Origin: an uncultured virus (IMG/VR IMGVR_UViG_3300025889_000077)
Lineage: Duplodnaviria > Heunggongvirae > Uroviricota > Caudoviricetes
Virus record (IMG/VR): IMGVR_UViG_3300025889_000077
DNA: 59,382 bases
Direction: 5' to 3' (one strand)
The notes under the pieces are model-generated. The model was not told the DNA's origin. It made no database searches and was given only the letters and a program-made list of their open reading frames with translations. Below are positions 1 through 59,382 of this stretch, one piece after another. Made by a program: the position numbers and the translations under genes. The stretch's first letter is position 1. Every line of letters begins with the position of its first letter.

Positions 1-2
1 TT

Positions 3-71
3 TGTGCCGATGCTGAAATAAATATCGTTGCGTGTTTGACTGAGATTATGTCTTCTGTGGAGTTCAAATAA
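3..71 (+). CDS. gp44: Clamp loader large subunit, C-terminal fragment
   Basis: Reads CADAEINIVACLTEIMSSVEFK*, a typical gp44 C-terminus, directly upstream of gp62. Confidence 0.8.
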   Translation, partial: CADAEINIVACLTEIMSSVEFK

Positions 72-96
72 TGTCTTGTCCATCAAGGAGATATAA

Positions 97-474
97 ATGT
101 CGCCCTTTGATTTCGTAAACTCTATCAACCAAACCAAGAAAAACTTGATGGTTGACGACTTATCAGAAAAGTCGTATAATGCCTATATCGTAAATAAATC
201 CTTGTCGTATTTTTCGGATACGGTTCTTCTCGCGAATGAGATGAACCGTTATTCACATTTAGACAATAGATTACAATACGACTTTCTGAAACAAATCGTG
301 AGGAAACGAAAGCGTTTTTCCAAATGGGACAAACTAAATATAACGGATGATTTACAGACCATAAAAGACTATTATGGATATAGCACATCAAAAGCGAGAG
401 ATGTTTTGTCTATCATTTCAAAAGAACAGATGAATCAGATGAGAAAATACTTGAATAGAGGTGGTAAAGGTTGA
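97..474 (+). CDS. gp62: Clamp loader small subunit
   Basis: SPFDFVNSINQTK...ANEMN...LQYDFL...RKRKRFSKW...YYGYS; position after gp44. Confidence 0.93.
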   Translation: MSPFDFVNSINQTKKNLMVDDLSEKSYNAYIVNKSLSYFSDTVLLANEMNRYSHLDNRLQYDFLKQIVRKRKRFSKWDKLNITDDLQTIKDYYGYSTSKARDVLSIISKEQMNQMRKYLNRGGKG

Positions 475-2966
475 GTTTCTATACGAATGTTGCCAGATAC
501 GGAAACTCCATTCTGTATCGTGGTTATAATGATAATGGAATAGCAGTACAGGCAAAGTACAAGTTCAAACCCAAGATTTTCGTTCCATCTAAGGATCAAT
601 CAAAAACGAAAGGTCTTGATGGTAATAATATTGCCGCAGTAGAGTTTGATTCTATGCGAGAAGCATCTGATTTTCTTGACCAGTACAAAGAAATCGACAA
701 CTTCAAAATGTACGGCACAAAGAAATATATTCAGCAGTTTATTGGTGAAAAGTTTCCAACAGTGCCAAAATATGATATCAATCTCATTGATATTTGTTCT
801 ATTGATATTGAAGTCGAATCCGATGACGGTTTTCCCGAGCCAGAACAAGCATCCAAAGAAATCACGGCAATCACAATAAAATCCAGCAAGTCTTCCATAT
901 ATCAAGTTTGGGGTCTTGGTGAATGGTCATTTGAAAAATGTGAAGTTGATCTTGGGGAAGACCTCGTAAAATATCACAGATTTGATAATGAAACGGATCT
1001 ATTGGTAAGTTTCGTTTCGCATTGGTCAGAAAACTATCCAGATGTTATCACTGGTTGGAACGTCAGATTCTTTGATATTCCTTATCTTGTCAATCGTATT
1101 CTCCGTGTGCTTGGCGAAAAAGAAACAAAAAAACTATCACCTTGGGGACTGATCAACGACCGGCAAGTTACGGTTATGAATCGTAAACAAATCTTTTTTG
1201 ATATCACGGGCACCGAAACACTCGACTATATGGAACTTTTCAAAAAGTTTGATCGGGTGTCTGGCAATCAAGAATCTTACAAACTTGATCATATTGCTTA
1301 TTCCGTTCTGGGTGAAAACAAGTTATCATATGAAGAATATGGTAATCTAAACAATCTGTTCCGCGAAAATCATCAAAAGTTCATTGACTATAACATCAAA
1401 GATACTCAATTGATCGAAAGATTGGAGAAAAAACTTGGCATTATTTCTCTAGTTCTTTCCATTTCGTACATGGGGGGTGTGAACTATACTGATACATTAG
1501 GCACTACGGCGATTTGGGAATCTATCATATATCGAACACTCAAACAACTTGACGTATATCCCGAGATTTCAAATCGTACTCCAGTCAAGACTGATTTTAT
1601 CGGCGGATACGTGAAGCCTCCTCAAGTAGGTATGCATAACTGGGTTGTATCATTTGACCTAAACTCTCTGTACCCAAATCTTATTGTACAATGGAACATG
1701 TCTCCCGAAACTATTGTACCTGGTATGCGAACATCTGGTGTAGAATACTATTTGAATCGCAAAGAAACGCTCACGGGCGCTTACACAATAGCAGCAAACG
1801 GTTCCCAATATCGTAAAGATCGACCCGGCATCATGCCTCTGATCATTGAAAATTATTATGATAAGAGGTCTAAAATCAAAAATGAGATGATTGAACACAA
1901 GAAGGAGTATGAGAAAACTCCAACGAGAGACCTCGAAAATAATATTGCTCAGTTGGAAAATGAACAAATGGCAATCAAGATTTTGCTCAACTCGCTCTAC
2001 GGAGCCCTTGGATCAAGATTCTTTGACTACTACAATATCGCAATGGCTGAAGGTGTCACACTGACTGGTCAACTGGCAATCAAGTGGGCGGAAAAAGCAA
2101 TGAATGGTGAAATGAATCGGTTGCTTAAAACTGATGACAAAGATTATGTCATTGCCATGGACACAGATTCACTCTATGTTTCATTTGAAGACCTTGTGAA
2201 GAAAATGAATCCCGATGATCCAGTAGATTTCATTGACAAGATTTGTCAAAAACATTTTGAACAGATTTTGGAAAAAGCGTACAATAATCTGTACGAACAT
2301 ATGAATTGTCATAAAAACCGAATGGTCATGAAACGAGAAGCAATTGCTGATCGCGGCATCTGGACCGCAAAGAAGAGATACATTTTGAATGTGCATAATA
2401 ACGAGGGAGTTCAATACGCAAAACCAAAGATCAAGGTGACTGGTATTGAAGCAATCAAATCTTCAACACCTCAGATTGTTCGTAGTGAATTCCATAACAT
2501 CTTTGAATTGATCATGACAAAAGACGAACAAACTATTCGGAATCAGTCAAATGAATTTAGAAAAAAATTCAACAAATCTCGTCCAGAAGATATATCATTC
2601 CCTCGTGGTATCAGTGATATATCTGGTTACTATGATTCGAAAACCATATATAAGAAAGGTACTCCTATTCATGTGCGAGGAGCGTTGCTGTATAATGATT
2701 TGGTAAAGAAGCATGGTCTTGAGAACAAATATCAAGAAATCAAATCTGGCGACAAAATCAAGTTCTGTTATCTCAAAATACCTAACATAATAAAAGAAAA
2801 CGTGATATCATTTCCAGATTTCTTGCCGCCAGAGTTTGGACTTGACAAGTACATAGATTATGATGTACAATACGAAAAGACATATACAAGTCCATTGGAT
2901 CCTATTATGAACGCAATCGGGTGGTCGTTAGAAGAAAAAGCATCGTTAGAAGATTTTTTTGTATAA
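471..2966 (+). CDS. gp43: Family B DNA polymerase
   Basis: DIEVES exonuclease motif, DLNSLYP, KILLNSLYG, DTDS, and C-terminal SLEDFF clamp-binding peptide. Confidence 0.98.
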   Translation: MSFYTNVARYGNSILYRGYNDNGIAVQAKYKFKPKIFVPSKDQSKTKGLDGNNIAAVEFDSMREASDFLDQYKEIDNFKMYGTKKYIQQFIGEKFPTVPKYDINLIDICSIDIEVESDDGFPEPEQASKEITAITIKSSKSSIYQVWGLGEWSFEKCEVDLGEDLVKYHRFDNETDLLVSFVSHWSENYPDVITGWNVRFFDIPYLVNRILRVLGEKETKKLSPWGLINDRQVTVMNRKQIFFDITGTETLDYMELFKKFDRVSGNQESYKLDHIAYSVLGENKLSYEEYGNLNNLFRENHQKFIDYNIKDTQLIERLEKKLGIISLVLSISYMGGVNYTDTLGTTAIWESIIYRTLKQLDVYPEISNRTPVKTDFIGGYVKPPQVGMHNWVVSFDLNSLYPNLIVQWNMSPETIVPGMRTSGVEYYLNRKETLTGAYTIAANGSQYRKDRPGIMPLIIENYYDKRSKIKNEMIEHKKEYEKTPTRDLENNIAQLENEQMAIKILLNSLYGALGSRFFDYYNIAMAEGVTLTGQLAIKWAEKAMNGEMNRLLKTDDKDYVIAMDTDSLYVSFEDLVKKMNPDDPVDFIDKICQKHFEQILEKAYNNLYEHMNCHKNRMVMKREAIADRGIWTAKKRYILNVHNNEGVQYAKPKIKVTGIEAIKSSTPQIVRSEFHNIFELIMTKDEQTIRNQSNEFRKKFNKSRPEDISFPRGISDISGYYDSKTIYKKGTPIHVRGALLYNDLVKKHGLENKYQEIKSGDKIKFCYLKIPNIIKENVISFPDFLPPEFGLDKYIDYDVQYEKTYTSPLDPIMNAIGWSLEEKASLEDFFV

Positions 2967-3072
2967 AATTGCAAAAAAGTTGTTGACATAATATGAATTA
3001 TGTGTTATTATATATTGTATGTAGTGTTGCAATTCGCTCACTCATATCTCATTTAAATCTAAGGAGAAAATT

Positions 3073-4095
3073 ATGAATAATACTGTATCTTTACCAGAAC
3101 TATCGGATATCAATCCTAAACTAATTACCAAAAATGGTAAGATTCTTGATGGGTTTATCGAAAATATTAAGTTAGACCCAAAAGATGTTTATATGCCTAA
3201 AGAAGAAAAGGGCGGGAATAACAATGTGACTCGCAGAAACTTGTCTCAATCCCACATTTCTTCACTTCAAACAGCACTCAAAGATAATCCAGACTGGTCG
3301 CTTCCTCTTATGGTAGTAAAACGCATTCCAGGCGGAAAAATTGTAAATGGCAAAACTTACAGTTATCAACTGTGTGTAGGTGTTCATCGAAATACCGCGC
3401 TGTTGAAAAATGGAACAAACCAATGGATTTATGCACTATACGAATTCAAATCGGAAAAAGAAGAGTTAATATTTCAAGCGGTGGAAAACGACCATAAACC
3501 TCAAAATCCCATTGATCATGCAGGCCTTGTGAATTTTCTTTCATTTATGGTGAATCAAGGTTATATCGAAAATACTGCAAATGCGATGCAAAATATCTTA
3601 GATGATACGTTTTCTTATGTACATTGGCAGACTAAGAAAAAGGCGGTAAATGCTGCGGTCATTAGAAATGGATCATATACTGATGTAATATTACGCAATT
3701 ATACAGAAATCAAAGATTTCCTCGAAAATGGAGAAAACTATCCACCAGGTATAGTAAAATATACCCATGGTGGTAAAAAAGATAAAAATCGTAACGAAAT
3801 TGGATGGACTGTGAAAGAGGGTTACGAAGATGAATTCATTTTTAATGCGATGAAATCATTGAATAGTCAAGGTATACCATCATATTTTCTGTGTCATGTC
3901 AATTCACCATCCAATAGCATGTCTTTAGATGATCGTAGAGAAAAAATGCTGCAAAATATAGTAGAACTTGAAAATCTTATACTCAAAACAGTTGAATATA
4001 GGGAAAAGTATAATGAATGGCCGTGGAGAGTAGAAGCATTCTTTCCTCAAAATAACGTGAAAGGTGAAGAAGAAAGAAATTTCATTCACAAGTAA
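3073..4095 (+). CDS. Hypothetical protein with ParB/Srx-like N-terminal region
   Basis: 340 aa; P-L-M-V...GVHRNTA resembles ParB G-x-HR; AGGAG RBS; own promoter (TTGACA near 2983). Confidence 0.5.
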   Translation: MNNTVSLPELSDINPKLITKNGKILDGFIENIKLDPKDVYMPKEEKGGNNNVTRRNLSQSHISSLQTALKDNPDWSLPLMVVKRIPGGKIVNGKTYSYQLCVGVHRNTALLKNGTNQWIYALYEFKSEKEELIFQAVENDHKPQNPIDHAGLVNFLSFMVNQGYIENTANAMQNILDDTFSYVHWQTKKKAVNAAVIRNGSYTDVILRNYTEIKDFLENGENYPPGIVKYTHGGKKDKNRNEIGWTVKEGYEDEFIFNAMKSLNSQGIPSYFLCHVNSPSNSMSLDDRREKMLQNIVELENLILKTVEYREKYNEWPWRVEAFFPQNNVKGEEERNFIHK

Positions 4096-4101
4096 TCGTA
4101 A

Positions 4102-4128
4102 AAGCAAACGCGCATTGCGCGTTTGCTT
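4102..4128. terminator. Perfect 13-bp inverted repeat, probable terminator
   Basis: AAGCAAACGCGCA-T-TGCGCGTTTGCTT just after the ORF stop. Confidence 0.65.
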
Positions 4129-4171
4129 AAATTTTGTATTATATAAGTATACAGAAAGGAATTACTATATT

Positions 4172-4486
4172 ATGACATTATTGAAAGAGTACTCGACATT
4201 TGTTGAATCTATGATGCTGACTGAAGGCAAGACGCGACTCACTGAGAATACTCTTGGTCTTGTTGGCGAAACTGGCGAAATAGCAGAAAAGATCAAGAAG
4301 TATTTTCGTGATGATACCATTGATGTGAATGATCTCCAGAAAGAGTTTGGAGACATTGCATTCTATTTCTTTGCACTTCACGGTTACTTCAACATTGATC
4401 CAGAAGACACTCTTCGCATGAACATGGAAAAACTTCAGAGTCGCAAAGATCGTGGTGTGTTGCGAGGATCAGGAGATAATCGATGA
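4172..4486 (+). CDS. mazG: MazG-like nucleotide pyrophosphohydrolase
   Basis: LGLVGETGEIAEKIKK...KEFGD...NMEKLQSRKDRGVLRGSGDNR; ATG at 4172 after AAGGA. Confidence 0.9.
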   Translation: MTLLKEYSTFVESMMLTEGKTRLTENTLGLVGETGEIAEKIKKYFRDDTIDVNDLQKEFGDIAFYFFALHGYFNIDPEDTLRMNMEKLQSRKDRGVLRGSGDNR

Positions 4487-4980
4487 GCGTCGAGGCTCTT
4501 GGAGAACTTGGCGAAAAGATAGTATATGAATACTATAAGTCTCTAGGTTCTCAAATCGAAATGTCAGTTGATCCCTTCGATATGCAAAAAGATATGGTCA
4601 TTGACGGTAAATCAACAGAAATCAAGTTTCAGACTCCGTATTTTCGATTTAGTCCCCCTGGTTATGAACCCTACAAAGCATTTACTGTACCTGTCACAGG
4701 TGGGAAAAATAAACAAGTTCGCAGCAATCAACTCGACAAATGTTTGAATGCTGATCGATGGATTATTGTAGAGAACCCGTCAAAGGGTTCTAATATAGTT
4801 CGATTATGGGAAGCACCTCCTTTGGGAAAAAGACGATTTAGATTAGTTCAAAATTCGAAGGATGGCAGAATAGCAGCCGGGTTCGCCATGTCCGATTTTT
4901 CTCTGATTATTGATATTGACAATAAAAAAATGTGTGATATAATTAGAAGATCGAATAAATCACATTGGAATTATGTTTAG
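4483..4980 (+). CDS. Hypothetical protein, possible PD-(D/E)xK nuclease fold
   Basis: LGELGE...D...EIK spacing. Confidence 0.45.
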   Translation: MSVEALGELGEKIVYEYYKSLGSQIEMSVDPFDMQKDMVIDGKSTEIKFQTPYFRFSPPGYEPYKAFTVPVTGGKNKQVRSNQLDKCLNADRWIIVENPSKGSNIVRLWEAPPLGKRRFRLVQNSKDGRIAAGFAMSDFSLIIDIDNKKMCDIIRRSNKSHWNYV

Positions 4981-4988
4981 GGAGATAT

Positions 4989-6308
4989 GTGTTGAATATT
5001 GAAGACCAATGGGAATTGTGGAAAGAACAGAATCCTATAGAGAATATTCCGGAAATTACTGAAGATCAATTGCGTGAATCGCTGATTAGAGACCTTTCTA
5101 AAGTCTCTTGTATGTCAGTCGAAGAATATACACTGTATCAAAAATGGTTAGAAGTCGGAAACAAATATCCTACTCAAGAAATACAAACATTATTTGGACT
5201 CGAAACGCAATTAAAAGATACTACTCAAAAAAACATCATTCAAGAAGTCAAATCCAATATTTGGCGTCCTGTAGATATGTATGATTACATGAATTTGAAA
5301 CCTCGTTTGGTCTATACAAATGATTGTGTGGAATATGAGGACGTTGGTCTAGATGAATCGTCTGTAAAAAAAATGAGCAAGAGAACGAAAGAATTGCCAG
5401 AAAATTGGAACACTCTTCGCACATTTATGTCTACTATGAAAAACAACTCCAATATAGGAAGAAATTTAAATTTCATGGTCGAAGATGAAATTACTGGTAA
5501 ATATCTTGGAGTTATTTGTATTTCTTCAGATTTTCTGGATTTGACACCTAGGGACGAATGGATTGGATGGGAAAGAGAGAAAAAGACACAAGGACACATG
5601 ATTAACTATACTGCTATCGGTTCGACTATTGTGCCTACACAGCCATTAGGATTTAATTATGTCGGCGGAAAACTTCTGGCGCTATTGTGCTTATCTGATA
5701 CTGTTCAGAATATTTGGAAAGAACAATACGGCGACACTTTGGTGGGCGTCACGACAACTTCACTGTATGGTAAATCCAAGACTGGCGGATTATCACAATA
5801 TGATAATCTGAAACATTGGAAGAAAATGGGTTATACGTCTGGATCAGTGGCATATGAGGCCACAAAAGAAACGCAATATATGATAAGGTATTGGTTACAT
5901 CGAAATCATACTTACAAATATTTCGAATGGTACGGCGCCAAAAAGGATACAGGTCAACCATATAAGAGGGACCATAGAAACCGCTCTTATCATTTCACTT
6001 ATTCTAAATTGGGTATTCCTAAAGAGTTAATTAGTTCTGCACACGCTAGAGGCATTTACTTTAGTCCTTTGTACACAAACACAAGGGAATTTCTAAGAAA
6101 TGAAATCGAAGAGAAGGATTTAATCAAGTCTTTTGATACTAGCGAAGAATATTTAGTGAATTTGTGGAAGAACAAATATGCTTCAAAAAGACTCTCTAGT
6201 TTAATAAAAAATAATAGAGTCTCGGATGAGACATTGTTTTATGATGATCTTATTGGAAAAACTTGGGAAGAGGTTAGAGAAAAATATTTATCTCAAATCG
6301 GCAGATAA
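4989..6308 (+). CDS. DUF4338 (DruA / Mom-like GNAT) domain protein, paralog 1
   Basis: GRNLNFMV...GVICISS...RDEWIGW...GGKLLALL...TTTSLYG...W.KMGYTSG; GTG start after GGAG. Confidence 0.75.
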   Translation: MLNIEDQWELWKEQNPIENIPEITEDQLRESLIRDLSKVSCMSVEEYTLYQKWLEVGNKYPTQEIQTLFGLETQLKDTTQKNIIQEVKSNIWRPVDMYDYMNLKPRLVYTNDCVEYEDVGLDESSVKKMSKRTKELPENWNTLRTFMSTMKNNSNIGRNLNFMVEDEITGKYLGVICISSDFLDLTPRDEWIGWEREKKTQGHMINYTAIGSTIVPTQPLGFNYVGGKLLALLCLSDTVQNIWKEQYGDTLVGVTTTSLYGKSKTGGLSQYDNLKHWKKMGYTSGSVAYEATKETQYMIRYWLHRNHTYKYFEWYGAKKDTGQPYKRDHRNRSYHFTYSKLGIPKELISSAHARGIYFSPLYTNTREFLRNEIEEKDLIKSFDTSEEYLVNLWKNKYASKRLSSLIKNNRVSDETLFYDDLIGKTWEEVREKYLSQIGR

Positions 6309-6311
6309 ACA

Positions 6312-6340
6312 TTGATTTTTGTTTATAAATCTGTTATAAT
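6312..6340 (+). promoter_or_regulatory. Sigma70-like promoter upstream of the orphan tRNA-like gene
   Basis: TTGATT-17 nt-TATAAT. Confidence 0.65.
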
Positions 6341-6358
6341 GGGTAAATAAATAATAGC

Positions 6359-6426
6359 GCGGGGTGTTCTAGGTACAATCTAAATCCAGTTTAGATAGAG
6401 TAGTGCGATTCTACTACCCCGCTCCA
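6359..6426 (+). tRNA. Non-canonical 68-nt tRNA-like RNA (Gly-type acceptor, reduced D arm, UGCGAUU T-loop)
   Basis: Acceptor GCGGGGT/ACCCCGC + T + CCA; anticodon stem TCTAA/TTAGA with loop ATCCAGT; T stem AGTAG/CTACT. Confidence 0.8.
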
Positions 6427-6441
6427 TTTATGAGATTCGTT

Positions 6442-7401
6442 ATGTACAGTATCACAATATTCAAATCACCTAGATTTTGGAAAGAAAAAGAACGGTATGT
6501 CTATGACAACAAGACACACCGTTCCATGTCTTTTGACACTTGGGATATGTTTGTGGGTTTTCTAGAAAATCTATCCAAGAAATCTATTTCAAAAAAGCAA
6601 GATGCGCAACTCATTTCACCAGCAATATTTAAACCAAATTCTAAAAGACGAAATGATAATGTCATTGGTTGGAGTCAATGGTGTGCTGTAGATGTTGATA
6701 ATGTAAACATTGAAAGAGATGTGAAGGGTTATGTGGATAGTATTGTCTCTGGCTGGACTTACTTTTGCTATAGTACTGCTAGTAGCACTAAGGATACGCC
6801 AAAGTTTCGCATTGTCTTTCCGCTTAACAGGGATCTTGAAAAATCTGAGATTAAGCACTTCTGGTTCGCCCTCAATAAAGAACTCGGTTCAATCGGAGAT
6901 GAACAGACTAAAGATTTGTCTAGAATGTATTACATCCCTGCAAACTATGCTGGTGCTAACAACTTCACTTTCAATCGTTCTGGCACTAACATTGATGTTG
7001 ATGTACTTCTGAGCAAGCATCCATACACAGAAAGATCACATAACTTCATTGACAATCTGCCAGAAGATATTCAGAAGCAGATCATTGAACATCGTAAAAA
7101 TCAACTAACCAACACCAATTATTCTTGGACGCATTACTCGGATTGCCCATTTGTGAACAAAAAATTGATCAACGAATACAAAAGCATTGCTCATAGCGAC
7201 GGCACTGGAAGATACGCGATGATATATAAAATAATGACTTCCATTGCCGTAAATGCGATTCGAAGAGAATATCCAATATCAGCAAAAGAAATAGTCCATA
7301 TGGTTTTGCAACTTGACAAAGAGACTTCGAATCGTTATAATAATAGAGCATTAGACTTAGAAGCAAATCGTGCAATAGAATTCGCATATAGGAGCGCATA
7401 A
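6442..7401 (+). CDS. AEP/PrimPol-like primase
   Basis: AVDVD, YSTASS...PKFRIVFPL, D-x-SR motifs; helical C-terminal domain. Confidence 0.7.
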   Translation: MYSITIFKSPRFWKEKERYVYDNKTHRSMSFDTWDMFVGFLENLSKKSISKKQDAQLISPAIFKPNSKRRNDNVIGWSQWCAVDVDNVNIERDVKGYVDSIVSGWTYFCYSTASSTKDTPKFRIVFPLNRDLEKSEIKHFWFALNKELGSIGDEQTKDLSRMYYIPANYAGANNFTFNRSGTNIDVDVLLSKHPYTERSHNFIDNLPEDIQKQIIEHRKNQLTNTNYSWTHYSDCPFVNKKLINEYKSIAHSDGTGRYAMIYKIMTSIAVNAIRREYPISAKEIVHMVLQLDKETSNRYNNRALDLEANRAIEFAYRSA

Positions 7402-7467
7402 TGAAAAAATATCTGAAAGCAGTCAGCATCAACACGTTGGCACTTGGAACGATTCTAGCAATTATTA

Positions 7468-7797
7468 TTGGAGTCGGTCTCTATAAACAAGAACGACTTT
7501 TCCAACAAGAAAAGGCGATTCAAGAAGAGATTGATAGCATGGGAGGAGAAAATGAATACTAAAATCTTTAAAGAAATGAAGAATTTTGTGACCTGGACTA
7601 TAGATCATGAGAATATTTTTCTCTCAGCATTTTTTATTATGATCTATTTTCTTTTTTGGCTGTCGGCGATTTTATTTGTGGTCACATTATTTATGATGTA
7701 CCCTTTGATCAGTGCTGTAGTAATAGTAACACTCATAGGATTTGTTATTATTCCAATGTATAAAGCAGACATGACAAAAGCGAAAAAGAAGGGTTGA
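7468..7797 (+). CDS. Hypothetical membrane protein
   Basis: Two hydrophobic segments; true start probably the later ATG (MNTKIF). Confidence 0.6.
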   Translation: MESVSINKNDFSNKKRRFKKRLIAWEEKMNTKIFKEMKNFVTWTIDHENIFLSAFFIMIYFLFWLSAILFVVTLFMMYPLISAVVIVTLIGFVIIPMYKADMTKAKKKG

Positions 7798-7860
7798 CTT
7801 TTTCGAAAAAGCATTACATTAGTAATGTAAGAGAACTGAAAATGAACTTAGGAGTAGATT

Positions 7861-9513
7861 ATGAAAGTAATGATGTGTGATCCGCCTAGCGGTTGGAAAT
7901 ACGGCTTTCCAAAACCTATTCCAGAAGATGTAGAAGATGTATTACAATGGTTGGTGAGTGAAGGCTATCCACAGGTTGAGATTGATAAGATGTCTAAACA
8001 TTTTTACTGCCGTTATTGGGAGGCAGATGAAGATGCAACAGACAATTGACGATCTAACTCGTCGTCATCAACATGCTTTGCATGAGATTGATGTGCTTGA
8101 GGATGAGATTGATAAACTTAAAAAAGGTCTAGAAGCATACCAACGTGAACGTGACCGTTACAAACATGCTAAACCAGAAATAACTGGTGCATATTTTTTG
8201 GCTGGGGGCCATGGCCCAAAGGATGATAACATGATGCCACAGTTTGTAGAGATTGTTCCTGCATATGGGTGTGGATGGTCAATGATCTATGAATACACTG
8301 GTCGCACTATTAGCTATGAGGGATCGTGATGAGTCACTGGCATTACCAACTAATGTATCACAAGTATGATGAACCTGTCCTAGGTGAAGAAGGTTATTAT
8401 GCTGTCCACGAATACTATAATATGGATGATGGTCCTGGTTGGACTGAGAATCCTGTCACTGTAGACGGAAATAGTATTAAAGATGTGAAGAAAATGCTGT
8501 TGCTAATCTTGAAAGATATTGATAAACACGGCGTCAAACAATATGATGGAGAGAAACAATGAGCAAATATACAAAAGCATTAACTGCTGAACAGTTAATA
8601 AAATATATTGCTAATGATCGTCCTGAACTGTCACACGATAAAGTCAGATGGCAACGAGATGATTATATTAAAATCTGTCGTGAATGGTTAGAGGAAAATA
8701 CAAATGAGTCTGACAAGTAAAGTACAAGCCTATGATGTTCTGGTAAGAGAACTGTTCAGATTGCTTGATATTACAGAACAGACTGATGAAGGTCGAGTAT
8801 TTCGTCCTAACAGAATCTCTAGTTGTCGTGCATTAGATGCGGAAAAGCTGGAACAAGTTTTGAAAGAACTGAAAAATGTATTGGAGGATAGGGGATGAGC
8901 TACGATAAACGTGACGTTGAAGTTATTCGCTCTCTTTATGACCCTTTGAATGTCAGAACTTGGCCCTTCTATCCTATTATAATGCCCTTGAAAGAAGGAA
9001 ACGGTCCTGCAACAGATGTTGAATGTGATGAAATTACCTTTGAAGTGTGGGATCATTTTTGCAATTCTTACGGTAGCTATAAGTACTTGCCTGATGCTAT
9101 CAATGAAGCAATGAAATTGACTAAGGAATTGATGGATGAAGTTTAGCAGATGCAATGAACACGGAACTAAGGTTGAGATAGAAGTCCACGATGATAGCAC
9201 ACTTGATGAAGTGCTTGAAGAGTTTCAGAACTTCCTTCGTGCTTGTGGATATACGATTGAATACAACAAAGTTCTTGCTGTAGTGGATATGGATGATTGA
9301 ACGAGATGTGGAGAAGTTTACATGAAAATGATTGACCTACTCGGAGATGTACTAGAAACAGAAGTTATGCATGATTTGCTTGATCATGTAGTTCTGGGTA
9401 AGTTAAAATCGTCTCTTGATAACTGTATTATTGAACGTGAACGACTTGATAATATTAAAATCAATCGTAAACTAAAAGAATTTGTTGATATGTTGAGAAA
9501 GAATATTCCTTGA
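7861..9513 (+). other. Array of about 9 small, tightly packed hypothetical genes (hyperplastic region)
   Basis: Overlapping start/stop ORFs of 50-120 aa with GGAG RBSs after a TTGAC...TGTAAGAGA promoter near 7794. Confidence 0.65.
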
Positions 9514-9734
9514 AATATAAAGCGACAATAATGCTTCATCGCGGTATTTTAGATAATGCTGGAATGGCTGTTACAAAAGCATTACATAATCTAGGATTTC
9601 CTGAAGTCAATGATGTTCGTATTGGTAAAACATTAATCTTTGATGCACAATCATTGGATGAAGCTACTCAAATCGTAAAATCGCAAACAAATGAAGTAAT
9701 GGAATATTTTGAAATAGGAGAACTGAATGAGTAA
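9510..9734 (+). CDS. purS: FGAM synthase subunit PurS
   Basis: L..GILD.AG.AV..AL..LGF..V.DVRIGK...N.VME.F. Confidence 0.88.
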   Translation: MKYKATIMLHRGILDNAGMAVTKALHNLGFPEVNDVRIGKTLIFDAQSLDEATQIVKSQTNEVMEYFEIGELNE

Positions 9735-10089
9735 AGCAGGAAAGGTATGGGGTGTAACCTCTCTTATTGAGGCAAATAGTGCTTTAGAGTTTCATCGTAT
9801 TCAAATGAATAAAGGAGGTGTTTGCTCAAAACATCTTCATGAATTCAAATGGAATGGTTTCTATGTTGAAAAGGGTGTAATGTTGGTTCGTGTCTGGCAG
9901 AAAGATTATAATCTGGTGGATGAGACTATTCTATATGAAGGGGATTATACAAAAGTCAAACCGGGACTTTATCATCAATTTGAATGTCTAGAGTCTGGTA
10001 TTGCTTATGAACTTTATTGGGCAGAGTTTTCACATTCAGATATTAAAAGAGAAACTGTAGGTTATAATGATTCTGTTGGTATCGAATGA
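9727..10089 (+). CDS. Cupin-domain protein (sugar isomerase-like)
   Basis: KVWG...CSKHLH...PGLYHQF...E. Confidence 0.8.
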   Translation: MSKAGKVWGVTSLIEANSALEFHRIQMNKGGVCSKHLHEFKWNGFYVEKGVMLVRVWQKDYNLVDETILYEGDYTKVKPGLYHQFECLESGIAYELYWAEFSHSDIKRETVGYNDSVGIE

Positions 10090-10496
10090 AAGTTGGAATA
10101 ACGTTTAGTACTTTTGATCTATTACATTCTGGTCACATTGCTATGCTCCGAGAAGCAAAACAGCAATGTGACTATCTTATTTGTGGTTTGCAAACAGATC
10201 CCACTATAGATAGACCAGAGAAAAATAAACCTGTACAGTCTCTTGTTGAACGATATGTTCAATTATCGGGCGTTAAATATGTAGACGAAATTATCCCATA
10301 TCAAACTGAGATGGATGTTATAGATATTCTTGAAATGTTCAACATTGATGTGAAGATCATGGGCGAAGAATATCGCAATAAAGAATTTACTGGAAAAGAT
10401 GTTTGTAAACGAAAGGGAATTGTGTTATACTTCAATAATAGAACCCATCGTTTCAGTTCAAGTGATTTGCGAAAGAGAGTATCAGAGAGTGAGTAA
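10086..10496 (+). CDS. Glycerol-3-phosphate cytidylyltransferase-like (TagD family)
   Basis: TFDLLHSGH, ER..QL..VKYVDEI, RTHRFSSS. Confidence 0.88.
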   Translation: MKVGITFSTFDLLHSGHIAMLREAKQQCDYLICGLQTDPTIDRPEKNKPVQSLVERYVQLSGVKYVDEIIPYQTEMDVIDILEMFNIDVKIMGEEYRNKEFTGKDVCKRKGIVLYFNNRTHRFSSSDLRKRVSESE

Positions 10497-11442
10497 AATT
10501 TGTATTACTGGTATGGCTGGTTTCATTGGTTTTCACACAGCAAGAAAACTACATGAATCCGGTCATGAAGTCGTAGGTTTTGATAATTACAATAGTTATT
10601 ATGACGTGCTTTTGAAACACGCAAGGCGGCAAGAACTTGAGAAATTGGGCATCAAAGTGCCTTATGTAGATTTGACTTCGAAGAAATCTCTTTCGAAGTT
10701 CATGAAAAACCACAAACCAGATTTGGTGATTCACCTAGCAGCAATGGCAGGTGTTCGACATTCAATGGAAGATCCTGAAGCATATATTCAAAATAATATT
10801 GTCGGTACCCACAATCTCATTCAAGCAATGGATGTTGCTGGAGTGAAAAACTGTGTTTATGCCTCTACTTCTTGCGTCATGGCTGGCAATGAACTTCCAT
10901 GGAAAGAGAATGAGAAATGTGACTATCAGTTGAATCCTTATGGGTATTCCAAATTTACAAACGAATCTCAATTCATGGCCTCTTCTCTCAAAAATGCTAT
11001 AGGACTTCGATTCTTTACAGTCTATGGTCCTTGGGGCAGACCAGACATGGCTCTATTCACATTCACGAAAAATATAGTTGAAAATGAACCTATTGTGTTG
11101 TATAATTATGGTAATATGGTTCGCGATTTTACATATGTTGATGATATTGTACAAGGTATTGAAATCGTCGTAAATCGAGCATTGTCTGGTAAAGAGGAAA
11201 AAGAAATCTACAATATCGGATATGGTGATCAAGTTCAATTGATGGATTTTGTAGAAGAGATTGAAAAAAATCTTGGAAGAAAATCTATACATGATTTGCA
11301 ACCAAAACATCCGGCGGACACGCAAGCAACGTGGTCTGATACGACGAAATTACAATCATTGGGTTACAAACCGACAACATCAATAGAAGATGGTGTTGCT
11401 AGGTTTGTGGAATGGTTCAAAAACTACTATGGAGTGAATTGA
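10489..11442 (+). CDS. UDP-glucuronate 4-epimerase-like NAD-dependent epimerase
   Basis: GMAGFIG, HLAAMAGVRHS, YGYSK, LRFFTVYGPWGRPDMA; GTG start at 10489. Confidence 0.92.
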   Translation: MSKICITGMAGFIGFHTARKLHESGHEVVGFDNYNSYYDVLLKHARRQELEKLGIKVPYVDLTSKKSLSKFMKNHKPDLVIHLAAMAGVRHSMEDPEAYIQNNIVGTHNLIQAMDVAGVKNCVYASTSCVMAGNELPWKENEKCDYQLNPYGYSKFTNESQFMASSLKNAIGLRFFTVYGPWGRPDMALFTFTKNIVENEPIVLYNYGNMVRDFTYVDDIVQGIEIVVNRALSGKEEKEIYNIGYGDQVQLMDFVEEIEKNLGRKSIHDLQPKHPADTQATWSDTTKLQSLGYKPTTSIEDGVARFVEWFKNYYGVN

Positions 11443-12296
11443 TGCACATACTTATTATTGGTCATGGTTTTGTTGGTAAAGCAGTTGATTATGGATTCTC
11501 AACAAAGGGTGTTCGAAAAACAATTGTTGATCCAATTTATGATGGGGTTCCAGTAGCATCGGCCGGATACTGGCCGTCTATAGATGATATCAAAGATATG
11601 ACCGACTTTGATTTGATCTTTGTATGTGTTCCGACGCCTATGAACGATGATGGATCAATCAATTCGTCAATTGTAGAAGAAACGGTATCATACTTGAATG
11701 GAAATGAAGTTTCGGGTATTATTGTTATCAAATCTACCATCACTCCAGATGTCGCAGAAAAGTTGCACAAATATGATAGAGTAGTTTACAATCCGGAGTT
11801 TCTGACTGAGAGAACTGCTAACGAAGATTTTGTAAATCCACCTATGCATGTATTTGGAGGTGAACAATATTTTACGGAAACTGTTCAACGCATATACGAG
11901 CAACATTCTTTATGTAAGCCTTGTCCCGTATTTCATATGACTGTGAAAGAGGCGTCATTCGTCAAGTATGGTATCAACACATATCTGGCAAGTAAAGTTG
12001 CTTGGTTCAATCAGTTTTATGATGTTGTAACAAACTATGGTGGTGCATTTCATAAAGTTATTGGTGCCATGACAACAGATGAACGCATTGGCAAATCACA
12101 CACAAACGTTCCAGGATTTGATGGTAAGCGAGGCTTCGGCGGCGCGTGTTTCCCCAAAGACACAAATGCGTTTTTGAACTTCGATCCATCATTTACGCTA
12201 TTGCGTGAAGTGATCGCAATCAATAATGCAATGCGAAGCGTCTACGAAAAAGATGATAGAGAAAAAGAACAGAATGTGAAATATGATAATACCTGA
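11442..12296 (+). CDS. UDP-glucose 6-dehydrogenase (short phage form)
   Basis: GHGFVG, CVPTP, KST, NPEFL, GFGGACFPKD. Confidence 0.9.
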   Translation: MHILIIGHGFVGKAVDYGFSTKGVRKTIVDPIYDGVPVASAGYWPSIDDIKDMTDFDLIFVCVPTPMNDDGSINSSIVEETVSYLNGNEVSGIIVIKSTITPDVAEKLHKYDRVVYNPEFLTERTANEDFVNPPMHVFGGEQYFTETVQRIYEQHSLCKPCPVFHMTVKEASFVKYGINTYLASKVAWFNQFYDVVTNYGGAFHKVIGAMTTDERIGKSHTNVPGFDGKRGFGGACFPKDTNAFLNFDPSFTLLREVIAINNAMRSVYEKDDREKEQNVKYDNT

Positions 12297-13419
12297 AAAT
12301 GATGCCGCTTGGGCTGCGGATCAATTTATCAACTATTTTAAAAATTTTACCTCAATTGAAGACTATCTTCGATATGCCAAAAAAGAAGCATTAAAATCTT
12401 TGCCAAATAAATTGGAAGGGTTTTCAAATGTTGACAAGTTTCTAAATGAAGATATGCATCCCGAAGATATGGAATTCAGTATTAGATTTGTTGGTGACAG
12501 ATTTAAAAATACACATAAAGATTTTGTTTCTCAAAACACATATAATGGACTGATTACTGCGACCTCTTCGCATGTTATTGAAAAAAATATACCGGGTAGA
12601 GAATTGAGATGGATGATTTATGAAAAAAATACCAATAAATGTGTTGGATTTATTCGCTTTGGTTCTCCAGTAATAAATTCAAAACCAAGAAATCTTTGGT
12701 TAGGAAAAGCGCCTGATCTATCTATCTTTAATAGACATGCTGCAATGGGATTTGTAATCGTTCCATCGCAACCATTTGGATATAATTATCTTGGTGGAAA
12801 ACTACTTGCACTTCTTTGTTGTTCCCATTTTGCCCGAGAAACCTTGAATGATGTATTTGAAAAAGACATTGCACTATTCGAAACCACATCTTTATATGGT
12901 TCAACAACAGACGCATCACAATATGATGGATTAAAACCATTTATGAGATATAAAGGTCTTACGGAAAGTAAATTTATGCCTTTGCTTCATGATGATGCAT
13001 TTCATCTTTTACATAATCACTTTACAATATTAAATAATAATACACCCCTCACCGAGAACACAGCCTCTTCGAAAAAGATGAAGAGACAAAACATAATGAT
13101 TAGTTCGATAAAAAAATCTTTACAAGATCCGCTCAAACTTGCCGAGTTTAATTCGGTTATAAAAACTGCTTTGGGTCTTACTCAAAGAAAGCGATTCTAT
13201 ATTTCAGATTATGGATACGAAAATGTCCGCGAAGTTATACTTGGTGAACAAGAAGAACTTCGTCGCGGACCCAACTGGGATAAATTTTATCTTGATAACA
13301 TCATTAATTGGTGGAAGAAAAAAGCATCCAAAAGATATGAAAAACTAAAAAATGAAGGTCGCTTTCGAAATAAAGTCGAACTTTGGGATGAAGACGACAA
13401 TATACAAATTATTAGGTAA
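12283..13419 (+). CDS. DUF4338 (DruA / Mom-like) domain protein, paralog 2
   Basis: VPSQPFGYNYLGGKLLALL and TTSLYG...SQYDGLK, shared with paralog 1. Confidence 0.75.
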   Translation: MIIPENDAAWAADQFINYFKNFTSIEDYLRYAKKEALKSLPNKLEGFSNVDKFLNEDMHPEDMEFSIRFVGDRFKNTHKDFVSQNTYNGLITATSSHVIEKNIPGRELRWMIYEKNTNKCVGFIRFGSPVINSKPRNLWLGKAPDLSIFNRHAAMGFVIVPSQPFGYNYLGGKLLALLCCSHFARETLNDVFEKDIALFETTSLYGSTTDASQYDGLKPFMRYKGLTESKFMPLLHDDAFHLLHNHFTILNNNTPLTENTASSKKMKRQNIMISSIKKSLQDPLKLAEFNSVIKTALGLTQRKRFYISDYGYENVREVILGEQEELRRGPNWDKFYLDNIINWWKKKASKRYEKLKNEGRFRNKVELWDEDDNIQIIR

Positions 13420-13430
13420 TTTTGCAAATT

Positions 13431-13967
13431 ATGGGCAAGAGAAGTGATTTTGAAAGAATTGAGAGGGATTATTACCCAACTCCAATAGAGGCAGTAAAAC
13501 CTCTCATTTCCCATTTACCCAAATCATTTGTTTATGCTGAACCCTGTGCTGGTGATGGTAGACTTACACAACACTTGGATATACTCACAGATTCAAACTG
13601 TATCTGTTCTCTTATGTCCGATATTGAACCACAAGATGACGGCATTGAAAAGATAGATGCCATGAAAGTCGTGGTTCCAAATAACACAGATTTGATCATC
13701 ACAAATCCTCCTTGGGACCGCAAAATACTTCATCCGATGATTGAGAGATTTTCGAGTATTCGTCCTACTTGGTTATTGTTTGACGCGAACTGGATGTTCA
13801 CAAAGCAAGCAAAAGACTATTTGTCATATTGTTCAAAGATCGTTACAATAGGCCGAGTCAAATGGATAGAAAACTCAAAGAAATCTGGCAAAGACGATGC
13901 TTGTTGGTATCTGTTTGATCAAAACAATCAGCACCAGACAAAGTTTTTCTGTAGACAAAGCGCATAA
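13431..13967 (+). CDS. N6-adenine/N4-cytosine DNA methyltransferase
   Basis: DYYPTP, EPCAGDG, IITNPPW. Confidence 0.88.
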   Translation: MGKRSDFERIERDYYPTPIEAVKPLISHLPKSFVYAEPCAGDGRLTQHLDILTDSNCICSLMSDIEPQDDGIEKIDAMKVVVPNNTDLIITNPPWDRKILHPMIERFSSIRPTWLLFDANWMFTKQAKDYLSYCSKIVTIGRVKWIENSKKSGKDDACWYLFDQNNQHQTKFFCRQSA

Positions 13968-14012
13968 ATTGTGATAGAATGAATAAGTATAGATTTCAAT
14001 AAGGAGAATTGT

Positions 14013-15095
14013 ATGTCGTCAATTATGGACAAACTCAAAAAGAATTCAAAAATCAAAACAACAGATATTTTATCGGAATCAAAGTTCTTCAACGAAAAAG
14101 ATATGATTTCTACTCCAGTACCAATGATCAATGTCGCATTGTCTGGTTCTGTTGATGGTGGTCTCACGCCCGGGCTGACTGTTCTTGCCGGGCCTTCCAA
14201 GCACTTCAAAACATCATTCGCACTCATTATGGCATCAGCATATTTGGAAAAGTATCCCGAATCTGTTATATTATTCTATGATTCCGAGTTTGGATCACCC
14301 CAAGCATATTTTGACCAGTTTGGTATTGATACAAATCGTGTTCTTCACACTCCCGTGACCAATGTCGAGGAACTCAAGTTTGATCTTGTCAGTCAGTTAG
14401 AAAATCTTGACAGAAATGACAAAGTTGTTATTGTTATCGATTCGGTTGGCAACTTGGCGTCCAAGAAAGAACTTGAAGATACATTGTCCGAAAAGTCTGT
14501 TGCCGATATGTCAAGAGCGAAGGCGCTCAAGAGTCTTTTCCGAATGACTACACCATATCTCGCCATGAAGAATATTCCGATGCTTGCAATCAATCATACA
14601 TATAAAGAGATTGGGTTGTTTCCAAAAGATGTGGTTTCTGGTGGTACTGGTATTTACTATTCAGCCGACAATATCTGGATCATTGGTCGGAGACAGAACA
14701 AAAAAGGCACCGAAGTTCAAGGTTACGATTTTGTGATCAATGTGGAGAAATCGCGATATGTTAAAGAAAAGTCTAAAATTCCTATCACAGTTAGTTGGGA
14801 TGGTGGGGTTCACAATTTCTCTGGCTTACTTGATGTTGCTCTGGCTGGTAATTATGTTGTTAAGCCTTCCAATGGTTGGTATACTCGTAATCTCAATATT
14901 TCTGATAACAAGACCGATGACACAGAGGGAGTATCTTCTGATGGAAAGGTCCGTGAAGCGGAAACTTTACGAGAAGATTGGTGGCGACCAATATTCGAAA
15001 TGACAGACTTCAAGGATTTTATCAAGAAACAATACACGATTGGTTATAAATCTGTAGTGAATATGGATGATATTTTAGAGACAGAAGATGAATAA
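14013..15095 (+). CDS. uvsX: RecA-like recombinase
   Basis: AGPSKHFKT, YDSEFG, SVADMSRAK. Confidence 0.97.
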   Translation: MSSIMDKLKKNSKIKTTDILSESKFFNEKDMISTPVPMINVALSGSVDGGLTPGLTVLAGPSKHFKTSFALIMASAYLEKYPESVILFYDSEFGSPQAYFDQFGIDTNRVLHTPVTNVEELKFDLVSQLENLDRNDKVVIVIDSVGNLASKKELEDTLSEKSVADMSRAKALKSLFRMTTPYLAMKNIPMLAINHTYKEIGLFPKDVVSGGTGIYYSADNIWIIGRRQNKKGTEVQGYDFVINVEKSRYVKEKSKIPITVSWDGGVHNFSGLLDVALAGNYVVKPSNGWYTRNLNISDNKTDDTEGVSSDGKVREAETLREDWWRPIFEMTDFKDFIKKQYTIGYKSVVNMDDILETEDE

Positions 15096-15372
15096 TGTTC
15101 TTGTAGAAAATATCGATTACGAACTGTTTCCACAAGATGAAAGTGAAAATTGGTCCATTCGAATTCTAAAGGGCGATTTTGTGGAGACTGTTATACAATT
15201 TGGTATGCTAAGAGTTGCTGAAGACGGAGAATCTATGAAATATGATTTCAATGTGATACAATCTCCAAATGATGAAGCAGTAATTGAAAATGATGCTTTA
15301 CAAGAACTCGCTGGTGATGTATTATTCTCTATATTGAATTCTTTGAATGAAAAGGAAAAAATAATTGAATGA
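15088..15372 (+). CDS. Hypothetical protein at the gp40 position
   Basis: Acidic 94-aa ORF between uvsX and gp41. Confidence 0.55.
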   Translation: MNNVLVENIDYELFPQDESENWSIRILKGDFVETVIQFGMLRVAEDGESMKYDFNVIQSPNDEAVIENDALQELAGDVLFSILNSLNEKEKIIE

Positions 15373-16726
15373 TAGTATCGAACAAGTTATTCTACAAAAT
15401 CTGTTTACAAATGATGACTACCTAAGAAAAGCAATTCCATTTATCAAGCCTTCTTATTTTGGAGATGTGTATAAAACGATTTTTATTGAATTCAGTAAAT
15501 ATGTCGGAAAATACAATAAAATACCCACTTCTGAAACGTTTCTTATCGAATTGAGTAACTCGGAAATATCTAATGATCGTTATGAAACGATCAAAAATAT
15601 GGTCGGCGATCTGTTCGTAAAGTCGGATGTTGATTATACTTGGTTATTGAATGGTACAGAAAAATGGTGTCAAGATAGAGCATTATACAATGCCGTCATT
15701 GAATCGATTAATATCATTGACGGTAAACACAAGACACTCACAAAAAATGCTTTGCCTGACATTCTTCAAAAGGCATTGAATGTTTCTTTCGATAGAAATG
15801 TCGGTCATTCTTATCTTGAAGATTATCAAAAACGATTTGAGTACTATCACACAAAAGAGTACAAGATACCTTTTGACATTGAACTGTTGAATGAAATCAC
15901 ATCAGGTGGTCTTTCCAAGAAAACGCTCAACATGCTTCTTGGTGGAACCGGCGGTGGCAAATCTCTTGGTATGTGTCATTGTTCTGCGGCATGGCTTTCC
16001 ATGGGTTATAATGTTTTGTATATCACTGCCGAAATGTCTGAAGAAAAAATTGCTGAAAGAATAGACGCGAATCTTTTGGATATTCCCATTTCGGAAATCA
16101 AAGATATTCCTGAAGATATGTTCACCTCTCGTATAAATAATCTTATAAAGAAGACGAAGGGTAAACTTATCATCAAAGAATATCCGACTGCTTCAGCAAA
16201 CGTAAATCATTTTAGAGCCTTGTTAAACGAACTGAATCTGAAAAAATCTTTCAAACCTGATGTGATAGTTATAGACTATCTCAACATCTGCGCCTCTTCA
16301 AGAATGAAGGCAATAGGTGGTTCAGTCAACTCATACTCATACATCAAAGCGATTGCCGAAGAAGTTCGTGGTCTTGCTGTAGAATTTGATGTTCCTATTC
16401 TTTCTGCTACTCAAACAACACGCAGTGGTTATTCGAGTTCTGATCCGGGCCTTGAAGACACTTCAGAATCATTTGGTCTTCCGGCAACTGCTGATTTGTT
16501 TCTTGCTCTAGTTTCTTCCGAGGAACTGGAGGAACAGGGTCTCATTATGATAAAGCAGTTGAAGAATCGGTATAATGATGTGAACTATAAAAAACGCTTT
16601 ACAGTTGGCATAAATCGTAGTAAAATGAAATGGTATGACGCTGAAGAACAGACTGAACTTACAGAAACAGACCCCGTGTTTGACAAGACTGAAATAAACG
16701 AGAGATTTAAAGATTTTAAACTATAG
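15365..16726 (+). CDS. gp41: Replicative helicase
   Basis: GGTGGGKS, IKEYPT, IDYLNIC, SESFGLPATAD, KQLKNRY. Confidence 0.97.
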   Translation: MNDSIEQVILQNLFTNDDYLRKAIPFIKPSYFGDVYKTIFIEFSKYVGKYNKIPTSETFLIELSNSEISNDRYETIKNMVGDLFVKSDVDYTWLLNGTEKWCQDRALYNAVIESINIIDGKHKTLTKNALPDILQKALNVSFDRNVGHSYLEDYQKRFEYYHTKEYKIPFDIELLNEITSGGLSKKTLNMLLGGTGGGKSLGMCHCSAAWLSMGYNVLYITAEMSEEKIAERIDANLLDIPISEIKDIPEDMFTSRINNLIKKTKGKLIIKEYPTASANVNHFRALLNELNLKKSFKPDVIVIDYLNICASSRMKAIGGSVNSYSYIKAIAEEVRGLAVEFDVPILSATQTTRSGYSSSDPGLEDTSESFGLPATADLFLALVSSEELEEQGLIMIKQLKNRYNDVNYKKRFTVGINRSKMKWYDAEEQTELTETDPVFDKTEINERFKDFKL

Positions 16727-16737
16727 GAGATTATATT

Positions 16738-16998
16738 ATGGGTAAAAAGAGTTCTGGTAAGACTTACACTTCAAAAGGTGAAAGGCCTTCAGTAAATAAA
16801 AAAATTCGTAATGCTATGCGAAGAGATACGGTTGCTTCTGGTGATCGTCTTATGAATCAATTGAAGGCACATAAAGCAGATAAAAAAACTGTGGTTACGA
16901 TTGAGAACCCTAATAAAAATGAAACCAACAAACGATATATAAAAGTAGATGGTAAACACTATTTTAGAAATGATGCAAAAAGGTTGGCTCCGTTGTAA
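16738..16998 (+). CDS. Basic hypothetical protein
   Basis: AGGAG RBS; K/R-rich 86 aa. Confidence 0.7.
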   Translation: MGKKSSGKTYTSKGERPSVNKKIRNAMRRDTVASGDRLMNQLKAHKADKKTVVTIENPNKNETNKRYIKVDGKHYFRNDAKRLAPL

Positions 16999-16999
16999 T

Positions 17000-17674
17000 A
17001 TGAAAGTCAGATTAATCGGATATACACAACCAACCGAATCATTTAAAAGAGAAACTGATATTTCTAATGTTCAGGATTTCATCGCATATTGTGCGAGAGT
17101 ATCAAATCCTGAAAACCAAATCAACAACTCTACTGGTAAGAAACTTATCAAATATTTGATTGAACACAAACATTGGTCTCCACTAGAAATGGTGGATGCC
17201 AATATAGAAATAGAAACGACCCGTGATATTGCTAGGCAAATGCTTCGTCACAAAACCATGTCGTTTCAAGAATACTCCCAACGATATGCTGATCCGACTC
17301 AACTTGAAGATGCTTTCGTGCTGCGTGAAGCTAGACTTCAAGATCCAAAAAATCGCCAGAACTCTTTGCCATTGGATGACGAAGATATTAATAAGCGATG
17401 GTTGATGAAACAAGATCAGATTATCTATGAAGCGAAGTTGGCATATAAATGGGCGATTGAAAACGGTATCGCCAAAGAACAGGCTCGATGCGTTTTGCCA
17501 GAAGGTAATACTGTTTCGAGATTGTACGCAAAAGCATCGATTCGCACGTGGATTCATTATGTAGAACTAAGAAGTGGTCACGGCACCCAAAAAGAACATA
17601 TTTTATTGGCGAAAGAAATTGGTTATGCTATTTCACAAATCTTTCCGATGATGGAGGATTTCATTTCAACTTAA
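17000..17674 (+). CDS. thyX: Flavin-dependent thymidylate synthase
   Basis: HWSPLE, RQMLRHKTMSFQEYSQRY, ARCVLP, TQKEH. Confidence 0.95.
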   Translation: MKVRLIGYTQPTESFKRETDISNVQDFIAYCARVSNPENQINNSTGKKLIKYLIEHKHWSPLEMVDANIEIETTRDIARQMLRHKTMSFQEYSQRYADPTQLEDAFVLREARLQDPKNRQNSLPLDDEDINKRWLMKQDQIIYEAKLAYKWAIENGIAKEQARCVLPEGNTVSRLYAKASIRTWIHYVELRSGHGTQKEHILLAKEIGYAISQIFPMMEDFIST

Positions 17675-17690
17675 CATAAGAGGTGACAAT

Positions 17691-17903
17691 ATGGAAATCA
17701 TTTCAAAACATGTAACTGAAGATCATAAAGGATATGCTACAGTCAATTTTGATTCTAAATCACAGCAATATGAAATCAAATTTTATGATGAAGGTCGTCA
17801 CTTATTTTATACAGAACTCAGAGAACACCTAGAAGATGCCCAAAATTTTGCCGATGACTGGACTGCTGGTATAGAGAAATTCTTTAGTGATGCGGCTGCC
17901 TAA
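17691..17903 (+). CDS. Hypothetical protein
   Basis: GAGG RBS; 70 aa; stop abuts phoH start. Confidence 0.65.
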   Translation: MEIISKHVTEDHKGYATVNFDSKSQQYEIKFYDEGRHLFYTELREHLEDAQNFADDWTAGIEKFFSDAAA

Positions 17904-18586
17904 TGGCATCAAGAAGAAAGACGACCTACAAGAATTCCGAATATAACAATTCTCCGTCTATTCTATTACCTAAAAACGAAAATCAGGCGCTCTATATCAG
18001 GGCGCTTGATACTTGTTCTCAGGTAATTGTATTTGGTCCTGCTGGTACAGGTAAAACTTATATCGCAGCAACATACGCTGCAAATCTTTATATTGAAAAG
18101 AAAATAGATAAGATTATCATCACAAGACCCCATGTTCCAGTTGGTCGTGAGATTGGATTTCTTCCAGGCACAATAGAAGAAAAATCGCAACCTTGGGCAT
18201 TACCAGTACTTGATGTTTTAGAAAGACATATGGGAAAGGGTATGTTAGAAACGGCAATAAAGAACAACAATGTAGAAATGGTTCCACTGGCTTTGATTCG
18301 CGGAAGAAACTTTGACGATTCTTTTGTGGTCGTTGATGAGGCCCAAAACATAACGGTTTCGGAAATCAAGGCACTTCTCACAAGAGTGGGAGAAGACTCA
18401 AAGATAGTATTAGATGGAGACATTCAGCAATCCGACATTAGTGAACAGTCGGGATTATCAAAGATCGTTCATCTTGCCAAAAAATACGATTTGAATATTC
18501 CGGTAATCGAGTTTACACACAAAGACATTGTTCGTTCGGACATATGCAAACAATGGATTGAAATATTTATGAAAGAAAAATTATGA
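17903..18586 (+). CDS. phoH: PhoH-family ATPase
   Basis: GPAGTGKT, GFLPG, RGRNF, DEAQN, GD..QSD. Confidence 0.95.
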   Translation: MASRRKTTYKNSEYNNSPSILLPKNENQALYIRALDTCSQVIVFGPAGTGKTYIAATYAANLYIEKKIDKIIITRPHVPVGREIGFLPGTIEEKSQPWALPVLDVLERHMGKGMLETAIKNNNVEMVPLALIRGRNFDDSFVVVDEAQNITVSEIKALLTRVGEDSKIVLDGDIQQSDISEQSGLSKIVHLAKKYDLNIPVIEFTHKDIVRSDICKQWIEIFMKEKL

Positions 18587-18872
18587 ATGTGAAAGAAAAA
18601 GTTCTAATATATAGAACGATGTATAAAAAAGTTAGAAAAAAGATAGCTTTTTCATTATACCAAGATATTGAAAAAATGATAGAGTCGGAAGTTGATAAAT
18701 CTGTGTGTGAAATATATGAAAATGTGTGGTATAAATGGCATGAACAAGAAAATGAAAATTGTAGTTTGGATTCAAGTCAGGTATCAAGTTAGAGGTCAAT
18801 GTAATGATTATTATGAATATGGCTTGACAATGATAAGAGAATCGCTTAATATATGAATATATCGAACTCGCG

Positions 18873-19706
18873 ATGAGCAAATACATAATGTCGAAAATTA
18901 AAATGCTAACGGAAGCCCAACTTGCTCAAATCCCTGAGTACGTTGAAAAATACACCAAACTCGGTCTTCGGACCGACCAGATTGATTTTGAAGTTGCAGT
19001 ACAGACTTTGAAGGACTTTCTGGGTGAAGATTGTGAACGTCACGAATTTGTATATGTCGCCTCGCCCAGCGGCATTCCCAAGAATGCAAAAAATATCACG
19101 TATGGAAATCATGACGTGAACTGGGTTGCGCATTACAAATTCTTCAACGACAATTTCGGAATTTGTCCTGAAATTGAGACTATGGTGCCTGTAATCGAAA
19201 ATCTCGGTTGGGTGTACTATGACGACAAGAAAATCTATGTCTGTGATCGGCCGACGAAGATCAAATTCGACGAACAGAATCGCACTCATAGCGAAACTGG
19301 TCCTGCAATCGAATATTCTGATGGGTTTGCAGTATATATCTGGCATGGAATGCGTGTTCCTAAAGAATGGATCATGAATAAGGAATCTCTGACTGAAAAA
19401 GAATTCTTCCGTCATCAGAATGCAGAACTGCGGCGTGCCGCCTGCGAAATTGTCGGTTGGAACAAAGTTCTCGACAAACTTTCTGCGAAAGTGATCGACG
19501 AGGACACTGACCCAGAGATTGGCACTCTCCTTGAAGTGAACATTCCCGATATCGGCAATGAACGCTTCTTGAAAGTGCTGTGTGGCACCAAGCGCGAATT
19601 CGCGATGCCGGTCCCGCCGACTGTCAAGACTGCAATCGAAGCACAGGCATGGATGCTTGGATTTGACGATGTGAATGAATTCATGCCGCCTGAATTCCGC
19701 ACTTAA
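18873..19706 (+). CDS. DUF6745-like protein
   Basis: LTEAQ..QIPEYVEKY; YGNHD..W; H...GPAIEYSDG..Y.WHG.RVP; NAELRR. Confidence 0.75.
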   Translation: MSKYIMSKIKMLTEAQLAQIPEYVEKYTKLGLRTDQIDFEVAVQTLKDFLGEDCERHEFVYVASPSGIPKNAKNITYGNHDVNWVAHYKFFNDNFGICPEIETMVPVIENLGWVYYDDKKIYVCDRPTKIKFDEQNRTHSETGPAIEYSDGFAVYIWHGMRVPKEWIMNKESLTEKEFFRHQNAELRRAACEIVGWNKVLDKLSAKVIDEDTDPEIGTLLEVNIPDIGNERFLKVLCGTKREFAMPVPPTVKTAIEAQAWMLGFDDVNEFMPPEFRT

Positions 19707-19734
19707 ACAGAAAATGAAATAAGGAGAAAAAATA

Positions 19735-20082
19735 ATGCGAGTAGTTAAAAACTTTGCAGCTCAGGGTGAAATGTACATTCGGCGGGTAGCAGAATTCAAA
19801 GAAGAAGCAAAGCCTGTAAATCCTGAGAAAGGGGTATTCATTCTTGCTCATTCTGAAACCGGGCATCACCATGTAATCGATGCGATGAAGGTTGATGTTA
19901 TGGAGCAAGTCAAAGTCCCTGAGGGGATGGGTATCCTACAGATGATTGTGAAAGAACCTGCTGAGGTAATTCACCTTCGTGGTACCGATACTCACGAACC
20001 CCTATACTTGACTGAGGGTAATTGGGAAATTCGTCTTCAGCGCGAATACACTCCCGAGGGATATCGTCGAGTGGCGGACTAA
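19735..20082 (+). CDS. His-rich partner protein typically adjacent to DUF6745 genes
   Basis: QGE...LAHSETGHHH...H....H...QREY.P...RRVAD. Confidence 0.7.
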   Translation: MRVVKNFAAQGEMYIRRVAEFKEEAKPVNPEKGVFILAHSETGHHHVIDAMKVDVMEQVKVPEGMGILQMIVKEPAEVIHLRGTDTHEPLYLTEGNWEIRLQREYTPEGYRRVAD

Positions 20083-20097
20083 TCGCCGCAGAAAACG

Positions 20098-20126
20098 AAA
20101 ATCGGGGAATTTTCCCCGATTTTTTT
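20098..20126 (+). terminator. Rho-independent terminator
   Basis: AAAATCGGGGAA/TTCCCCGATTTT followed by a T tract. Confidence 0.85.
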
Positions 20127-20153
20127 ATATCAAATGAAACATGGTTGAAGATT

Positions 20154-20352
20154 ATGAAAACTAATAATCAAGTCAGGGATCAAGTCTGGTTACAAGTCAA
20201 GGATCAAGTCTGGGGTCAAGTCTGGTTACAAATCTGGTATCAAGTCAGGGATCAAGTCGGGTATCAAGTCTGGGAGCAAGTCAGTAATCCAGTCTTGGAT
20301 CAAGTCCGGGGTCAATGGTATGAAAACTAATAATCAAGTCGGGAGTCAAGTT
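20154..20352 (+). repeat. 12-bp tandem repeat (CAAGTCnGGnnT) encoding QVxx tetrapeptides
   Basis: ORF 20154-20330 MKTNNQVRDQVWLQVKDQVWGQV...; ATGAAAACTAATAATCAAGTC repeated at 20154 and 20320. Confidence 0.9.
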
Positions 20353-20399
20353 GAGAATCTGTGTTATTATAAATAAACAATAGAACAGAGAAAAGTATT

Positions 20400-20972
20400 A
20401 TGAGGACCTCTTCATTGAGATTTTTCAAAACTTTTTTGTTTTCGGTTGCGATTGTGACCTTGATTCCTAACTATACCTCAATGTATAGCGGGTATAAAGT
20501 GCTAAAAGATTACATGACCAACTTTACCGAGGATGGTCGTGAAAACATTTATTCTAGAATTGGCAAATATTATGTTAGTGCGGAAGACAAGAAACAAATT
20601 GACTGTCTTGCCAAAAACATATACTTTGAAGCGCGTAATCAATCTGAACTAGGTCAAATCGCGGTCGCACATGTCACACTCAACAGAGTAGATCATGACA
20701 AATTTCCCAACAACATCTGTAAAGTGGTCTTTCAACCTTATCAGTTTTCTTGGACAATAGGTAAAGGAAAGCATATGGTTCCAAAAGACAAATACGCTTG
20801 GGAGAAAGCAAAAAGAATCGCAACACTTGTCTATAAATTTCGAGGTGATGATCCTACAGAAGGTTCCACATTCTATCACACTTACGCAATAAATCCGTCT
20901 TGGAATCGAAAAATGGAATTGGCCGTTGTTATAGGAGATCATAAATTTTTCTTTTGGAATGGGATTTGGTGA
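20400..20972 (+). CDS. SleB-like cell wall hydrolase
   Basis: CLAKNIYFEAR, VTLNRV, QFSW, IGDHKF; late TATAAATA at 20368. Confidence 0.92.
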   Translation: MRTSSLRFFKTFLFSVAIVTLIPNYTSMYSGYKVLKDYMTNFTEDGRENIYSRIGKYYVSAEDKKQIDCLAKNIYFEARNQSELGQIAVAHVTLNRVDHDKFPNNICKVVFQPYQFSWTIGKGKHMVPKDKYAWEKAKRIATLVYKFRGDDPTEGSTFYHTYAINPSWNRKMELAVVIGDHKFFFWNGIW

Positions 20973-21244
20973 TTTACATACACGACTTTTTGTGTTATAA
21001 TGATCATAATGAAACAAGGAGAATTGAAAATGGAAGATTATGATTTTGATCAAAGTCAAGTTGTATCTGTAAAAACTTGTAAAGGTTCGCTTGAACAAGG
21101 GTATTCTTTTGAGATTGTCGAATATTTGCGCGAAAATCCAAAAAGAACCATTCATAGTTTTTGGAAAGAGAAACTTGAACCCAGAGTTCGTGGACCATCT
21201 GTTATGGATTTACGAGGTTGCGAGAATAACGCATACATTATGGG

Positions 21245-21601
21245 TTGGTAGTTATGGTAATGCATCTTCTGGGCCCGCATTACACGACAACACAGTATAA
21301 TCGAAAAAGAAAAAAAACAAAAAACAAAAGACTTCTCAAAGCGCAGTCAGACCACGACTCTTGGTTGAAGTCTATGGGTGTTGGTAAATCGCAACCAGAT
21401 GCGGGATTGTCAATTCCGATCTATGGTTACGAAAAAATGACGAGTGATAAAATTCCCGGCAATGGTACTAAAAAAGACAGAATGCAATATACTGGTGAAG
21501 AAATTGTTGGGGTTGCTACTATGCACAAATCAAATCTCGTGCCTATTCGTAAAGACAACAAACAAGCCGCGATTGATGCGGCAAATATGAGAAGGAACTA
21601 A
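21245..21601 (+). CDS. Conserved-type T4-like hypothetical protein
   Basis: YTG...GVATMHKSNLVP C-terminal motif. Confidence 0.7.
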   Translation: MVVMVMHLLGPHYTTTQYNRKRKKTKNKRLLKAQSDHDSWLKSMGVGKSQPDAGLSIPIYGYEKMTSDKIPGNGTKKDRMQYTGEEIVGVATMHKSNLVPIRKDNKQAAIDAANMRRN

Positions 21602-21638
21602 AAAATCACAATTGATCTGAAAAAATTCATTTTACCTC

Positions 21639-21702
21639 TTGACAAATCGGTCATGAGTGCTTATATTAATAGTGTAAGAGAGAGAAAGAGAGAATCACCA
21701 TG
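21639..21702 (+). promoter_or_regulatory. Early promoter/leader cassette copy
   Basis: TTGACA-17-TATATT then GTGTAAGAGAGAGAAAGAGAGAATCACCATG. Confidence 0.85.
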
Positions 21703-21861
21703 CTCTACATCCGACAAATCATGAACTACTTCAATATTGATGAGGCTTTCGCCCGTGAGATTGATGCCATGATTTTTCTTGATCGGTCGGAATGTTCTCA
21801 AGAAGAATGGGTCTGGCATATGGAATACGCAATGAATAAGTTTTTAGACGAGGCAGTATGA
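21700..21861 (+). CDS. Small early hypothetical protein (53 aa)
   Basis: MLYIRQIMNYF...LDEAV*, directly after the cassette leader. Confidence 0.7.
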   Translation: MLYIRQIMNYFNIDEAFAREIDAMIFLDRSECSQEEWVWHMEYAMNKFLDEAV

Positions 21862-22454
21862 ACAAAATGCGGTTTCATAAAGATGATAAAGTGATTCTGA
21901 CCGACTGTGACGGAGTACTACTAAACTGGGAATATTCCTTCCATGTTTGGATGAGTCAAAAAGGATATGATCGAAAGTCTTCAATAGAATATGATCTGAT
22001 CCATCACTATGATGTTGACAAACCCGAAATCAAAAAGTTGATTCGGGAATTCAACGAATCTGCTGCTATTGGTTTCTTGCCTCCGCTACGGGACGCGATG
22101 TATTATGTGGACCTGCTTCATCGGAAGCATGGTTATGTTTTCCACATGATCACTTCACTTTCAAAGGATCCGAATGCTCAAAAACTTAGGATCATGAACA
22201 CCAAGAAAATCTTTGGTGAAACGGCATTTGAGAAGTTTGTCTTTCTTGACACTGGTGAAGACAAAGATGAAGAACTTGCTAAGTACAAGAACAGTGGATA
22301 TATCTGGATTGAGGATAAAATCGAGAATGCTGAAACTGGTTTGAAGTTTGGTCTGAATTCTGTTCTGATGGAGCATGGACATAATATGAATCATGTAAAT
22401 TCTGATATACATATTGTAAAGAACTGGGAACAACTATATCATGAGGCCGCTTGA
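21858..22454 (+). CDS. HAD-family phosphatase (5'(3')-deoxyribonucleotidase-like)
   Basis: DCDGVL motif I; WIEDK..N. Confidence 0.85.
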
Positions 22455-22456
22455 TG
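22405..22456 (+). repeat. Direct repeat, left copy (3' end of HAD gene)
   Basis: 43/52 identical to 25553-25604 by manual alignment. Confidence 0.85.
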
Positions 22457-22473
22457 GAAATGAGGATGCACCC

Positions 22474-24045
22474 ATGACAACGCAAATCAAACAGGTCGAA
22501 GTCTTCCTGTTTGAAAATCCCAGCGCCGAGACGCCGAAGGGCTTTCGCGACTATTTCGGCACCGAGGTGACCGAGCGCACCGAAATGCTGGCCAAGATCG
22601 CCGAAGTCTATCATCGCTACGGCTTTGACCCGCTGGAAAGCTCGGCGGTGGAAACCGTCGAGGCACTGGGCAAATTCCTGCCCGATGTCGACCGCCCGAA
22701 CGAGGGTGTCTTTGCCTGGCAGGAAGAAGCCGAGGGCGAACGGCCCGGCGACTGGCTGGCGCTGAGATACGACCTGACCGCACCTCTGGCCCGTGTCTAC
22801 GCCCAGCACCGGAACGATCTGCCGACACCCTATCGGCGCTTCGCGATGGGGCCGGTCTGGCGGAACGAGAAACCGGGGCCGGGCCGATTCCGCCAGTTCT
22901 ACCAATGCGACGCCGATACCGTGGGCACCGGCAACGTCGCGGCGGATGCCGAGGTCTGCGCCATGCTGGCGGATACGCTTGAAGCCGTCGGCATTCCGCG
23001 TGGCGATTACGTGGTGCGGGTGAATAACCGCAAGGTGCTGAATGGGGTGTTGGAAAGCGTGCGCTCACTTGTGCCTGAGCGAGTAACGGACAATACGGAC
23101 TGGGATGAATTGAAGGTCGGCATCCTGCGAACTATCGATAAATTCGACAAAGTTGGACGCTCAGGCGTAGTGGAACTTCTGACGACGGGTCGGAAGGATA
23201 ACTCTGGTGCATATATCGATGGTGTTGGACTGCCTGAATACTGTGTTGAACCGGTTATGGATTTCCTGACAGCCAAGAGTGAAATTCAGTCGGTGACGTT
23301 TGACCGGCTAAGAAACGCCGTGGGCACATCCACCGTCGGCGCCGAGGGCATCCGCGAACTCGAACAGATCGCCGCCCTCCTCGCCGCGCAGGGCTACGGC
23401 CCCGACCGGATCGTGATCGACCCTTCGGTGGTGCGCGGCCTTGGCTATTACACCGGCCCGGTTTTCGAGGCCGAACTGACCTTCGAGATCGTCGACGAAA
23501 AAGGCAGGAAGCGGTGCTTCGGCTCGGTCGCTGGCGGCGGCCGCTATGACGACCTGGTGAAGCGCTTCACCGGGCAGGAAGTCCCTGCAACCGGCGTTTC
23601 CATCGGTGTCGACCGTCTTCTGGCTGCGCTCCGCGCCAAGGGCCGGATCGGCGGCAGCGTCTCCGGGCCTGTCGTGGTGACAGTGATGGATCGCGACCGG
23701 ATGGCGGATTATCAGGCGATGGTGTCTGAGTTGCGCAGTGCAGGGATCCGGGCCGAGGTCTATCTTGGCAATCCGAAAAACTTCGGCAACCAGTTGAAAT
23801 ATGCGGATAAACGCGAGAGCCCGGTCGCGGTAATCGAAGGTGCTGATGAGAAAGCGCGGGGCGTTGTCCAGATCAAGGATCTGGCGCTTGGCGCACGGCT
23901 GGCGGCCGAGGTCGAGACCAACGAGGAATGGAAGGCGCAGCCGGCGCAGATGGAAATCGCACGAGGCGATCTGGTGACCGAGGTCGCCAAGATGATCGCG
24001 CGGACTAATGTTTATCACGTTAATGAAGAGGTATTAGATATCTAA
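22474..24045 (+). CDS. hisS: Histidine-tRNA ligase, alphaproteobacterial type, GC-rich
   Basis: [50 protein letters not shown]. Confidence 0.97.
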
Positions 24046-24254
24046 TGAATAAATTTTTTAAATGGGCAGAAACCCAACACACGTTATACGCTATTGTGAT
24101 AAATATTACAATTTTTACAAGTTTAATGATTTGGATTGGGGTGTTATCTATATTGTGGTCATTAGGTATGGTTTTTTCTACGTTTGTTGTATTTGTGTTG
24201 CCTATGTTGATTTTTTGGGCTATACTTATCTACAAATATAAACATAGACACTAA
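24045..24254 (+). CDS. AT-rich small membrane protein
   Basis: 69 aa, two TM segments, between two GC-rich genes. Confidence 0.7.
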
Positions 24255-24265
24255 GGAACCATACC

Positions 24266-25516
24266 ATGACCACCCATGTGAAATCCGACTTTCTGCATGA
24301 AATGCAGAACCGCGGTTTCCTTGCGGATTGCACCGATCTGCAGGGCCTCGACGATGCGCTGATCTCGGGCGCGGTTCCGGCCTATATCGGCTTTGACGCG
24401 ACCGCCCAGAGCCTGCATGTCGGAAGCCTCATTCAGATCATGATGTTCCGCTGGCTGCAGAAGACCGGGCACAAGCCCTTGGTCCTGATGGGCGGCGGCA
24501 CCACCAAGGTCGGCGACCCCTCGTTCCGCGCCGACGAGCGGCCGCTTCTGAGTGAAGCCCAGATCAATGAGAATATTGATGCCATCAAGACCGTCTTTTC
24601 GAACTATATCACCTTTGGTGAAGGCGTCTCTGATGCAATGATGGTCAATAACGCCGAATGGCTGGATAGGTTGAATTATCTCGATTTCCTGCGCGATATC
24701 GGCCGGCATTTCTCGGTTAACCGGATGTTGTCGTTTGAATCGGTCAAATCGCGCCTCGACCGTGAACAATCGTTGTCGTTCCTCGAATTCAACTACATGA
24801 TCCTGCAGGCCTATGACTTCATGGAGCTGAACAACCGCTACGGTTGCCTCTTGCAGATGGGTGGCTCGGACCAGTGGGGCAACATCGTGAACGGGATCGA
24901 CCTGACCCGCCGCATCCTTGATCACGAGGTCTTTGGGCTGACTTCGCCTCTGCTGACGACCTCGGACGGTAAGAAGATGGGCAAAAGCCAGGACGGCGCG
25001 GTCTGGCTCAATGCCGAGATGCGCAGTCCCTACGAGTTCTGGCAGTTCTGGCGCAACACCACCGACGCCGATGTCGGGCGGTTCCTGAAGCTATATACCG
25101 AACTGCCGGTCGATGAATGCGACCGGCTGGGCGCCTTGAAGGGGTCCGAGGTCAACGAGGCCAAGATCACGCTGGCGAACCTCGTCACCACGCTTGCCCA
25201 TGGCGCAGAGTCCGCAAGAACAGTCGCCGAGACCGCTCGCGAAGTGTTCGAGAATGGCGGCATTGGCGATGACCTGCCGACCACGATAATCAATGCTGCG
25301 GAAATGGGCGAGGCAATTTCGATTGTTCATCTTATCGTACAGTCAGGTTTGGCGAAATCCGGCAAAGAAGCAAAACGTTTGATCGCTGATGCTGGCGCCC
25401 GAATGAATGATGAAGTCTTGACCGATGCAACTTTGATGGTATCTACCGATGATCTGCGCAACACCGTCAAACTGTCTGTAGGTAAAAAACGCCACGTCCT
25501 GGTTCGTCTGGTTTGA
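24266..25516 (+). CDS. tyrS: Tyrosine-tRNA ligase, alphaproteobacterial type, GC-rich
   Basis: [36 protein letters not shown]-terminal S4 domain. Confidence 0.97.
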
Positions 25517-25552
25517 TTCAGATGATTGTTGCAGAAACAAGAGATACGTGTT

Positions 25553-25604
25553 ATATACATATAGTGAAGAATTGGGAACAACTATACTACGAGGTTGCAT
25601 GATG
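25553..25604 (+). repeat. Direct repeat, right copy (orphan HAD 3' end)
   Basis: Translates [15 protein letters not shown] versus [15 protein letters not shown]. Confidence 0.85.
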
Positions 25605-25877
25605 ACAATTGACTACAAATTCAATGAAGGTGGGTATATTTCTGAACTACAGGAGTATATCGATTCTACTTATAACAGCCACTACTCAACAAGTAAAATT
25701 CAATCAACGGAGGTGATTATTGATCGTGGTCATGGTACCGGTTTTTGTATGGGTAATGTTGACAAGTATTCTAATCGGTACGGCAACAAAGGAACACGCG
25801 ATGATGCGCGTAAAGATTTGATGAAGATTCTGCATTACGCTGTTATTCAACTCTATATACATGATAATGAACTATGA
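25599..25877 (+). CDS. DUF3310-like phage protein
   Basis: HY...GFCMGN..KY..RYG.KG....DL.K..HY. Confidence 0.7.
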   Translation: MMTIDYKFNEGGYISELQEYIDSTYNSHYSTSKIQSTEVIIDRGHGTGFCMGNVDKYSNRYGNKGTRDDARKDLMKILHYAVIQLYIHDNEL

Positions 25878-26122
25878 TGTTGTCAGAAGAATATAAGAGT
25901 GATACACGATCTGCGCAAATATATTTGTCTGATGAAGTTTTGCATATAAAATTCTATGAAGCGAACAAATTTATCGGTGAAATAGAATATCCAAACAAAA
26001 CTTTTCAATATGTAAAAGATGCTGCATCAAACTGGATTGAAGGAATCATGACAAAAGAGGTAGTGCAAGAGTACAGGTTCGAATATCCAGAAAGACCTGA
26101 ATGCGATTTTACGAGAATATAA
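25874..26122 (+). CDS. Hypothetical protein
   Basis: 82-aa ORF overlapping the preceding stop. Confidence 0.6.
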   Translation: MMLSEEYKSDTRSAQIYLSDEVLHIKFYEANKFIGEIEYPNKTFQYVKDAASNWIEGIMTKEVVQEYRFEYPERPECDFTRI

Positions 26123-26176
26123 GTGATATTTATGTCACATATAACACATAAAAAGGACAAAACCTTTGGGTTTTAG

Positions 26177-26200
26177 GAGGGACTTCGGTCCCTCTTTTTT
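26177..26200 (+). terminator. Rho-independent terminator with UUCG tetraloop
   Basis: GAGGGAC-TTCG-GTCCCTC-TTTTTT. Confidence 0.9.
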
Positions 26201-26290
26201 TACAAAAGTGTTACAAAACTATTGTGTTTTAACCAATAAATAATTGCTCCTCTTGAGGGCAAGGGTAAAACTTGCAAGAAAGGAAAACAA

Positions 26291-27256
26291 ATGGAAATGT
26301 TAACCCTATGGAGCCTCGTGGGGTTCCTTTTAGCTGCGTATGCAGTTATCGCAAACGATTCAGTACAAACGCTCGGTACGTGGATCGCGTCAAATAATGA
26401 GCGTTTCAATTATAAAATACTTTGGGGTGCAGCATCTGCTGTGTTATTGGTTACTCTTTGGTACGGGTGGGCAATGAATGGTGGTGACATATCTTTCGGT
26501 AGATTAAATAAAATTCCGTGGCAAGAAGTACAATGGTATCATGCTGCGGCTCCAGCCGTTCTTGTAGCATTGACAAGAATGGGTGTACCAGTTTCAACCT
26601 CATTCTTAGTTCTATCAGTATTTGCTTCAACTTTTGTGTTGGAGAAAATGCTAATGAAATCTATTATGGGTTATGGTGTTGCGGCGGTTTTTGCTTATGC
26701 TGTTTGGTTTGCTATTAATAAATTTGCGCACAAATGGTTTGATGAAACACAACCAGTGAGTGATAGCAACAAAAAGTTTTGGAGAATTGCGCAATGGATA
26801 GCAACTGCCGGATTATGGTACACATGGCTTTCACATGATATTGCCAACATTGCGGTATTCCTTCCACGTGAAGTACCAATTGATTTAATGATATTCATTT
26901 CAATAGTATTTGTTGGTGGCTTGTTCTTTATGTTTAGAGAAAAAGGTGGGAAAATTCAACAAATTATTTTGGAAAAACACAATACAAGATATGTTCGTTC
27001 TGCTACGTTGATTGACTTCTTTTATTGGATGTGTTTGTACTTCTTTAAAGAACTAAATGATATTCCTATGAGTACTACATGGGTATTTGTTGGTTTGTTA
27101 GCAGGTCGTGAACTTGCGATGGCAACATACTTTGGTAAGAAGAAAACAAAATCAGTATTCCCATTGGTTGCTAAGGATTTTGGTAAAATGATGGTAGGAT
27201 TAGGCGCATCAGTTGCTCTTGTACTAATGGTACATTACATTATCAATCCAGTGTGA
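26291..27256 (+). CDS. Multi-pass membrane protein, putative PiT/PHO4-related phosphate transporter
   Basis: About 9-10 TM segments; duplicated ANDSVQ/HDIAN and PVSTS/PMSTT motifs as in PiT-family halves. Confidence 0.65.
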   Translation: MEMLTLWSLVGFLLAAYAVIANDSVQTLGTWIASNNERFNYKILWGAASAVLLVTLWYGWAMNGGDISFGRLNKIPWQEVQWYHAAAPAVLVALTRMGVPVSTSFLVLSVFASTFVLEKMLMKSIMGYGVAAVFAYAVWFAINKFAHKWFDETQPVSDSNKKFWRIAQWIATAGLWYTWLSHDIANIAVFLPREVPIDLMIFISIVFVGGLFFMFREKGGKIQQIILEKHNTRYVRSATLIDFFYWMCLYFFKELNDIPMSTTWVFVGLLAGRELAMATYFGKKKTKSVFPLVAKDFGKMMVGLGASVALVLMVHYIINPV

Positions 27257-27326
27257 CATTTTTGTCGAGTAAAAAAATTTTACAAAAGGGGTTGACATTC
27301 AGCTCCTTTTGTTGTATATATAGTCT

Positions 27327-27650
27327 GTAAACGTTGAAGCAACGTGGACACATTCTGGACCTGGGGGCGGCACCCAGCGACTCCACCATGGATACACTAT
27401 TAACAAAACAGCCGTGGCTGGCTCGCTAGACTACCCCGGGTTCTTAGTTCGTTAGGGAAAAAAGCTATAGTGTATCTTTGATGGGGTCGAAATAGGATCG
27501 ACAGGTGTGAAGATGAAGTGGAGTTTACCGTGTTGACCTACGACATTCGGTCAAATAAACTAAAGGCAAACGATAATTTTGCTCCTCGTGCTTACGCCCT
27601 TGCGGCCTAAGTTGCTTGGGTCTGATATCACCTAGAAACAGAATGATATT
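27327..27650 (+). ncRNA. ssrA: Two-piece (circularly permuted) tmRNA
   Basis: 3' tRNA half ending CTCCACCA at 27388; GGGGTCGAAATAGGATCGAC at 27483; tag ANDNFAPRAYALAA* at 27566-27610; promoter TTGACA 27292 / TATATA 27315. Ends approximate. Confidence 0.93.
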
Positions 27651-27741
27651 CGTGACCAACGAAAGAAGTCTAGCAGTATGGGTTCCCCTGCGATGAAAAA
27701 ACGGGCCCACTATTTTTATCTACAATTTAAGGAAAATATAC

Positions 27742-28083
27742 ATGAAAAAAATCGCTTTCGTTTCTGCTGTAATGGCTCTTTTTGCAACTTCCGCTTCTGC
27801 TGATATGTTCGGCCGAAACACTAACGTGTTCTCTGCAACGGCAATCTATAACCATAACCTCACGACTTCTGCAAACACTTTTACACCTACAGTAGGTGTC
27901 GCGCAAAATTTTGGCAGCATCAAACTTTATGGTAACACAAGTTACGAAATGGTGGGTAGCACTTGGTCGGGTGTTAATGTCGGTGTCTCAAAGGATCTTA
28001 ATGGAAACGTTTTTGTTGATGGTTGGGTAAACTGGAATTCAGGTACAACTACTGCAAACGTTGAAGTTGGTATCGGTTTCTAA
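27742..28083 (+). CDS. Secreted beta-strand-rich protein, outer-membrane-like
   Basis: Signal peptide (ASA|D), amphipathic strands, C-terminal Phe. Confidence 0.65.
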   Translation: MKKIAFVSAVMALFATSASADMFGRNTNVFSATAIYNHNLTTSANTFTPTVGVAQNFGSIKLYGNTSYEMVGSTWSGVNVGVSKDLNGNVFVDGWVNWNSGTTTANVEVGIGF

Positions 28084-28170
28084 TAGATCATGAAATTTTT
28101 GGAAAGATTTTTTAAAATTAAAATGGGCAATTCCAATTCCCCAAAATATCTTTCGGGCAAAAAATAACGA

Positions 28171-28197
28171 AAAAGAGGGGATTGTCCCCTCTTTTTT
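28171..28197 (+). terminator. Rho-independent terminator
   Basis: AAAAGAGGGGA-TTG-TCCCCTCTTTTTT. Confidence 0.85.
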
Positions 28198-28252
28198 ATT
28201 GACATTCCCATTATCTTGATATATAATAATATCAAACTTGGAGAAATATACT

Positions 28253-29095
28253 ATGCTAATAATTGACTATAACGGTATCGCGATTGGCAATATCGTATCA
28301 CAAAAACTGAACATTGATGAAAATCTTATTCGTCATATGATTCTAAACACAATCCGAATGTATCGTCAAAAATTCAAGAAATATGCCGAAGATACCATTA
28401 TCGTATCTGATGGTGGAGGTAACTGGCGAAAAGAACTATATCCCGAATATAAAGCAAATCGCAAGAAATCTCGCGATGAATCTTCTATGGATTGGAATGA
28501 AGTGTTTCGTATTACCAATCTTGTTTTTGATGAAATCAAAGAGAATATGCCCTACAAAGTTCTCAAAATTTGGGGATGCGAAGCAGATGATACGATTGCG
28601 CAGATTGTGTATGATACGCAAGAATTTGGTAATCACACTGATGTGATGATCATATCCGCCGACAAAGACTTCATTCAACTACACACTCTTGGTAATGTAT
28701 CGCAATTTTCACCTGTCACAAAGAAACTTGTAAAGAATGAATCTCCGGCAGATTATTTCAAGTTCCACATCTTGAATGGTGATAATGGTGATGGTGTGCC
28801 GAATGTATTGAGTGACGACAAAGTTCTGGTTGAAGGTCGTCGTCAAAACACACTATCAGCAAAAAGGAAAGAATCGCTCCTTGTAGACCCTAAGTCTATG
28901 GGGGAAGAAGTGTATCGTAACTATCTACGAAACAAAAAGATGATTGACCTTTCAGAATGTCCTTCAGATATTATAGATAAGATTATGAAGGAATACAAAT
29001 CGCAAGATCCTTGGGACAAAAAGGGTAAAGTGTTTCCGTATTTAGTCAGTAAGAAATGTATAAACCTGCTAGAGAAAGTACTGGAGTTTCTATAA
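28253..29095 (+). CDS. rnh: T4-type RNase H (5'-3' exonuclease)
   Basis: NWRK..YP.YKANR, EADD, SADKDFIQL, GD..DGVPN. Confidence 0.95.
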   Translation: MLIIDYNGIAIGNIVSQKLNIDENLIRHMILNTIRMYRQKFKKYAEDTIIVSDGGGNWRKELYPEYKANRKKSRDESSMDWNEVFRITNLVFDEIKENMPYKVLKIWGCEADDTIAQIVYDTQEFGNHTDVMIISADKDFIQLHTLGNVSQFSPVTKKLVKNESPADYFKFHILNGDNGDGVPNVLSDDKVLVEGRRQNTLSAKRKESLLVDPKSMGEEVYRNYLRNKKMIDLSECPSDIIDKIMKEYKSQDPWDKKGKVFPYLVSKKCINLLEKVLEFL

Positions 29096-29517
29096 TGATA
29101 TTAGATATTTTTGAGATTATTGAAAAAGTTGAAAAGACGAATTCCAAAAACGAGAAAGTGCAGATTCTTAGACAAAACGAATCTTGGGCATTGAAAGATG
29201 TTCTCAAAGGCACTTATGATGAAAAGATTGAATGGTTGATTCCGGAAGGCGACCCTCCCTATAAAGAAGCGGCAGAAGAAAGTCATCCATCATCTATTCA
29301 TAAGATTCATAGGAACTTCAGATATCTTGTGAAAGGTGGTCCTGGTACGAATATGCCACAATTCAAGAGAGAGCGAATGTTCATTTCTTGGCTTGAAGGT
29401 GTACATCCAGAAGATGCTAAGATTCTTTTGAAAATGAAAGACAAGAAACAGTTGGCAAAAGGTTTGACCATTAACCTTGTTGAAGAAGCATTTCCCGGTT
29501 TGTTAGGAATGCGATGA
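29095..29517 (+). CDS. Conserved T4-like hypothetical protein
   Basis: PEGDPPY, KRE.MFI..LEG.HP.DA, VEEAFPGL. Confidence 0.75.
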   Translation: MILDIFEIIEKVEKTNSKNEKVQILRQNESWALKDVLKGTYDEKIEWLIPEGDPPYKEAAEESHPSSIHKIHRNFRYLVKGGPGTNMPQFKRERMFISWLEGVHPEDAKILLKMKDKKQLAKGLTINLVEEAFPGLLGMR

Positions 29518-29621
29518 TACTACACTTTAAAATGATTTTGTACTAAGAGAGGATTTTAGACATTCTTATTAATTTAATTTAGATAAATAGCATGGTAGGT
29601 ACTATCAGAAGGAAAGTAACC

Positions 29622-30092
29622 ATGTCAGAAGATGGCAAAACAACGAGGGTTAACGAAAATACCGAGTTAGCCCTGCCTCTTCGTAATCTTATTAGCATGA
29701 TAGTTGCAGTAGCAATAGGAACGTGGGCATACTTTGGCATTATTGAAAGATTAAATCAAATTGAAACTAACATAACCATGATGTCGGCTGACTTAGATCA
29801 GAATTCGGAGTTTAGAATAAAATGGCCTAGAGGCGAGATGGGATCACTACCCGCCGACTCCGAACAATTTATGTTGATTGAACACTTGGCAGGAGAACTA
29901 GAAAAACTCTCAAATGAAATAGAAACTGGTCAAGCACCTTATGATCAGCAACAAAAGTTGACACTTGAATTCTATGCAGAACGTATTCGTGCATTAGAAA
30001 CAGAAGTAAAGGAAATTATGGATTTAATTCATGAAACCCGAGGTATGGCAAAAAACAACGGGACAGGAAATAATCCAACAGGAGGAAACTAA
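29622..30092 (+). CDS. Membrane-anchored coiled-coil protein
   Basis: N-terminal TM segment then heptad-like acidic region. Confidence 0.65.
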   Translation: MSEDGKTTRVNENTELALPLRNLISMIVAVAIGTWAYFGIIERLNQIETNITMMSADLDQNSEFRIKWPRGEMGSLPADSEQFMLIEHLAGELEKLSNEIETGQAPYDQQQKLTLEFYAERIRALETEVKEIMDLIHETRGMAKNNGTGNNPTGGN

Positions 30093-30093
30093 A

Positions 30094-30318
30094 ATGGAAA
30101 TCGTAGTAGCATTTGTGCTTTTACTTTATGCACAAGGTGAAGTGATTGAACATACAGGACCTTATAGTATTTCAGAATGTTTAAGTGTAAAAAGAGAAAT
30201 TAGGCGTAATGGTTGGAAAGACCGAGGTGACCAAACAAGATATGCATGTGAAGAAAGAGCAGTTCGCCTTGGTAAAAATTGGGAAGGAAAGCAAGTTGTT
30301 GTAGGACTTGCTGACTAA
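30094..30318 (+). CDS. Small exported hypothetical protein
   Basis: Hydrophobic N-terminus, Cys pair, GGAGG RBS. Confidence 0.6.
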   Translation: MEIVVAFVLLLYAQGEVIEHTGPYSISECLSVKREIRRNGWKDRGDQTRYACEERAVRLGKNWEGKQVVVGLAD

Positions 30319-30359
30319 GTTTTGATACTTTCGATGAATGTATATATTATGAAGAAAGA

Positions 30360-30917
30360 ATGATGATGAGGTTTGTGACATTACTATGTTTGGTTTTGAT
30401 TATACTCATAGGTTCGTGCGCAAAACTTCAAGAACAAAAGCATAGAGATTTCTGTGAAACTGGTTTTAGTCTACTTTTCTATAAAGATAATCATTTTTGC
30501 GTATCTAATGATTATTACAAGAAAAACAAAATAAGAATGCCTTTAGGTTATTGGGATGCTATCAAGATTGCGAAAAAGAATGGTTGGAGTTTACCCGATA
30601 AGGATATGGTAAATTTCATATGGTCCAAATCCGATTGTAAACTTGATCCGATACCAATGAAACCGGGTCCAAAAATGGTAAGTTTCAAATATATAAAACG
30701 ACACAATGATATGATAGAGGAACAACTACAAGGACGAAGGTGTAAACTGATTGCTGGGCATAAAAAAGATGTGATATCTGGAGGGGATGACTATGTGACA
30801 ATATATGGTTGGCATAGAAAAAACGGACGACCAATACAACCAGTTTACTCTGGCCACGAAGCAAACTACTATGATTACTCACACGGCATTCGGTTTATCT
30901 ATAGGTTAGAAACATGA
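30360..30917 (+). CDS. Putative lipoprotein
   Basis: IGSC lipobox-like site; AGHKKD, IYGWH...PIQP, DYSHG motifs. Confidence 0.6.
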   Translation: MMMRFVTLLCLVLIILIGSCAKLQEQKHRDFCETGFSLLFYKDNHFCVSNDYYKKNKIRMPLGYWDAIKIAKKNGWSLPDKDMVNFIWSKSDCKLDPIPMKPGPKMVSFKYIKRHNDMIEEQLQGRRCKLIAGHKKDVISGGDDYVTIYGWHRKNGRPIQPVYSGHEANYYDYSHGIRFIYRLET

Positions 30918-31067
30918 AATACGCAAACACATCATTAGGAGATATCATGGATATATTCAAACTGAATAATGTCATGATAAACTCAGGCAAACTTTCTAAA
31001 GAAGAGATAGAGACAGTCTTGCGAGAACAACGAAAAATAAAAGTTGAATTGAAAAGGCGCGACACGG

Positions 31068-31745
31068 ATGACGGGACCGAAAAACAAAATTAAAGAAGAC
31101 CCTGATGGTATTGCTTGGAAAAGATATCCGAAGTATCACGATTGGTTCAACAAACTTTGGTTAGCAGAACGTTTAGGATATGATTGCGGACCCGGTGGTA
31201 TAGCACCAAGCAAATCTGGTGTGTATGTCGTAAGACCGATATACAATTTATATGGCATGGGTGTTTACACAAGATTTCAATACATCAGTTCCGAACAAAA
31301 TAATACTGTAGAACCCGGATTTTTTTGGTGCGAAAGGTTTACAGGCGATCATATATCTGTTACAATGTCTTTTATACACGGAACAAAACCATCTTGGAAG
31401 ATACACAATGTCTGGCAGGGATTTCATGATGATTTGGAAAGATCGTCCAAGTTTTCAAAATGGGTAAGATTATCTCATGATAAATGCCCTGAGATACCAA
31501 ATATTCTAAAAGAACTTTCGGCGATTGAAAAGATAAATGTGGAATTCATAGACGGCAATCTGATTGAAGTTCATTTGCGGCCTTCATTTGAGCCAGATTT
31601 TGATGAAATCATTCCCGTATGGACCTCAGATTATTATGAAAAGAAAATAAAATACAAAGACACACACACTTACATAGAAGATTTTGATGACGCAGGGGGG
31701 CATATGCAAGTAGCCAGAATGGGATTTTATGCTAATGACAGATGA
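31068..31745 (+). CDS. Hypothetical protein, possible ATP-grasp-like fold
   Basis: VRP..NL.GMG, INVEFI....IEVHLR. Confidence 0.55.
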   Translation: MTGPKNKIKEDPDGIAWKRYPKYHDWFNKLWLAERLGYDCGPGGIAPSKSGVYVVRPIYNLYGMGVYTRFQYISSEQNNTVEPGFFWCERFTGDHISVTMSFIHGTKPSWKIHNVWQGFHDDLERSSKFSKWVRLSHDKCPEIPNILKELSAIEKINVEFIDGNLIEVHLRPSFEPDFDEIIPVWTSDYYEKKIKYKDTHTYIEDFDDAGGHMQVARMGFYANDR

Positions 31746-31849
31746 TGATGTAAGAGATTTTGTGAAATTTTTTGGTACTAAAAACTTGCCTAATATAGAT
31801 CAAGAACCAAAGCGATTTGAATTTTACTTGAAAATGTGGAGATTTTTAA

Positions 31850-32236
31850 ATGGAAAATAAACAGTACGTAGTAATCACAACGGTCACAATGCACAAGCAC
31901 AAATATGTAATTCCTGTTGATGATTTACAAAAAGAGAATCCAGATGTTCCTGTAAACCCTATTGAATGGGCGAATGATTGTGTAACAAGTGAAGATGTGA
32001 GTGAACTGTCGCAAGATTATCTTGGCGAAAATATTATTGATACGGAGATTGTGGATGGGGAAGAAAAGATTCTTGAAATCTTTGACAGAGAAAACGAATA
32101 TCTTAAAGACTGGTCAAGAGAACAAAAACTCGAAATGGTACACAACTGGAAATTCGAAGACAAATGGGCAAAACTTGAAAATCCAGGAGAGATACCACGA
32201 GTATATTTTGAGGAAAATCCGGGAAGAGAAACGTGA
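31850..32236 (+). CDS. Hypothetical protein
   Basis: GGAG RBS; 128 aa, acidic. Confidence 0.65.
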   Translation: MENKQYVVITTVTMHKHKYVIPVDDLQKENPDVPVNPIEWANDCVTSEDVSELSQDYLGENIIDTEIVDGEEKILEIFDRENEYLKDWSREQKLEMVHNWKFEDKWAKLENPGEIPRVYFEENPGRET

Positions 32237-32452
32237 AGTGGGTTCTCGTTTATATCCTAGTCACTGATGTAGGTAACGCATATGCCGTGAACGCATATAC
32301 ACCGAAATATTCTTTTGATAAGATGGAAGATTGCTTTGTAGCAAGAGAGAAATTGGCTCTGAGAGTCGGAGGAACTCAAGAAGGTTATTTTCCTTCTGGA
32401 TCTCAAGCAATCTGTGTTGGACTAGAAAGATAAAAAAAATGCATTTTGCCTC

Positions 32453-32500
32453 TTGACATTGCAGTATAAATACACTATATTAAGTATGTAAGAGAGAAAG
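32453..32500 (+). promoter_or_regulatory. Early promoter cassette with embedded late TATAAATA, driving the tRNA cluster
   Basis: TTGACA-17-TATATT; TATAAATA at 32465 within the spacer. Confidence 0.8.
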
Positions 32501-32631
32501 AAAAGTCTCTTCCATTTCGAACAAGGGTTTGTAGTAGAGTGTGTCAAACCTGAAACCCTGCGACTTAGGTCAATACCCATTTAGATCGTCAGTTAGGGCA
32601 CACAATTTATTTTAGCGAGTTAAAAAATTAT

Positions 32632-32706
32632 GGCCGTGGGTTCCTATGGTGGGAAGCTTGACTGTCTATCAAGTCGCAGCGGGTTCAATTCCCGTCACGG
32701 TCGCCA
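32632..32706 (+). tRNA. tRNA-Asp(GTC)
   Basis: CTTGA-CTGTCTA-TCAAG anticodon arm; CCA end. Confidence 0.88.
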
Positions 32707-32775
32707 ATAGACGGATACGAGAATTACGAGTTCTCTCCGGTCCTGGTCAAGACGATAAACTGACCTCCTAATTTC

Positions 32776-32851
32776 GCGGGTATGCTGACGGGTTCAGTCC
32801 TCGGCCTTCCAAGCCGTAGTGTGTAGGGTTCGATTCCCTCTATCCGCTCCA
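32776..32851 (+). tRNA. tRNA-Gly(TCC)
   Basis: CGGC-CTTCCAA-GCCG; GCGGGTA/TATCCGC-T-CCA. Confidence 0.9.
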
Positions 32852-32858
32852 GAAAAAA

Positions 32859-32935
<77 letters not shown>

Positions 32936-32942
32936 ACAAAAT

Positions 32943-33019
32943 GCTTCCGTAGCATAACTGGATAATGCAGCCGACTTCTAATCGGCAGAGTCTGGGTTCG
33001 AGTCCTAGCGGGAGCGCCA
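32943..33019 (+). tRNA. tRNA-Arg(TCT)
   Basis: GCCGA-CTTCTAA-TCGGC. Confidence 0.95.
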
Positions 33020-33030
33020 AATTTAAATGT

Positions 33031-33108
33031 GTGGGTGTAGTCCAACGGGTAGGAGACAACAGACTTAAAATCTGTACAGTGTGGGTTCGAATCCCACCGC
33101 CCACACCA
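33031..33108 (+). tRNA. tRNA-Leu(TAA), short variable loop
   Basis: ACAGA-CTTAAAA-TCTGT. Confidence 0.9.
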
Positions 33109-33115
33109 AACATAT

Positions 33116-33193
33116 GCCCGAGTAGCCCAATTGACAGGAGGCGGCAGATTTAGGATCTGTACAGTGTGGGTTCGAATCCCTCCTCGGGCACCA
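33116..33193 (+). tRNA. tRNA-Leu(TAG), short variable loop
   Basis: GCAGA-TTTAGGA-TCTGT. Confidence 0.9.
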
Positions 33194-33294
33194 AAAAAAG
33201 TTCAAAAAAGTTCAAAAAAGTTCATTTTTCCTCTTGACGAATCATTTTCAAATGACTATATTAAGTGTGTAAGAGAGAGAAAGGAAAACGAATG
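33194..33294 (+). promoter_or_regulatory. Early promoter cassette preceded by three AAAAAAGTTC repeats
   Basis: 10-bp A-tract x3; TTGACG 33234-17-TATATT; GTGTAAGAGAGAGAAAGG leader. Confidence 0.85.
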
Positions 33295-33645
33295 GCTTAC
33301 ATGTCTCAAGAGAAGAAAAAGGCACTTGCTCCCAAGATCAAAGCAGTTCTGAAAGAGTACGGAATGAAAGGCACCATCGGTGTTGACAATCATTCTTCGC
33401 TTGTTGTAAATATCCAGAGCGGTCCTTTGTTCGAAGATGTTGACGGAGATAGTCTGCAAGTGAATGTCTACTGGGTCAAAGATCATTACGAAGGCAAAGA
33501 ACGGAGTTTCTTGATGAAACTGGTTGCCGCGATGAATGAAGGTAACTACAACAACTCTGATATCATGACTGATTATTTCGACGTGGGTTGGTACAACGAT
33601 ATCAACATCGGCAAGTGGAACAAGAAGTATCGGTTCGCTGCTTAA
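33292..33645 (+). CDS. Early hypothetical protein
   Basis: MAYMSQEKKK...NSDIMTDYFDVGWY..INIGKW. Confidence 0.8.
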   Translation: MAYMSQEKKKALAPKIKAVLKEYGMKGTIGVDNHSSLVVNIQSGPLFEDVDGDSLQVNVYWVKDHYEGKERSFLMKLVAAMNEGNYNNSDIMTDYFDVGWYNDINIGKWNKKYRFAA

Positions 33646-33653
33646 AGTAAAAT

Positions 33654-33735
33654 GCAAGCGATGGCTATTGGGTTGCCCATCCGCTCATAACGGATTCCGA
33701 AAGGGGAGCAGGTTCGATTCCTGCCGCTTGCACCA
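33654..33735 (+). tRNA. tRNA with CAT anticodon (Ile2- or Met-like), extended variable arm
   Basis: GCAAGCG/CGCTTGC-A-CCA; ATCCG-CTCATAA-CGGAT; CC-GAAA-GG extra arm. Confidence 0.82.
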
Positions 33736-33742
33736 AATTAAT

Positions 33743-33834
33743 GGAAGTGAGACTCGGTAGTCAGGAGACACTTATAAAGTCTTTAGCCCCAGATTAGGGT
33801 TCTTGAGAGGGTTCAACTCCCTCCACTTCTACCA
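33743..33834 (+). tRNA. tRNA-Ile(TAT)-like, long variable arm
   Basis: GGAAGTG/CACTTCT-A-CCA; loop CTTATAA; GCCC/GGGT extra arm; 4-nt D loop. Confidence 0.8.
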
Positions 33835-33839
33835 AAATA

Positions 33840-33867
33840 GTAGGTTAGATTCCTGCCGCTTGCGCCA
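33840..33867 (+). pseudogene. Duplicated 3' end of the CAT tRNA
   Basis: 25/28 identical to 33708-33735. Confidence 0.8.
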
Positions 33868-33918
33868 AACAAACAGAACAAGAAGCACTGAAAATTGCAC
33901 GGATTCGTAACTACAACT

Positions 33919-33962
33919 CCCAGGCACGAAAGTAGTGAGTTCGACTCTCACCTGGGTCTCCA
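33919..33962 (+). pseudogene. tRNA remnant (T arm plus partial acceptor stem)
   Basis: GTGAG-TTCGACT-CTCAC-CTGGGTC-T-CCA; no D or anticodon arm found. Confidence 0.6.
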
Positions 33963-33967
33963 ATATT

Positions 33968-34041
33968 GCTTCTATAGTTAAATGGTATAACATCGGCTTT
34001 GTAACCCGAAGTTTTCAGTTCGATTCTGAATGGAAGCACCA
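33968..34041 (+). tRNA. tRNA-Thr(TGT)
   Basis: Loop TTTGTAA; GCTTCTA/TGGAAGC-A-CCA. Confidence 0.88.
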
Positions 34042-34081
34042 AAAAAACTTGACTCAGTAGCGAATCGGTGATATAATATAT

Positions 34082-34606
34082 ATGAAAGCAACGAGAGAGA
34101 ATGTTATGAACACCGTCGTCGTATATATGAATGATTACAATGAAGTTTACGTGCGCCATAACGCTACTGTTTCTTCGTTGACTGTTGAAGCTACTAAGCA
34201 TAATGCTGAAACTTCATCTCATTTCGTTTACAAGAATGCTGTGCTGTCTGCTTATATCAAGAGCAAGAATGTACGCATCGTTGAAACGATTGATGCTAAA
34301 GATTATGACGATGCTGAAAACATTAAGCATCGCAAGATTGATGAATACGCAGAAGATTATAAGATTGTTAATCAGCGTGATACTGCTGAGACTTCATCGT
34401 TCTATCGTGAACTGATTGCTGTTGACAAACAAAACGCAAAGAAGAATCCTCGTATTGATGATCGTCTTGCTGACAAAGTGTTCGCTGAGATTAACAAGAA
34501 GTACAATATGAAAAGTCTTGTAGAAAAGTTCTCGTATGAAATTGTTCTTCAAGCACGTAAAACACTGACTGTCACTGAATTTGAACTTCGTTTTTTCAAA
34601 ACATAA
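34082..34606 (+). CDS. Hypothetical protein flanked by 23-bp direct repeats
   Basis: 174 aa; own TTGACT-17-TATAAT promoter. Confidence 0.65.
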   Translation: MKATRENVMNTVVVYMNDYNEVYVRHNATVSSLTVEATKHNAETSSHFVYKNAVLSAYIKSKNVRIVETIDAKDYDDAENIKHRKIDEYAEDYKIVNQRDTAETSSFYRELIAVDKQNAKKNPRIDDRLADKVFAEINKKYNMKSLVEKFSYEIVLQARKTLTVTEFELRFFKT

Positions 34607-34634
34607 AAACTTGACTCAATAGCGAATTTTGCTC

Positions 34635-34695
34635 TTGACATTCGGTTCAAGAATGCTTATATTAATAATGTAAGAGAGAGAAAGGAAATCGAATG
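34635..34695 (+). promoter_or_regulatory. Early promoter/leader cassette copy
   Basis: TTGACA-17-TATATT, TGTAAGAGAGAGAAAGG, ATG at 34693. Confidence 0.85.
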
Positions 34696-35007
34696 AAAAT
34701 CAGTGTACAAGAGTTTAAAGACCTAGTTGAAAGTCTCGAAATGAATGGAGTAGATGTTCATTTTCGGGGCGAATATCACGGACGGTTCTTCTATGAGGGT
34801 ATCGGGGTTGATGTTGAAAATCTCGCCGTTGCCGCTGAAATCGTTGCTGAACTGAAGTATCACGGATACGATCTGGGATCGTGGGATCATCAAGATAACA
34901 TGGGTCTGGGATTCGTCGTTGCTTGGCGGACCAGCAAGTTCGAAGCAGAAGAAGCAGAAGAGACTAATCATTTCGGTGAAGAGTTTTCTTTCGTGAGTGA
35001 TTTGTGA
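34693..35007 (+). CDS. Early hypothetical protein
   Basis: Follows cassette; Y.GR....G...DNMG....AW. Confidence 0.75.
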   Translation: MKISVQEFKDLVESLEMNGVDVHFRGEYHGRFFYEGIGVDVENLAVAAEIVAELKYHGYDLGSWDHQDNMGLGFVVAWRTSKFEAEEAEETNHFGEEFSFVSDL

Positions 35008-35221
35008 TGATCGGCAAATACTATGTCGCTGTTGGTGGTTCGGAAGGTCGCGGTTTGATCTGCTATAGCGAACCACACCCATTCGTGAAAGAATGGAATG
35101 TTCAAGAAGTTACAGAGGTTGACGAGAATATTGCGGAAGCCCTCTGTGACATGTTCAACCATCTTTTGAAAGTAAAGAACAAGTAAAAGGATCGTTCGCC
35201 AACGGTGAAGAAGTTGAGTAC

Positions 35222-35313
35222 GGAGAGTGAACCGGACAGGCGCGCCGGACCGGTCTTGAAAACCGTGGGTACCTCACTGGGGTATGGGCTTCGATTGCAC
35301 CCGCTCTCCGCCA
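35222..35313 (+). tRNA. tRNA-Ser(TGA), apparent 8/4 fold
   Basis: 8-bp acceptor GGAGAGTG/CGCTCTCC, G73, long variable arm, 4-bp T stem with bulged A. Confidence 0.85.
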
Positions 35314-35353
35314 AAAAAAAGGAACTCTTTTGGGTTCCTTTTTTTTATAAATA
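35314..35353 (+). terminator. Terminator followed by T4 late promoter
   Basis: AAGGAACTC/GGGTTCCTT + T tract; TATAAATA at 35346. Confidence 0.8.
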
Positions 35354-35381
35354 GTACAAACGCCACAATGGAGAATGTACT

Positions 35382-35945
35382 GTGAAAAAATTTAAAGATT
35401 TTAGACAAGAAAATTTGCAAGAAGGGGGTCCGTTGATGCCCTTGGTTGTGAAAGCGGCGGCAAAAAAAGTATTGCCCCCTCTTCTGTCGGCAAGCTCGCG
35501 GGCAATGACACACCCAAAAGTAATAAAGAATGCTACTAGATTTTTAGGTATAAGACCAGAAACTTGGGTCGGGGCCGCTACGGGTGCCGGCGCCCTCGCA
35601 AATTATTTAAGCAAAGAGCGCAAAACCAGGCACCCATCTAGAGACAGTCTGCGCTGGGGTGATCCTACAAAGTATCCAGGCGGAACGAGTCTGAAACCTT
35701 TCGGCGGAAAGGGGGATCATAAATATTCGAGGCCTTCAAGATTTAATGTCAATAATAACTTAAATAGTCCCACACCTGGTGTTGTAAACCTACCTAATGA
35801 CGGCAATACCATGGTTGATGATGAAGCACAATACAGAACGTTTCGCGCCGCGCATGGCACCGGCGGTGGTCCGCAAGTAATTACTCCTGGAACGGATCGT
35901 GATATTAACCGTAAAGCACCTAAACGACCGCAAGCGCCGAGATAA
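35382..35945 (+). CDS. Late protein with capsid-targeting-like N-terminus
   Basis: MKKFKDFRQENLQE; late promoter upstream. Confidence 0.65.
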   Translation: MKKFKDFRQENLQEGGPLMPLVVKAAAKKVLPPLLSASSRAMTHPKVIKNATRFLGIRPETWVGAATGAGALANYLSKERKTRHPSRDSLRWGDPTKYPGGTSLKPFGGKGDHKYSRPSRFNVNNNLNSPTPGVVNLPNDGNTMVDDEAQYRTFRAAHGTGGGPQVITPGTDRDINRKAPKRPQAPR

Positions 35946-36183
35946 TAAATTCTGACTTGACTTATATATAATACAGTGATATAATAGGTAATATTATATG
36001 GAGACTGAAAATGAACAAAGAAACATACTTAGGCGATTATGATATCAACTCTATGAAAGAACTCGTTTCTTTGGATAAATGGATAAATGACTTGAACAAG
36101 GACTTAGAGGATTCTGGTTCTTCCGATAGATATTATGTCAGAACGGAAGAAATAGAAAAAACAGAACAGGTTCAAGCATATTT

Positions 36184-36930
36184 ATGTCAGGTATAAGAAC
36201 ATTACTCACCATACTCTTTGTATTGATTTCTTCTTTTGCTCAAGCGAAAGAGTTAAAGGGTAACGAGTGGTATGTTCCGGGAGACTCCATAAAAAGCGAT
36301 GTATTGATACATCAGGGCAGTTACAACATCTCTCTGATTAATTATGATGGCGTTTCTATTGTGCGATTTTATGGAAAAATAGATCGGTCTTCTGTTACTT
36401 ATCTTAAATATATCATTTTAACGACTGGTCCCGAATATGTTGCATTTTCTAGTCCCGGTGGTAATTTCATATCGGGTTTGATAATAGGTGAACTTCTAGA
36501 AAATTTAGGAGTTAAAGTCGTAGTACTACCTTATGATTATTGTTTGTCGGCTTGTGCATATGCAATTATGTATGCGCGGCAATTAGAAATTCATGGTCTT
36601 GTTGGTTTTCATTTGCCATATTTTGATATTCTACCCAAAGACAGAGAAGAAATGAAAAATTTATTATCGGACTATGCTAGTACGTTGTATGGTGTACATT
36701 TATGGATCATTAAACATTTTGGTGATGTGCGTGTTTATACCCATATGTTAAAACATACCGATTTGGATCGTTATGCGACAATCGATTCAAATCAAGATTT
36801 GTTGGACATAAAAAATCCAGATATACCAACAGAATCCACTTTTGATGATATGAATGAAGAAGACATGGTAAAATGGTATCAAATGAAAATCAAAACATAT
36901 GCTAAAATATTAGAAGATCGAGGATTATAA
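36184..36930 (+). CDS. Exported protein with ClpP/crotonase-like region
   Basis: Signal peptide; SPGG, C.SAC, GFH.P. Confidence 0.65.
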   Translation: MSGIRTLLTILFVLISSFAQAKELKGNEWYVPGDSIKSDVLIHQGSYNISLINYDGVSIVRFYGKIDRSSVTYLKYIILTTGPEYVAFSSPGGNFISGLIIGELLENLGVKVVVLPYDYCLSACAYAIMYARQLEIHGLVGFHLPYFDILPKDREEMKNLLSDYASTLYGVHLWIIKHFGDVRVYTHMLKHTDLDRYATIDSNQDLLDIKNPDIPTESTFDDMNEEDMVKWYQMKIKTYAKILEDRGL

Positions 36931-36931
36931 C

Positions 36932-37183
36932 ATGACAGAATATACATTTGATTTCGGATTTACTGCCGTATCCGAAGAAGAAATGGAAACAACGCAACAG
37001 TTAGAGACAACTACCGCAACACTCGTTTCTTCACAAGACAAGATAGATCGGTTGTATAATGCCATTGTTCCTCTCCTGAACAATCTCAAAGCAAATCCCG
37101 AAAAGGAATACATTCGTTGGCCGAACAGACTTGCGAAGGTTGAGGAATTCGAGGATCATATTCAGAGCATTTATAATGCCTGA
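36932..37183 (+). CDS. Conserved-type hypothetical protein
   Basis: FDFGFTAV.E, PLL.NL..NP.K.YI.WPNR. Confidence 0.7.
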   Translation: MTEYTFDFGFTAVSEEEMETTQQLETTTATLVSSQDKIDRLYNAIVPLLNNLKANPEKEYIRWPNRLAKVEEFEDHIQSIYNA

Positions 37184-37395
37184 ATATTGTTGTTCTCATA
37201 GTATTAACGGTGTCCGCTTCGGCATTAGGTTAAAATCGGACACCGAAGAAAATCTAATTGAAAAGTATTCAAAACATTATGAAGATTTTGTGGTTGATGG
37301 AGTGTTCTTAAAAGAGTTTCCTATAACAGAAAGCGAAGAAAAGACGATCCGCAGAAGCGTCATCGTTCCAAAACATGTGAACTGAGGGTAGCGAC

Positions 37396-37890
37396 ATGAC
37401 AAAACCAGTTCATTTCACAGATGAACAAATCACGCAAATAATCGACATTCTATCAGAACTTTCGTCAAAAACAAAAATATACTTTGGATGTGATTCTGTT
37501 CGTATTATTAAAAACGGACAAAAGATGGCAAAGTATGCGACTGTTCTTGTCGTACATAAAAATGGTTCAAACGGTTGTAAGATTTTTCGGAACATATCAT
37601 ATGAACCAGATTATGAAAAGAACATCTCAAGACCTCGTATGAGACTTATGACTGAAGTGTATAAGGTTGCGGAACTGTACATGCAGATGTATCCATACAT
37701 TTTTGGGTATGATATCGAAGTCCATCTTGATGTTAATCCAGACGAAATACACGGCTCTTCATGTGTAGCAAAAGAAGCAGCAGGATACATTCTTGGTGTA
37801 ACTGGAATGGAACCGAAATTGAAACCAGATGCACTGGCGGCATCTTTCGGTGCTGATGGTATTGTTCACGGGTTTCATGAAAGAGTATAA
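37396..37890 (+). CDS. RNase H-like YkuK family protein
   Basis: GCDS, RLMTEV, EVHLDVN, KP.A.AAS..AD. Confidence 0.8.
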   Translation: MTKPVHFTDEQITQIIDILSELSSKTKIYFGCDSVRIIKNGQKMAKYATVLVVHKNGSNGCKIFRNISYEPDYEKNISRPRMRLMTEVYKVAELYMQMYPYIFGYDIEVHLDVNPDEIHGSSCVAKEAAGYILGVTGMEPKLKPDALAASFGADGIVHGFHERV

Positions 37891-37945
37891 GATAAGGAAG
37901 AACTCTTAGGGGTTCATCTTTTTTCATTTTTTTTTATTTTTCCTC

Positions 37946-38009
37946 TTGACAAACCACTTTCAAATGATTATATTAAGTGTGTAAGAGAGAGAAAGAGAGA
38001 ATCACCATG
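37946..38009 (+). promoter_or_regulatory. Early promoter/leader cassette copy
   Basis: TTGACA-17-TATATT; same leader as 21639 and 58533. Confidence 0.85.
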
Positions 38010-38766
38010 TGGAAAGTTATCTGGAACTATCGCGGTCGCCACGGTGGCGAAAAGATGTTCGCTAAAAACTATGCCGCACAATCTTTCGCGAATGTCATGA
38101 TCCGCAAGGATGGCATCACGAAAGTCGGAGTAAAGTTTGCTGGAAAGGAAGCAGCATGATTGACCAAACTCGCGGATTTGCAATAATGAGCGATGCAGGT
38201 GTAGTCTTCGCGTATGAGGAAGATTATGGCAATGCCGCTGAACATCTCATGGTGTTGCAAGAAATGGGCAACAAGGGTTTGAAAATCTGGTATGCTGACG
38301 AAGCAGATGAATATGCCAGTGTCATTGCCCAAGCTTGGTTAGACTCAGACGGTTCAGGAGAAGGACAATTCCTATGAAAAAAGCACGGAAAACGATTGAA
38401 GTTGAAACTCTGCGTGAAATGACAAATCATTTTCTCGCGAATGAAAATACCAATGCTGATGAACGGCAAGGCGTAGTAGATATGCTTGAATCAGTTCTGT
38501 TCCAGACTGGCAATTATCAAGGTTATCGGTATCTTGATACTGCTGAAATCGAAGGAAACGGAACTCGTCGTTACTACTTCTAAAGGAGAGGTGAAATGGA
38601 AGCAATTCTGAAAGACGAAATCAACGCCTATAACGGGATTGAAGTTGATGTGAAAGAACGTCACGAAATGGGTGATGTGATTGTCTACACGGTCGAATGT
38701 GAACCTTATGAGGGTGGTGGCAAAATCTCTTTCGCAGTTCGTGAAGAAAATCTCGAATTTATTTGA
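38007..38766 (+). other. Four small early hypothetical genes
   Basis: ORFs 38007-38159, 38156-38377, 38374-38583 and 38596-38766 with coupled starts/stops or RBS. Confidence 0.7.
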
Positions 38767-38842
38767 AAAAAACGCTTGACACGAATCATTCTTTTGAATA
38801 TAATAATCGTAGAAACAGTGAGAAAACAGAAAGGTAAATCTC

Positions 38843-39814
38843 ATGGCACATATGATTGAAATCGTAAATGGCAAAGCACAGATGGCATACGCAGAATCGG
38901 GTGGTGTTCCTTGGCACGGTCTCGGGACCGAAGTCTCAAATGATCTCACACCTGAACAGATGATGGAAAAGGCGGGTGTTGACTGGGAAGTTGAAGAGGT
39001 TGAATCGTTTATTGAGTTCAACGGTGATCGTCTTCCTACTGGTCAGAAATCTCTTGTTCGTAAAACGGACGCTAAGATTTTGACTAATGTTGGTGAAAAC
39101 TGGCATCCTGTTCAGAACCGAGAAGCATTTCAATTCTTCAATGAATTCGTCCTTGCGGGCGATATGGAGATGCACACTGCCGGTTCACTTCGTGACGGAC
39201 AATATGTCTGGGCCTTGGCAAAAGTCAAAGAATCGTTTGATATCTTCGGCGGGGATCAGGTAGACTCTTACATGCTCTTCTCCAATCCTCATCAGTATGG
39301 TAAAGCGATTGATGTTCGCTTCACTCCGATCCGAGTAGTTTGCAATAACACTCTGACTTTCGCAATCAACTCTCAAGCGGATCGTGCTGTAAAAGTCGGT
39401 CACCGCACAGCATTTGATGCGGATGCGGTCAAGAACACAATGGGGCTTGCTCACGAAAAGTTCGCTAAGTACAAAGAAATGGCAGAGTTTCTTGGGTCGC
39501 GCCGGTTCTCAGTTGATAATCTTCTTCAGTACTACAACGAAGTGTTTCCGTTGACTTCTGGAGAACAAAAAGAGGTCACGAAAGAAACTCTTTCACGCCC
39601 GGCAAAGCAAGCATTTGAGGTGCTTGAGACTCAACCGGGTGCAGAGTTCGCTGAAGGAACTTGGTGGCAAGCATTCAACAGTGTTACTTTCATGACCGAC
39701 CACGTACAAGGTCGTAGTGCTGATAATCGTCTGTACAACCAGTGGTTTGGCACTAACCAAAACCGCAAGATCAAAGCAGCAGAGAAGGCAGTGGAGTACG
39801 CCATGGCAGCATAG
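38843..39814 (+). CDS. DUF932/DUF945 family protein
   Basis: PWHGLG, PVQN.EAF, TPIRVVCNNTL, GT.W.AFN.VT. Confidence 0.9.
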   Translation: MAHMIEIVNGKAQMAYAESGGVPWHGLGTEVSNDLTPEQMMEKAGVDWEVEEVESFIEFNGDRLPTGQKSLVRKTDAKILTNVGENWHPVQNREAFQFFNEFVLAGDMEMHTAGSLRDGQYVWALAKVKESFDIFGGDQVDSYMLFSNPHQYGKAIDVRFTPIRVVCNNTLTFAINSQADRAVKVGHRTAFDADAVKNTMGLAHEKFAKYKEMAEFLGSRRFSVDNLLQYYNEVFPLTSGEQKEVTKETLSRPAKQAFEVLETQPGAEFAEGTWWQAFNSVTFMTDHVQGRSADNRLYNQWFGTNQNRKIKAAEKAVEYAMAA

Positions 39815-39866
39815 TAGAAGATGCGTATGGGTTCCACGCAAAACGGGCCTTTCTTGCTTTCACTTT

Positions 39867-39901
39867 GGGAGCGTTTGTTACGCTCCCTTTTTTTATAAAT
39901 A
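39867..39901 (+). terminator. Terminator followed by T4 late promoter
   Basis: GGGAGCGT/ACGCTCCC + T tract; TATAAATA at 39894. Confidence 0.85.
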
Positions 39902-39932
39902 GAGTAAACAACTTTATCCAAATGGGGAAAAT

Positions 39933-41018
39933 ATGAAAAGTTTCAAGACGTTCTTAAATGAGGGGTTCACTCATTTTCCGAAATCCGAATCTGATATAGA
40001 CAATTTAAAATTTGTTCCAGACGATAAAAAGGAAAATCTCAAAAAACTTTTTGCTGAGTTGTCAATGAACAAATCCGGAATAAAAGACCCTATTGCTCTC
40101 GACGCTACTAAACCCAACATAATAAAATTAATAAGAGTCTTATCTTTCGATTACAACTTAAAATCATTGTCGAAAAAATACGGATTTTCGATAAGTGCTG
40201 GAAATGGTTCTCGCGGCGGAAAGGGGTCGGCTTCGAAAGGATTTGCTTTCGAAAATAATATCGTCAAGGATGTTAAGAAGTATAAAGAAGAAGGTTTGGA
40301 TGGCGATTTCATTTATCCCGACATGATGAAATCGATGCATGATGCATTTCTAAAAGATGCTAAAAAAATATCGGTAAAGTTAGATGGTGCTGCGAACACG
40401 AAAAGACCTATATTTTTGACTGATGTTTCCATGCTTATCGGCGGACGAGATTTGCAAATCGGATCTAAAGTTACAGATGTTACGGTCACCGCTGATGGTA
40501 AACCCTATTATATTTCAGCAAAATATGGTGGTACAGTTACCTTTTTTAATTCGGGTGTTCGAAAAATATTTCCTCCAGCAGATTTCGAAAAAGGATCATT
40601 TAAAAACCGAGAAGCAAAAATTCTATTGAATGCATTTGGTATCGACGAACAAAAATTTATTGAAATTTTTTCTAGTTATGATAGATCCAAACCTTCAAAA
40701 GCAAAAAAAATCAGAGTTAATGCAACAGGTAAGGCGAATAAAAGACTTTTACAACAACTTCTTTTATCTGGTGTAGGTTATGGTTATTGGATGGCACACC
40801 GCCGAGGAAAAAATGTAGAATTTTATGAGATGACTCGTCGAAAAATGATAGACTCGGCGAAAATATCTAAAGTCACGATATTGTATCCTCAACCCGGATC
40901 AGCAAAACGAATAGACATTGAAGTGCTAACACCTCGCTATGAATTTAAAATAAATATTAGAAACAAACAAGGCGGGTTATATCCAACTCACATCATGGCA
41001 GATTACAAATATAGGTAA
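39933..41018 (+). CDS. Late capsid-targeted protein, possible restriction-like nuclease fold
   Basis: MKSFKTFLNE; G.AFE...TD...ISAK. Confidence 0.55.
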   Translation: MKSFKTFLNEGFTHFPKSESDIDNLKFVPDDKKENLKKLFAELSMNKSGIKDPIALDATKPNIIKLIRVLSFDYNLKSLSKKYGFSISAGNGSRGGKGSASKGFAFENNIVKDVKKYKEEGLDGDFIYPDMMKSMHDAFLKDAKKISVKLDGAANTKRPIFLTDVSMLIGGRDLQIGSKVTDVTVTADGKPYYISAKYGGTVTFFNSGVRKIFPPADFEKGSFKNREAKILLNAFGIDEQKFIEIFSSYDRSKPSKAKKIRVNATGKANKRLLQQLLLSGVGYGYWMAHRRGKNVEFYEMTRRKMIDSAKISKVTILYPQPGSAKRIDIEVLTPRYEFKINIRNKQGGLYPTHIMADYKYR

Positions 41019-41025
41019 AATTCTA

Positions 41026-42243
41026 ATGATATCCTTCAAATCCTTTCTAGCAGAACAAAAGAACACACATATGACGCACATCGATGATGCTATCATCTAT
41101 GGTGGCGTCAGTGGTGCCAGACAAGCAATCAATGCGATTCGTTCGTTTCGGGATATGCTTCAAGGCCATCATTCTGGTTCCGTATCAGTAAAATGGGATG
41201 GAGCTCCTGCTATCTTTGCAGGAACTGATCCTTCTGATGGTAAGTTCTTTGTCGCTAAAAAGGGCATCTTTGCCAAGAATCCTAAAGTCTATAAAACACC
41301 TCAAGAGATTGATGCAGACACTTCAGGCGATCTTGCAGCAAAATTGAAACTTGCTTTACAACACCTACCTTCACTTGGCATCAAAGGTGTCATTCAGGGC
41401 GATTTCTTATTCGCTCAAAACGATCTAAAAAAGGACAAGATTGATGGAGAAGATTTTATCACTTTTCATCCCAACACCATTGTTTATGCCGTTCCAGCAA
41501 ATACGCCAATGGCAAAAGATATCGCGTCGGCGAAACTGGGGATTGTCTGGCACACAACATATAAAGGATCAACATTCGAGTCAATGAGAGCGTCATATGG
41601 CGTCAATGTGAACAAGTTTAGATCATCAAGTGCTGTATGGTCGCAAGATGCTTTCCTGAGAGACCTGACGAATGCTACCATGTCAGAATCCGAGACAAAG
41701 ATGGTCAATGCTTATCTTTCTGTTGCTGGCAAGATATTCAATAAAATATCAGGATCGACATTACGAGAACTTGAAGCACATCCAGAGTTACCAAGATTGA
41801 TTGAACAATACAACAACACATTTGTTCGAAGTGGTCAAGTCATTCAAGACACCGCAAAGCATACGAACAATTTGATATTATGGATACAGAGAAAGTTTCA
41901 TGATGAAATATCGCAACTGAAAACAGAAAAAGGTAAAACGCCTAGAAGAGAAAAACTGGCAAATATCATGACATTTTTCTCGACCAGAAACAAGATTTCT
42001 ATAAAACTGTTGTTCGATTTTCAAAAAGCAATCATAGATGCAAAACTAATTATTATAAATATACTTAATAGATTGTCGAAAGTCAAGACTTTCGTAAGAA
42101 CAAATAGAGGATACAAGACTACTGGCCCTGAAGGTTATGTTGCGATAGACAAACTTTCTGGTTCAGCATTAAAAATTGTTGATAGAATGGAGTTTTCTTA
42201 TAACAACTTCTCGCCGGACATTGTGAAAGGTTGGGAAAAATAA
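41026..42243 (+). CDS. DUF6267-like covalent nucleotidyltransferase (ligase-like) protein
   Basis: MISFKSFLAE; KWDG motif I, QGD, EGYV, K.VDR. Confidence 0.65.
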   Translation: MISFKSFLAEQKNTHMTHIDDAIIYGGVSGARQAINAIRSFRDMLQGHHSGSVSVKWDGAPAIFAGTDPSDGKFFVAKKGIFAKNPKVYKTPQEIDADTSGDLAAKLKLALQHLPSLGIKGVIQGDFLFAQNDLKKDKIDGEDFITFHPNTIVYAVPANTPMAKDIASAKLGIVWHTTYKGSTFESMRASYGVNVNKFRSSSAVWSQDAFLRDLTNATMSESETKMVNAYLSVAGKIFNKISGSTLRELEAHPELPRLIEQYNNTFVRSGQVIQDTAKHTNNLILWIQRKFHDEISQLKTEKGKTPRREKLANIMTFFSTRNKISIKLLFDFQKAIIDAKLIIINILNRLSKVKTFVRTNRGYKTTGPEGYVAIDKLSGSALKIVDRMEFSYNNFSPDIVKGWEK

Positions 42244-42265
42244 ATCAAATGGGGTACAAATAAAA

Positions 42266-42826
42266 ATGAACAATAAACAAAAAATTGCCGAGGCTAAAGC
42301 AAGAGTAAGTCAACTTACCGAAAATCGAATCAACATTTATGATCTTCGTTTGAATGAATCTTTGAACTTGACTGAGAAGAAAAAGAAACTGGATCCAGTT
42401 GACGCAAAAGAGTTAGAAGGTGACTGGGAAGATCGCCTAGACGCTGATATTGACAATGATGGTGACGAAGATGAATCGGATGAATATCTGCACAATCGTC
42501 GTAAAACAATCAAGAAAGCGATGAAGAAAGAGGAAAAAGAATGTGATTGTGATATGGAAGATGATGACGAACATGACGAAGATTGTCCTATGTATAAAAT
42601 GAAGAAAGAATCAATTGATGAAGCAACCATCGACTACAAAGTTAATGTAGACGGTCTTCCACCTATGTTTATTGACGCAAAGAACCCAGGCGAAGTGAAG
42701 ATGAAACTCCGTAAACTGCTTCGTAGACCAGATTCGATTGGCGATGTTACAAGAATCACTAAGACGGACCTGAAGAAATATTTCCGGATCAAAGGTATGG
42801 GTAAAGATCCAGAAGCAGTGGAATAA
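42266..42826 (+). CDS. Acidic virion-type protein with EF-hand-like loop
   Basis: DIDNDGDEDESDEYLHNRR. Confidence 0.6.
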   Translation: MNNKQKIAEAKARVSQLTENRINIYDLRLNESLNLTEKKKKLDPVDAKELEGDWEDRLDADIDNDGDEDESDEYLHNRRKTIKKAMKKEEKECDCDMEDDDEHDEDCPMYKMKKESIDEATIDYKVNVDGLPPMFIDAKNPGEVKMKLRKLLRRPDSIGDVTRITKTDLKKYFRIKGMGKDPEAVE

Positions 42827-42830
42827 TCCT

Positions 42831-43919
42831 ATGGATAAGTTAAACTTCAAAGATTTTGTAGCACATTTCGATCCGGATCGTGATGATCCTGATGGTTACT
42901 TTCAACATAGAATGAGAAGACGTAGGTCTGGTGTTCTTGGCGAGAGAACATTAACTCCTGATGAAAAAAAGAAACGCGAAGAGATTGCCAAAGCAATAGA
43001 AAGGGACCATCCAGATATGCCTATGTCTAAGAAGATGGCGATTGCTACTGCGGCCGCGAAACGAGTTACTGAAGGTCTTTTACCTTCTATTAATCCTGAT
43101 ACTCAAATGGGAAAAATTTCAGTCGGAACGGATGAATCGCGTTCTCTTCGCGCTAAAATGTGGAGAGCAAAAAAAGCAGGAAACTTGGCACTATGGAATA
43201 AACTGAATGCGGAACTTCAAGCATTAGCACACAAAAAAGCGGCAATGAAAGAAGAAGTCAACCTTGATGAAGGTAAGAAACTTGGACTCTGGGATCGTAT
43301 TCGTAAAAAACGCGAAAGAGGTGAACCTCCCGCAAAACCAGGTGAAGAAGGATATCCAAGCAAAGAAGCGTGGAAAAGACTCACAAAAGAAGATGTTCAA
43401 CTAGATGAGATTTCCGCATATCTTGCTGATCGTGCTAGAAAGAAAGCAAAAGAAGATTTAGAAAAAGAATGGGAAAGAAAACCAAAGACGCCTGAAGAGG
43501 CTGAAAAATCTATGGAGAAAATGCACCGTAGATTAAGACAACACGGTAAGTTTCTTAATTATAAACCAAGAAATGAAGATGTTGAACTTGATGAAGCGTT
43601 GAATATGGCACAAAGACTCAAAAGAGCCAGAATTATGAAAAGGGTTCATAAGAAGATTGAGATGGGTCAAAAAAGAGCCAAGCGCCGAATGGCAAATATG
43701 GAAACTTTGAAGCGTAGAGCAATCAAGACTGCTAGAAAATTCATTCTTAAAAGACTGACTAAAGGTATACCAAAAGAAGAACTCTCGCCAGCAAGAAAGC
43801 AGGAACTTGAAAAGAAATTGAATACTCCTGCTATGAAAAAACGAATTCAAATGGTAGCAATGAAAATGCTCAAAGACGTTCGTAAAAGAGAAGTTGAGAG
43901 ACACAGAGCGAAACAATGA
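42831..43919 (+). CDS. Charged internal head-type protein with repeated protease-site motifs
   Basis: EEVNLDE, EDVQLDE, EDVELDE. Confidence 0.6.
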   Translation: MDKLNFKDFVAHFDPDRDDPDGYFQHRMRRRRSGVLGERTLTPDEKKKREEIAKAIERDHPDMPMSKKMAIATAAAKRVTEGLLPSINPDTQMGKISVGTDESRSLRAKMWRAKKAGNLALWNKLNAELQALAHKKAAMKEEVNLDEGKKLGLWDRIRKKRERGEPPAKPGEEGYPSKEAWKRLTKEDVQLDEISAYLADRARKKAKEDLEKEWERKPKTPEEAEKSMEKMHRRLRQHGKFLNYKPRNEDVELDEALNMAQRLKRARIMKRVHKKIEMGQKRAKRRMANMETLKRRAIKTARKFILKRLTKGIPKEELSPARKQELEKKLNTPAMKKRIQMVAMKMLKDVRKREVERHRAKQ

Positions 43920-45031
43920 AAAGTTTTTCTAGATACTTAGTTGAAGGCAAGAGTGCCATTACTTTCTCCTTTGGTCGGTTGAATCCCCCGACTATTGGTC
44001 ATGGTAAGTTATTAGATAAAATGAAATCTGTATCTGGTCCTAATCAGTATAGAATGTATTTGTCGCAATCGCATGACCCCAAAAAGAACCCATTATCTTA
44101 TCGCGATAAAGTCAAATGGGCGAGAAAGATGTTTGCGAAACATGGTAGATCAATTATATACGATCCGAAACTGATCAATGTATTTGATATTGCCACAAAG
44201 TTACACAACGAAGGTTTCACGGATATCACGATGGTTGTTGGCTCGGACAGAATTCGTGAATTCAATATTCTATTGAACAAATATAATAATGTCAAGGGGC
44301 GGCACGGATTCTACAACTTCAAATCCATCAATGTTGTTTCTGCGGGAGAAAGAGATCCTGATGCTGAAGGTGTGACTGGTATGTCGGCATCTAAAATGAG
44401 AGCCGCTGCTGGAGACAATGATTTCTCATCATTCTCAAAAGGCATACCGTCCGAGATTTCTTTGAAAGACTCAAAGAAAATGTTCAACGATGTTCGTCTT
44501 GGTATGGGTCTCAAAGAATCCACGAACTACAGAAATCATGTTAGATTAGACAAAGTATCTGATGCCCGTGAACAATACATCAAAGGTGATTTGTATCTTC
44601 CTGGTGATTTGGTAGAAGATAAAGATGGTAATGAATATGTCGTATCATATTGTGGTGCCAATTATCTTATCGTTGAAGATGCGAAAGGTAACCAATCTCG
44701 TAAATGGTTGAATGATGTTTCCATGATAGAAGAAAAGACAGACAGATGGTATAAAGACAAACCCGAATGGGGAACACCAGAAGCATCTAAAAAGGCGAGA
44801 AAACTGACACCTGGACAAGAAAAGCGCGATATTGTAGAGACAAGAGGCAAATTCTATTATGCCAAATTAAGATCACAGAAAAACAGAGAAAAAGTTGAAA
44901 AAGTTCTTGGGGCCAGAAAAAATTTGATAGGAAAAAACCAATCTGCCGAAAGAGATGACAGAGAATTGGATAATGCTAGAATAAATGATTTCAGAGAAAA
45001 ACTGAAAAGAAGAATTGATCCAAATGCGTAA
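43916..45031 (+). CDS. Phage cytidyltransferase-like (HIGH superfamily) protein
   Basis: FGRLNPPTIGH, VVGSDR, MSASKMR; MKSFSRYLVE N-terminus. Confidence 0.85.
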   Translation: MKSFSRYLVEGKSAITFSFGRLNPPTIGHGKLLDKMKSVSGPNQYRMYLSQSHDPKKNPLSYRDKVKWARKMFAKHGRSIIYDPKLINVFDIATKLHNEGFTDITMVVGSDRIREFNILLNKYNNVKGRHGFYNFKSINVVSAGERDPDAEGVTGMSASKMRAAAGDNDFSSFSKGIPSEISLKDSKKMFNDVRLGMGLKESTNYRNHVRLDKVSDAREQYIKGDLYLPGDLVEDKDGNEYVVSYCGANYLIVEDAKGNQSRKWLNDVSMIEEKTDRWYKDKPEWGTPEASKKARKLTPGQEKRDIVETRGKFYYAKLRSQKNREKVEKVLGARKNLIGKNQSAERDDRELDNARINDFREKLKRRIDPNA

Positions 45032-45262
45032 CTTATACGAAATCTCACAAAAAAACTGACAAAATATATAAAGAATGCCACAAAAGACGAAGAATAATGC
45101 GAAAACGATATTGCCAACATATGATCAACTCGTCAAGGAAAAAGAAAGACGAGAGGCCAGAAAAAGAGGGGCTAGCTAGGGCAATGCTGGCAAGACATGA
45201 AAAAAAACATAATTCTGAGTGATTACATATTTCATAATTAGAACATTTTAGGAGAAATATTT

Positions 45263-45463
45263 ATGAACCCAGATGATAACGAACAGTTATTACAAAAGTT
45301 ATACACAAAAGTAGAACTCTTGATTTACAGAACTGAGAGATTAGAAAAAGAGCATCAAGAATTATTTTCTTACATCAAGAAAGTAATATGGCTTATTATT
45401 AGTATTTTAATTGCCGGTATCATGGCCTTTGTGTTAAATGGAGGACTTAACGTTGTTAACTAA
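45263..45463 (+). CDS. Small coiled-coil plus TM protein (holin-like candidate)
   Basis: 66 aa with C-terminal TM segment. Confidence 0.5.
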   Translation: MNPDDNEQLLQKLYTKVELLIYRTERLEKEHQELFSYIKKVIWLIISILIAGIMAFVLNGGLNVVN

Positions 45464-45914
45464 TAAAATATTCAGATTTTTATTTAAACCAACATTCAAT
45501 AAACTTTTTGTGGTTCTGATTATTCTTGCTTTCTTTCCAGTATATTGGCCAAAGCTGCCGATCCTAGAAGGCAAATGGTTGCCAGTTACAACAAAAATGA
45601 AAGTTATAGATCATTCAAATTCAGAAGATGGTAGCCTTATATTATATGTGGATTTTAAGAAAATAAGAAACTGTGCATATATTGGTATGTTTGCATCAGC
45701 AAAAAACGAAAAATTGAACATTGAGTTTAGTGATGACCAAGGGCAGACGGATAGCACAAGACCTATAGGAACTTATGTTGCTGGTCCGTGGATTTTTTCG
45801 TGGGGGTCGCCCGAATACAAAAAATATGAAATTATATCAAAAGGTGATCTAAAAATAACTTTAAGACATAATTGTCACCCATTTTGGAACACATTAACAG
45901 AATTTTATCCATGA
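45438..45914 (+). CDS. Membrane-anchored hypothetical protein
   Basis: N-terminal TM segment, Cys pair. Confidence 0.55.
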   Translation: MEDLTLLTNKIFRFLFKPTFNKLFVVLIILAFFPVYWPKLPILEGKWLPVTTKMKVIDHSNSEDGSLILYVDFKKIRNCAYIGMFASAKNEKLNIEFSDDQGQTDSTRPIGTYVAGPWIFSWGSPEYKKYEIISKGDLKITLRHNCHPFWNTLTEFYP

Positions 45915-45955
45915 AGTTATCTAAACTATAAATACAAATAAAAAGGAATTGTAAC

Positions 45956-46774
45956 ATGAACAAAGAACTTATGGACGAAATCATCGAGGCTTACATGGAA
46001 GAAAATGGTCTAGATGATATTTCAGAACAAGATTATGACGAAATCGCCGAGGCGTATTTGTATTTCACGGAAAAATCCGCCGAAATAAAAATTCCCAGTA
46101 CCACTGGAAGAGGCTCTGGCGGCACAGACGATCCCCGGAATCCACGATACTTAGGTTATACGTTATCGTCGCCACCAAAAAAACCTGGATATTCGATCAC
46201 AAAAGATCAGCCGCCGAAAAAACAGACAAATCCGACAAGCCTGCGGGTGCCAAGACCAAAATCACGACCCAACGATCTCGCTAAGTCGTCTACTACTTCT
46301 ACTACTTCTGCTACTCAACCAAAAAGTTTCGCTGACGCTTTTAGAATTGCTCGTAAAAAGCAAGGTGGGGCCGGGGGTGTATTCAAGTGGAAGGGTAAAG
46401 AATATCAAACGAATATAGCTGGTGAAAAATATGTCAAGAACCCAACACAAATAACATTCGGAGAATCTGCCGGCGCTGATCACGGTAATATGAACAACGG
46501 GTCACCAAGAGGTGAAGGTCTTTCCCCTTCAGCAAAAAGAGAGATGGACCGGCAAACTCCAATGCCAAAAGATGTGAACGAACCTGAAGTAGAAAAAAGA
46601 ACTTGGGATGCGTTCCGTGCCACGAATGTCAAAGTTGCTGCCGGTCGTAGAGGAGATTCCTCAAAAGGTGATAAGAAAATCATCAACAAACCTGAAGACA
46701 TTACAGCAAGAGCATCAAGAAAAGAAGATGATGGTTTCAAGACTGGTCAGGTTGATGTGTCGGTAAAGGCATAA
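45956..46774 (+). CDS. Late hypothetical protein
   Basis: TATAAATA at 45927; SFADAF..AR....F.WKGK.Y.T module. Confidence 0.65.
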   Translation: MNKELMDEIIEAYMEENGLDDISEQDYDEIAEAYLYFTEKSAEIKIPSTTGRGSGGTDDPRNPRYLGYTLSSPPKKPGYSITKDQPPKKQTNPTSLRVPRPKSRPNDLAKSSTTSTTSATQPKSFADAFRIARKKQGGAGGVFKWKGKEYQTNIAGEKYVKNPTQITFGESAGADHGNMNNGSPRGEGLSPSAKREMDRQTPMPKDVNEPEVEKRTWDAFRATNVKVAAGRRGDSSKGDKKIINKPEDITARASRKEDDGFKTGQVDVSVKA

Positions 46775-46777
46775 GTC

Positions 46778-47095
46778 ATGGCTATATCACCTCCAAACTG
46801 GGCAAAACATGCTGTGCCTTCGCCAAATGGTTGGAGACATCCTCGCACGGGAGAGATGTTGAAGCCTGCTAGGATTTCGCAAGAAGATATTGATGAATTT
46901 TATGGAGTGAAAGAAGAAATGATTCCAACACCGCAAATGCTAACAGAAGCACCAACATCAGAAGAAGATTTTGTTTTGGAACATATGACAAAGGTAGAAC
47001 TTGAAGAAGTCGCAAGAACAAAAGGCGTTGAACTTGATCGTAGACTTCGTAAAGAGACGCTTCTGGAACAAGTTAAGAGTTTATTCGGGAGATAA
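46778..47095 (+). CDS. Hypothetical protein with C-terminal HeH-like motif
   Basis: MTK.ELEE.AR..GVELDRR..K..L. Confidence 0.65.
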   Translation: MAISPPNWAKHAVPSPNGWRHPRTGEMLKPARISQEDIDEFYGVKEEMIPTPQMLTEAPTSEEDFVLEHMTKVELEEVARTKGVELDRRLRKETLLEQVKSLFGR

Positions 47096-47431
47096 AAATG
47101 TCTTTACGCAATACGAGATCATTCAATCCTATGACGGGCCGCAGAACTGGCGCATACTCTAGAATATCAAATCCTGCCGGCGGTGAAGAATATCTTGCGC
47201 ATTTGCGAAAGTTGAAGGGAAAATATCATGAACGTAAGGCGAAAGAGACAGAGGGTAAAGACCGGAAATTTCATGAACATATGGCGAAGAGTCTTTTGGG
47301 TGAGGCCTCGGCAGTTGATCTAATTACTGGAAAAAAAGAGAAGTAGACAATGTTCAGGTCAATAATCCAGCAATTTTTAACTAGAGGATTAGATCCGAAC
47401 TTTAAAACAAAATTTAGATAAAAATAAAACT

Positions 47432-47815
47432 ATGAATAACGATGATTTGAATAATATTTTGGAAGATGATTTGATAGAATACGCCGCATTACATTATTAT
47501 ACTCCAAAGGGAATTGACATTGAGGAATTTTATGATGATTTGAAACGATTCAAATACGTCAAGAGATTATTGAATCGTTATTATGATACAGGTGATTTAC
47601 CAGAAAGACTTATTCTAAATCATTTGATTGTGATATTTAATGTATTTGGTTATGAAGCGGGTCTTAAAATATTAAATGTCAAGATTGAGGCAATACACTG
47701 GAATGCATTAAAGCCATTTTTGATATTTTTAGAAGCGATAAGAAATGATCAATACACAAACATACCCATGGACCAACATGTCGTGGAAAAACTGAGAGAG
47801 ATAAAGAGATGTTAG
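47432..47815 (+). CDS. Conserved T4-like hypothetical protein
   Basis: EF.DDLKRFKY.KRL...ERLILNH.I...NVFG. Confidence 0.8.
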   Translation: MNNDDLNNILEDDLIEYAALHYYTPKGIDIEEFYDDLKRFKYVKRLLNRYYDTGDLPERLILNHLIVIFNVFGYEAGLKILNVKIEAIHWNALKPFLIFLEAIRNDQYTNIPMDQHVVEKLREIKRC

Positions 47816-49542
47816 AAGAAGAACAAATTTTAGAAGGCGTCAACGATCCCGCAATATTCAAAGCAGTATTTTTAGCGGGCGGACCGGGTTCTGGAAAATC
47901 TTTTATTGTAGGTAAAACTGCTTTAGGTCCATTGGGTTTTAGAGTTGTGAACTCAGACGATGCTTACGAAATCAAACTTGCTCAAGCAGGTATGAAACCA
48001 ACACCCGAAAATATCTATTCGCCTAAAGGACAGGATATTCGGGACAGAGCAAAAGCATTAACCGCCAAAAAACAGAAACTTTATCAAAAGGGTCGTCTTG
48101 GTATTGTCATTGACGGTACTGGTAGAGACATAAACAAAATCAAAAAACAAATATCCCAGTTTCAAAAAATCGGATATGAAATAGCGATGATTTTTGTCAA
48201 TACGGATTTAGATACTGCTTTATTGAGAAACAGACAAAGAGCAAGAACATTACCCGATAAACAAGTCAAGGATATGTGGCTTGAAGTTCAAAAGAATATT
48301 GGCGCATTTCAAAAAATGTTTGGTCGTCAAAACTTTTTTGTCGTTGATAATAGCGAAGGATCGAACTGGAACCAACAAACTACGAATGTTTACAAGAAGA
48401 TCAGTGATTGGTCTAAGAAACCAGCAGATACAAAAGCAGCAAAAGACTGGATTAAAGCACAAAGAAACATGAGTGAATCCCTTGCCGTAGGATTTAATAC
48501 TCCTCACGGAAAGAGAAGCGATTTCAGAAATCTTATATTAAAACATCTCAACAAGAAAGTAAAATCTGACAAATCCAATAGACAATCCTTGAGAGGGCAT
48601 ATACTGGATATTAAAAGATCAGTAAATACAGACCTTTCAGTAAAAGAAATAGAGAGGTTATACAATACCATGAGAAAAAGAGGTTTAACTGAAGGTAAAT
48701 ATACCGATGAAATGCGGGCAAAATTAGCGAATAAGATTGCCGCTCACAACGCTGAAATGCAAAATCAAATAGATGCATACAAAAAAATGACCCCGGACGA
48801 GCGAAAGACGCATAATGCCAGGGCCGCAAAACAGGCAGAAGCGAATTGGAAGAAAGGGAAAGCGGAACTGGCCAAACAGCAGCAAAGTACCTTGCGATTG
48901 AGGTCTGGTCAACTTGTTCCTGATACTGGGGGAAAAGCGTCTGGAACTCTCAAATTAAAAGACACACATAGAGTTGACACCAACAAACCTAAACCACGCC
49001 CAACTTTAGGTGGTGTAACAAGAACTCCACCTGAAGGCAAAATAAAATTTGGACAACAAGGTGATGGTGGTTTTCCGAAAGTTGGTGGTGGCAGAGGGGC
49101 ATCCGCTCCGAATCTTGGCCGCGGATTTATCAAGAGGTTATTAAATATAGAATCATATGATCATCTTTATGAAGAAGAAGCGGGAGCAGCACCAAGTAAT
49201 ACGGCGGCATCTGCTGGAATTCCTGCTGATACTGCGAACATGGGACCAAACAAGAAAAAGAAAAAAAAGATAAGTGAAATCCTCCGAAGATATAATATTA
49301 ATATGAAAGAAGATGTGACACGGGATACTGCAATATATCGTCCAGATGCTACTGGAAAATTCACAACAACTCCTGAAGTTCGTCCGGAACCAAGACCAAC
49401 ATCAGCCCCCAAAACATCACCAAGACCTAAGACCAGACCAACATCAGCCCCCAAAACATCACCAAGACCTATGACCAGATCAATGAAATATGGGTCAGGT
49501 GCTTATCACGGTCAAAGGAATTATTTTCCACCCGCACCTTAA
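47809..49542 (+). CDS. Zeta-toxin/AAA_33-like P-loop kinase with low-complexity C-terminus
   Basis: AGGPGSGKS, NSDD, IDGTG, RN..RAR. Confidence 0.75.
   Translation: MLEEEQILEGVNDPAIFKAVFLAGGPGSGKSFIVGKTALGPLGFRVVNSDDAYEIKLAQAGMKPTPENIYSPKGQDIRDRAKALTAKKQKLYQKGRLGIVIDGTGRDINKIKKQISQFQKIGYEIAMIFVNTDLDTALLRNRQRARTLPDKQVKDMWLEVQKNIGAFQKMFGRQNFFVVDNSEGSNWNQQTTNVYKKISDWSKKPADTKAAKDWIKAQRNMSESLAVGFNTPHGKRSDFRNLILKHLNKKVKSDKSNRQSLRGHILDIKRSVNTDLSVKEIERLYNTMRKRGLTEGKYTDEMRAKLANKIAAHNAEMQNQIDAYKKMTPDERKTHNARAAKQAEANWKKGKAELAKQQQSTLRLRSGQLVPDTGGKASGTLKLKDTHRVDTNKPKPRPTLGGVTRTPPEGKIKFGQQGDGGFPKVGGGRGASAPNLGRGFIKRLLNIESYDHLYEEEAGAAPSNTAASAGIPADTANMGPNKKKKKKISEILRRYNINMKEDVTRDTAIYRPDATGKFTTTPEVRPEPRPTSAPKTSPRPKTRPTSAPKTSPRPMTRSMKYGSGAYHGQRNYFPPAP
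49393..49479 (+). repeat. 42-bp tandem duplication (RPTSAPKTSPRPKT)
   Basis: Two near-identical units at 49393 and 49435. Confidence 0.9.
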
Positions 49543-49559
49543 AATAAAGGTTTACAAAT

Positions 49560-49922
49560 GTGAGAATCTATATTATAATAGCGATAGTATTAATCATAGG
49601 CGCTGCTTCGGGCGGCGTCTATTATATGCAAAAACGTATTGAAAATCTCGCGTCATTGAATGCCCAGTTGGTTCAGAAAAATGAATCACTTATTACGACC
49701 GTAGATTTCCTTCAGAAGTCCGCGAAAGAACAAGAAGAACGAATAAATAATCTTACGATAGACCTTCAAAATGCTGATGAAGGTTTAGTTGAATTGAGAA
49801 AAATTTTAGCAGATCACGATTTAACAAGACTCGCGATTGAGAAACCTGGTCTTATAGAGAATAGGATAAATGATGGCACTAAAAAAGTATTTGATGATAT
49901 CATTTCTGATACCGTTAATTAG
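49560..49922 (+). CDS. i-spanin-like protein
   Basis: N-terminal TM segment, coiled coil, KPGLIE..IN; overlaps a lipoprotein gene. Confidence 0.7.
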   Translation: MRIYIIIAIVLIIGAASGGVYYMQKRIENLASLNAQLVQKNESLITTVDFLQKSAKEQEERINNLTIDLQNADEGLVELRKILADHDLTRLAIEKPGLIENRINDGTKKVFDDIISDTVN

Positions 49923-50217
49923 TGGGTGTACAGAAAAACCTCCTGTAGATATCGATCCCATTGTTCAAAAACCTATCGCGATTCAGCCTCGCCCTAAACC
50001 CGTTTCTTTGAATGATGTAAAATTTTTTGTTGTCACCGAAGAAAATCTGGATGAGTTCATTACAGAATTCAAGAAGAAAAATCTTCAGTTGGTATTTGTG
50101 GCAATGTCTGTTCGCGATTATGAAAACATTTCGTTGAATGTTCAGGAACTTCGTCGTTATATCAAGCAACAAAAAAGTATCATTGTTTACTACGAAGAAT
50201 CCATAAAAACACAATAA
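49870..50217 (+). CDS. o-spanin-like lipoprotein
   Basis: LISGC lipobox, Pro-rich linker. Confidence 0.7.
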   Translation: MMALKKYLMISFLIPLISGCTEKPPVDIDPIVQKPIAIQPRPKPVSLNDVKFFVVTEENLDEFITEFKKKNLQLVFVAMSVRDYENISLNVQELRRYIKQQKSIIVYYEESIKTQ

Positions 50218-50313
50218 CATTTTGTTACAAGAGCATCACATACTACAATATGTGATGGTTTTCCTTATATATACTATTTTCGTCTTATAACCCATCCAGA
50301 GGAGTACCCTTTC

Positions 50314-52542
50314 ATGCTCAAAGTCGTCTCAAATCACAAAGACTACGATACCCGTAATATCATGTCACAAACCAAGTTTTACGAAGGGTATAGTAGATGG
50401 GACGATACTAAAGAACGATATGAGACTTGGGAAGAAGCCGTCACTCGCGTTATGAATATGCATCGCGGTTTCTACAAAGAGAAAATGACACCCGCACTTT
50501 CTCGGTTGATTGATGAAGCGGAATCTTATTATAAACTGAAATATGTTCTTGGCGCACAAAGAGCATTACAGTTCGGCGGCGATCAGATTCTCAAGCACAT
50601 GATGAGAATGTACAATTGCACCTCCACATATGCGGATCGGCCTCGGTTCTTCTCTGAACTTTTCTATGTACTTCTATGCGGTGCTGGTGCGGGCTTCTCT
50701 GTTCAAAAACATCATGTTAATAAACTTCCGAACATTCAAGAACGCAAGAAACAAGCAAAAGGTTGGGAAGTCGCAGATTCTATTGAAGGTTGGGCAGACG
50801 CTCTTGGTGTTCTTCTTTCATCTTATTTTGTTGGGGGTGGTCAGTTTCCAGATTTTGAAGGTCGTCGTGTTTATTTTGACCTGTCAAAGATTCGTCCAAA
50901 AGGTGCAATGATTTCTGGAGGATTCAAGGCACCTGGACCAGAACCACTTCGCAGATCACTTGACAAGATTGAACATTTGATTCAAACAAGAATCTTCAAG
51001 GGTGAAACAAAACTTCGTCCTATTGATGTTTATGATATTGCCATGCACGCCGCTGATGCCGTTCTTGCTGGCGGTGTTCGTAGGTCTGCCACAATCTGTT
51101 TATTCTCGGCAGACGATGAAGAAATGACAAAGGCAAAAACTGGTAATTGGTTTGAAGAGAATCCACAAAGAGGTCGATCAAACAACTCTGCCGTGATTGT
51201 AAGAGATGAAATCACAAGAGATCAGTTCAAGAAAATCATGGGATCTATCAAAGAGTTTGGCGAACCCGGCTTCTTCTTTGTGGACGACAAAGACTTTACG
51301 ACAAACCCTTGTGTGGAAATCGGCATGTATCCTCAGATTGATGGTGTGTCGGGATGGCAAGGTTGTAATCTCACCGAAATCAACGGATCAAAATGCACGA
51401 CAAAAGAAGAGTTCTTCAAAGCGTGTCGTGCTGGTTCGATTCTTGGCACACTTCAAGCAGGTTACACAGAGTTCAAATATCTAGATGAAACTTCAAAGAA
51501 AATCTTTGATCGTGAAGCACTATTAGGTGTGTCTGTTACGGGTTGGATGAATAGCCCTGAAGTTCTTTTGAATGAAAATATTCAAAAAGAAGGTGCTGCT
51601 ATTGTAAATCAAGTGAACGAAGAGGTCTCTCAATTGATTGGTATCAATCCTGCTGCAAGAACCACTTGTGTGAAACCTTCTGGTAATGCTTCTGTTCTTC
51701 TTCAAACCGCTTCTGGTATTCATGCCGAACATTCTCCTCGGTATATTCGTAATGTTCAACTGAATAAAGAGTCTGAAGTTGCTCAACTGATCGCCGAAAC
51801 AAATCCATATATGGTAGAAGATTCGATTTGGTCCAACAATCATACAGATTATTGCGTTTCGTTTCCTGTCGTTTCGCCTGAGAATGCTATCTTCAAGAAT
51901 GAAGTCTATGGTAAAAATTTGTTAGAAAAAGTCAAACTTGTCCAACAGAACTGGGTAGAAGCAGGCACGAACAAAGATCGTTGTGCCGATTCGAGATTGC
52001 GTCATAATGTTTCAAATACCGTTACTGTTCTTCCACATCAATGGTCCGAAGTAGAAGATTATGTATTTGATAATCGGCATTACTTTGCTGGCATTTCATT
52101 CTTGGCAAACTCTGGCGATAAAGATTTTGCTCAAGCACCATTTACTGAAGTTCTTACAGCACATGAAATTCTGAGTAAGTATGGTGATGCGGCATTCTTT
52201 GCGTCCGGTCTTGCAGCAGAAGCACCAAAAGCAAACTTCAGAGATTTGTGGGATGCTTGTAGTTATGCCGCATATAATGATGTTTCGCATGGAGAAATCT
52301 CTGATTTGAGAAAAGAATGGGTTCGTAGATTCCATAAGTTCGCTGAAAACTATTTCATGGGTGATACAGAAATGGCTGGGCATTGTCTGAAAGATGTTCA
52401 TCTTCTCCATCGCTGGACCAAGATTCAACAAAATCTTTCTCCGATTGATTTTGATAATCAACTGAACGAGAAAAGATTTACAGATATAGATACCATGGGT
52501 TCTTCCGCTTGTGTCGGAGGGGTCTGTGAGATTTCTTTTTGA
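50314..52542 (+). CDS. nrdJ: Class II (B12-dependent) ribonucleotide reductase
   Basis: YNC, GGVRRSA, TNPCVEI, CNLTE, KPSG, C-terminal ACVGGVCE; no nrdB in window. Confidence 0.9.
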   Translation: MLKVVSNHKDYDTRNIMSQTKFYEGYSRWDDTKERYETWEEAVTRVMNMHRGFYKEKMTPALSRLIDEAESYYKLKYVLGAQRALQFGGDQILKHMMRMYNCTSTYADRPRFFSELFYVLLCGAGAGFSVQKHHVNKLPNIQERKKQAKGWEVADSIEGWADALGVLLSSYFVGGGQFPDFEGRRVYFDLSKIRPKGAMISGGFKAPGPEPLRRSLDKIEHLIQTRIFKGETKLRPIDVYDIAMHAADAVLAGGVRRSATICLFSADDEEMTKAKTGNWFEENPQRGRSNNSAVIVRDEITRDQFKKIMGSIKEFGEPGFFFVDDKDFTTNPCVEIGMYPQIDGVSGWQGCNLTEINGSKCTTKEEFFKACRAGSILGTLQAGYTEFKYLDETSKKIFDREALLGVSVTGWMNSPEVLLNENIQKEGAAIVNQVNEEVSQLIGINPAARTTCVKPSGNASVLLQTASGIHAEHSPRYIRNVQLNKESEVAQLIAETNPYMVEDSIWSNNHTDYCVSFPVVSPENAIFKNEVYGKNLLEKVKLVQQNWVEAGTNKDRCADSRLRHNVSNTVTVLPHQWSEVEDYVFDNRHYFAGISFLANSGDKDFAQAPFTEVLTAHEILSKYGDAAFFASGLAAEAPKANFRDLWDACSYAAYNDVSHGEISDLRKEWVRRFHKFAENYFMGDTEMAGHCLKDVHLLHRWTKIQQNLSPIDFDNQLNEKRFTDIDTMGSSACVGGVCEISF

Positions 52543-52549
52543 GGAATAA

Positions 52550-52696
52550 ATGAAGAGAAGTTACTACAATCTAGAATGTGATAGATGTGCTACAGAAACG
52601 ACCATTGTCGTGGATAATAGTAATGAGGAACCAGTCTATTGTCCCATATGTGGTAACGAAGCATATGCTACATTAGAGGATGAAGATGAAGAATAG
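52550..52696 (+). CDS. Small zinc-ribbon protein
   Basis: CDRC...CPICG; GAGG RBS. Confidence 0.7.
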   Translation: MKRSYYNLECDRCATETTIVVDNSNEEPVYCPICGNEAYATLEDEDEE

Positions 52697-53112
52697 TGTG
52701 GTATTACCAAAATAAAGTATTTACTTCCGATGATATTGATGATAATATAGGTTTTGTGTATGAGATAACAAATACACAGAATCACATGAAATATATCGGA
52801 AAGAAAAACTTTTGGTCCACACGAAAACTTCCCCCTCTCAAAGGTAAAACCAGAAAACGCACAGTCGTAAAAGAATCCGACTGGCAAGATTATTTTGGTT
52901 CTTCCGAAGAAGTGAAGTTACTTGTAGAACAGCACGGCTCCGATATATTTCACAGAGAGATATTACACTTGTGTAAATCAAAAGGTGAAATGAGTTATAT
53001 GGAAGCAAAACTTCAGTTTGATTTTGAAGTGTTACTAAAAGACGACTACTATAATGGCATCATAAACTGCCGAATCAATAAATCTCATGTAAAAGATTTG
53101 AGAAGAAAGTGA
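52696..53112 (+). CDS. GIY-YIG-like endonuclease
   Basis: GFVY.IT.....YIGKK, Y.GSS, YYN. Confidence 0.8.
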   Translation: MWYYQNKVFTSDDIDDNIGFVYEITNTQNHMKYIGKKNFWSTRKLPPLKGKTRKRTVVKESDWQDYFGSSEEVKLLVEQHGSDIFHREILHLCKSKGEMSYMEAKLQFDFEVLLKDDYYNGIINCRINKSHVKDLRRK

Positions 53113-53121
53113 AAATATACT

Positions 53122-54210
53122 ATGAGAATCGAACCAGATATCAAACTTGATTATAACAATGTTCTTATTCGTCCCAAGCGTAGTAAACTTGGTTCAAGAA
53201 AAGAAGTTGATCTTTTTAGAACATTTGAAACTTTAGAGTACAAAGGTGTTCCTATCATGGCAGCCAACATGGACGGTGTTGGCACATTTGAAATGGCAGA
53301 TGAACTTGCTAATCTAGGAATGTTCACTTGTCTTATAAAAACATATTCAGTCAATCAACTTGTGGGTTTCTTTGATGCTACTGCATTTGGTCATAGAAAG
53401 GATCATGTGGCAATGAGTATCGGCATTACGCATGATGATGAAATGAAGTTTCGTAATGTGTATGAACAAGTAGGCGATGCGCTTCGGTATGTTTGTATTG
53501 ACGTTGCAAACGGATATAGTGAACGATTTGTAGACTTCGTAAGAAACTTTCACAGAAACTATTCTAATATCACAATCATTGCTGGCAACGTAGTTACTGC
53601 GGATCAAACACAGGAGTTAATTCTAAATGGCGCAGACATTATCAAAGTTGGTATCGGCCCTGGTTCTGTATGCACGACTAGAATCCAAACCGGTGTGGGT
53701 TATCCGCAGTTATCTGCTGTTATTGAGTGCGCAGATGCTGCTCATGGTCTTGGAGGTCATATTATTGCTGACGGGGGCTGTACGTGCCCTGGTGATGTAG
53801 CAAAAGCATTTGCTGCTGGTGCAGATTTCGTGATGTTAGGCGGTATGCTTGCTGGACACGATGAAGGTGGTGGTGAAGTAATCAACAGAGCATTTAAGAC
53901 TGGTGAAATACATTATGACACTGGTGAAGAAATAGTAGAAGCAAAACAGTTTGTACAGTTCTACGGTATGAGTTCAAAGGCAGCAAACGAAAAGCACTTT
54001 GGAGGGTTAAAAGATTATCGTGCCAGCGAAGGGCGCGATGTATTAGTATCATATCGCGGACCAGTGTCGGTTACAGTTCAAGAGATATTGGGTGGTATTA
54101 GAAGTACCTGCACCTATGTCGGCGCAAGTACTCTTAAACAACTTAGCAAGTGTACAACTTTTATTCGGTGTAATGACACCCACAACCGAATTTACGAAAG
54201 TTCAAAATGA
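53122..54210 (+). CDS. guaC: GMP reductase
   Basis: AANMDGVG, DVANGYSE, GIGPGSVCTTR, FYGMSS, YRASEG, RSTCTY. Confidence 0.95.
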   Translation: MRIEPDIKLDYNNVLIRPKRSKLGSRKEVDLFRTFETLEYKGVPIMAANMDGVGTFEMADELANLGMFTCLIKTYSVNQLVGFFDATAFGHRKDHVAMSIGITHDDEMKFRNVYEQVGDALRYVCIDVANGYSERFVDFVRNFHRNYSNITIIAGNVVTADQTQELILNGADIIKVGIGPGSVCTTRIQTGVGYPQLSAVIECADAAHGLGGHIIADGGCTCPGDVAKAFAAGADFVMLGGMLAGHDEGGGEVINRAFKTGEIHYDTGEEIVEAKQFVQFYGMSSKAANEKHFGGLKDYRASEGRDVLVSYRGPVSVTVQEILGGIRSTCTYVGASTLKQLSKCTTFIRCNDTHNRIYESSK

Positions 54211-54644
54211 GGTCCATCAATAAATGGGCGTCTACCTTGACTTCTTCTTTCGTCAATATAAGAATTCATTGCTTCAGCCATTGATCCATCCCATTCTGTG
54301 ATATCAGGAACAGTCCAAGCAGCACCCCATTTAATGGAGACATTCTGTTCTTGTGCCGCTTTTTTCATGGCATCAGCAATATCGTCATAGAGATTGAGTT
54401 CCCAAGCAATATCATTACCAACATATGCGACAAGATCAACAGCATTACCTTCAATATGCTTTGATTTCATTGTTTGGGATTTACCAGCAGCAACAAGTTC
54501 TTTTTGTCTTTCAATAGACCTAAGACCTTCTGTTACTCCAAAATCCACTTTGGTAAGTTCGATTGCTCTTTTCACTACGTTCACAAGTTTAGGATTCACG
54601 CCTTCAAGTTTTGCGAGTGATCTTTTTGATAGTTTATAAGCCAT
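54192..54644 (-). CDS. M15-family L-Ala-D-Glu peptidase endolysin
   Basis: EGLRS..RQ, SKH..G.AVD, WG..W, DGPHFEL. Confidence 0.9.
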   Translation of the reverse strand: MAYKLSKRSLAKLEGVNPKLVNVVKRAIELTKVDFGVTEGLRSIERQKELVAAGKSQTMKSKHIEGNAVDLVAYVGNDIAWELNLYDDIADAMKKAAQEQNVSIKWGAAWTVPDITEWDGSMAEAMNSYIDERRSQGRRPFIDGPHFELS

Positions 54645-54659
54645 AATATTTCTCCTTGT

Positions 54660-56393
54660 TTATGCCGACACGCCATTATTACTGTGGAATGGTGTGTTGT
54701 AATTATCATTATTACTTCCACTTATATATGTGTTGGATGAACTTGTATTGTATGATTGCGACACGTTGTTGTTTCCTGTGACGGTAGGCATTATCGTCAT
54801 TGAACCACGAGCAATATCCCATTGCATTTCAGACATTAAAGCGGCTTTTGTAAGACCTGGGACAGAATTATTTGTTACCTGATAACTTATGGGACTTATT
54901 GATGGTCCAAGAAATTTTTTTAGTTCGTCTTGTGCCTCTGAGTCAGGAACCCCAGGGTAGAGTGGAATGAGTTGCTCCTGACTCGGATAAAGTCGATCAG
55001 GTTGACCTTCCAGTCCGTTATTGGGGTTTGGAATTTCTTCATTTCCCAATGCTCTTTTTCCAACATTTTTAGGATCGAAAAGCCCCGTTGCTTTAGAATC
55101 GGCGATCCATTTTTCCAAGTCTTCTAAGGTTTGCGCTCTTGTTTCGGGATCCGCTAGTCTATCCGCCCAGTATGTCGCCATGCCTGGAGCAATTCCTTTG
55201 GTCAATGTCGTCGGATCAATAATGCCTTCTAATTCGGGCATTTCTTTGTAAAGCATATCTAATGCCGATTCTTGCTTATTTATTGCTTTTTTAAATAATA
55301 ATACAGTCCCTCCTGTTACTGCCGCAACAAGTGCCGCAATTATTAAAGGTCCCGACATTGCACCTAAAATTGCCGCGACGAAGGTTTTGGTAAACGCACC
55401 TACAGCCGTTGCTATAGCACCACCTGCTGCTAACCCAGTAGTTATCGCTGAAGACACAGCACCTATGACTAAACTTCCCGCCCAGTTAAAAGCCGCAATG
55501 CCCCCTAAAATTCCTTGCGAAATAACTCCGGTCGCAACGACTAGCGCCTTGTATGGAAGAGTGCCGATGGCGAAAAGTCCTTTCCAAAAACCAGCCGTCG
55601 CCATCGCTGCGCCAAGATTCCAAAGAAATCCTCCGGCAGCGGTCAACGCCATTTTTCCTAAAATTGCGATTGCAATCGCACCCGCTATTGCCCCCGTGCC
55701 ACTTTCTATCAAATCTTTATTTTCTTGACTAATATTATTCCATATATTTGTTTCTGTTATACCAAGTTTATCAAGGATCCATTCACCACCAGCTTCCGTC
55801 CCCTCAGGGAAATAATAACTAAGTACCGCTGCTATTATTGCGATAGGTAATCCTAAAAATGGAGTCAGGAGCGCCCCAATTTTCAACGCATCAAACATTT
55901 TATCTTTTTTTGCATCCAATTCTTTTTTTGCTTCTGGCGATAGTCCTTCACCATCACCCATAATATAATCTACTAGAGATCCCCCCATATAATTTGCTAA
56001 TGCCAATAACAAACCACCTTTTATCAATTTCCCAGCAAGCATAGTCAAAAAACCAAGAGCAAAAGTCCCACCATGAAATAGTTTACCCAGACCGGCACCA
56101 GCAGCATCCACTCCTGCTAATGCAGTATCACCAACAAGACCTCGCATGAATTGACCACCAAAACTACCTTGTCTTTTTTCTTTTGCCGCTTCTCTTGCGT
56201 CCTCAAGTCGCTGTAGAAATCCTTTTTTTTCTTCTGATCTTCGAGTCTTCGCTTCCTCTGCGGCCGCTCTACCTTGAGATATGATTGCATTCACAAGCCC
56301 TTTTATATTAGAACTCATATTAGTCAGAATATTATTCTGTGTCTTCAAATCCGACACTACATTATCTAAATTGGTTTTTGATTCTTCTGCCAT
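54660..56393 (-). CDS. Tape measure / gp29-like protein
   Basis: 577 aa, Ala/Gly-rich with hydrophobic stretches, downstream of the chaperone genes. Confidence 0.65.
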   Translation of the reverse strand: MAEESKTNLDNVVSDLKTQNNILTNMSSNIKGLVNAIISQGRAAAEEAKTRRSEEKKGFLQRLEDAREAAKEKRQGSFGGQFMRGLVGDTALAGVDAAGAGLGKLFHGGTFALGFLTMLAGKLIKGGLLLALANYMGGSLVDYIMGDGEGLSPEAKKELDAKKDKMFDALKIGALLTPFLGLPIAIIAAVLSYYFPEGTEAGGEWILDKLGITETNIWNNISQENKDLIESGTGAIAGAIAIAILGKMALTAAGGFLWNLGAAMATAGFWKGLFAIGTLPYKALVVATGVISQGILGGIAAFNWAGSLVIGAVSSAITTGLAAGGAIATAVGAFTKTFVAAILGAMSGPLIIAALVAAVTGGTVLLFKKAINKQESALDMLYKEMPELEGIIDPTTLTKGIAPGMATYWADRLADPETRAQTLEDLEKWIADSKATGLFDPKNVGKRALGNEEIPNPNNGLEGQPDRLYPSQEQLIPLYPGVPDSEAQDELKKFLGPSISPISYQVTNNSVPGLTKAALMSEMQWDIARGSMTIMPTVTGNNNVSQSYNTSSSNTYISGSNNDNYNTPFHSNNGVSA

Positions 56394-56552
56394 TTAGGTC
56401 ATACCTTTTTGTTTTGCTTCTTGTTGTTTTAGGTCATTGATCAATAATTCAGTGTATATTTCTCTTTCCCAAGGCATCATCATGTCCAATTCGTCAAGTG
56501 AATAATGAAACTTTTGATTCAAAGTAAAGTTCATATTGTAATAGTTCACCAA
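56394..56552 (-). CDS. gp51-like baseplate hub assembly ORF (absent from supplied track)
   Basis: NYYNMNF.LNQKFHYSL.ELD.MMPWEREIY. Confidence 0.8.
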   Translation of the reverse strand: MVNYYNMNFTLNQKFHYSLDELDMMMPWEREIYTELLINDLKQQEAKQKGMT

Positions 56553-56569
56553 GGACTCATGCGAGAGGC

Positions 56570-57280
56570 CTAGAGAAAAAAATCAGCGATACCTTCCATT
56601 TTGACTTCGTTATGATGATTACATTTCTTACAATCAAACTTCACGGCATGGGCGAGTTTTGGAATCTCACGAATGAACACCGCGATATCTTCAAACTGCT
56701 TTGTGTTCATAGAGTCCAGAAACTTCTCAAGTTCTTCTTTCGTTTCGTCTAACAGGTTGATCACTTCATCTTTTGTTTTCAAAGTATTCAGGGAACCCAA
56801 AATCAAAGTGTAGAGCATTTCTGTTTCTGTCTTGATACCTTCTGATGCTCGAATCACATAATCATACGATGGGTATTTGAGAGTCAAAGTGTATTGGTCA
56901 TTTAGTTTGACACTTCTTTCTCCCATGTTTGGTTTCACTTCCATCTTCACATCATCAACATTGACTTTTATCTTGTTTGGTTCCTTACATTCCGAACATG
57001 ACATTTCTGCTTCAATGTTTTCGCCAACAGACTTACCGCGAAGTTGAAGGAACAGATATTCCATGTCAAATGTGGCGAGTTTCCGAATATTCAAATCAGG
57101 CATACAAGATTTCAGAATGTCGTTGATTGCTCCAACGATTTGCTTTAGGTCTCTTGTCTCAAGCGCCAAAAGAAGTATTTTCTGCTCCTTGACTAGAAAC
57201 GGCCGAAACCTTACTTCTTCTCCTGTAGATGGTAGTTTTGTTGTATAATGAGGTACCGCATTTATTACTGGTAAAGCCAT
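56570..57280 (-). CDS. Baseplate hub assembly protein (gp26-type annotation)
   Basis: RPFLVKEQKILL, FD.EYLFLQLR.KSVGE, two CxxC, EG..DFF. Confidence 0.85.
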   Translation of the reverse strand: MALPVINAVPHYTTKLPSTGEEVRFRPFLVKEQKILLLALETRDLKQIVGAINDILKSCMPDLNIRKLATFDMEYLFLQLRGKSVGENIEAEMSCSECKEPNKIKVNVDDVKMEVKPNMGERSVKLNDQYTLTLKYPSYDYVIRASEGIKTETEMLYTLILGSLNTLKTKDEVINLLDETKEELEKFLDSMNTKQFEDIAVFIREIPKLAHAVKFDCKKCNHHNEVKMEGIADFFL

Positions 57281-57296
57281 AATCTATTCATTCTCC

Positions 57297-57869
57297 TTAT
57301 AATATGGGTTTCCAATTTGTGTATGAAAAAGTCGCACTAAATTGTATATATTGATCGTTTATGTTATCATTTAATTCAATATCTGTGACTGTTGTGGGGA
57401 ACGCCTTGATCAGTTCAACACCATAAATTTTCATATCATCTGTCACAAGATTTACATCAAGCAGATTTCCGACATTGAACAGGGAAAAACTTGGACCTTT
57501 CTTCAACTGATATATCTTGATGGATCTCCTGTAGTTGACCGCATATTGTATCTGTTGATTCTCTTGATCTACCATAGCATTCTGCCAAGCATCAAAATAT
57601 CTCTTGACTTTATAGTCGTTCAAAAGTTTGAATGTCAAAGTTACATCGGGATCAATATAACCGTATGCCAGTTTCTCAACACGAATATTTGTTTGTCGGT
57701 CGTGTGTCATGATTTGACGACCCGGCAAAGCGGTCGAGTTACACAAAGTATTCAGCGTTGAAGAGTTCAATGTGCCTATGGAAGGCAATTCAACAAGATA
57801 CAAGTTTGGTAAAGCGAGGCCACTTGCTGCTCCGACTTCACTCTTTAGTTGTTCTATACTATTGACCAT
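57297..57869 (-). CDS. Tail tube initiator (gp54 / gp19-like fold)
   Basis: LPGRQI, YFDAWQ, AFPT.V, F.Y..W. Confidence 0.7.
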   Translation of the reverse strand: MVNSIEQLKSEVGAASGLALPNLYLVELPSIGTLNSSTLNTLCNSTALPGRQIMTHDRQTNIRVEKLAYGYIDPDVTLTFKLLNDYKVKRYFDAWQNAMVDQENQQIQYAVNYRRSIKIYQLKKGPSFSLFNVGNLLDVNLVTDDMKIYGVELIKAFPTTVTDIELNDNINDQYIQFSATFSYTNWKPIL

Positions 57870-58481
57870 TTATCCTACCATCTTTCTTGAATCGTGGAAT
57901 ACTTGCCACGAAGTCTGTTTCTGCCAATGCGCCAATGGCAAGAATGCCGCGATTTCCCAATCTTCTGGATTCACGACCGCAAACTGGCTCTTTGTATGAT
58001 TCCATAGATACCTCTTGAAACATGGTTTGAACGCATCATATTTAGAAGATGCTGCTAATAGTTTGTATGATGCCTTGATTCTTGTGGATTCGTCAAATTT
58101 ATTATTGTTTGTAATATCCATCAAAGCATCCATTAGTTGACCTCTCAAGTCTGGCGGCAAATAATGTAGATTGAGTCCCGTAAAACCACCCTTTGCGTAA
58201 TCCATTGCTACAATCAAAGGGAATTTATCCCAGTACGGTAAAGTGTCTTTATATTTAGCATCATAAAAGAACATCATGATCGTTCCAGGTGTGTATCTTA
58301 TACGACCTGGAAGAAACTTTCGTAATGAAGAATATTCGCTCTTTGTTTCCCGAAAGACCTGTTGCCGATCCGCCGAGAACATATTCTTCACTCTGTTCCG
58401 ATACCATTCTCTCGCCTCTACAGTCTTTGGCTTGAGACCGTTTTTGAATGCTTCGTCTTTGATTTTCTTGTAGATTGACAT
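57870..58481 (-). CDS. gp2: DNA end protector protein
   Basis: YDAKYKDTLPYWD.FPL, GLNLHYLP, KPCFKRYL; minus-strand late TATAAATA at 58503-58510. Confidence 0.92.
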   Translation of the reverse strand: MSIYKKIKDEAFKNGLKPKTVEAREWYRNRVKNMFSADRQQVFRETKSEYSSLRKFLPGRIRYTPGTIMMFFYDAKYKDTLPYWDKFPLIVAMDYAKGGFTGLNLHYLPPDLRGQLMDALMDITNNNKFDESTRIKASYKLLAASSKYDAFKPCFKRYLWNHTKSQFAVVNPEDWEIAAFLPLAHWQKQTSWQVFHDSRKMVG

Positions 58482-58532
58482 TTGTTATCCTAAGTTTTTT
58501 AGTATTTATATCAAAAAAGTTCATTTTTCCTC

Positions 58533-58596
58533 TTGACGAATCACTTTCGAATGCTTATATTGGTAGTGTAAGAGAGAGAAAGAGAGAATCACCATG
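58533..58596 (+). promoter_or_regulatory. Early promoter/leader cassette copy
   Basis: TTGACG-17-TATATT; GTGTAAGAGAGAGAAAGAGAGAATCACCATG. Confidence 0.85.
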
Positions 58597-58941
58597 ACCG
58601 CTAACTTCACTATGGATGCCGCAATCGAAGTTCTCAAGCAAGAGATCATCACCGATTACGAAAACTGGCAGGGCAAGCGCCCCGAGAATCGGACCGAGAT
58701 TCATGCTCGGATGCTTGAAGATTTTATCAAAGGTCTGACCGACAAAGTTGGTTCGAAGTACATCAAGATTATCAGTAACAACTCGGTTTGGGGTTTTGTC
58801 GTCAACACTCACAACGACAAGATGTTTCGTTATGGCGACATCCTGAAAGCCGCGAATTGGGCAACACCTGCTCGGAACAAAGCACGGGGCAATGTCTTCG
58901 AAGACTACAGCATCGCTTGGACTGGTCCTCATTATCTGTGA
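58594..58941 (+). CDS. Early hypothetical protein
   Basis: KYIKI...SVWGFV...GDILKAA.W..PA.N.ARGN. Confidence 0.8.
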   Translation: MTANFTMDAAIEVLKQEIITDYENWQGKRPENRTEIHARMLEDFIKGLTDKVGSKYIKIISNNSVWGFVVNTHNDKMFRYGDILKAANWATPARNKARGNVFEDYSIAWTGPHYL

Positions 58942-58954
58942 TAGGAGAAAGAAA

Positions 58955-59278
58955 ATGAAAGTCACCGTACAACACATCAATCAAAACGAACTCACCGGCG
59001 CAGTCGAAGGTTTTACTGATGTTGCTGAAGTCAACGCTTGGGAGTTTGAAGATGTGAACGAGGCACTTGAATATGCCTATCGTTACACAAACAATGTTGA
59101 CGGTTCATGGAGTATGAAGATCGGATCTGATGCTAACGCCGATGTGACCGTTCTGGCTCCGCTTCATGTTTGTGCTGATGGTCGTCAAATGGGATTGCGT
59201 AGCACTTCAATGTTTGATCGTATGATCGCCAACGGCAAAACCTACAAAGTATCAATGGTTGGTTTCACGGAAATGTAA
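58955..59278 (+). CDS. Early hypothetical protein
   Basis: AGGAG RBS; TNN..GSW...RSTS..D....G..Y.V...GF. Confidence 0.7.
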   Translation: MKVTVQHINQNELTGAVEGFTDVAEVNAWEFEDVNEALEYAYRYTNNVDGSWSMKIGSDANADVTVLAPLHVCADGRQMGLRSTSMFDRMIANGKTYKVSMVGFTEM

Positions 59279-59382
59279 GGAGAAAACATGATTATCACTC
59301 GGCGGTCTATTCTCACAGGAGAAACGCACTCTTGGGATATTGGAGTCACGCAAGAACAACTAGACACTTGGAATAGTGGTAT

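Follow-up and report, generated by a model that had tools for sequence, protein, structure and literature searches.

How does a T4-like phage come to carry two aminoacyl-tRNA synthetase genes that look like those of a bacterium, and what would the two enzymes do for it? The window analyzed here, meaning the whole 59,382-nt stretch of DNA from an uncultured virus (IMG/VR record IMGVR_UViG_3300025889_000077), carries hisS and tyrS in a 3.1-kb module (Table 1). The explanation that we favor, and consider fairly probable, is that this module stems from at least two captures from Rhodobacterales, that it is now a single repeat-flanked unit, and that it serves the auxiliary charging of host tRNAs. 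The locus shows a phage early in the process of acquiring host translation genes. Public data contain the site with the module, the site without it and near-identical bacterial relatives, so that the steps of capture are open to direct reading: the cuts within a gene, the refitted ends, the duplicated flank and the internal mosaic.

Table 1. Positions of the synthetase module, its parts and its flanks in the window.
Feature	Position	Strand	Remarks
Sigma-70-like promoter match (TTGACA, 17 nt, TATATT; 11/12)	21639..21667	+	Ahead of the gene run holding the module; consensus match only
Upstream phage gene of PHROG 420 (198 aa, no function assigned)	21858..22454	+	3' end is the duplicated sequence
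57-nt direct repeat, left copy	22405..22461		81% identity to right copy; spacing 3148 nt
Leader of non-bacterial origin: GAGGA (22462-22466), ATG 22474, first 15 hisS codons	22455..22518	+	Bacterial homology from residue 16 in nearly all loci
hisS ORF, 523 aa	22474..24045	+	Alternative start 22441 gives 534 aa (longest ORF 22441-24045)
Bacterial (Rhodobacterales) part of hisS, residues 16-510	22519..24003	+	
hisS insertion-domain segment	23059..23373	+	Low GC3
AT-rich hisS tail: last 13 codons and stop	24004..24045	+	Stop overlaps orf69 start (TAATG)
orf69, 69-aa hydrophobic ORFan	24045..24254	+	GC 0.29
tyrS, 416 aa	24266..25516	+	Bacterial-type N-terminus kept
tyrS C-terminal domain	25256..25516	+	Low GC3
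36-nt AT-rich spacer	25517..25552		
57-nt direct repeat, right copy	25553..25609		Remnant of upstream gene's last codons; overlaps start of next gene
Downstream phage gene, DUF3310, PHROG 480	25599..25877	+	
First strong terminator-like hairpin downstream (9 pairs, then T run)	26175..26196	+	Consensus match only

Phage and genomic context

The gene content of the window is that of a T4-like phage, as originally predicted, with a gp43-type polymerase, UvsX, a gp41-type helicase, ThyX, PhoH and a baseplate hub. In INPHARED, the phage collection searched, the closest record to the DNA polymerase reaches only 51% identity, and no near-identical record was found among deposited phages. The window covers about one third of the phage genome, which is probably smaller than 200 kb: CheckV estimates that a 29.7-kb contig of the same lineage (L001) is 17% complete, implying a genome of about 175 kb, and the longest recorded contig with these HisRS and TyrRS proteins measures 121,382 nt.

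The window also holds an alpha-type permuted tmRNA (27288-27652), at least seven tRNA genes and a kinase-like 577-aa protein with AAA_33 / Zeta_toxin domains. ARAGORN and Rfam find no tRNA-His or tRNA-Tyr in the window, as had been noted from the sequence at the outset. Looked at as a possible recent host capture, the tmRNA gave no DNA match in five Rhodobacterales genomes.

Identity and integrity of the two synthetases

Both genes had been described as full-length and motif-intact, and both exceed the equivalog cut-offs of their families and align over nearly their whole length to solved chains. HisRS, a class II enzyme, scores 369.6 bits against NCBIfam TIGR00442 (hisS; cut-off 286.75), and only 156 bits against its paralogue HisZ (TIGR00443), below the cut-off of 271.65. 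It contains the Pfam domains tRNA-synt_His (PF13393) and HGTP_anticodon (PF03129), and over residues 19-478 it aligns with positions 13-451 of the solved chain 3net_A (465 residues). The conserved blocks, among them RQFYQCD and SIGVDRL, are kept; we take them to be motif 2, HisA, HisB and motif 3. The lysine-rich bacterial N-terminus is absent. Compared with 119 bacterial homologues, HisRS differs at 3 of 245 near-invariant columns (A2T, I161V and Q348C), the last being a non-conservative change.

The ends of hisS are rebuilt. Its own start and stop have been lost, and AT-rich phage-side sequence provides both, in frame. The gene likely starts at ATG 22474, which has a GAGGA placed 7 nt upstream.

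TyrRS, of class I, scores 358.6 bits against NCBIfam TIGR00234 (tyrS; cut-off 113.8) and matches Pfam tRNA-synt_1b (PF00579) with an E value of 2e-75; its residues 6-412 align to 4oud_A. Aligned to the solved chain 6otj_A, the HIGH-type block pairs 'slhvgsl' with 'slhighl' and the KMSKS-type block pairs 'kmgks' with 'kfgkt'; the same blocks occur in the bacterial homologues P0122 and P0123. The C-terminal, S4-like domain (PF22421) scores 25.4 bits, just below its cut-off of 27. TyrRS differs at 5 of 215 near-invariant columns, the most of all 120 sequences compared, and its end branch is about seven times the median (0.15 vs 0.02). Across both enzymes the departures are mostly conservative changes. 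Relaxed constraint could account for the column departures or the long end branch of TyrRS, and these count in favor of a reading, weighed below, in which the enzymes are useless to the phage.

Bacterial origin

Database matches and phylogeny agree that both genes come from Rhodobacterales, in line with the host-like character originally predicted. The best 119 database matches to each protein are 74-85% (HisRS) and 78-85% (TyrRS) identical, and the named ones among them are Paracoccaceae, Rhodobacteraceae, genera of that group or unspecific labels. The HisRS core groups with P0005 (SH-aLRT 95), its nearest bacterial protein, at 97% identity over 390 columns. The TyrRS tree places the phage protein with P0122 (SH-aLRT 96), and its catalytic part is 92% identical to the nearest bacterial protein. 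The donors were most likely Paracoccaceae-type bacteria that are the phage's own hosts. The genome and metagenome scans contained no hisS locus above 79-80% protein identity, and TyrRS reaches at most 80% across 401 genomes of the family. Rhodobacterales provide a concrete host lead for this uncultured clade of marine T4-like phages.

The two genes also differ from the phage in composition. GC content is 0.60 in hisS and 0.56 in tyrS, vs 0.29 in orf69 and 0.33-0.42 in most phage ORFs, and the synthetase codons are GC-rich in an AT-rich genome, as first noticed: GC3 is 0.73 and 0.72, inside the bacterial range, vs about 0.35 in phage genes. The AT-rich membrane gene that had been placed between them corresponds to orf69, a hydrophobic ORFan with no family and, beyond the contig itself, no IMG/VR relative. 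The hisS leader and tail, the spacer and orf69 have only chance-level short-word matches in 164 viral loci and the window.

The original prediction further held that the two genes were captured separately, and this stands in part. Two distinct events are likely, given that the genes are non-adjacent in 80 of 80 bacterial hisS loci, with no tyrS within about 3 kb. An AT-rich ORFan separates them in the phage, and they stand at unequal distances from their nearest relatives (97% vs 92% identity; end branches of 0.031 for HisRS vs 0.091-0.15 for TyrRS). On the other hand, the three genes now form one module, share one repeat pair and are absent together in a relative, as described next.

Insertion and junctions

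On both sides of the 3.1-kb module lies a 57-nt direct repeat that duplicates the 3' end of the upstream gene. It occurs just twice in the window, with none expected by chance. A 98%-identical relative (L006) shows the empty site: it lacks hisS, orf69 and tyrS together. These three genes now behave as one unit. The tmRNA is present in L006 too, and because it is common to a relative without the cassette it was not part of the module's acquisition.

We propose that at least two capture events from Rhodobacterales hosts supplied the genes of the module, which occupies an early, variable part of the T4-like myovirus genome. Circular or partly homologous DNA may have integrated by recombination, for which a duplicated 3' end of the upstream gene would be the expected footprint. 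The hisS gene was cut inside both ends and then refitted, without loss of frame, with phage-side sequence: a ribosome-binding site, a start codon, a tail and a stop.

A sharp switch in composition, together with two other contigs that start inside tyrS, is what an assembly chimera of phage and bacterial reads might produce. We assign this possibility a negligible probability. Contig L001 covers the module in full and differs from the window at 8 of 13,602 nt, all of them at 25563-25652, and two further contigs (L003 and L004), with two other metagenome ids, span the join between tyrS and phage DNA, so that the junctions recur in three other contigs of IMG/VR, each with another metagenome id. 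A chimera would also require four joins enclosing a central AT-rich ORF. No stop interrupts the reading frame at the hisS joins, and duplicated phage sequence flanks the module. The junctions are not assembly chimeras. That they are real is borne out by their presence in independent contigs, together with the adjacency of hisS and tyrS in 0 of 80 bacterial loci.

The capture is recent, again in agreement with the original prediction: composition is unameliorated, a relative keeps the empty site, and tyrS is invariant. Between two phage strains tyrS shows 0 differences in 1162 nt vs 43 in 2969 nt (1.4%) in the flank, and the Poisson probability of zero tyrS differences is about 5e-8. No polymorphism in hisS or tyrS was found between the lineage contigs, and IMG/VR yielded no older, ameliorated phage copy of either synthetase. 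A GC island or synthetase was detected in 8 of 164 viral loci, all eight from three contigs of the same lineage. Because it is confined to one narrow lineage, the module may be transient.

These observations also bear on whether the module is passenger DNA, a very recent neutral or slightly harmful pick-up that has not yet been lost and whose enzymes are useless to the phage. The narrow distribution, the nearest relative without the module and the unameliorated composition all suit this reading, as do the TyrRS departures noted above; there is no within-lineage variation from which selection could show, and the flanking repeats would make loss easy. We nevertheless judge it unlikely. Two unrelated host genes of one functional class are neighbors here; a piece of hisS that had lost its start and stop has received a ribosome-binding site and a new start in the correct frame; and the ORFs are intact over 523 and 416 codons. 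Moreover, the same sequence occurs in three other contigs with other metagenome ids, and it shows no difference between strains that diverge by 1.4% in the flanks, a pattern that resembles spread rather than decay.

Mosaic structure of the synthetase genes

Each of the two genes is a mosaic, because each has a more divergent segment of low GC3. In hisS this is the insertion-domain segment (GC3 0.56 vs 0.78 in the rest of the gene), whose nearest relative is P0004 (77%), unlike the core, for which it is P0005. Flanking a segment with only 43-53% identity to P0005 and P0003, the HisRS core matches these two proteins at 98.9% and 95-96%. In tyrS it is the C-terminal domain (GC3 0.49 vs 0.78 in the catalytic part), with at most 69% identity to any bacterial homologue. 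An equally large drop in GC3 was found in 5 of 148 hisS loci and 0 of 10 tyrS loci among the bacterial homologues, and the HisRS insertion domain is variable among bacteria generally.

This mosaic raises the question of whether the genes are instead long-standing phage genes that the host renews. The phage lineage from which the module came would then have had hisS and tyrS for long, gene conversion from the infected host would have replaced their conserved cores again and again, and only the AT-shifted ends and variable domains would be the old phage sequence. The AT-rich ends of hisS, the low-GC3 divergent segments in both genes, rare or absent in bacterial homologues, and the high-identity HisRS segments flanking one of low identity are all compatible with such a history. 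We rate it quite improbable: given the bacterial loci with a comparable drop and the variability of the insertion domain, an origin of the mosaic in bacteria, prior to capture, is just as possible, and the missing older copy in IMG/VR counts against it.

A bolder version, which we hold to be improbable, is that the module is a mobile 'translation cassette' of Rhodobacterales-infecting T4-like phages. It would move between co-infecting strains via the flanking repeats, its cores would be kept host-like by repeated gene conversion from the hisS and tyrS of each infected host, and the AT-rich ends and low-GC3 variable domains would be old phage sequence. If this were true, the synthetases of the cassette would be continually tuned to the current host rather than captured once.

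Proposed role of the synthetases

Under the favored explanation of recent capture followed by auxiliary use, the synthetase genes are probably transcribed with their phage neighbors and would make active HisRS and TyrRS. No terminator-like site was found on the + strand from the promoter match at 21639 through tyrS, and only 11 nt separate orf69 from tyrS. We infer that the two enzymes would charge host tRNA-His and tRNA-Tyr, giving the phage extra charging capacity while host gene expression fails. Auxiliary charging of these host tRNAs is the most likely role. Tyrosine is 2.0 times as common in phage proteins as in Rhodobacterales proteins (rank 3 of 20 amino acids), which provides a partial motive for tyrS. 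Amino-acid demand does not explain hisS, because histidine is not enriched (0.86 times, rank 13 of 20), and as a full motive we rejected it. The module offers a small, testable case for the question of whether phage-borne synthetases pay their way.

The original prediction had proposed that the synthetases, with the tmRNA and tRNAs, form a translation-rescue kit against host defenses that inactivate synthetases or tRNAs. In such a counter-defense, the phage would bring its own HisRS and TyrRS to infections in which a host defense or toxin disables those of the host or the matching tRNAs. The tmRNA, the tRNA genes and the kinase-like protein in the window fit this idea. Queuosine-type GUN anticodons serve four amino acids, histidine and tyrosine among them, and a tRNA-Asp(GUC) is present in the window too, a further point in its favor. 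Several results speak against it. The window lacks the cognate tRNAs, and a synthetase cannot repair a cleaved tRNA; because the enzyme cores are 92-97% identical to bacterial ones, they would suffer from the same inhibitor; and the tmRNA, being present in the relative without the module, is older than the module and was acquired apart from it. A Pfam scan found no recognizable tRNA-repair enzyme among the 57 window ORFs it covered, and for two proteins considered in that role, the kinase-like protein and a DUF6267 protein, no solved relative was found by sequence. We know of no defense that targets HisRS or TyrRS, and a full-text search of the literature other than subscription journals listed none. 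The rescue kit is not supported, and we consider counter-defense improbable. A more speculative proposal, that the enzymes supply aminoacyl-tRNA for non-ribosomal chemistry, found no backing either: the same Pfam scan recognized no aminoacyl-tRNA-using enzyme among the 57 ORFs.

Comparison with known systems

Synthetase capture by phages is an already known habit, and the module is a clear example of it. The full-text search of the literature other than subscription journals listed no paper on a marine T4-like phage with both HisRS and TyrRS. Among the viral contigs, the only other one with a HisRS of this phage's type is L333, at 48% identity; its context is AT-rich, with integrase, AntA and SSB genes, and resembles a prophage or prophage flank. 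The annotated TyrRS of jumbo phages such as GAP32, CBB and BF is only 35-39% identical to that of the module. In huge phages, synthetases related to those of the host group have tRNAs and a tmRNA as neighbors and are interpreted as sustaining or redirecting translation (Al-Shayeb et al. 2020, PMC7162821). To that extent our case is similar, with host-related phage-borne synthetases and with tRNAs and a tmRNA in the window. Unlike the genomes described there (>200 kb), that of our phage is probably smaller, at about 175 kb by CheckV; no cognate tRNAs lie near the module, and a near-identical relative without the genes exists.

The PeSL cassettes and mini-circles of T4-type phages (Arbiol et al. 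2010, PMC2839356) resemble the module in being non-essential, in lying in a variable early region with short direct repeats, and in being present or absent between close relatives; the module is compatible with excision and integration of such a circle. The repeats themselves differ. In the module the repeat is the coding 3' end of a neighboring gene rather than a unit of strong sigma-70-like promoter and terminator stem-loop: its left copy matches a promoter at only 9 of 12 positions, and neither copy contains a terminator hairpin. Whereas PeSL occur in many copies spread over the hyperplastic regions, our repeat has two in 59 kb.

Finally, the HisRS of the alphaproteobacterial RRCH clade is reported to derive from eukaryotes and to have co-evolved with a tRNA-His without G-1 (Amrine et al. 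2014, PMC3937112). The phage HisRS is similar in that it nests among Rhodobacterales and matches solved chains named 'cytoplasmic' HisRS better (E of about 1e-43) than 1kmm and 1htt (about 2e-23). Unlike the enzymes treated there, it is phage-borne and has other sequence in place of the first 15 and the last 13 residues.

Two Intact Synthetase Genes in a T4-Like Phage

The window encodes a gp43-type polymerase, UvsX, a gp41-type helicase, ThyX, PhoH and a baseplate hub, which bears out its assignment to a T4-like myovirus; the polymerase is 51% identical to the closest phage record in the INPHARED collection. The synthetase genes flank a small membrane ORFan, orf69, in a ~3.1-kb module (Table). 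The hisS and tyrS products score 369.6 and 358.6 bits against their NCBIfam models (equivalog cut-offs 286.75 and 113.8), the HisZ model scores below its own NCBIfam cut-off on the hisS product, and alignments to solved HisRS and TyrRS chains span almost the entire length of both proteins, as expected of the full-length, intact genes originally predicted. At near-invariant columns, HisRS deviates at 3 of 245 positions (A2T, I161V, Q348C) and TyrRS at 5 of 215, each conservative and together the top count of the 120 sequences compared; judged from these sequences, the integrity of both enzymes is good.

Table. Features of the module and its surroundings
Feature	Position	Strand	Basis
Upstream phage gene, 198 aa	21858-22454	+	PHROG 420
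Left repeat copy, 57 nt	22405-22461
hisS ORF, 534 aa	22441-24045	+	NCBIfam hisS
orf69, 69 aa	24045-24254	+	ORF
tyrS ORF, 416 aa	24266-25516	+	NCBIfam tyrS
Right repeat copy, 57 nt	25553-25609
DUF3310 gene	directly after tyrS in gene order	+	family match
tmRNA, alpha-type permuted	27288-27652		ARAGORN and Rfam

Bacterial Origin of Both Genes

For the top 119 matches of each protein, identity is 74-85% (HisRS) and 78-85% (TyrRS); where a name is attached, it is Paracoccaceae, Rhodobacteraceae or a genus within that group, apart from some unspecific labels. We compared both proteins with Rhodobacterales in quick maximum-likelihood trees with SH-aLRT support. The HisRS core pairs with the bacterial homologue P0005 (support 95; 97% identity over 390 columns) on an end branch of 0.031 (median 0.032). 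TyrRS pairs with the bacterial homologue P0122 (support 96; catalytic part 92% identical), and its end branch measures 0.091 for the catalytic part and 0.15 overall (median 0.02). Another bacterial HisRS homologue, P0002 (686 aa), contains an internal tandem duplication of ~180 residues, which may be an assembly or gene-call artefact.

The composition of both genes is still bacterial: GC3 is 0.73 in hisS and 0.72 in tyrS, versus ~0.35 for phage genes, and lies within the bacterial range (median 0.714 over 160 hisS loci; 0.61-0.89 over 11 tyrS loci). GC content is 0.60 in hisS, 0.56 in tyrS, 0.29 in orf69 and ~0.37 elsewhere in the window, in accord with the predicted GC-rich codons on either side of an AT-rich gene. 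Because tyrS lies within ~3 kb of hisS in 0 of 80 Rhodobacterales hisS loci, one host fragment could not have supplied both, as had also been proposed. We regard the origin and structure of the synthetase genes as close to certain.

PMC3937112 describes the HisRS of this group of bacteria as eukaryote-derived and as having co-evolved with a tRNA-His without G-1; in keeping with this, the phage HisRS matches chains named 'cytoplasmic' HisRS better than it matches 1kmm and 1htt. The resemblance argues that the phage enzyme would be usable only in hosts of the same group.

Rebuilt Ends and Internal Mosaics

Bacterial homology of HisRS is confined to residues 16-510 of the 523-aa form that begins at ATG 22474 (nt 22519-24003). 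The first 15 codons, a GAGGA located 7 nt 5' of this ATG, and the last 13 codons plus stop are AT-richer, and these ends match no bacterial homologue; the bacterial N-terminus is a lysine-rich MAK... stretch, unlike that of the phage protein. The hisS stop overlaps the orf69 start, and 11 nt separate orf69 from tyrS, which retains its bacterial N-terminus (~33 first residues identical to P0122).

HisRS residues 16-195 are 98.9% identical to P0005, and residues 301-510 are 95-96% identical to P0005 and to P0003, a further bacterial homologue. The insertion domain between them (196-300) shows only 43% identity to P0005, its best match being the homologue P0004 (77%), and its GC3 is 0.56, versus 0.78 on its sides; 5 of 148 bacterial loci show an equally large drop. 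No homologue is more than 69% identical to TyrRS in the C-terminal domain, where GC3 is 0.49 versus 0.78 in the catalytic part, a drop without parallel in 10 bacterial loci. Both domains vary among bacteria too. These divergent, low-GC3 segments mark each gene as a patchwork, patched either in bacteria or in phages.

Junctions, Insertion Site and Recency

The junctions recur in three IMG/VR contigs from other metagenome ids: a 29.7-kb contig (L001) covers the entire module and differs at 8 of 13,602 nt, and two contigs start within tyrS and continue into downstream phage DNA. A chimeric assembly, which would have undermined the original prediction, is thereby rejected; it would also need four joins around the AT-rich ORF.

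The direct repeat bracketing the module (copies 81% identical; no further copy in the window) is the 3' end of the upstream gene, whose last codons are still readable in the right copy, which overlaps the DUF3310 gene start. In a close relative, contig L006 (left flank 98% identical, right flank 88%), the upstream gene is joined directly to the DUF3310 gene, with one repeat copy and 0 of 3 module genes. L006 also lacks a 321-aa membrane gene (26291-27256, +), so the region is generally variable. This gene, a second indel of the region, encodes a multi-pass membrane protein that belongs to no Pfam or PHROG family.

Of the 80 loci retrieved with the upstream gene, the same contig accounts for one and L006 for another; in the remaining 78 that gene is 59-67% identical and the module genes are all absent. 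No synthetase occurs at the 76 DUF3310-gene loci (of 80) outside this lineage and the L006 contig, and the GC island appears in 8 of 164 viral loci, all from three same-lineage contigs. The module is thus restricted to one phage lineage.

Between the window and L001, hisS and tyrS are without a difference; all 8 differences fall at 25563-25652, within and just past the right repeat. The contig L003, which starts inside tyrS, shows 0 differences from the window over 1162 nt of tyrS and 43 over 2969 nt of flank, a count that omits a hypervariable bin of the tmRNA region (Poisson probability of zero tyrS differences ~5e-8). It follows that the module either postdates the divergence of these strains or was transferred between them. 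One 250-nt bin of the tmRNA region (27250-27500) holds 43 of the 86 window-L003 differences outside tyrS.

Repeat-bracketed modules of T4-type genomes are known as PeSL cassettes (PMC2839356). The present module resembles them in this respect, but its repeat departs from the definition given there: it has no stem-loop, a weak promoter match and two copies only. Synthetase genes are already known from huge phages (PMC7162821) and jumbo phages; the present module contributes a synthetase pair drawn from different classes, the refitting of one gene at both of its ends, and the internal mosaics.

Another contig classed as viral (L333, IMGVR_UViG_2751185860_000004; AT-rich, 36% GC) carries a same-subtype hisS, 48% identical, at 4977-6431. 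This gene lies between two AntA antirepressor genes, and its surroundings include an integrase to one side and an SSB gene to the opposite side. It shows no compositional contrast and may represent either the flank of a prophage or another mobile hisS.

Expression and Possible Function

As consensus matches only, a strong promoter-like site (21639-21667) precedes the gene run, and the + strand has its first strong terminator-like hairpin at 26175-26196. The frequency of tyrosine in the phage proteins is 2.0 times that in Rhodobacterales proteins (rank 3 of 20); for histidine the ratio is 0.86 (rank 13 of 20), no enrichment. As predicted, ARAGORN and Rfam detect neither tRNA-His nor tRNA-Tyr in the 59-kb window of a genome of perhaps 175 kb. 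We consider it fairly probable that hisS and tyrS would act as auxiliary translation genes charging host tRNAs, the role proposed for huge-phage synthetases in PMC7162821; we infer both enzyme activity and benefit to the phage.

The suggested rescue kit against host defences finds no support: no cognate tRNA lies close by, both enzymes differ little from those of the host, and the tmRNA is shared with the module-free L006. Nor did a Pfam scan of 57 window ORFs reveal any user of aminoacyl-tRNA in non-ribosomal chemistry, the more speculative proposal.

Other Observations in the Window

At 33743-33830 (+) lies a tRNA-like cloverleaf whose variable arm is long, whose ACCA end is encoded and whose 9-nt anticodon loop lacks GUA (ACUUAUAAA); it falls below cut-offs (tRNA 24 bits, tRNA-Sec 23.6 bits) and is not called by ARAGORN. 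Long variable arms are typical of bacterial tRNA-Tyr, Leu and Ser. Two tRNAs with the Leu anticodons UAA and UAG (33031-33108 and 33116-33193, +) are just 78 nt long with a short variable region, whereas bacterial tRNA-Leu normally has a long arm. Between tRNA-Asp and tRNA-Pro, a tRNA-like sequence (32776-32847, +; under the Rfam tRNA cut-off, no ARAGORN call) has the loop CUUCCAA, which would correspond to anticodon UCC (Gly).

A 577-aa protein (47809-49542, +) carries an N-terminal AAA_33/Zeta_toxin-type kinase domain and weakly matches a polynucleotide-kinase PHROG; sequence comparison gives it no relative of solved structure, and it could be an RNA-repair or nucleotide kinase. Two paralogous phage proteins of PHROG 19197 (4965-6308 and 12283-13419, +) have matches, at E 3e-23 and 3e-9, to the Pfam domain DruA of a Druantia defence protein. 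At 52696-53112 (+), a gene for a SegE-type GIY-YIG homing endonuclease has ribonucleotide reductase and IMPDH/GMP-reductase-like genes on either side.
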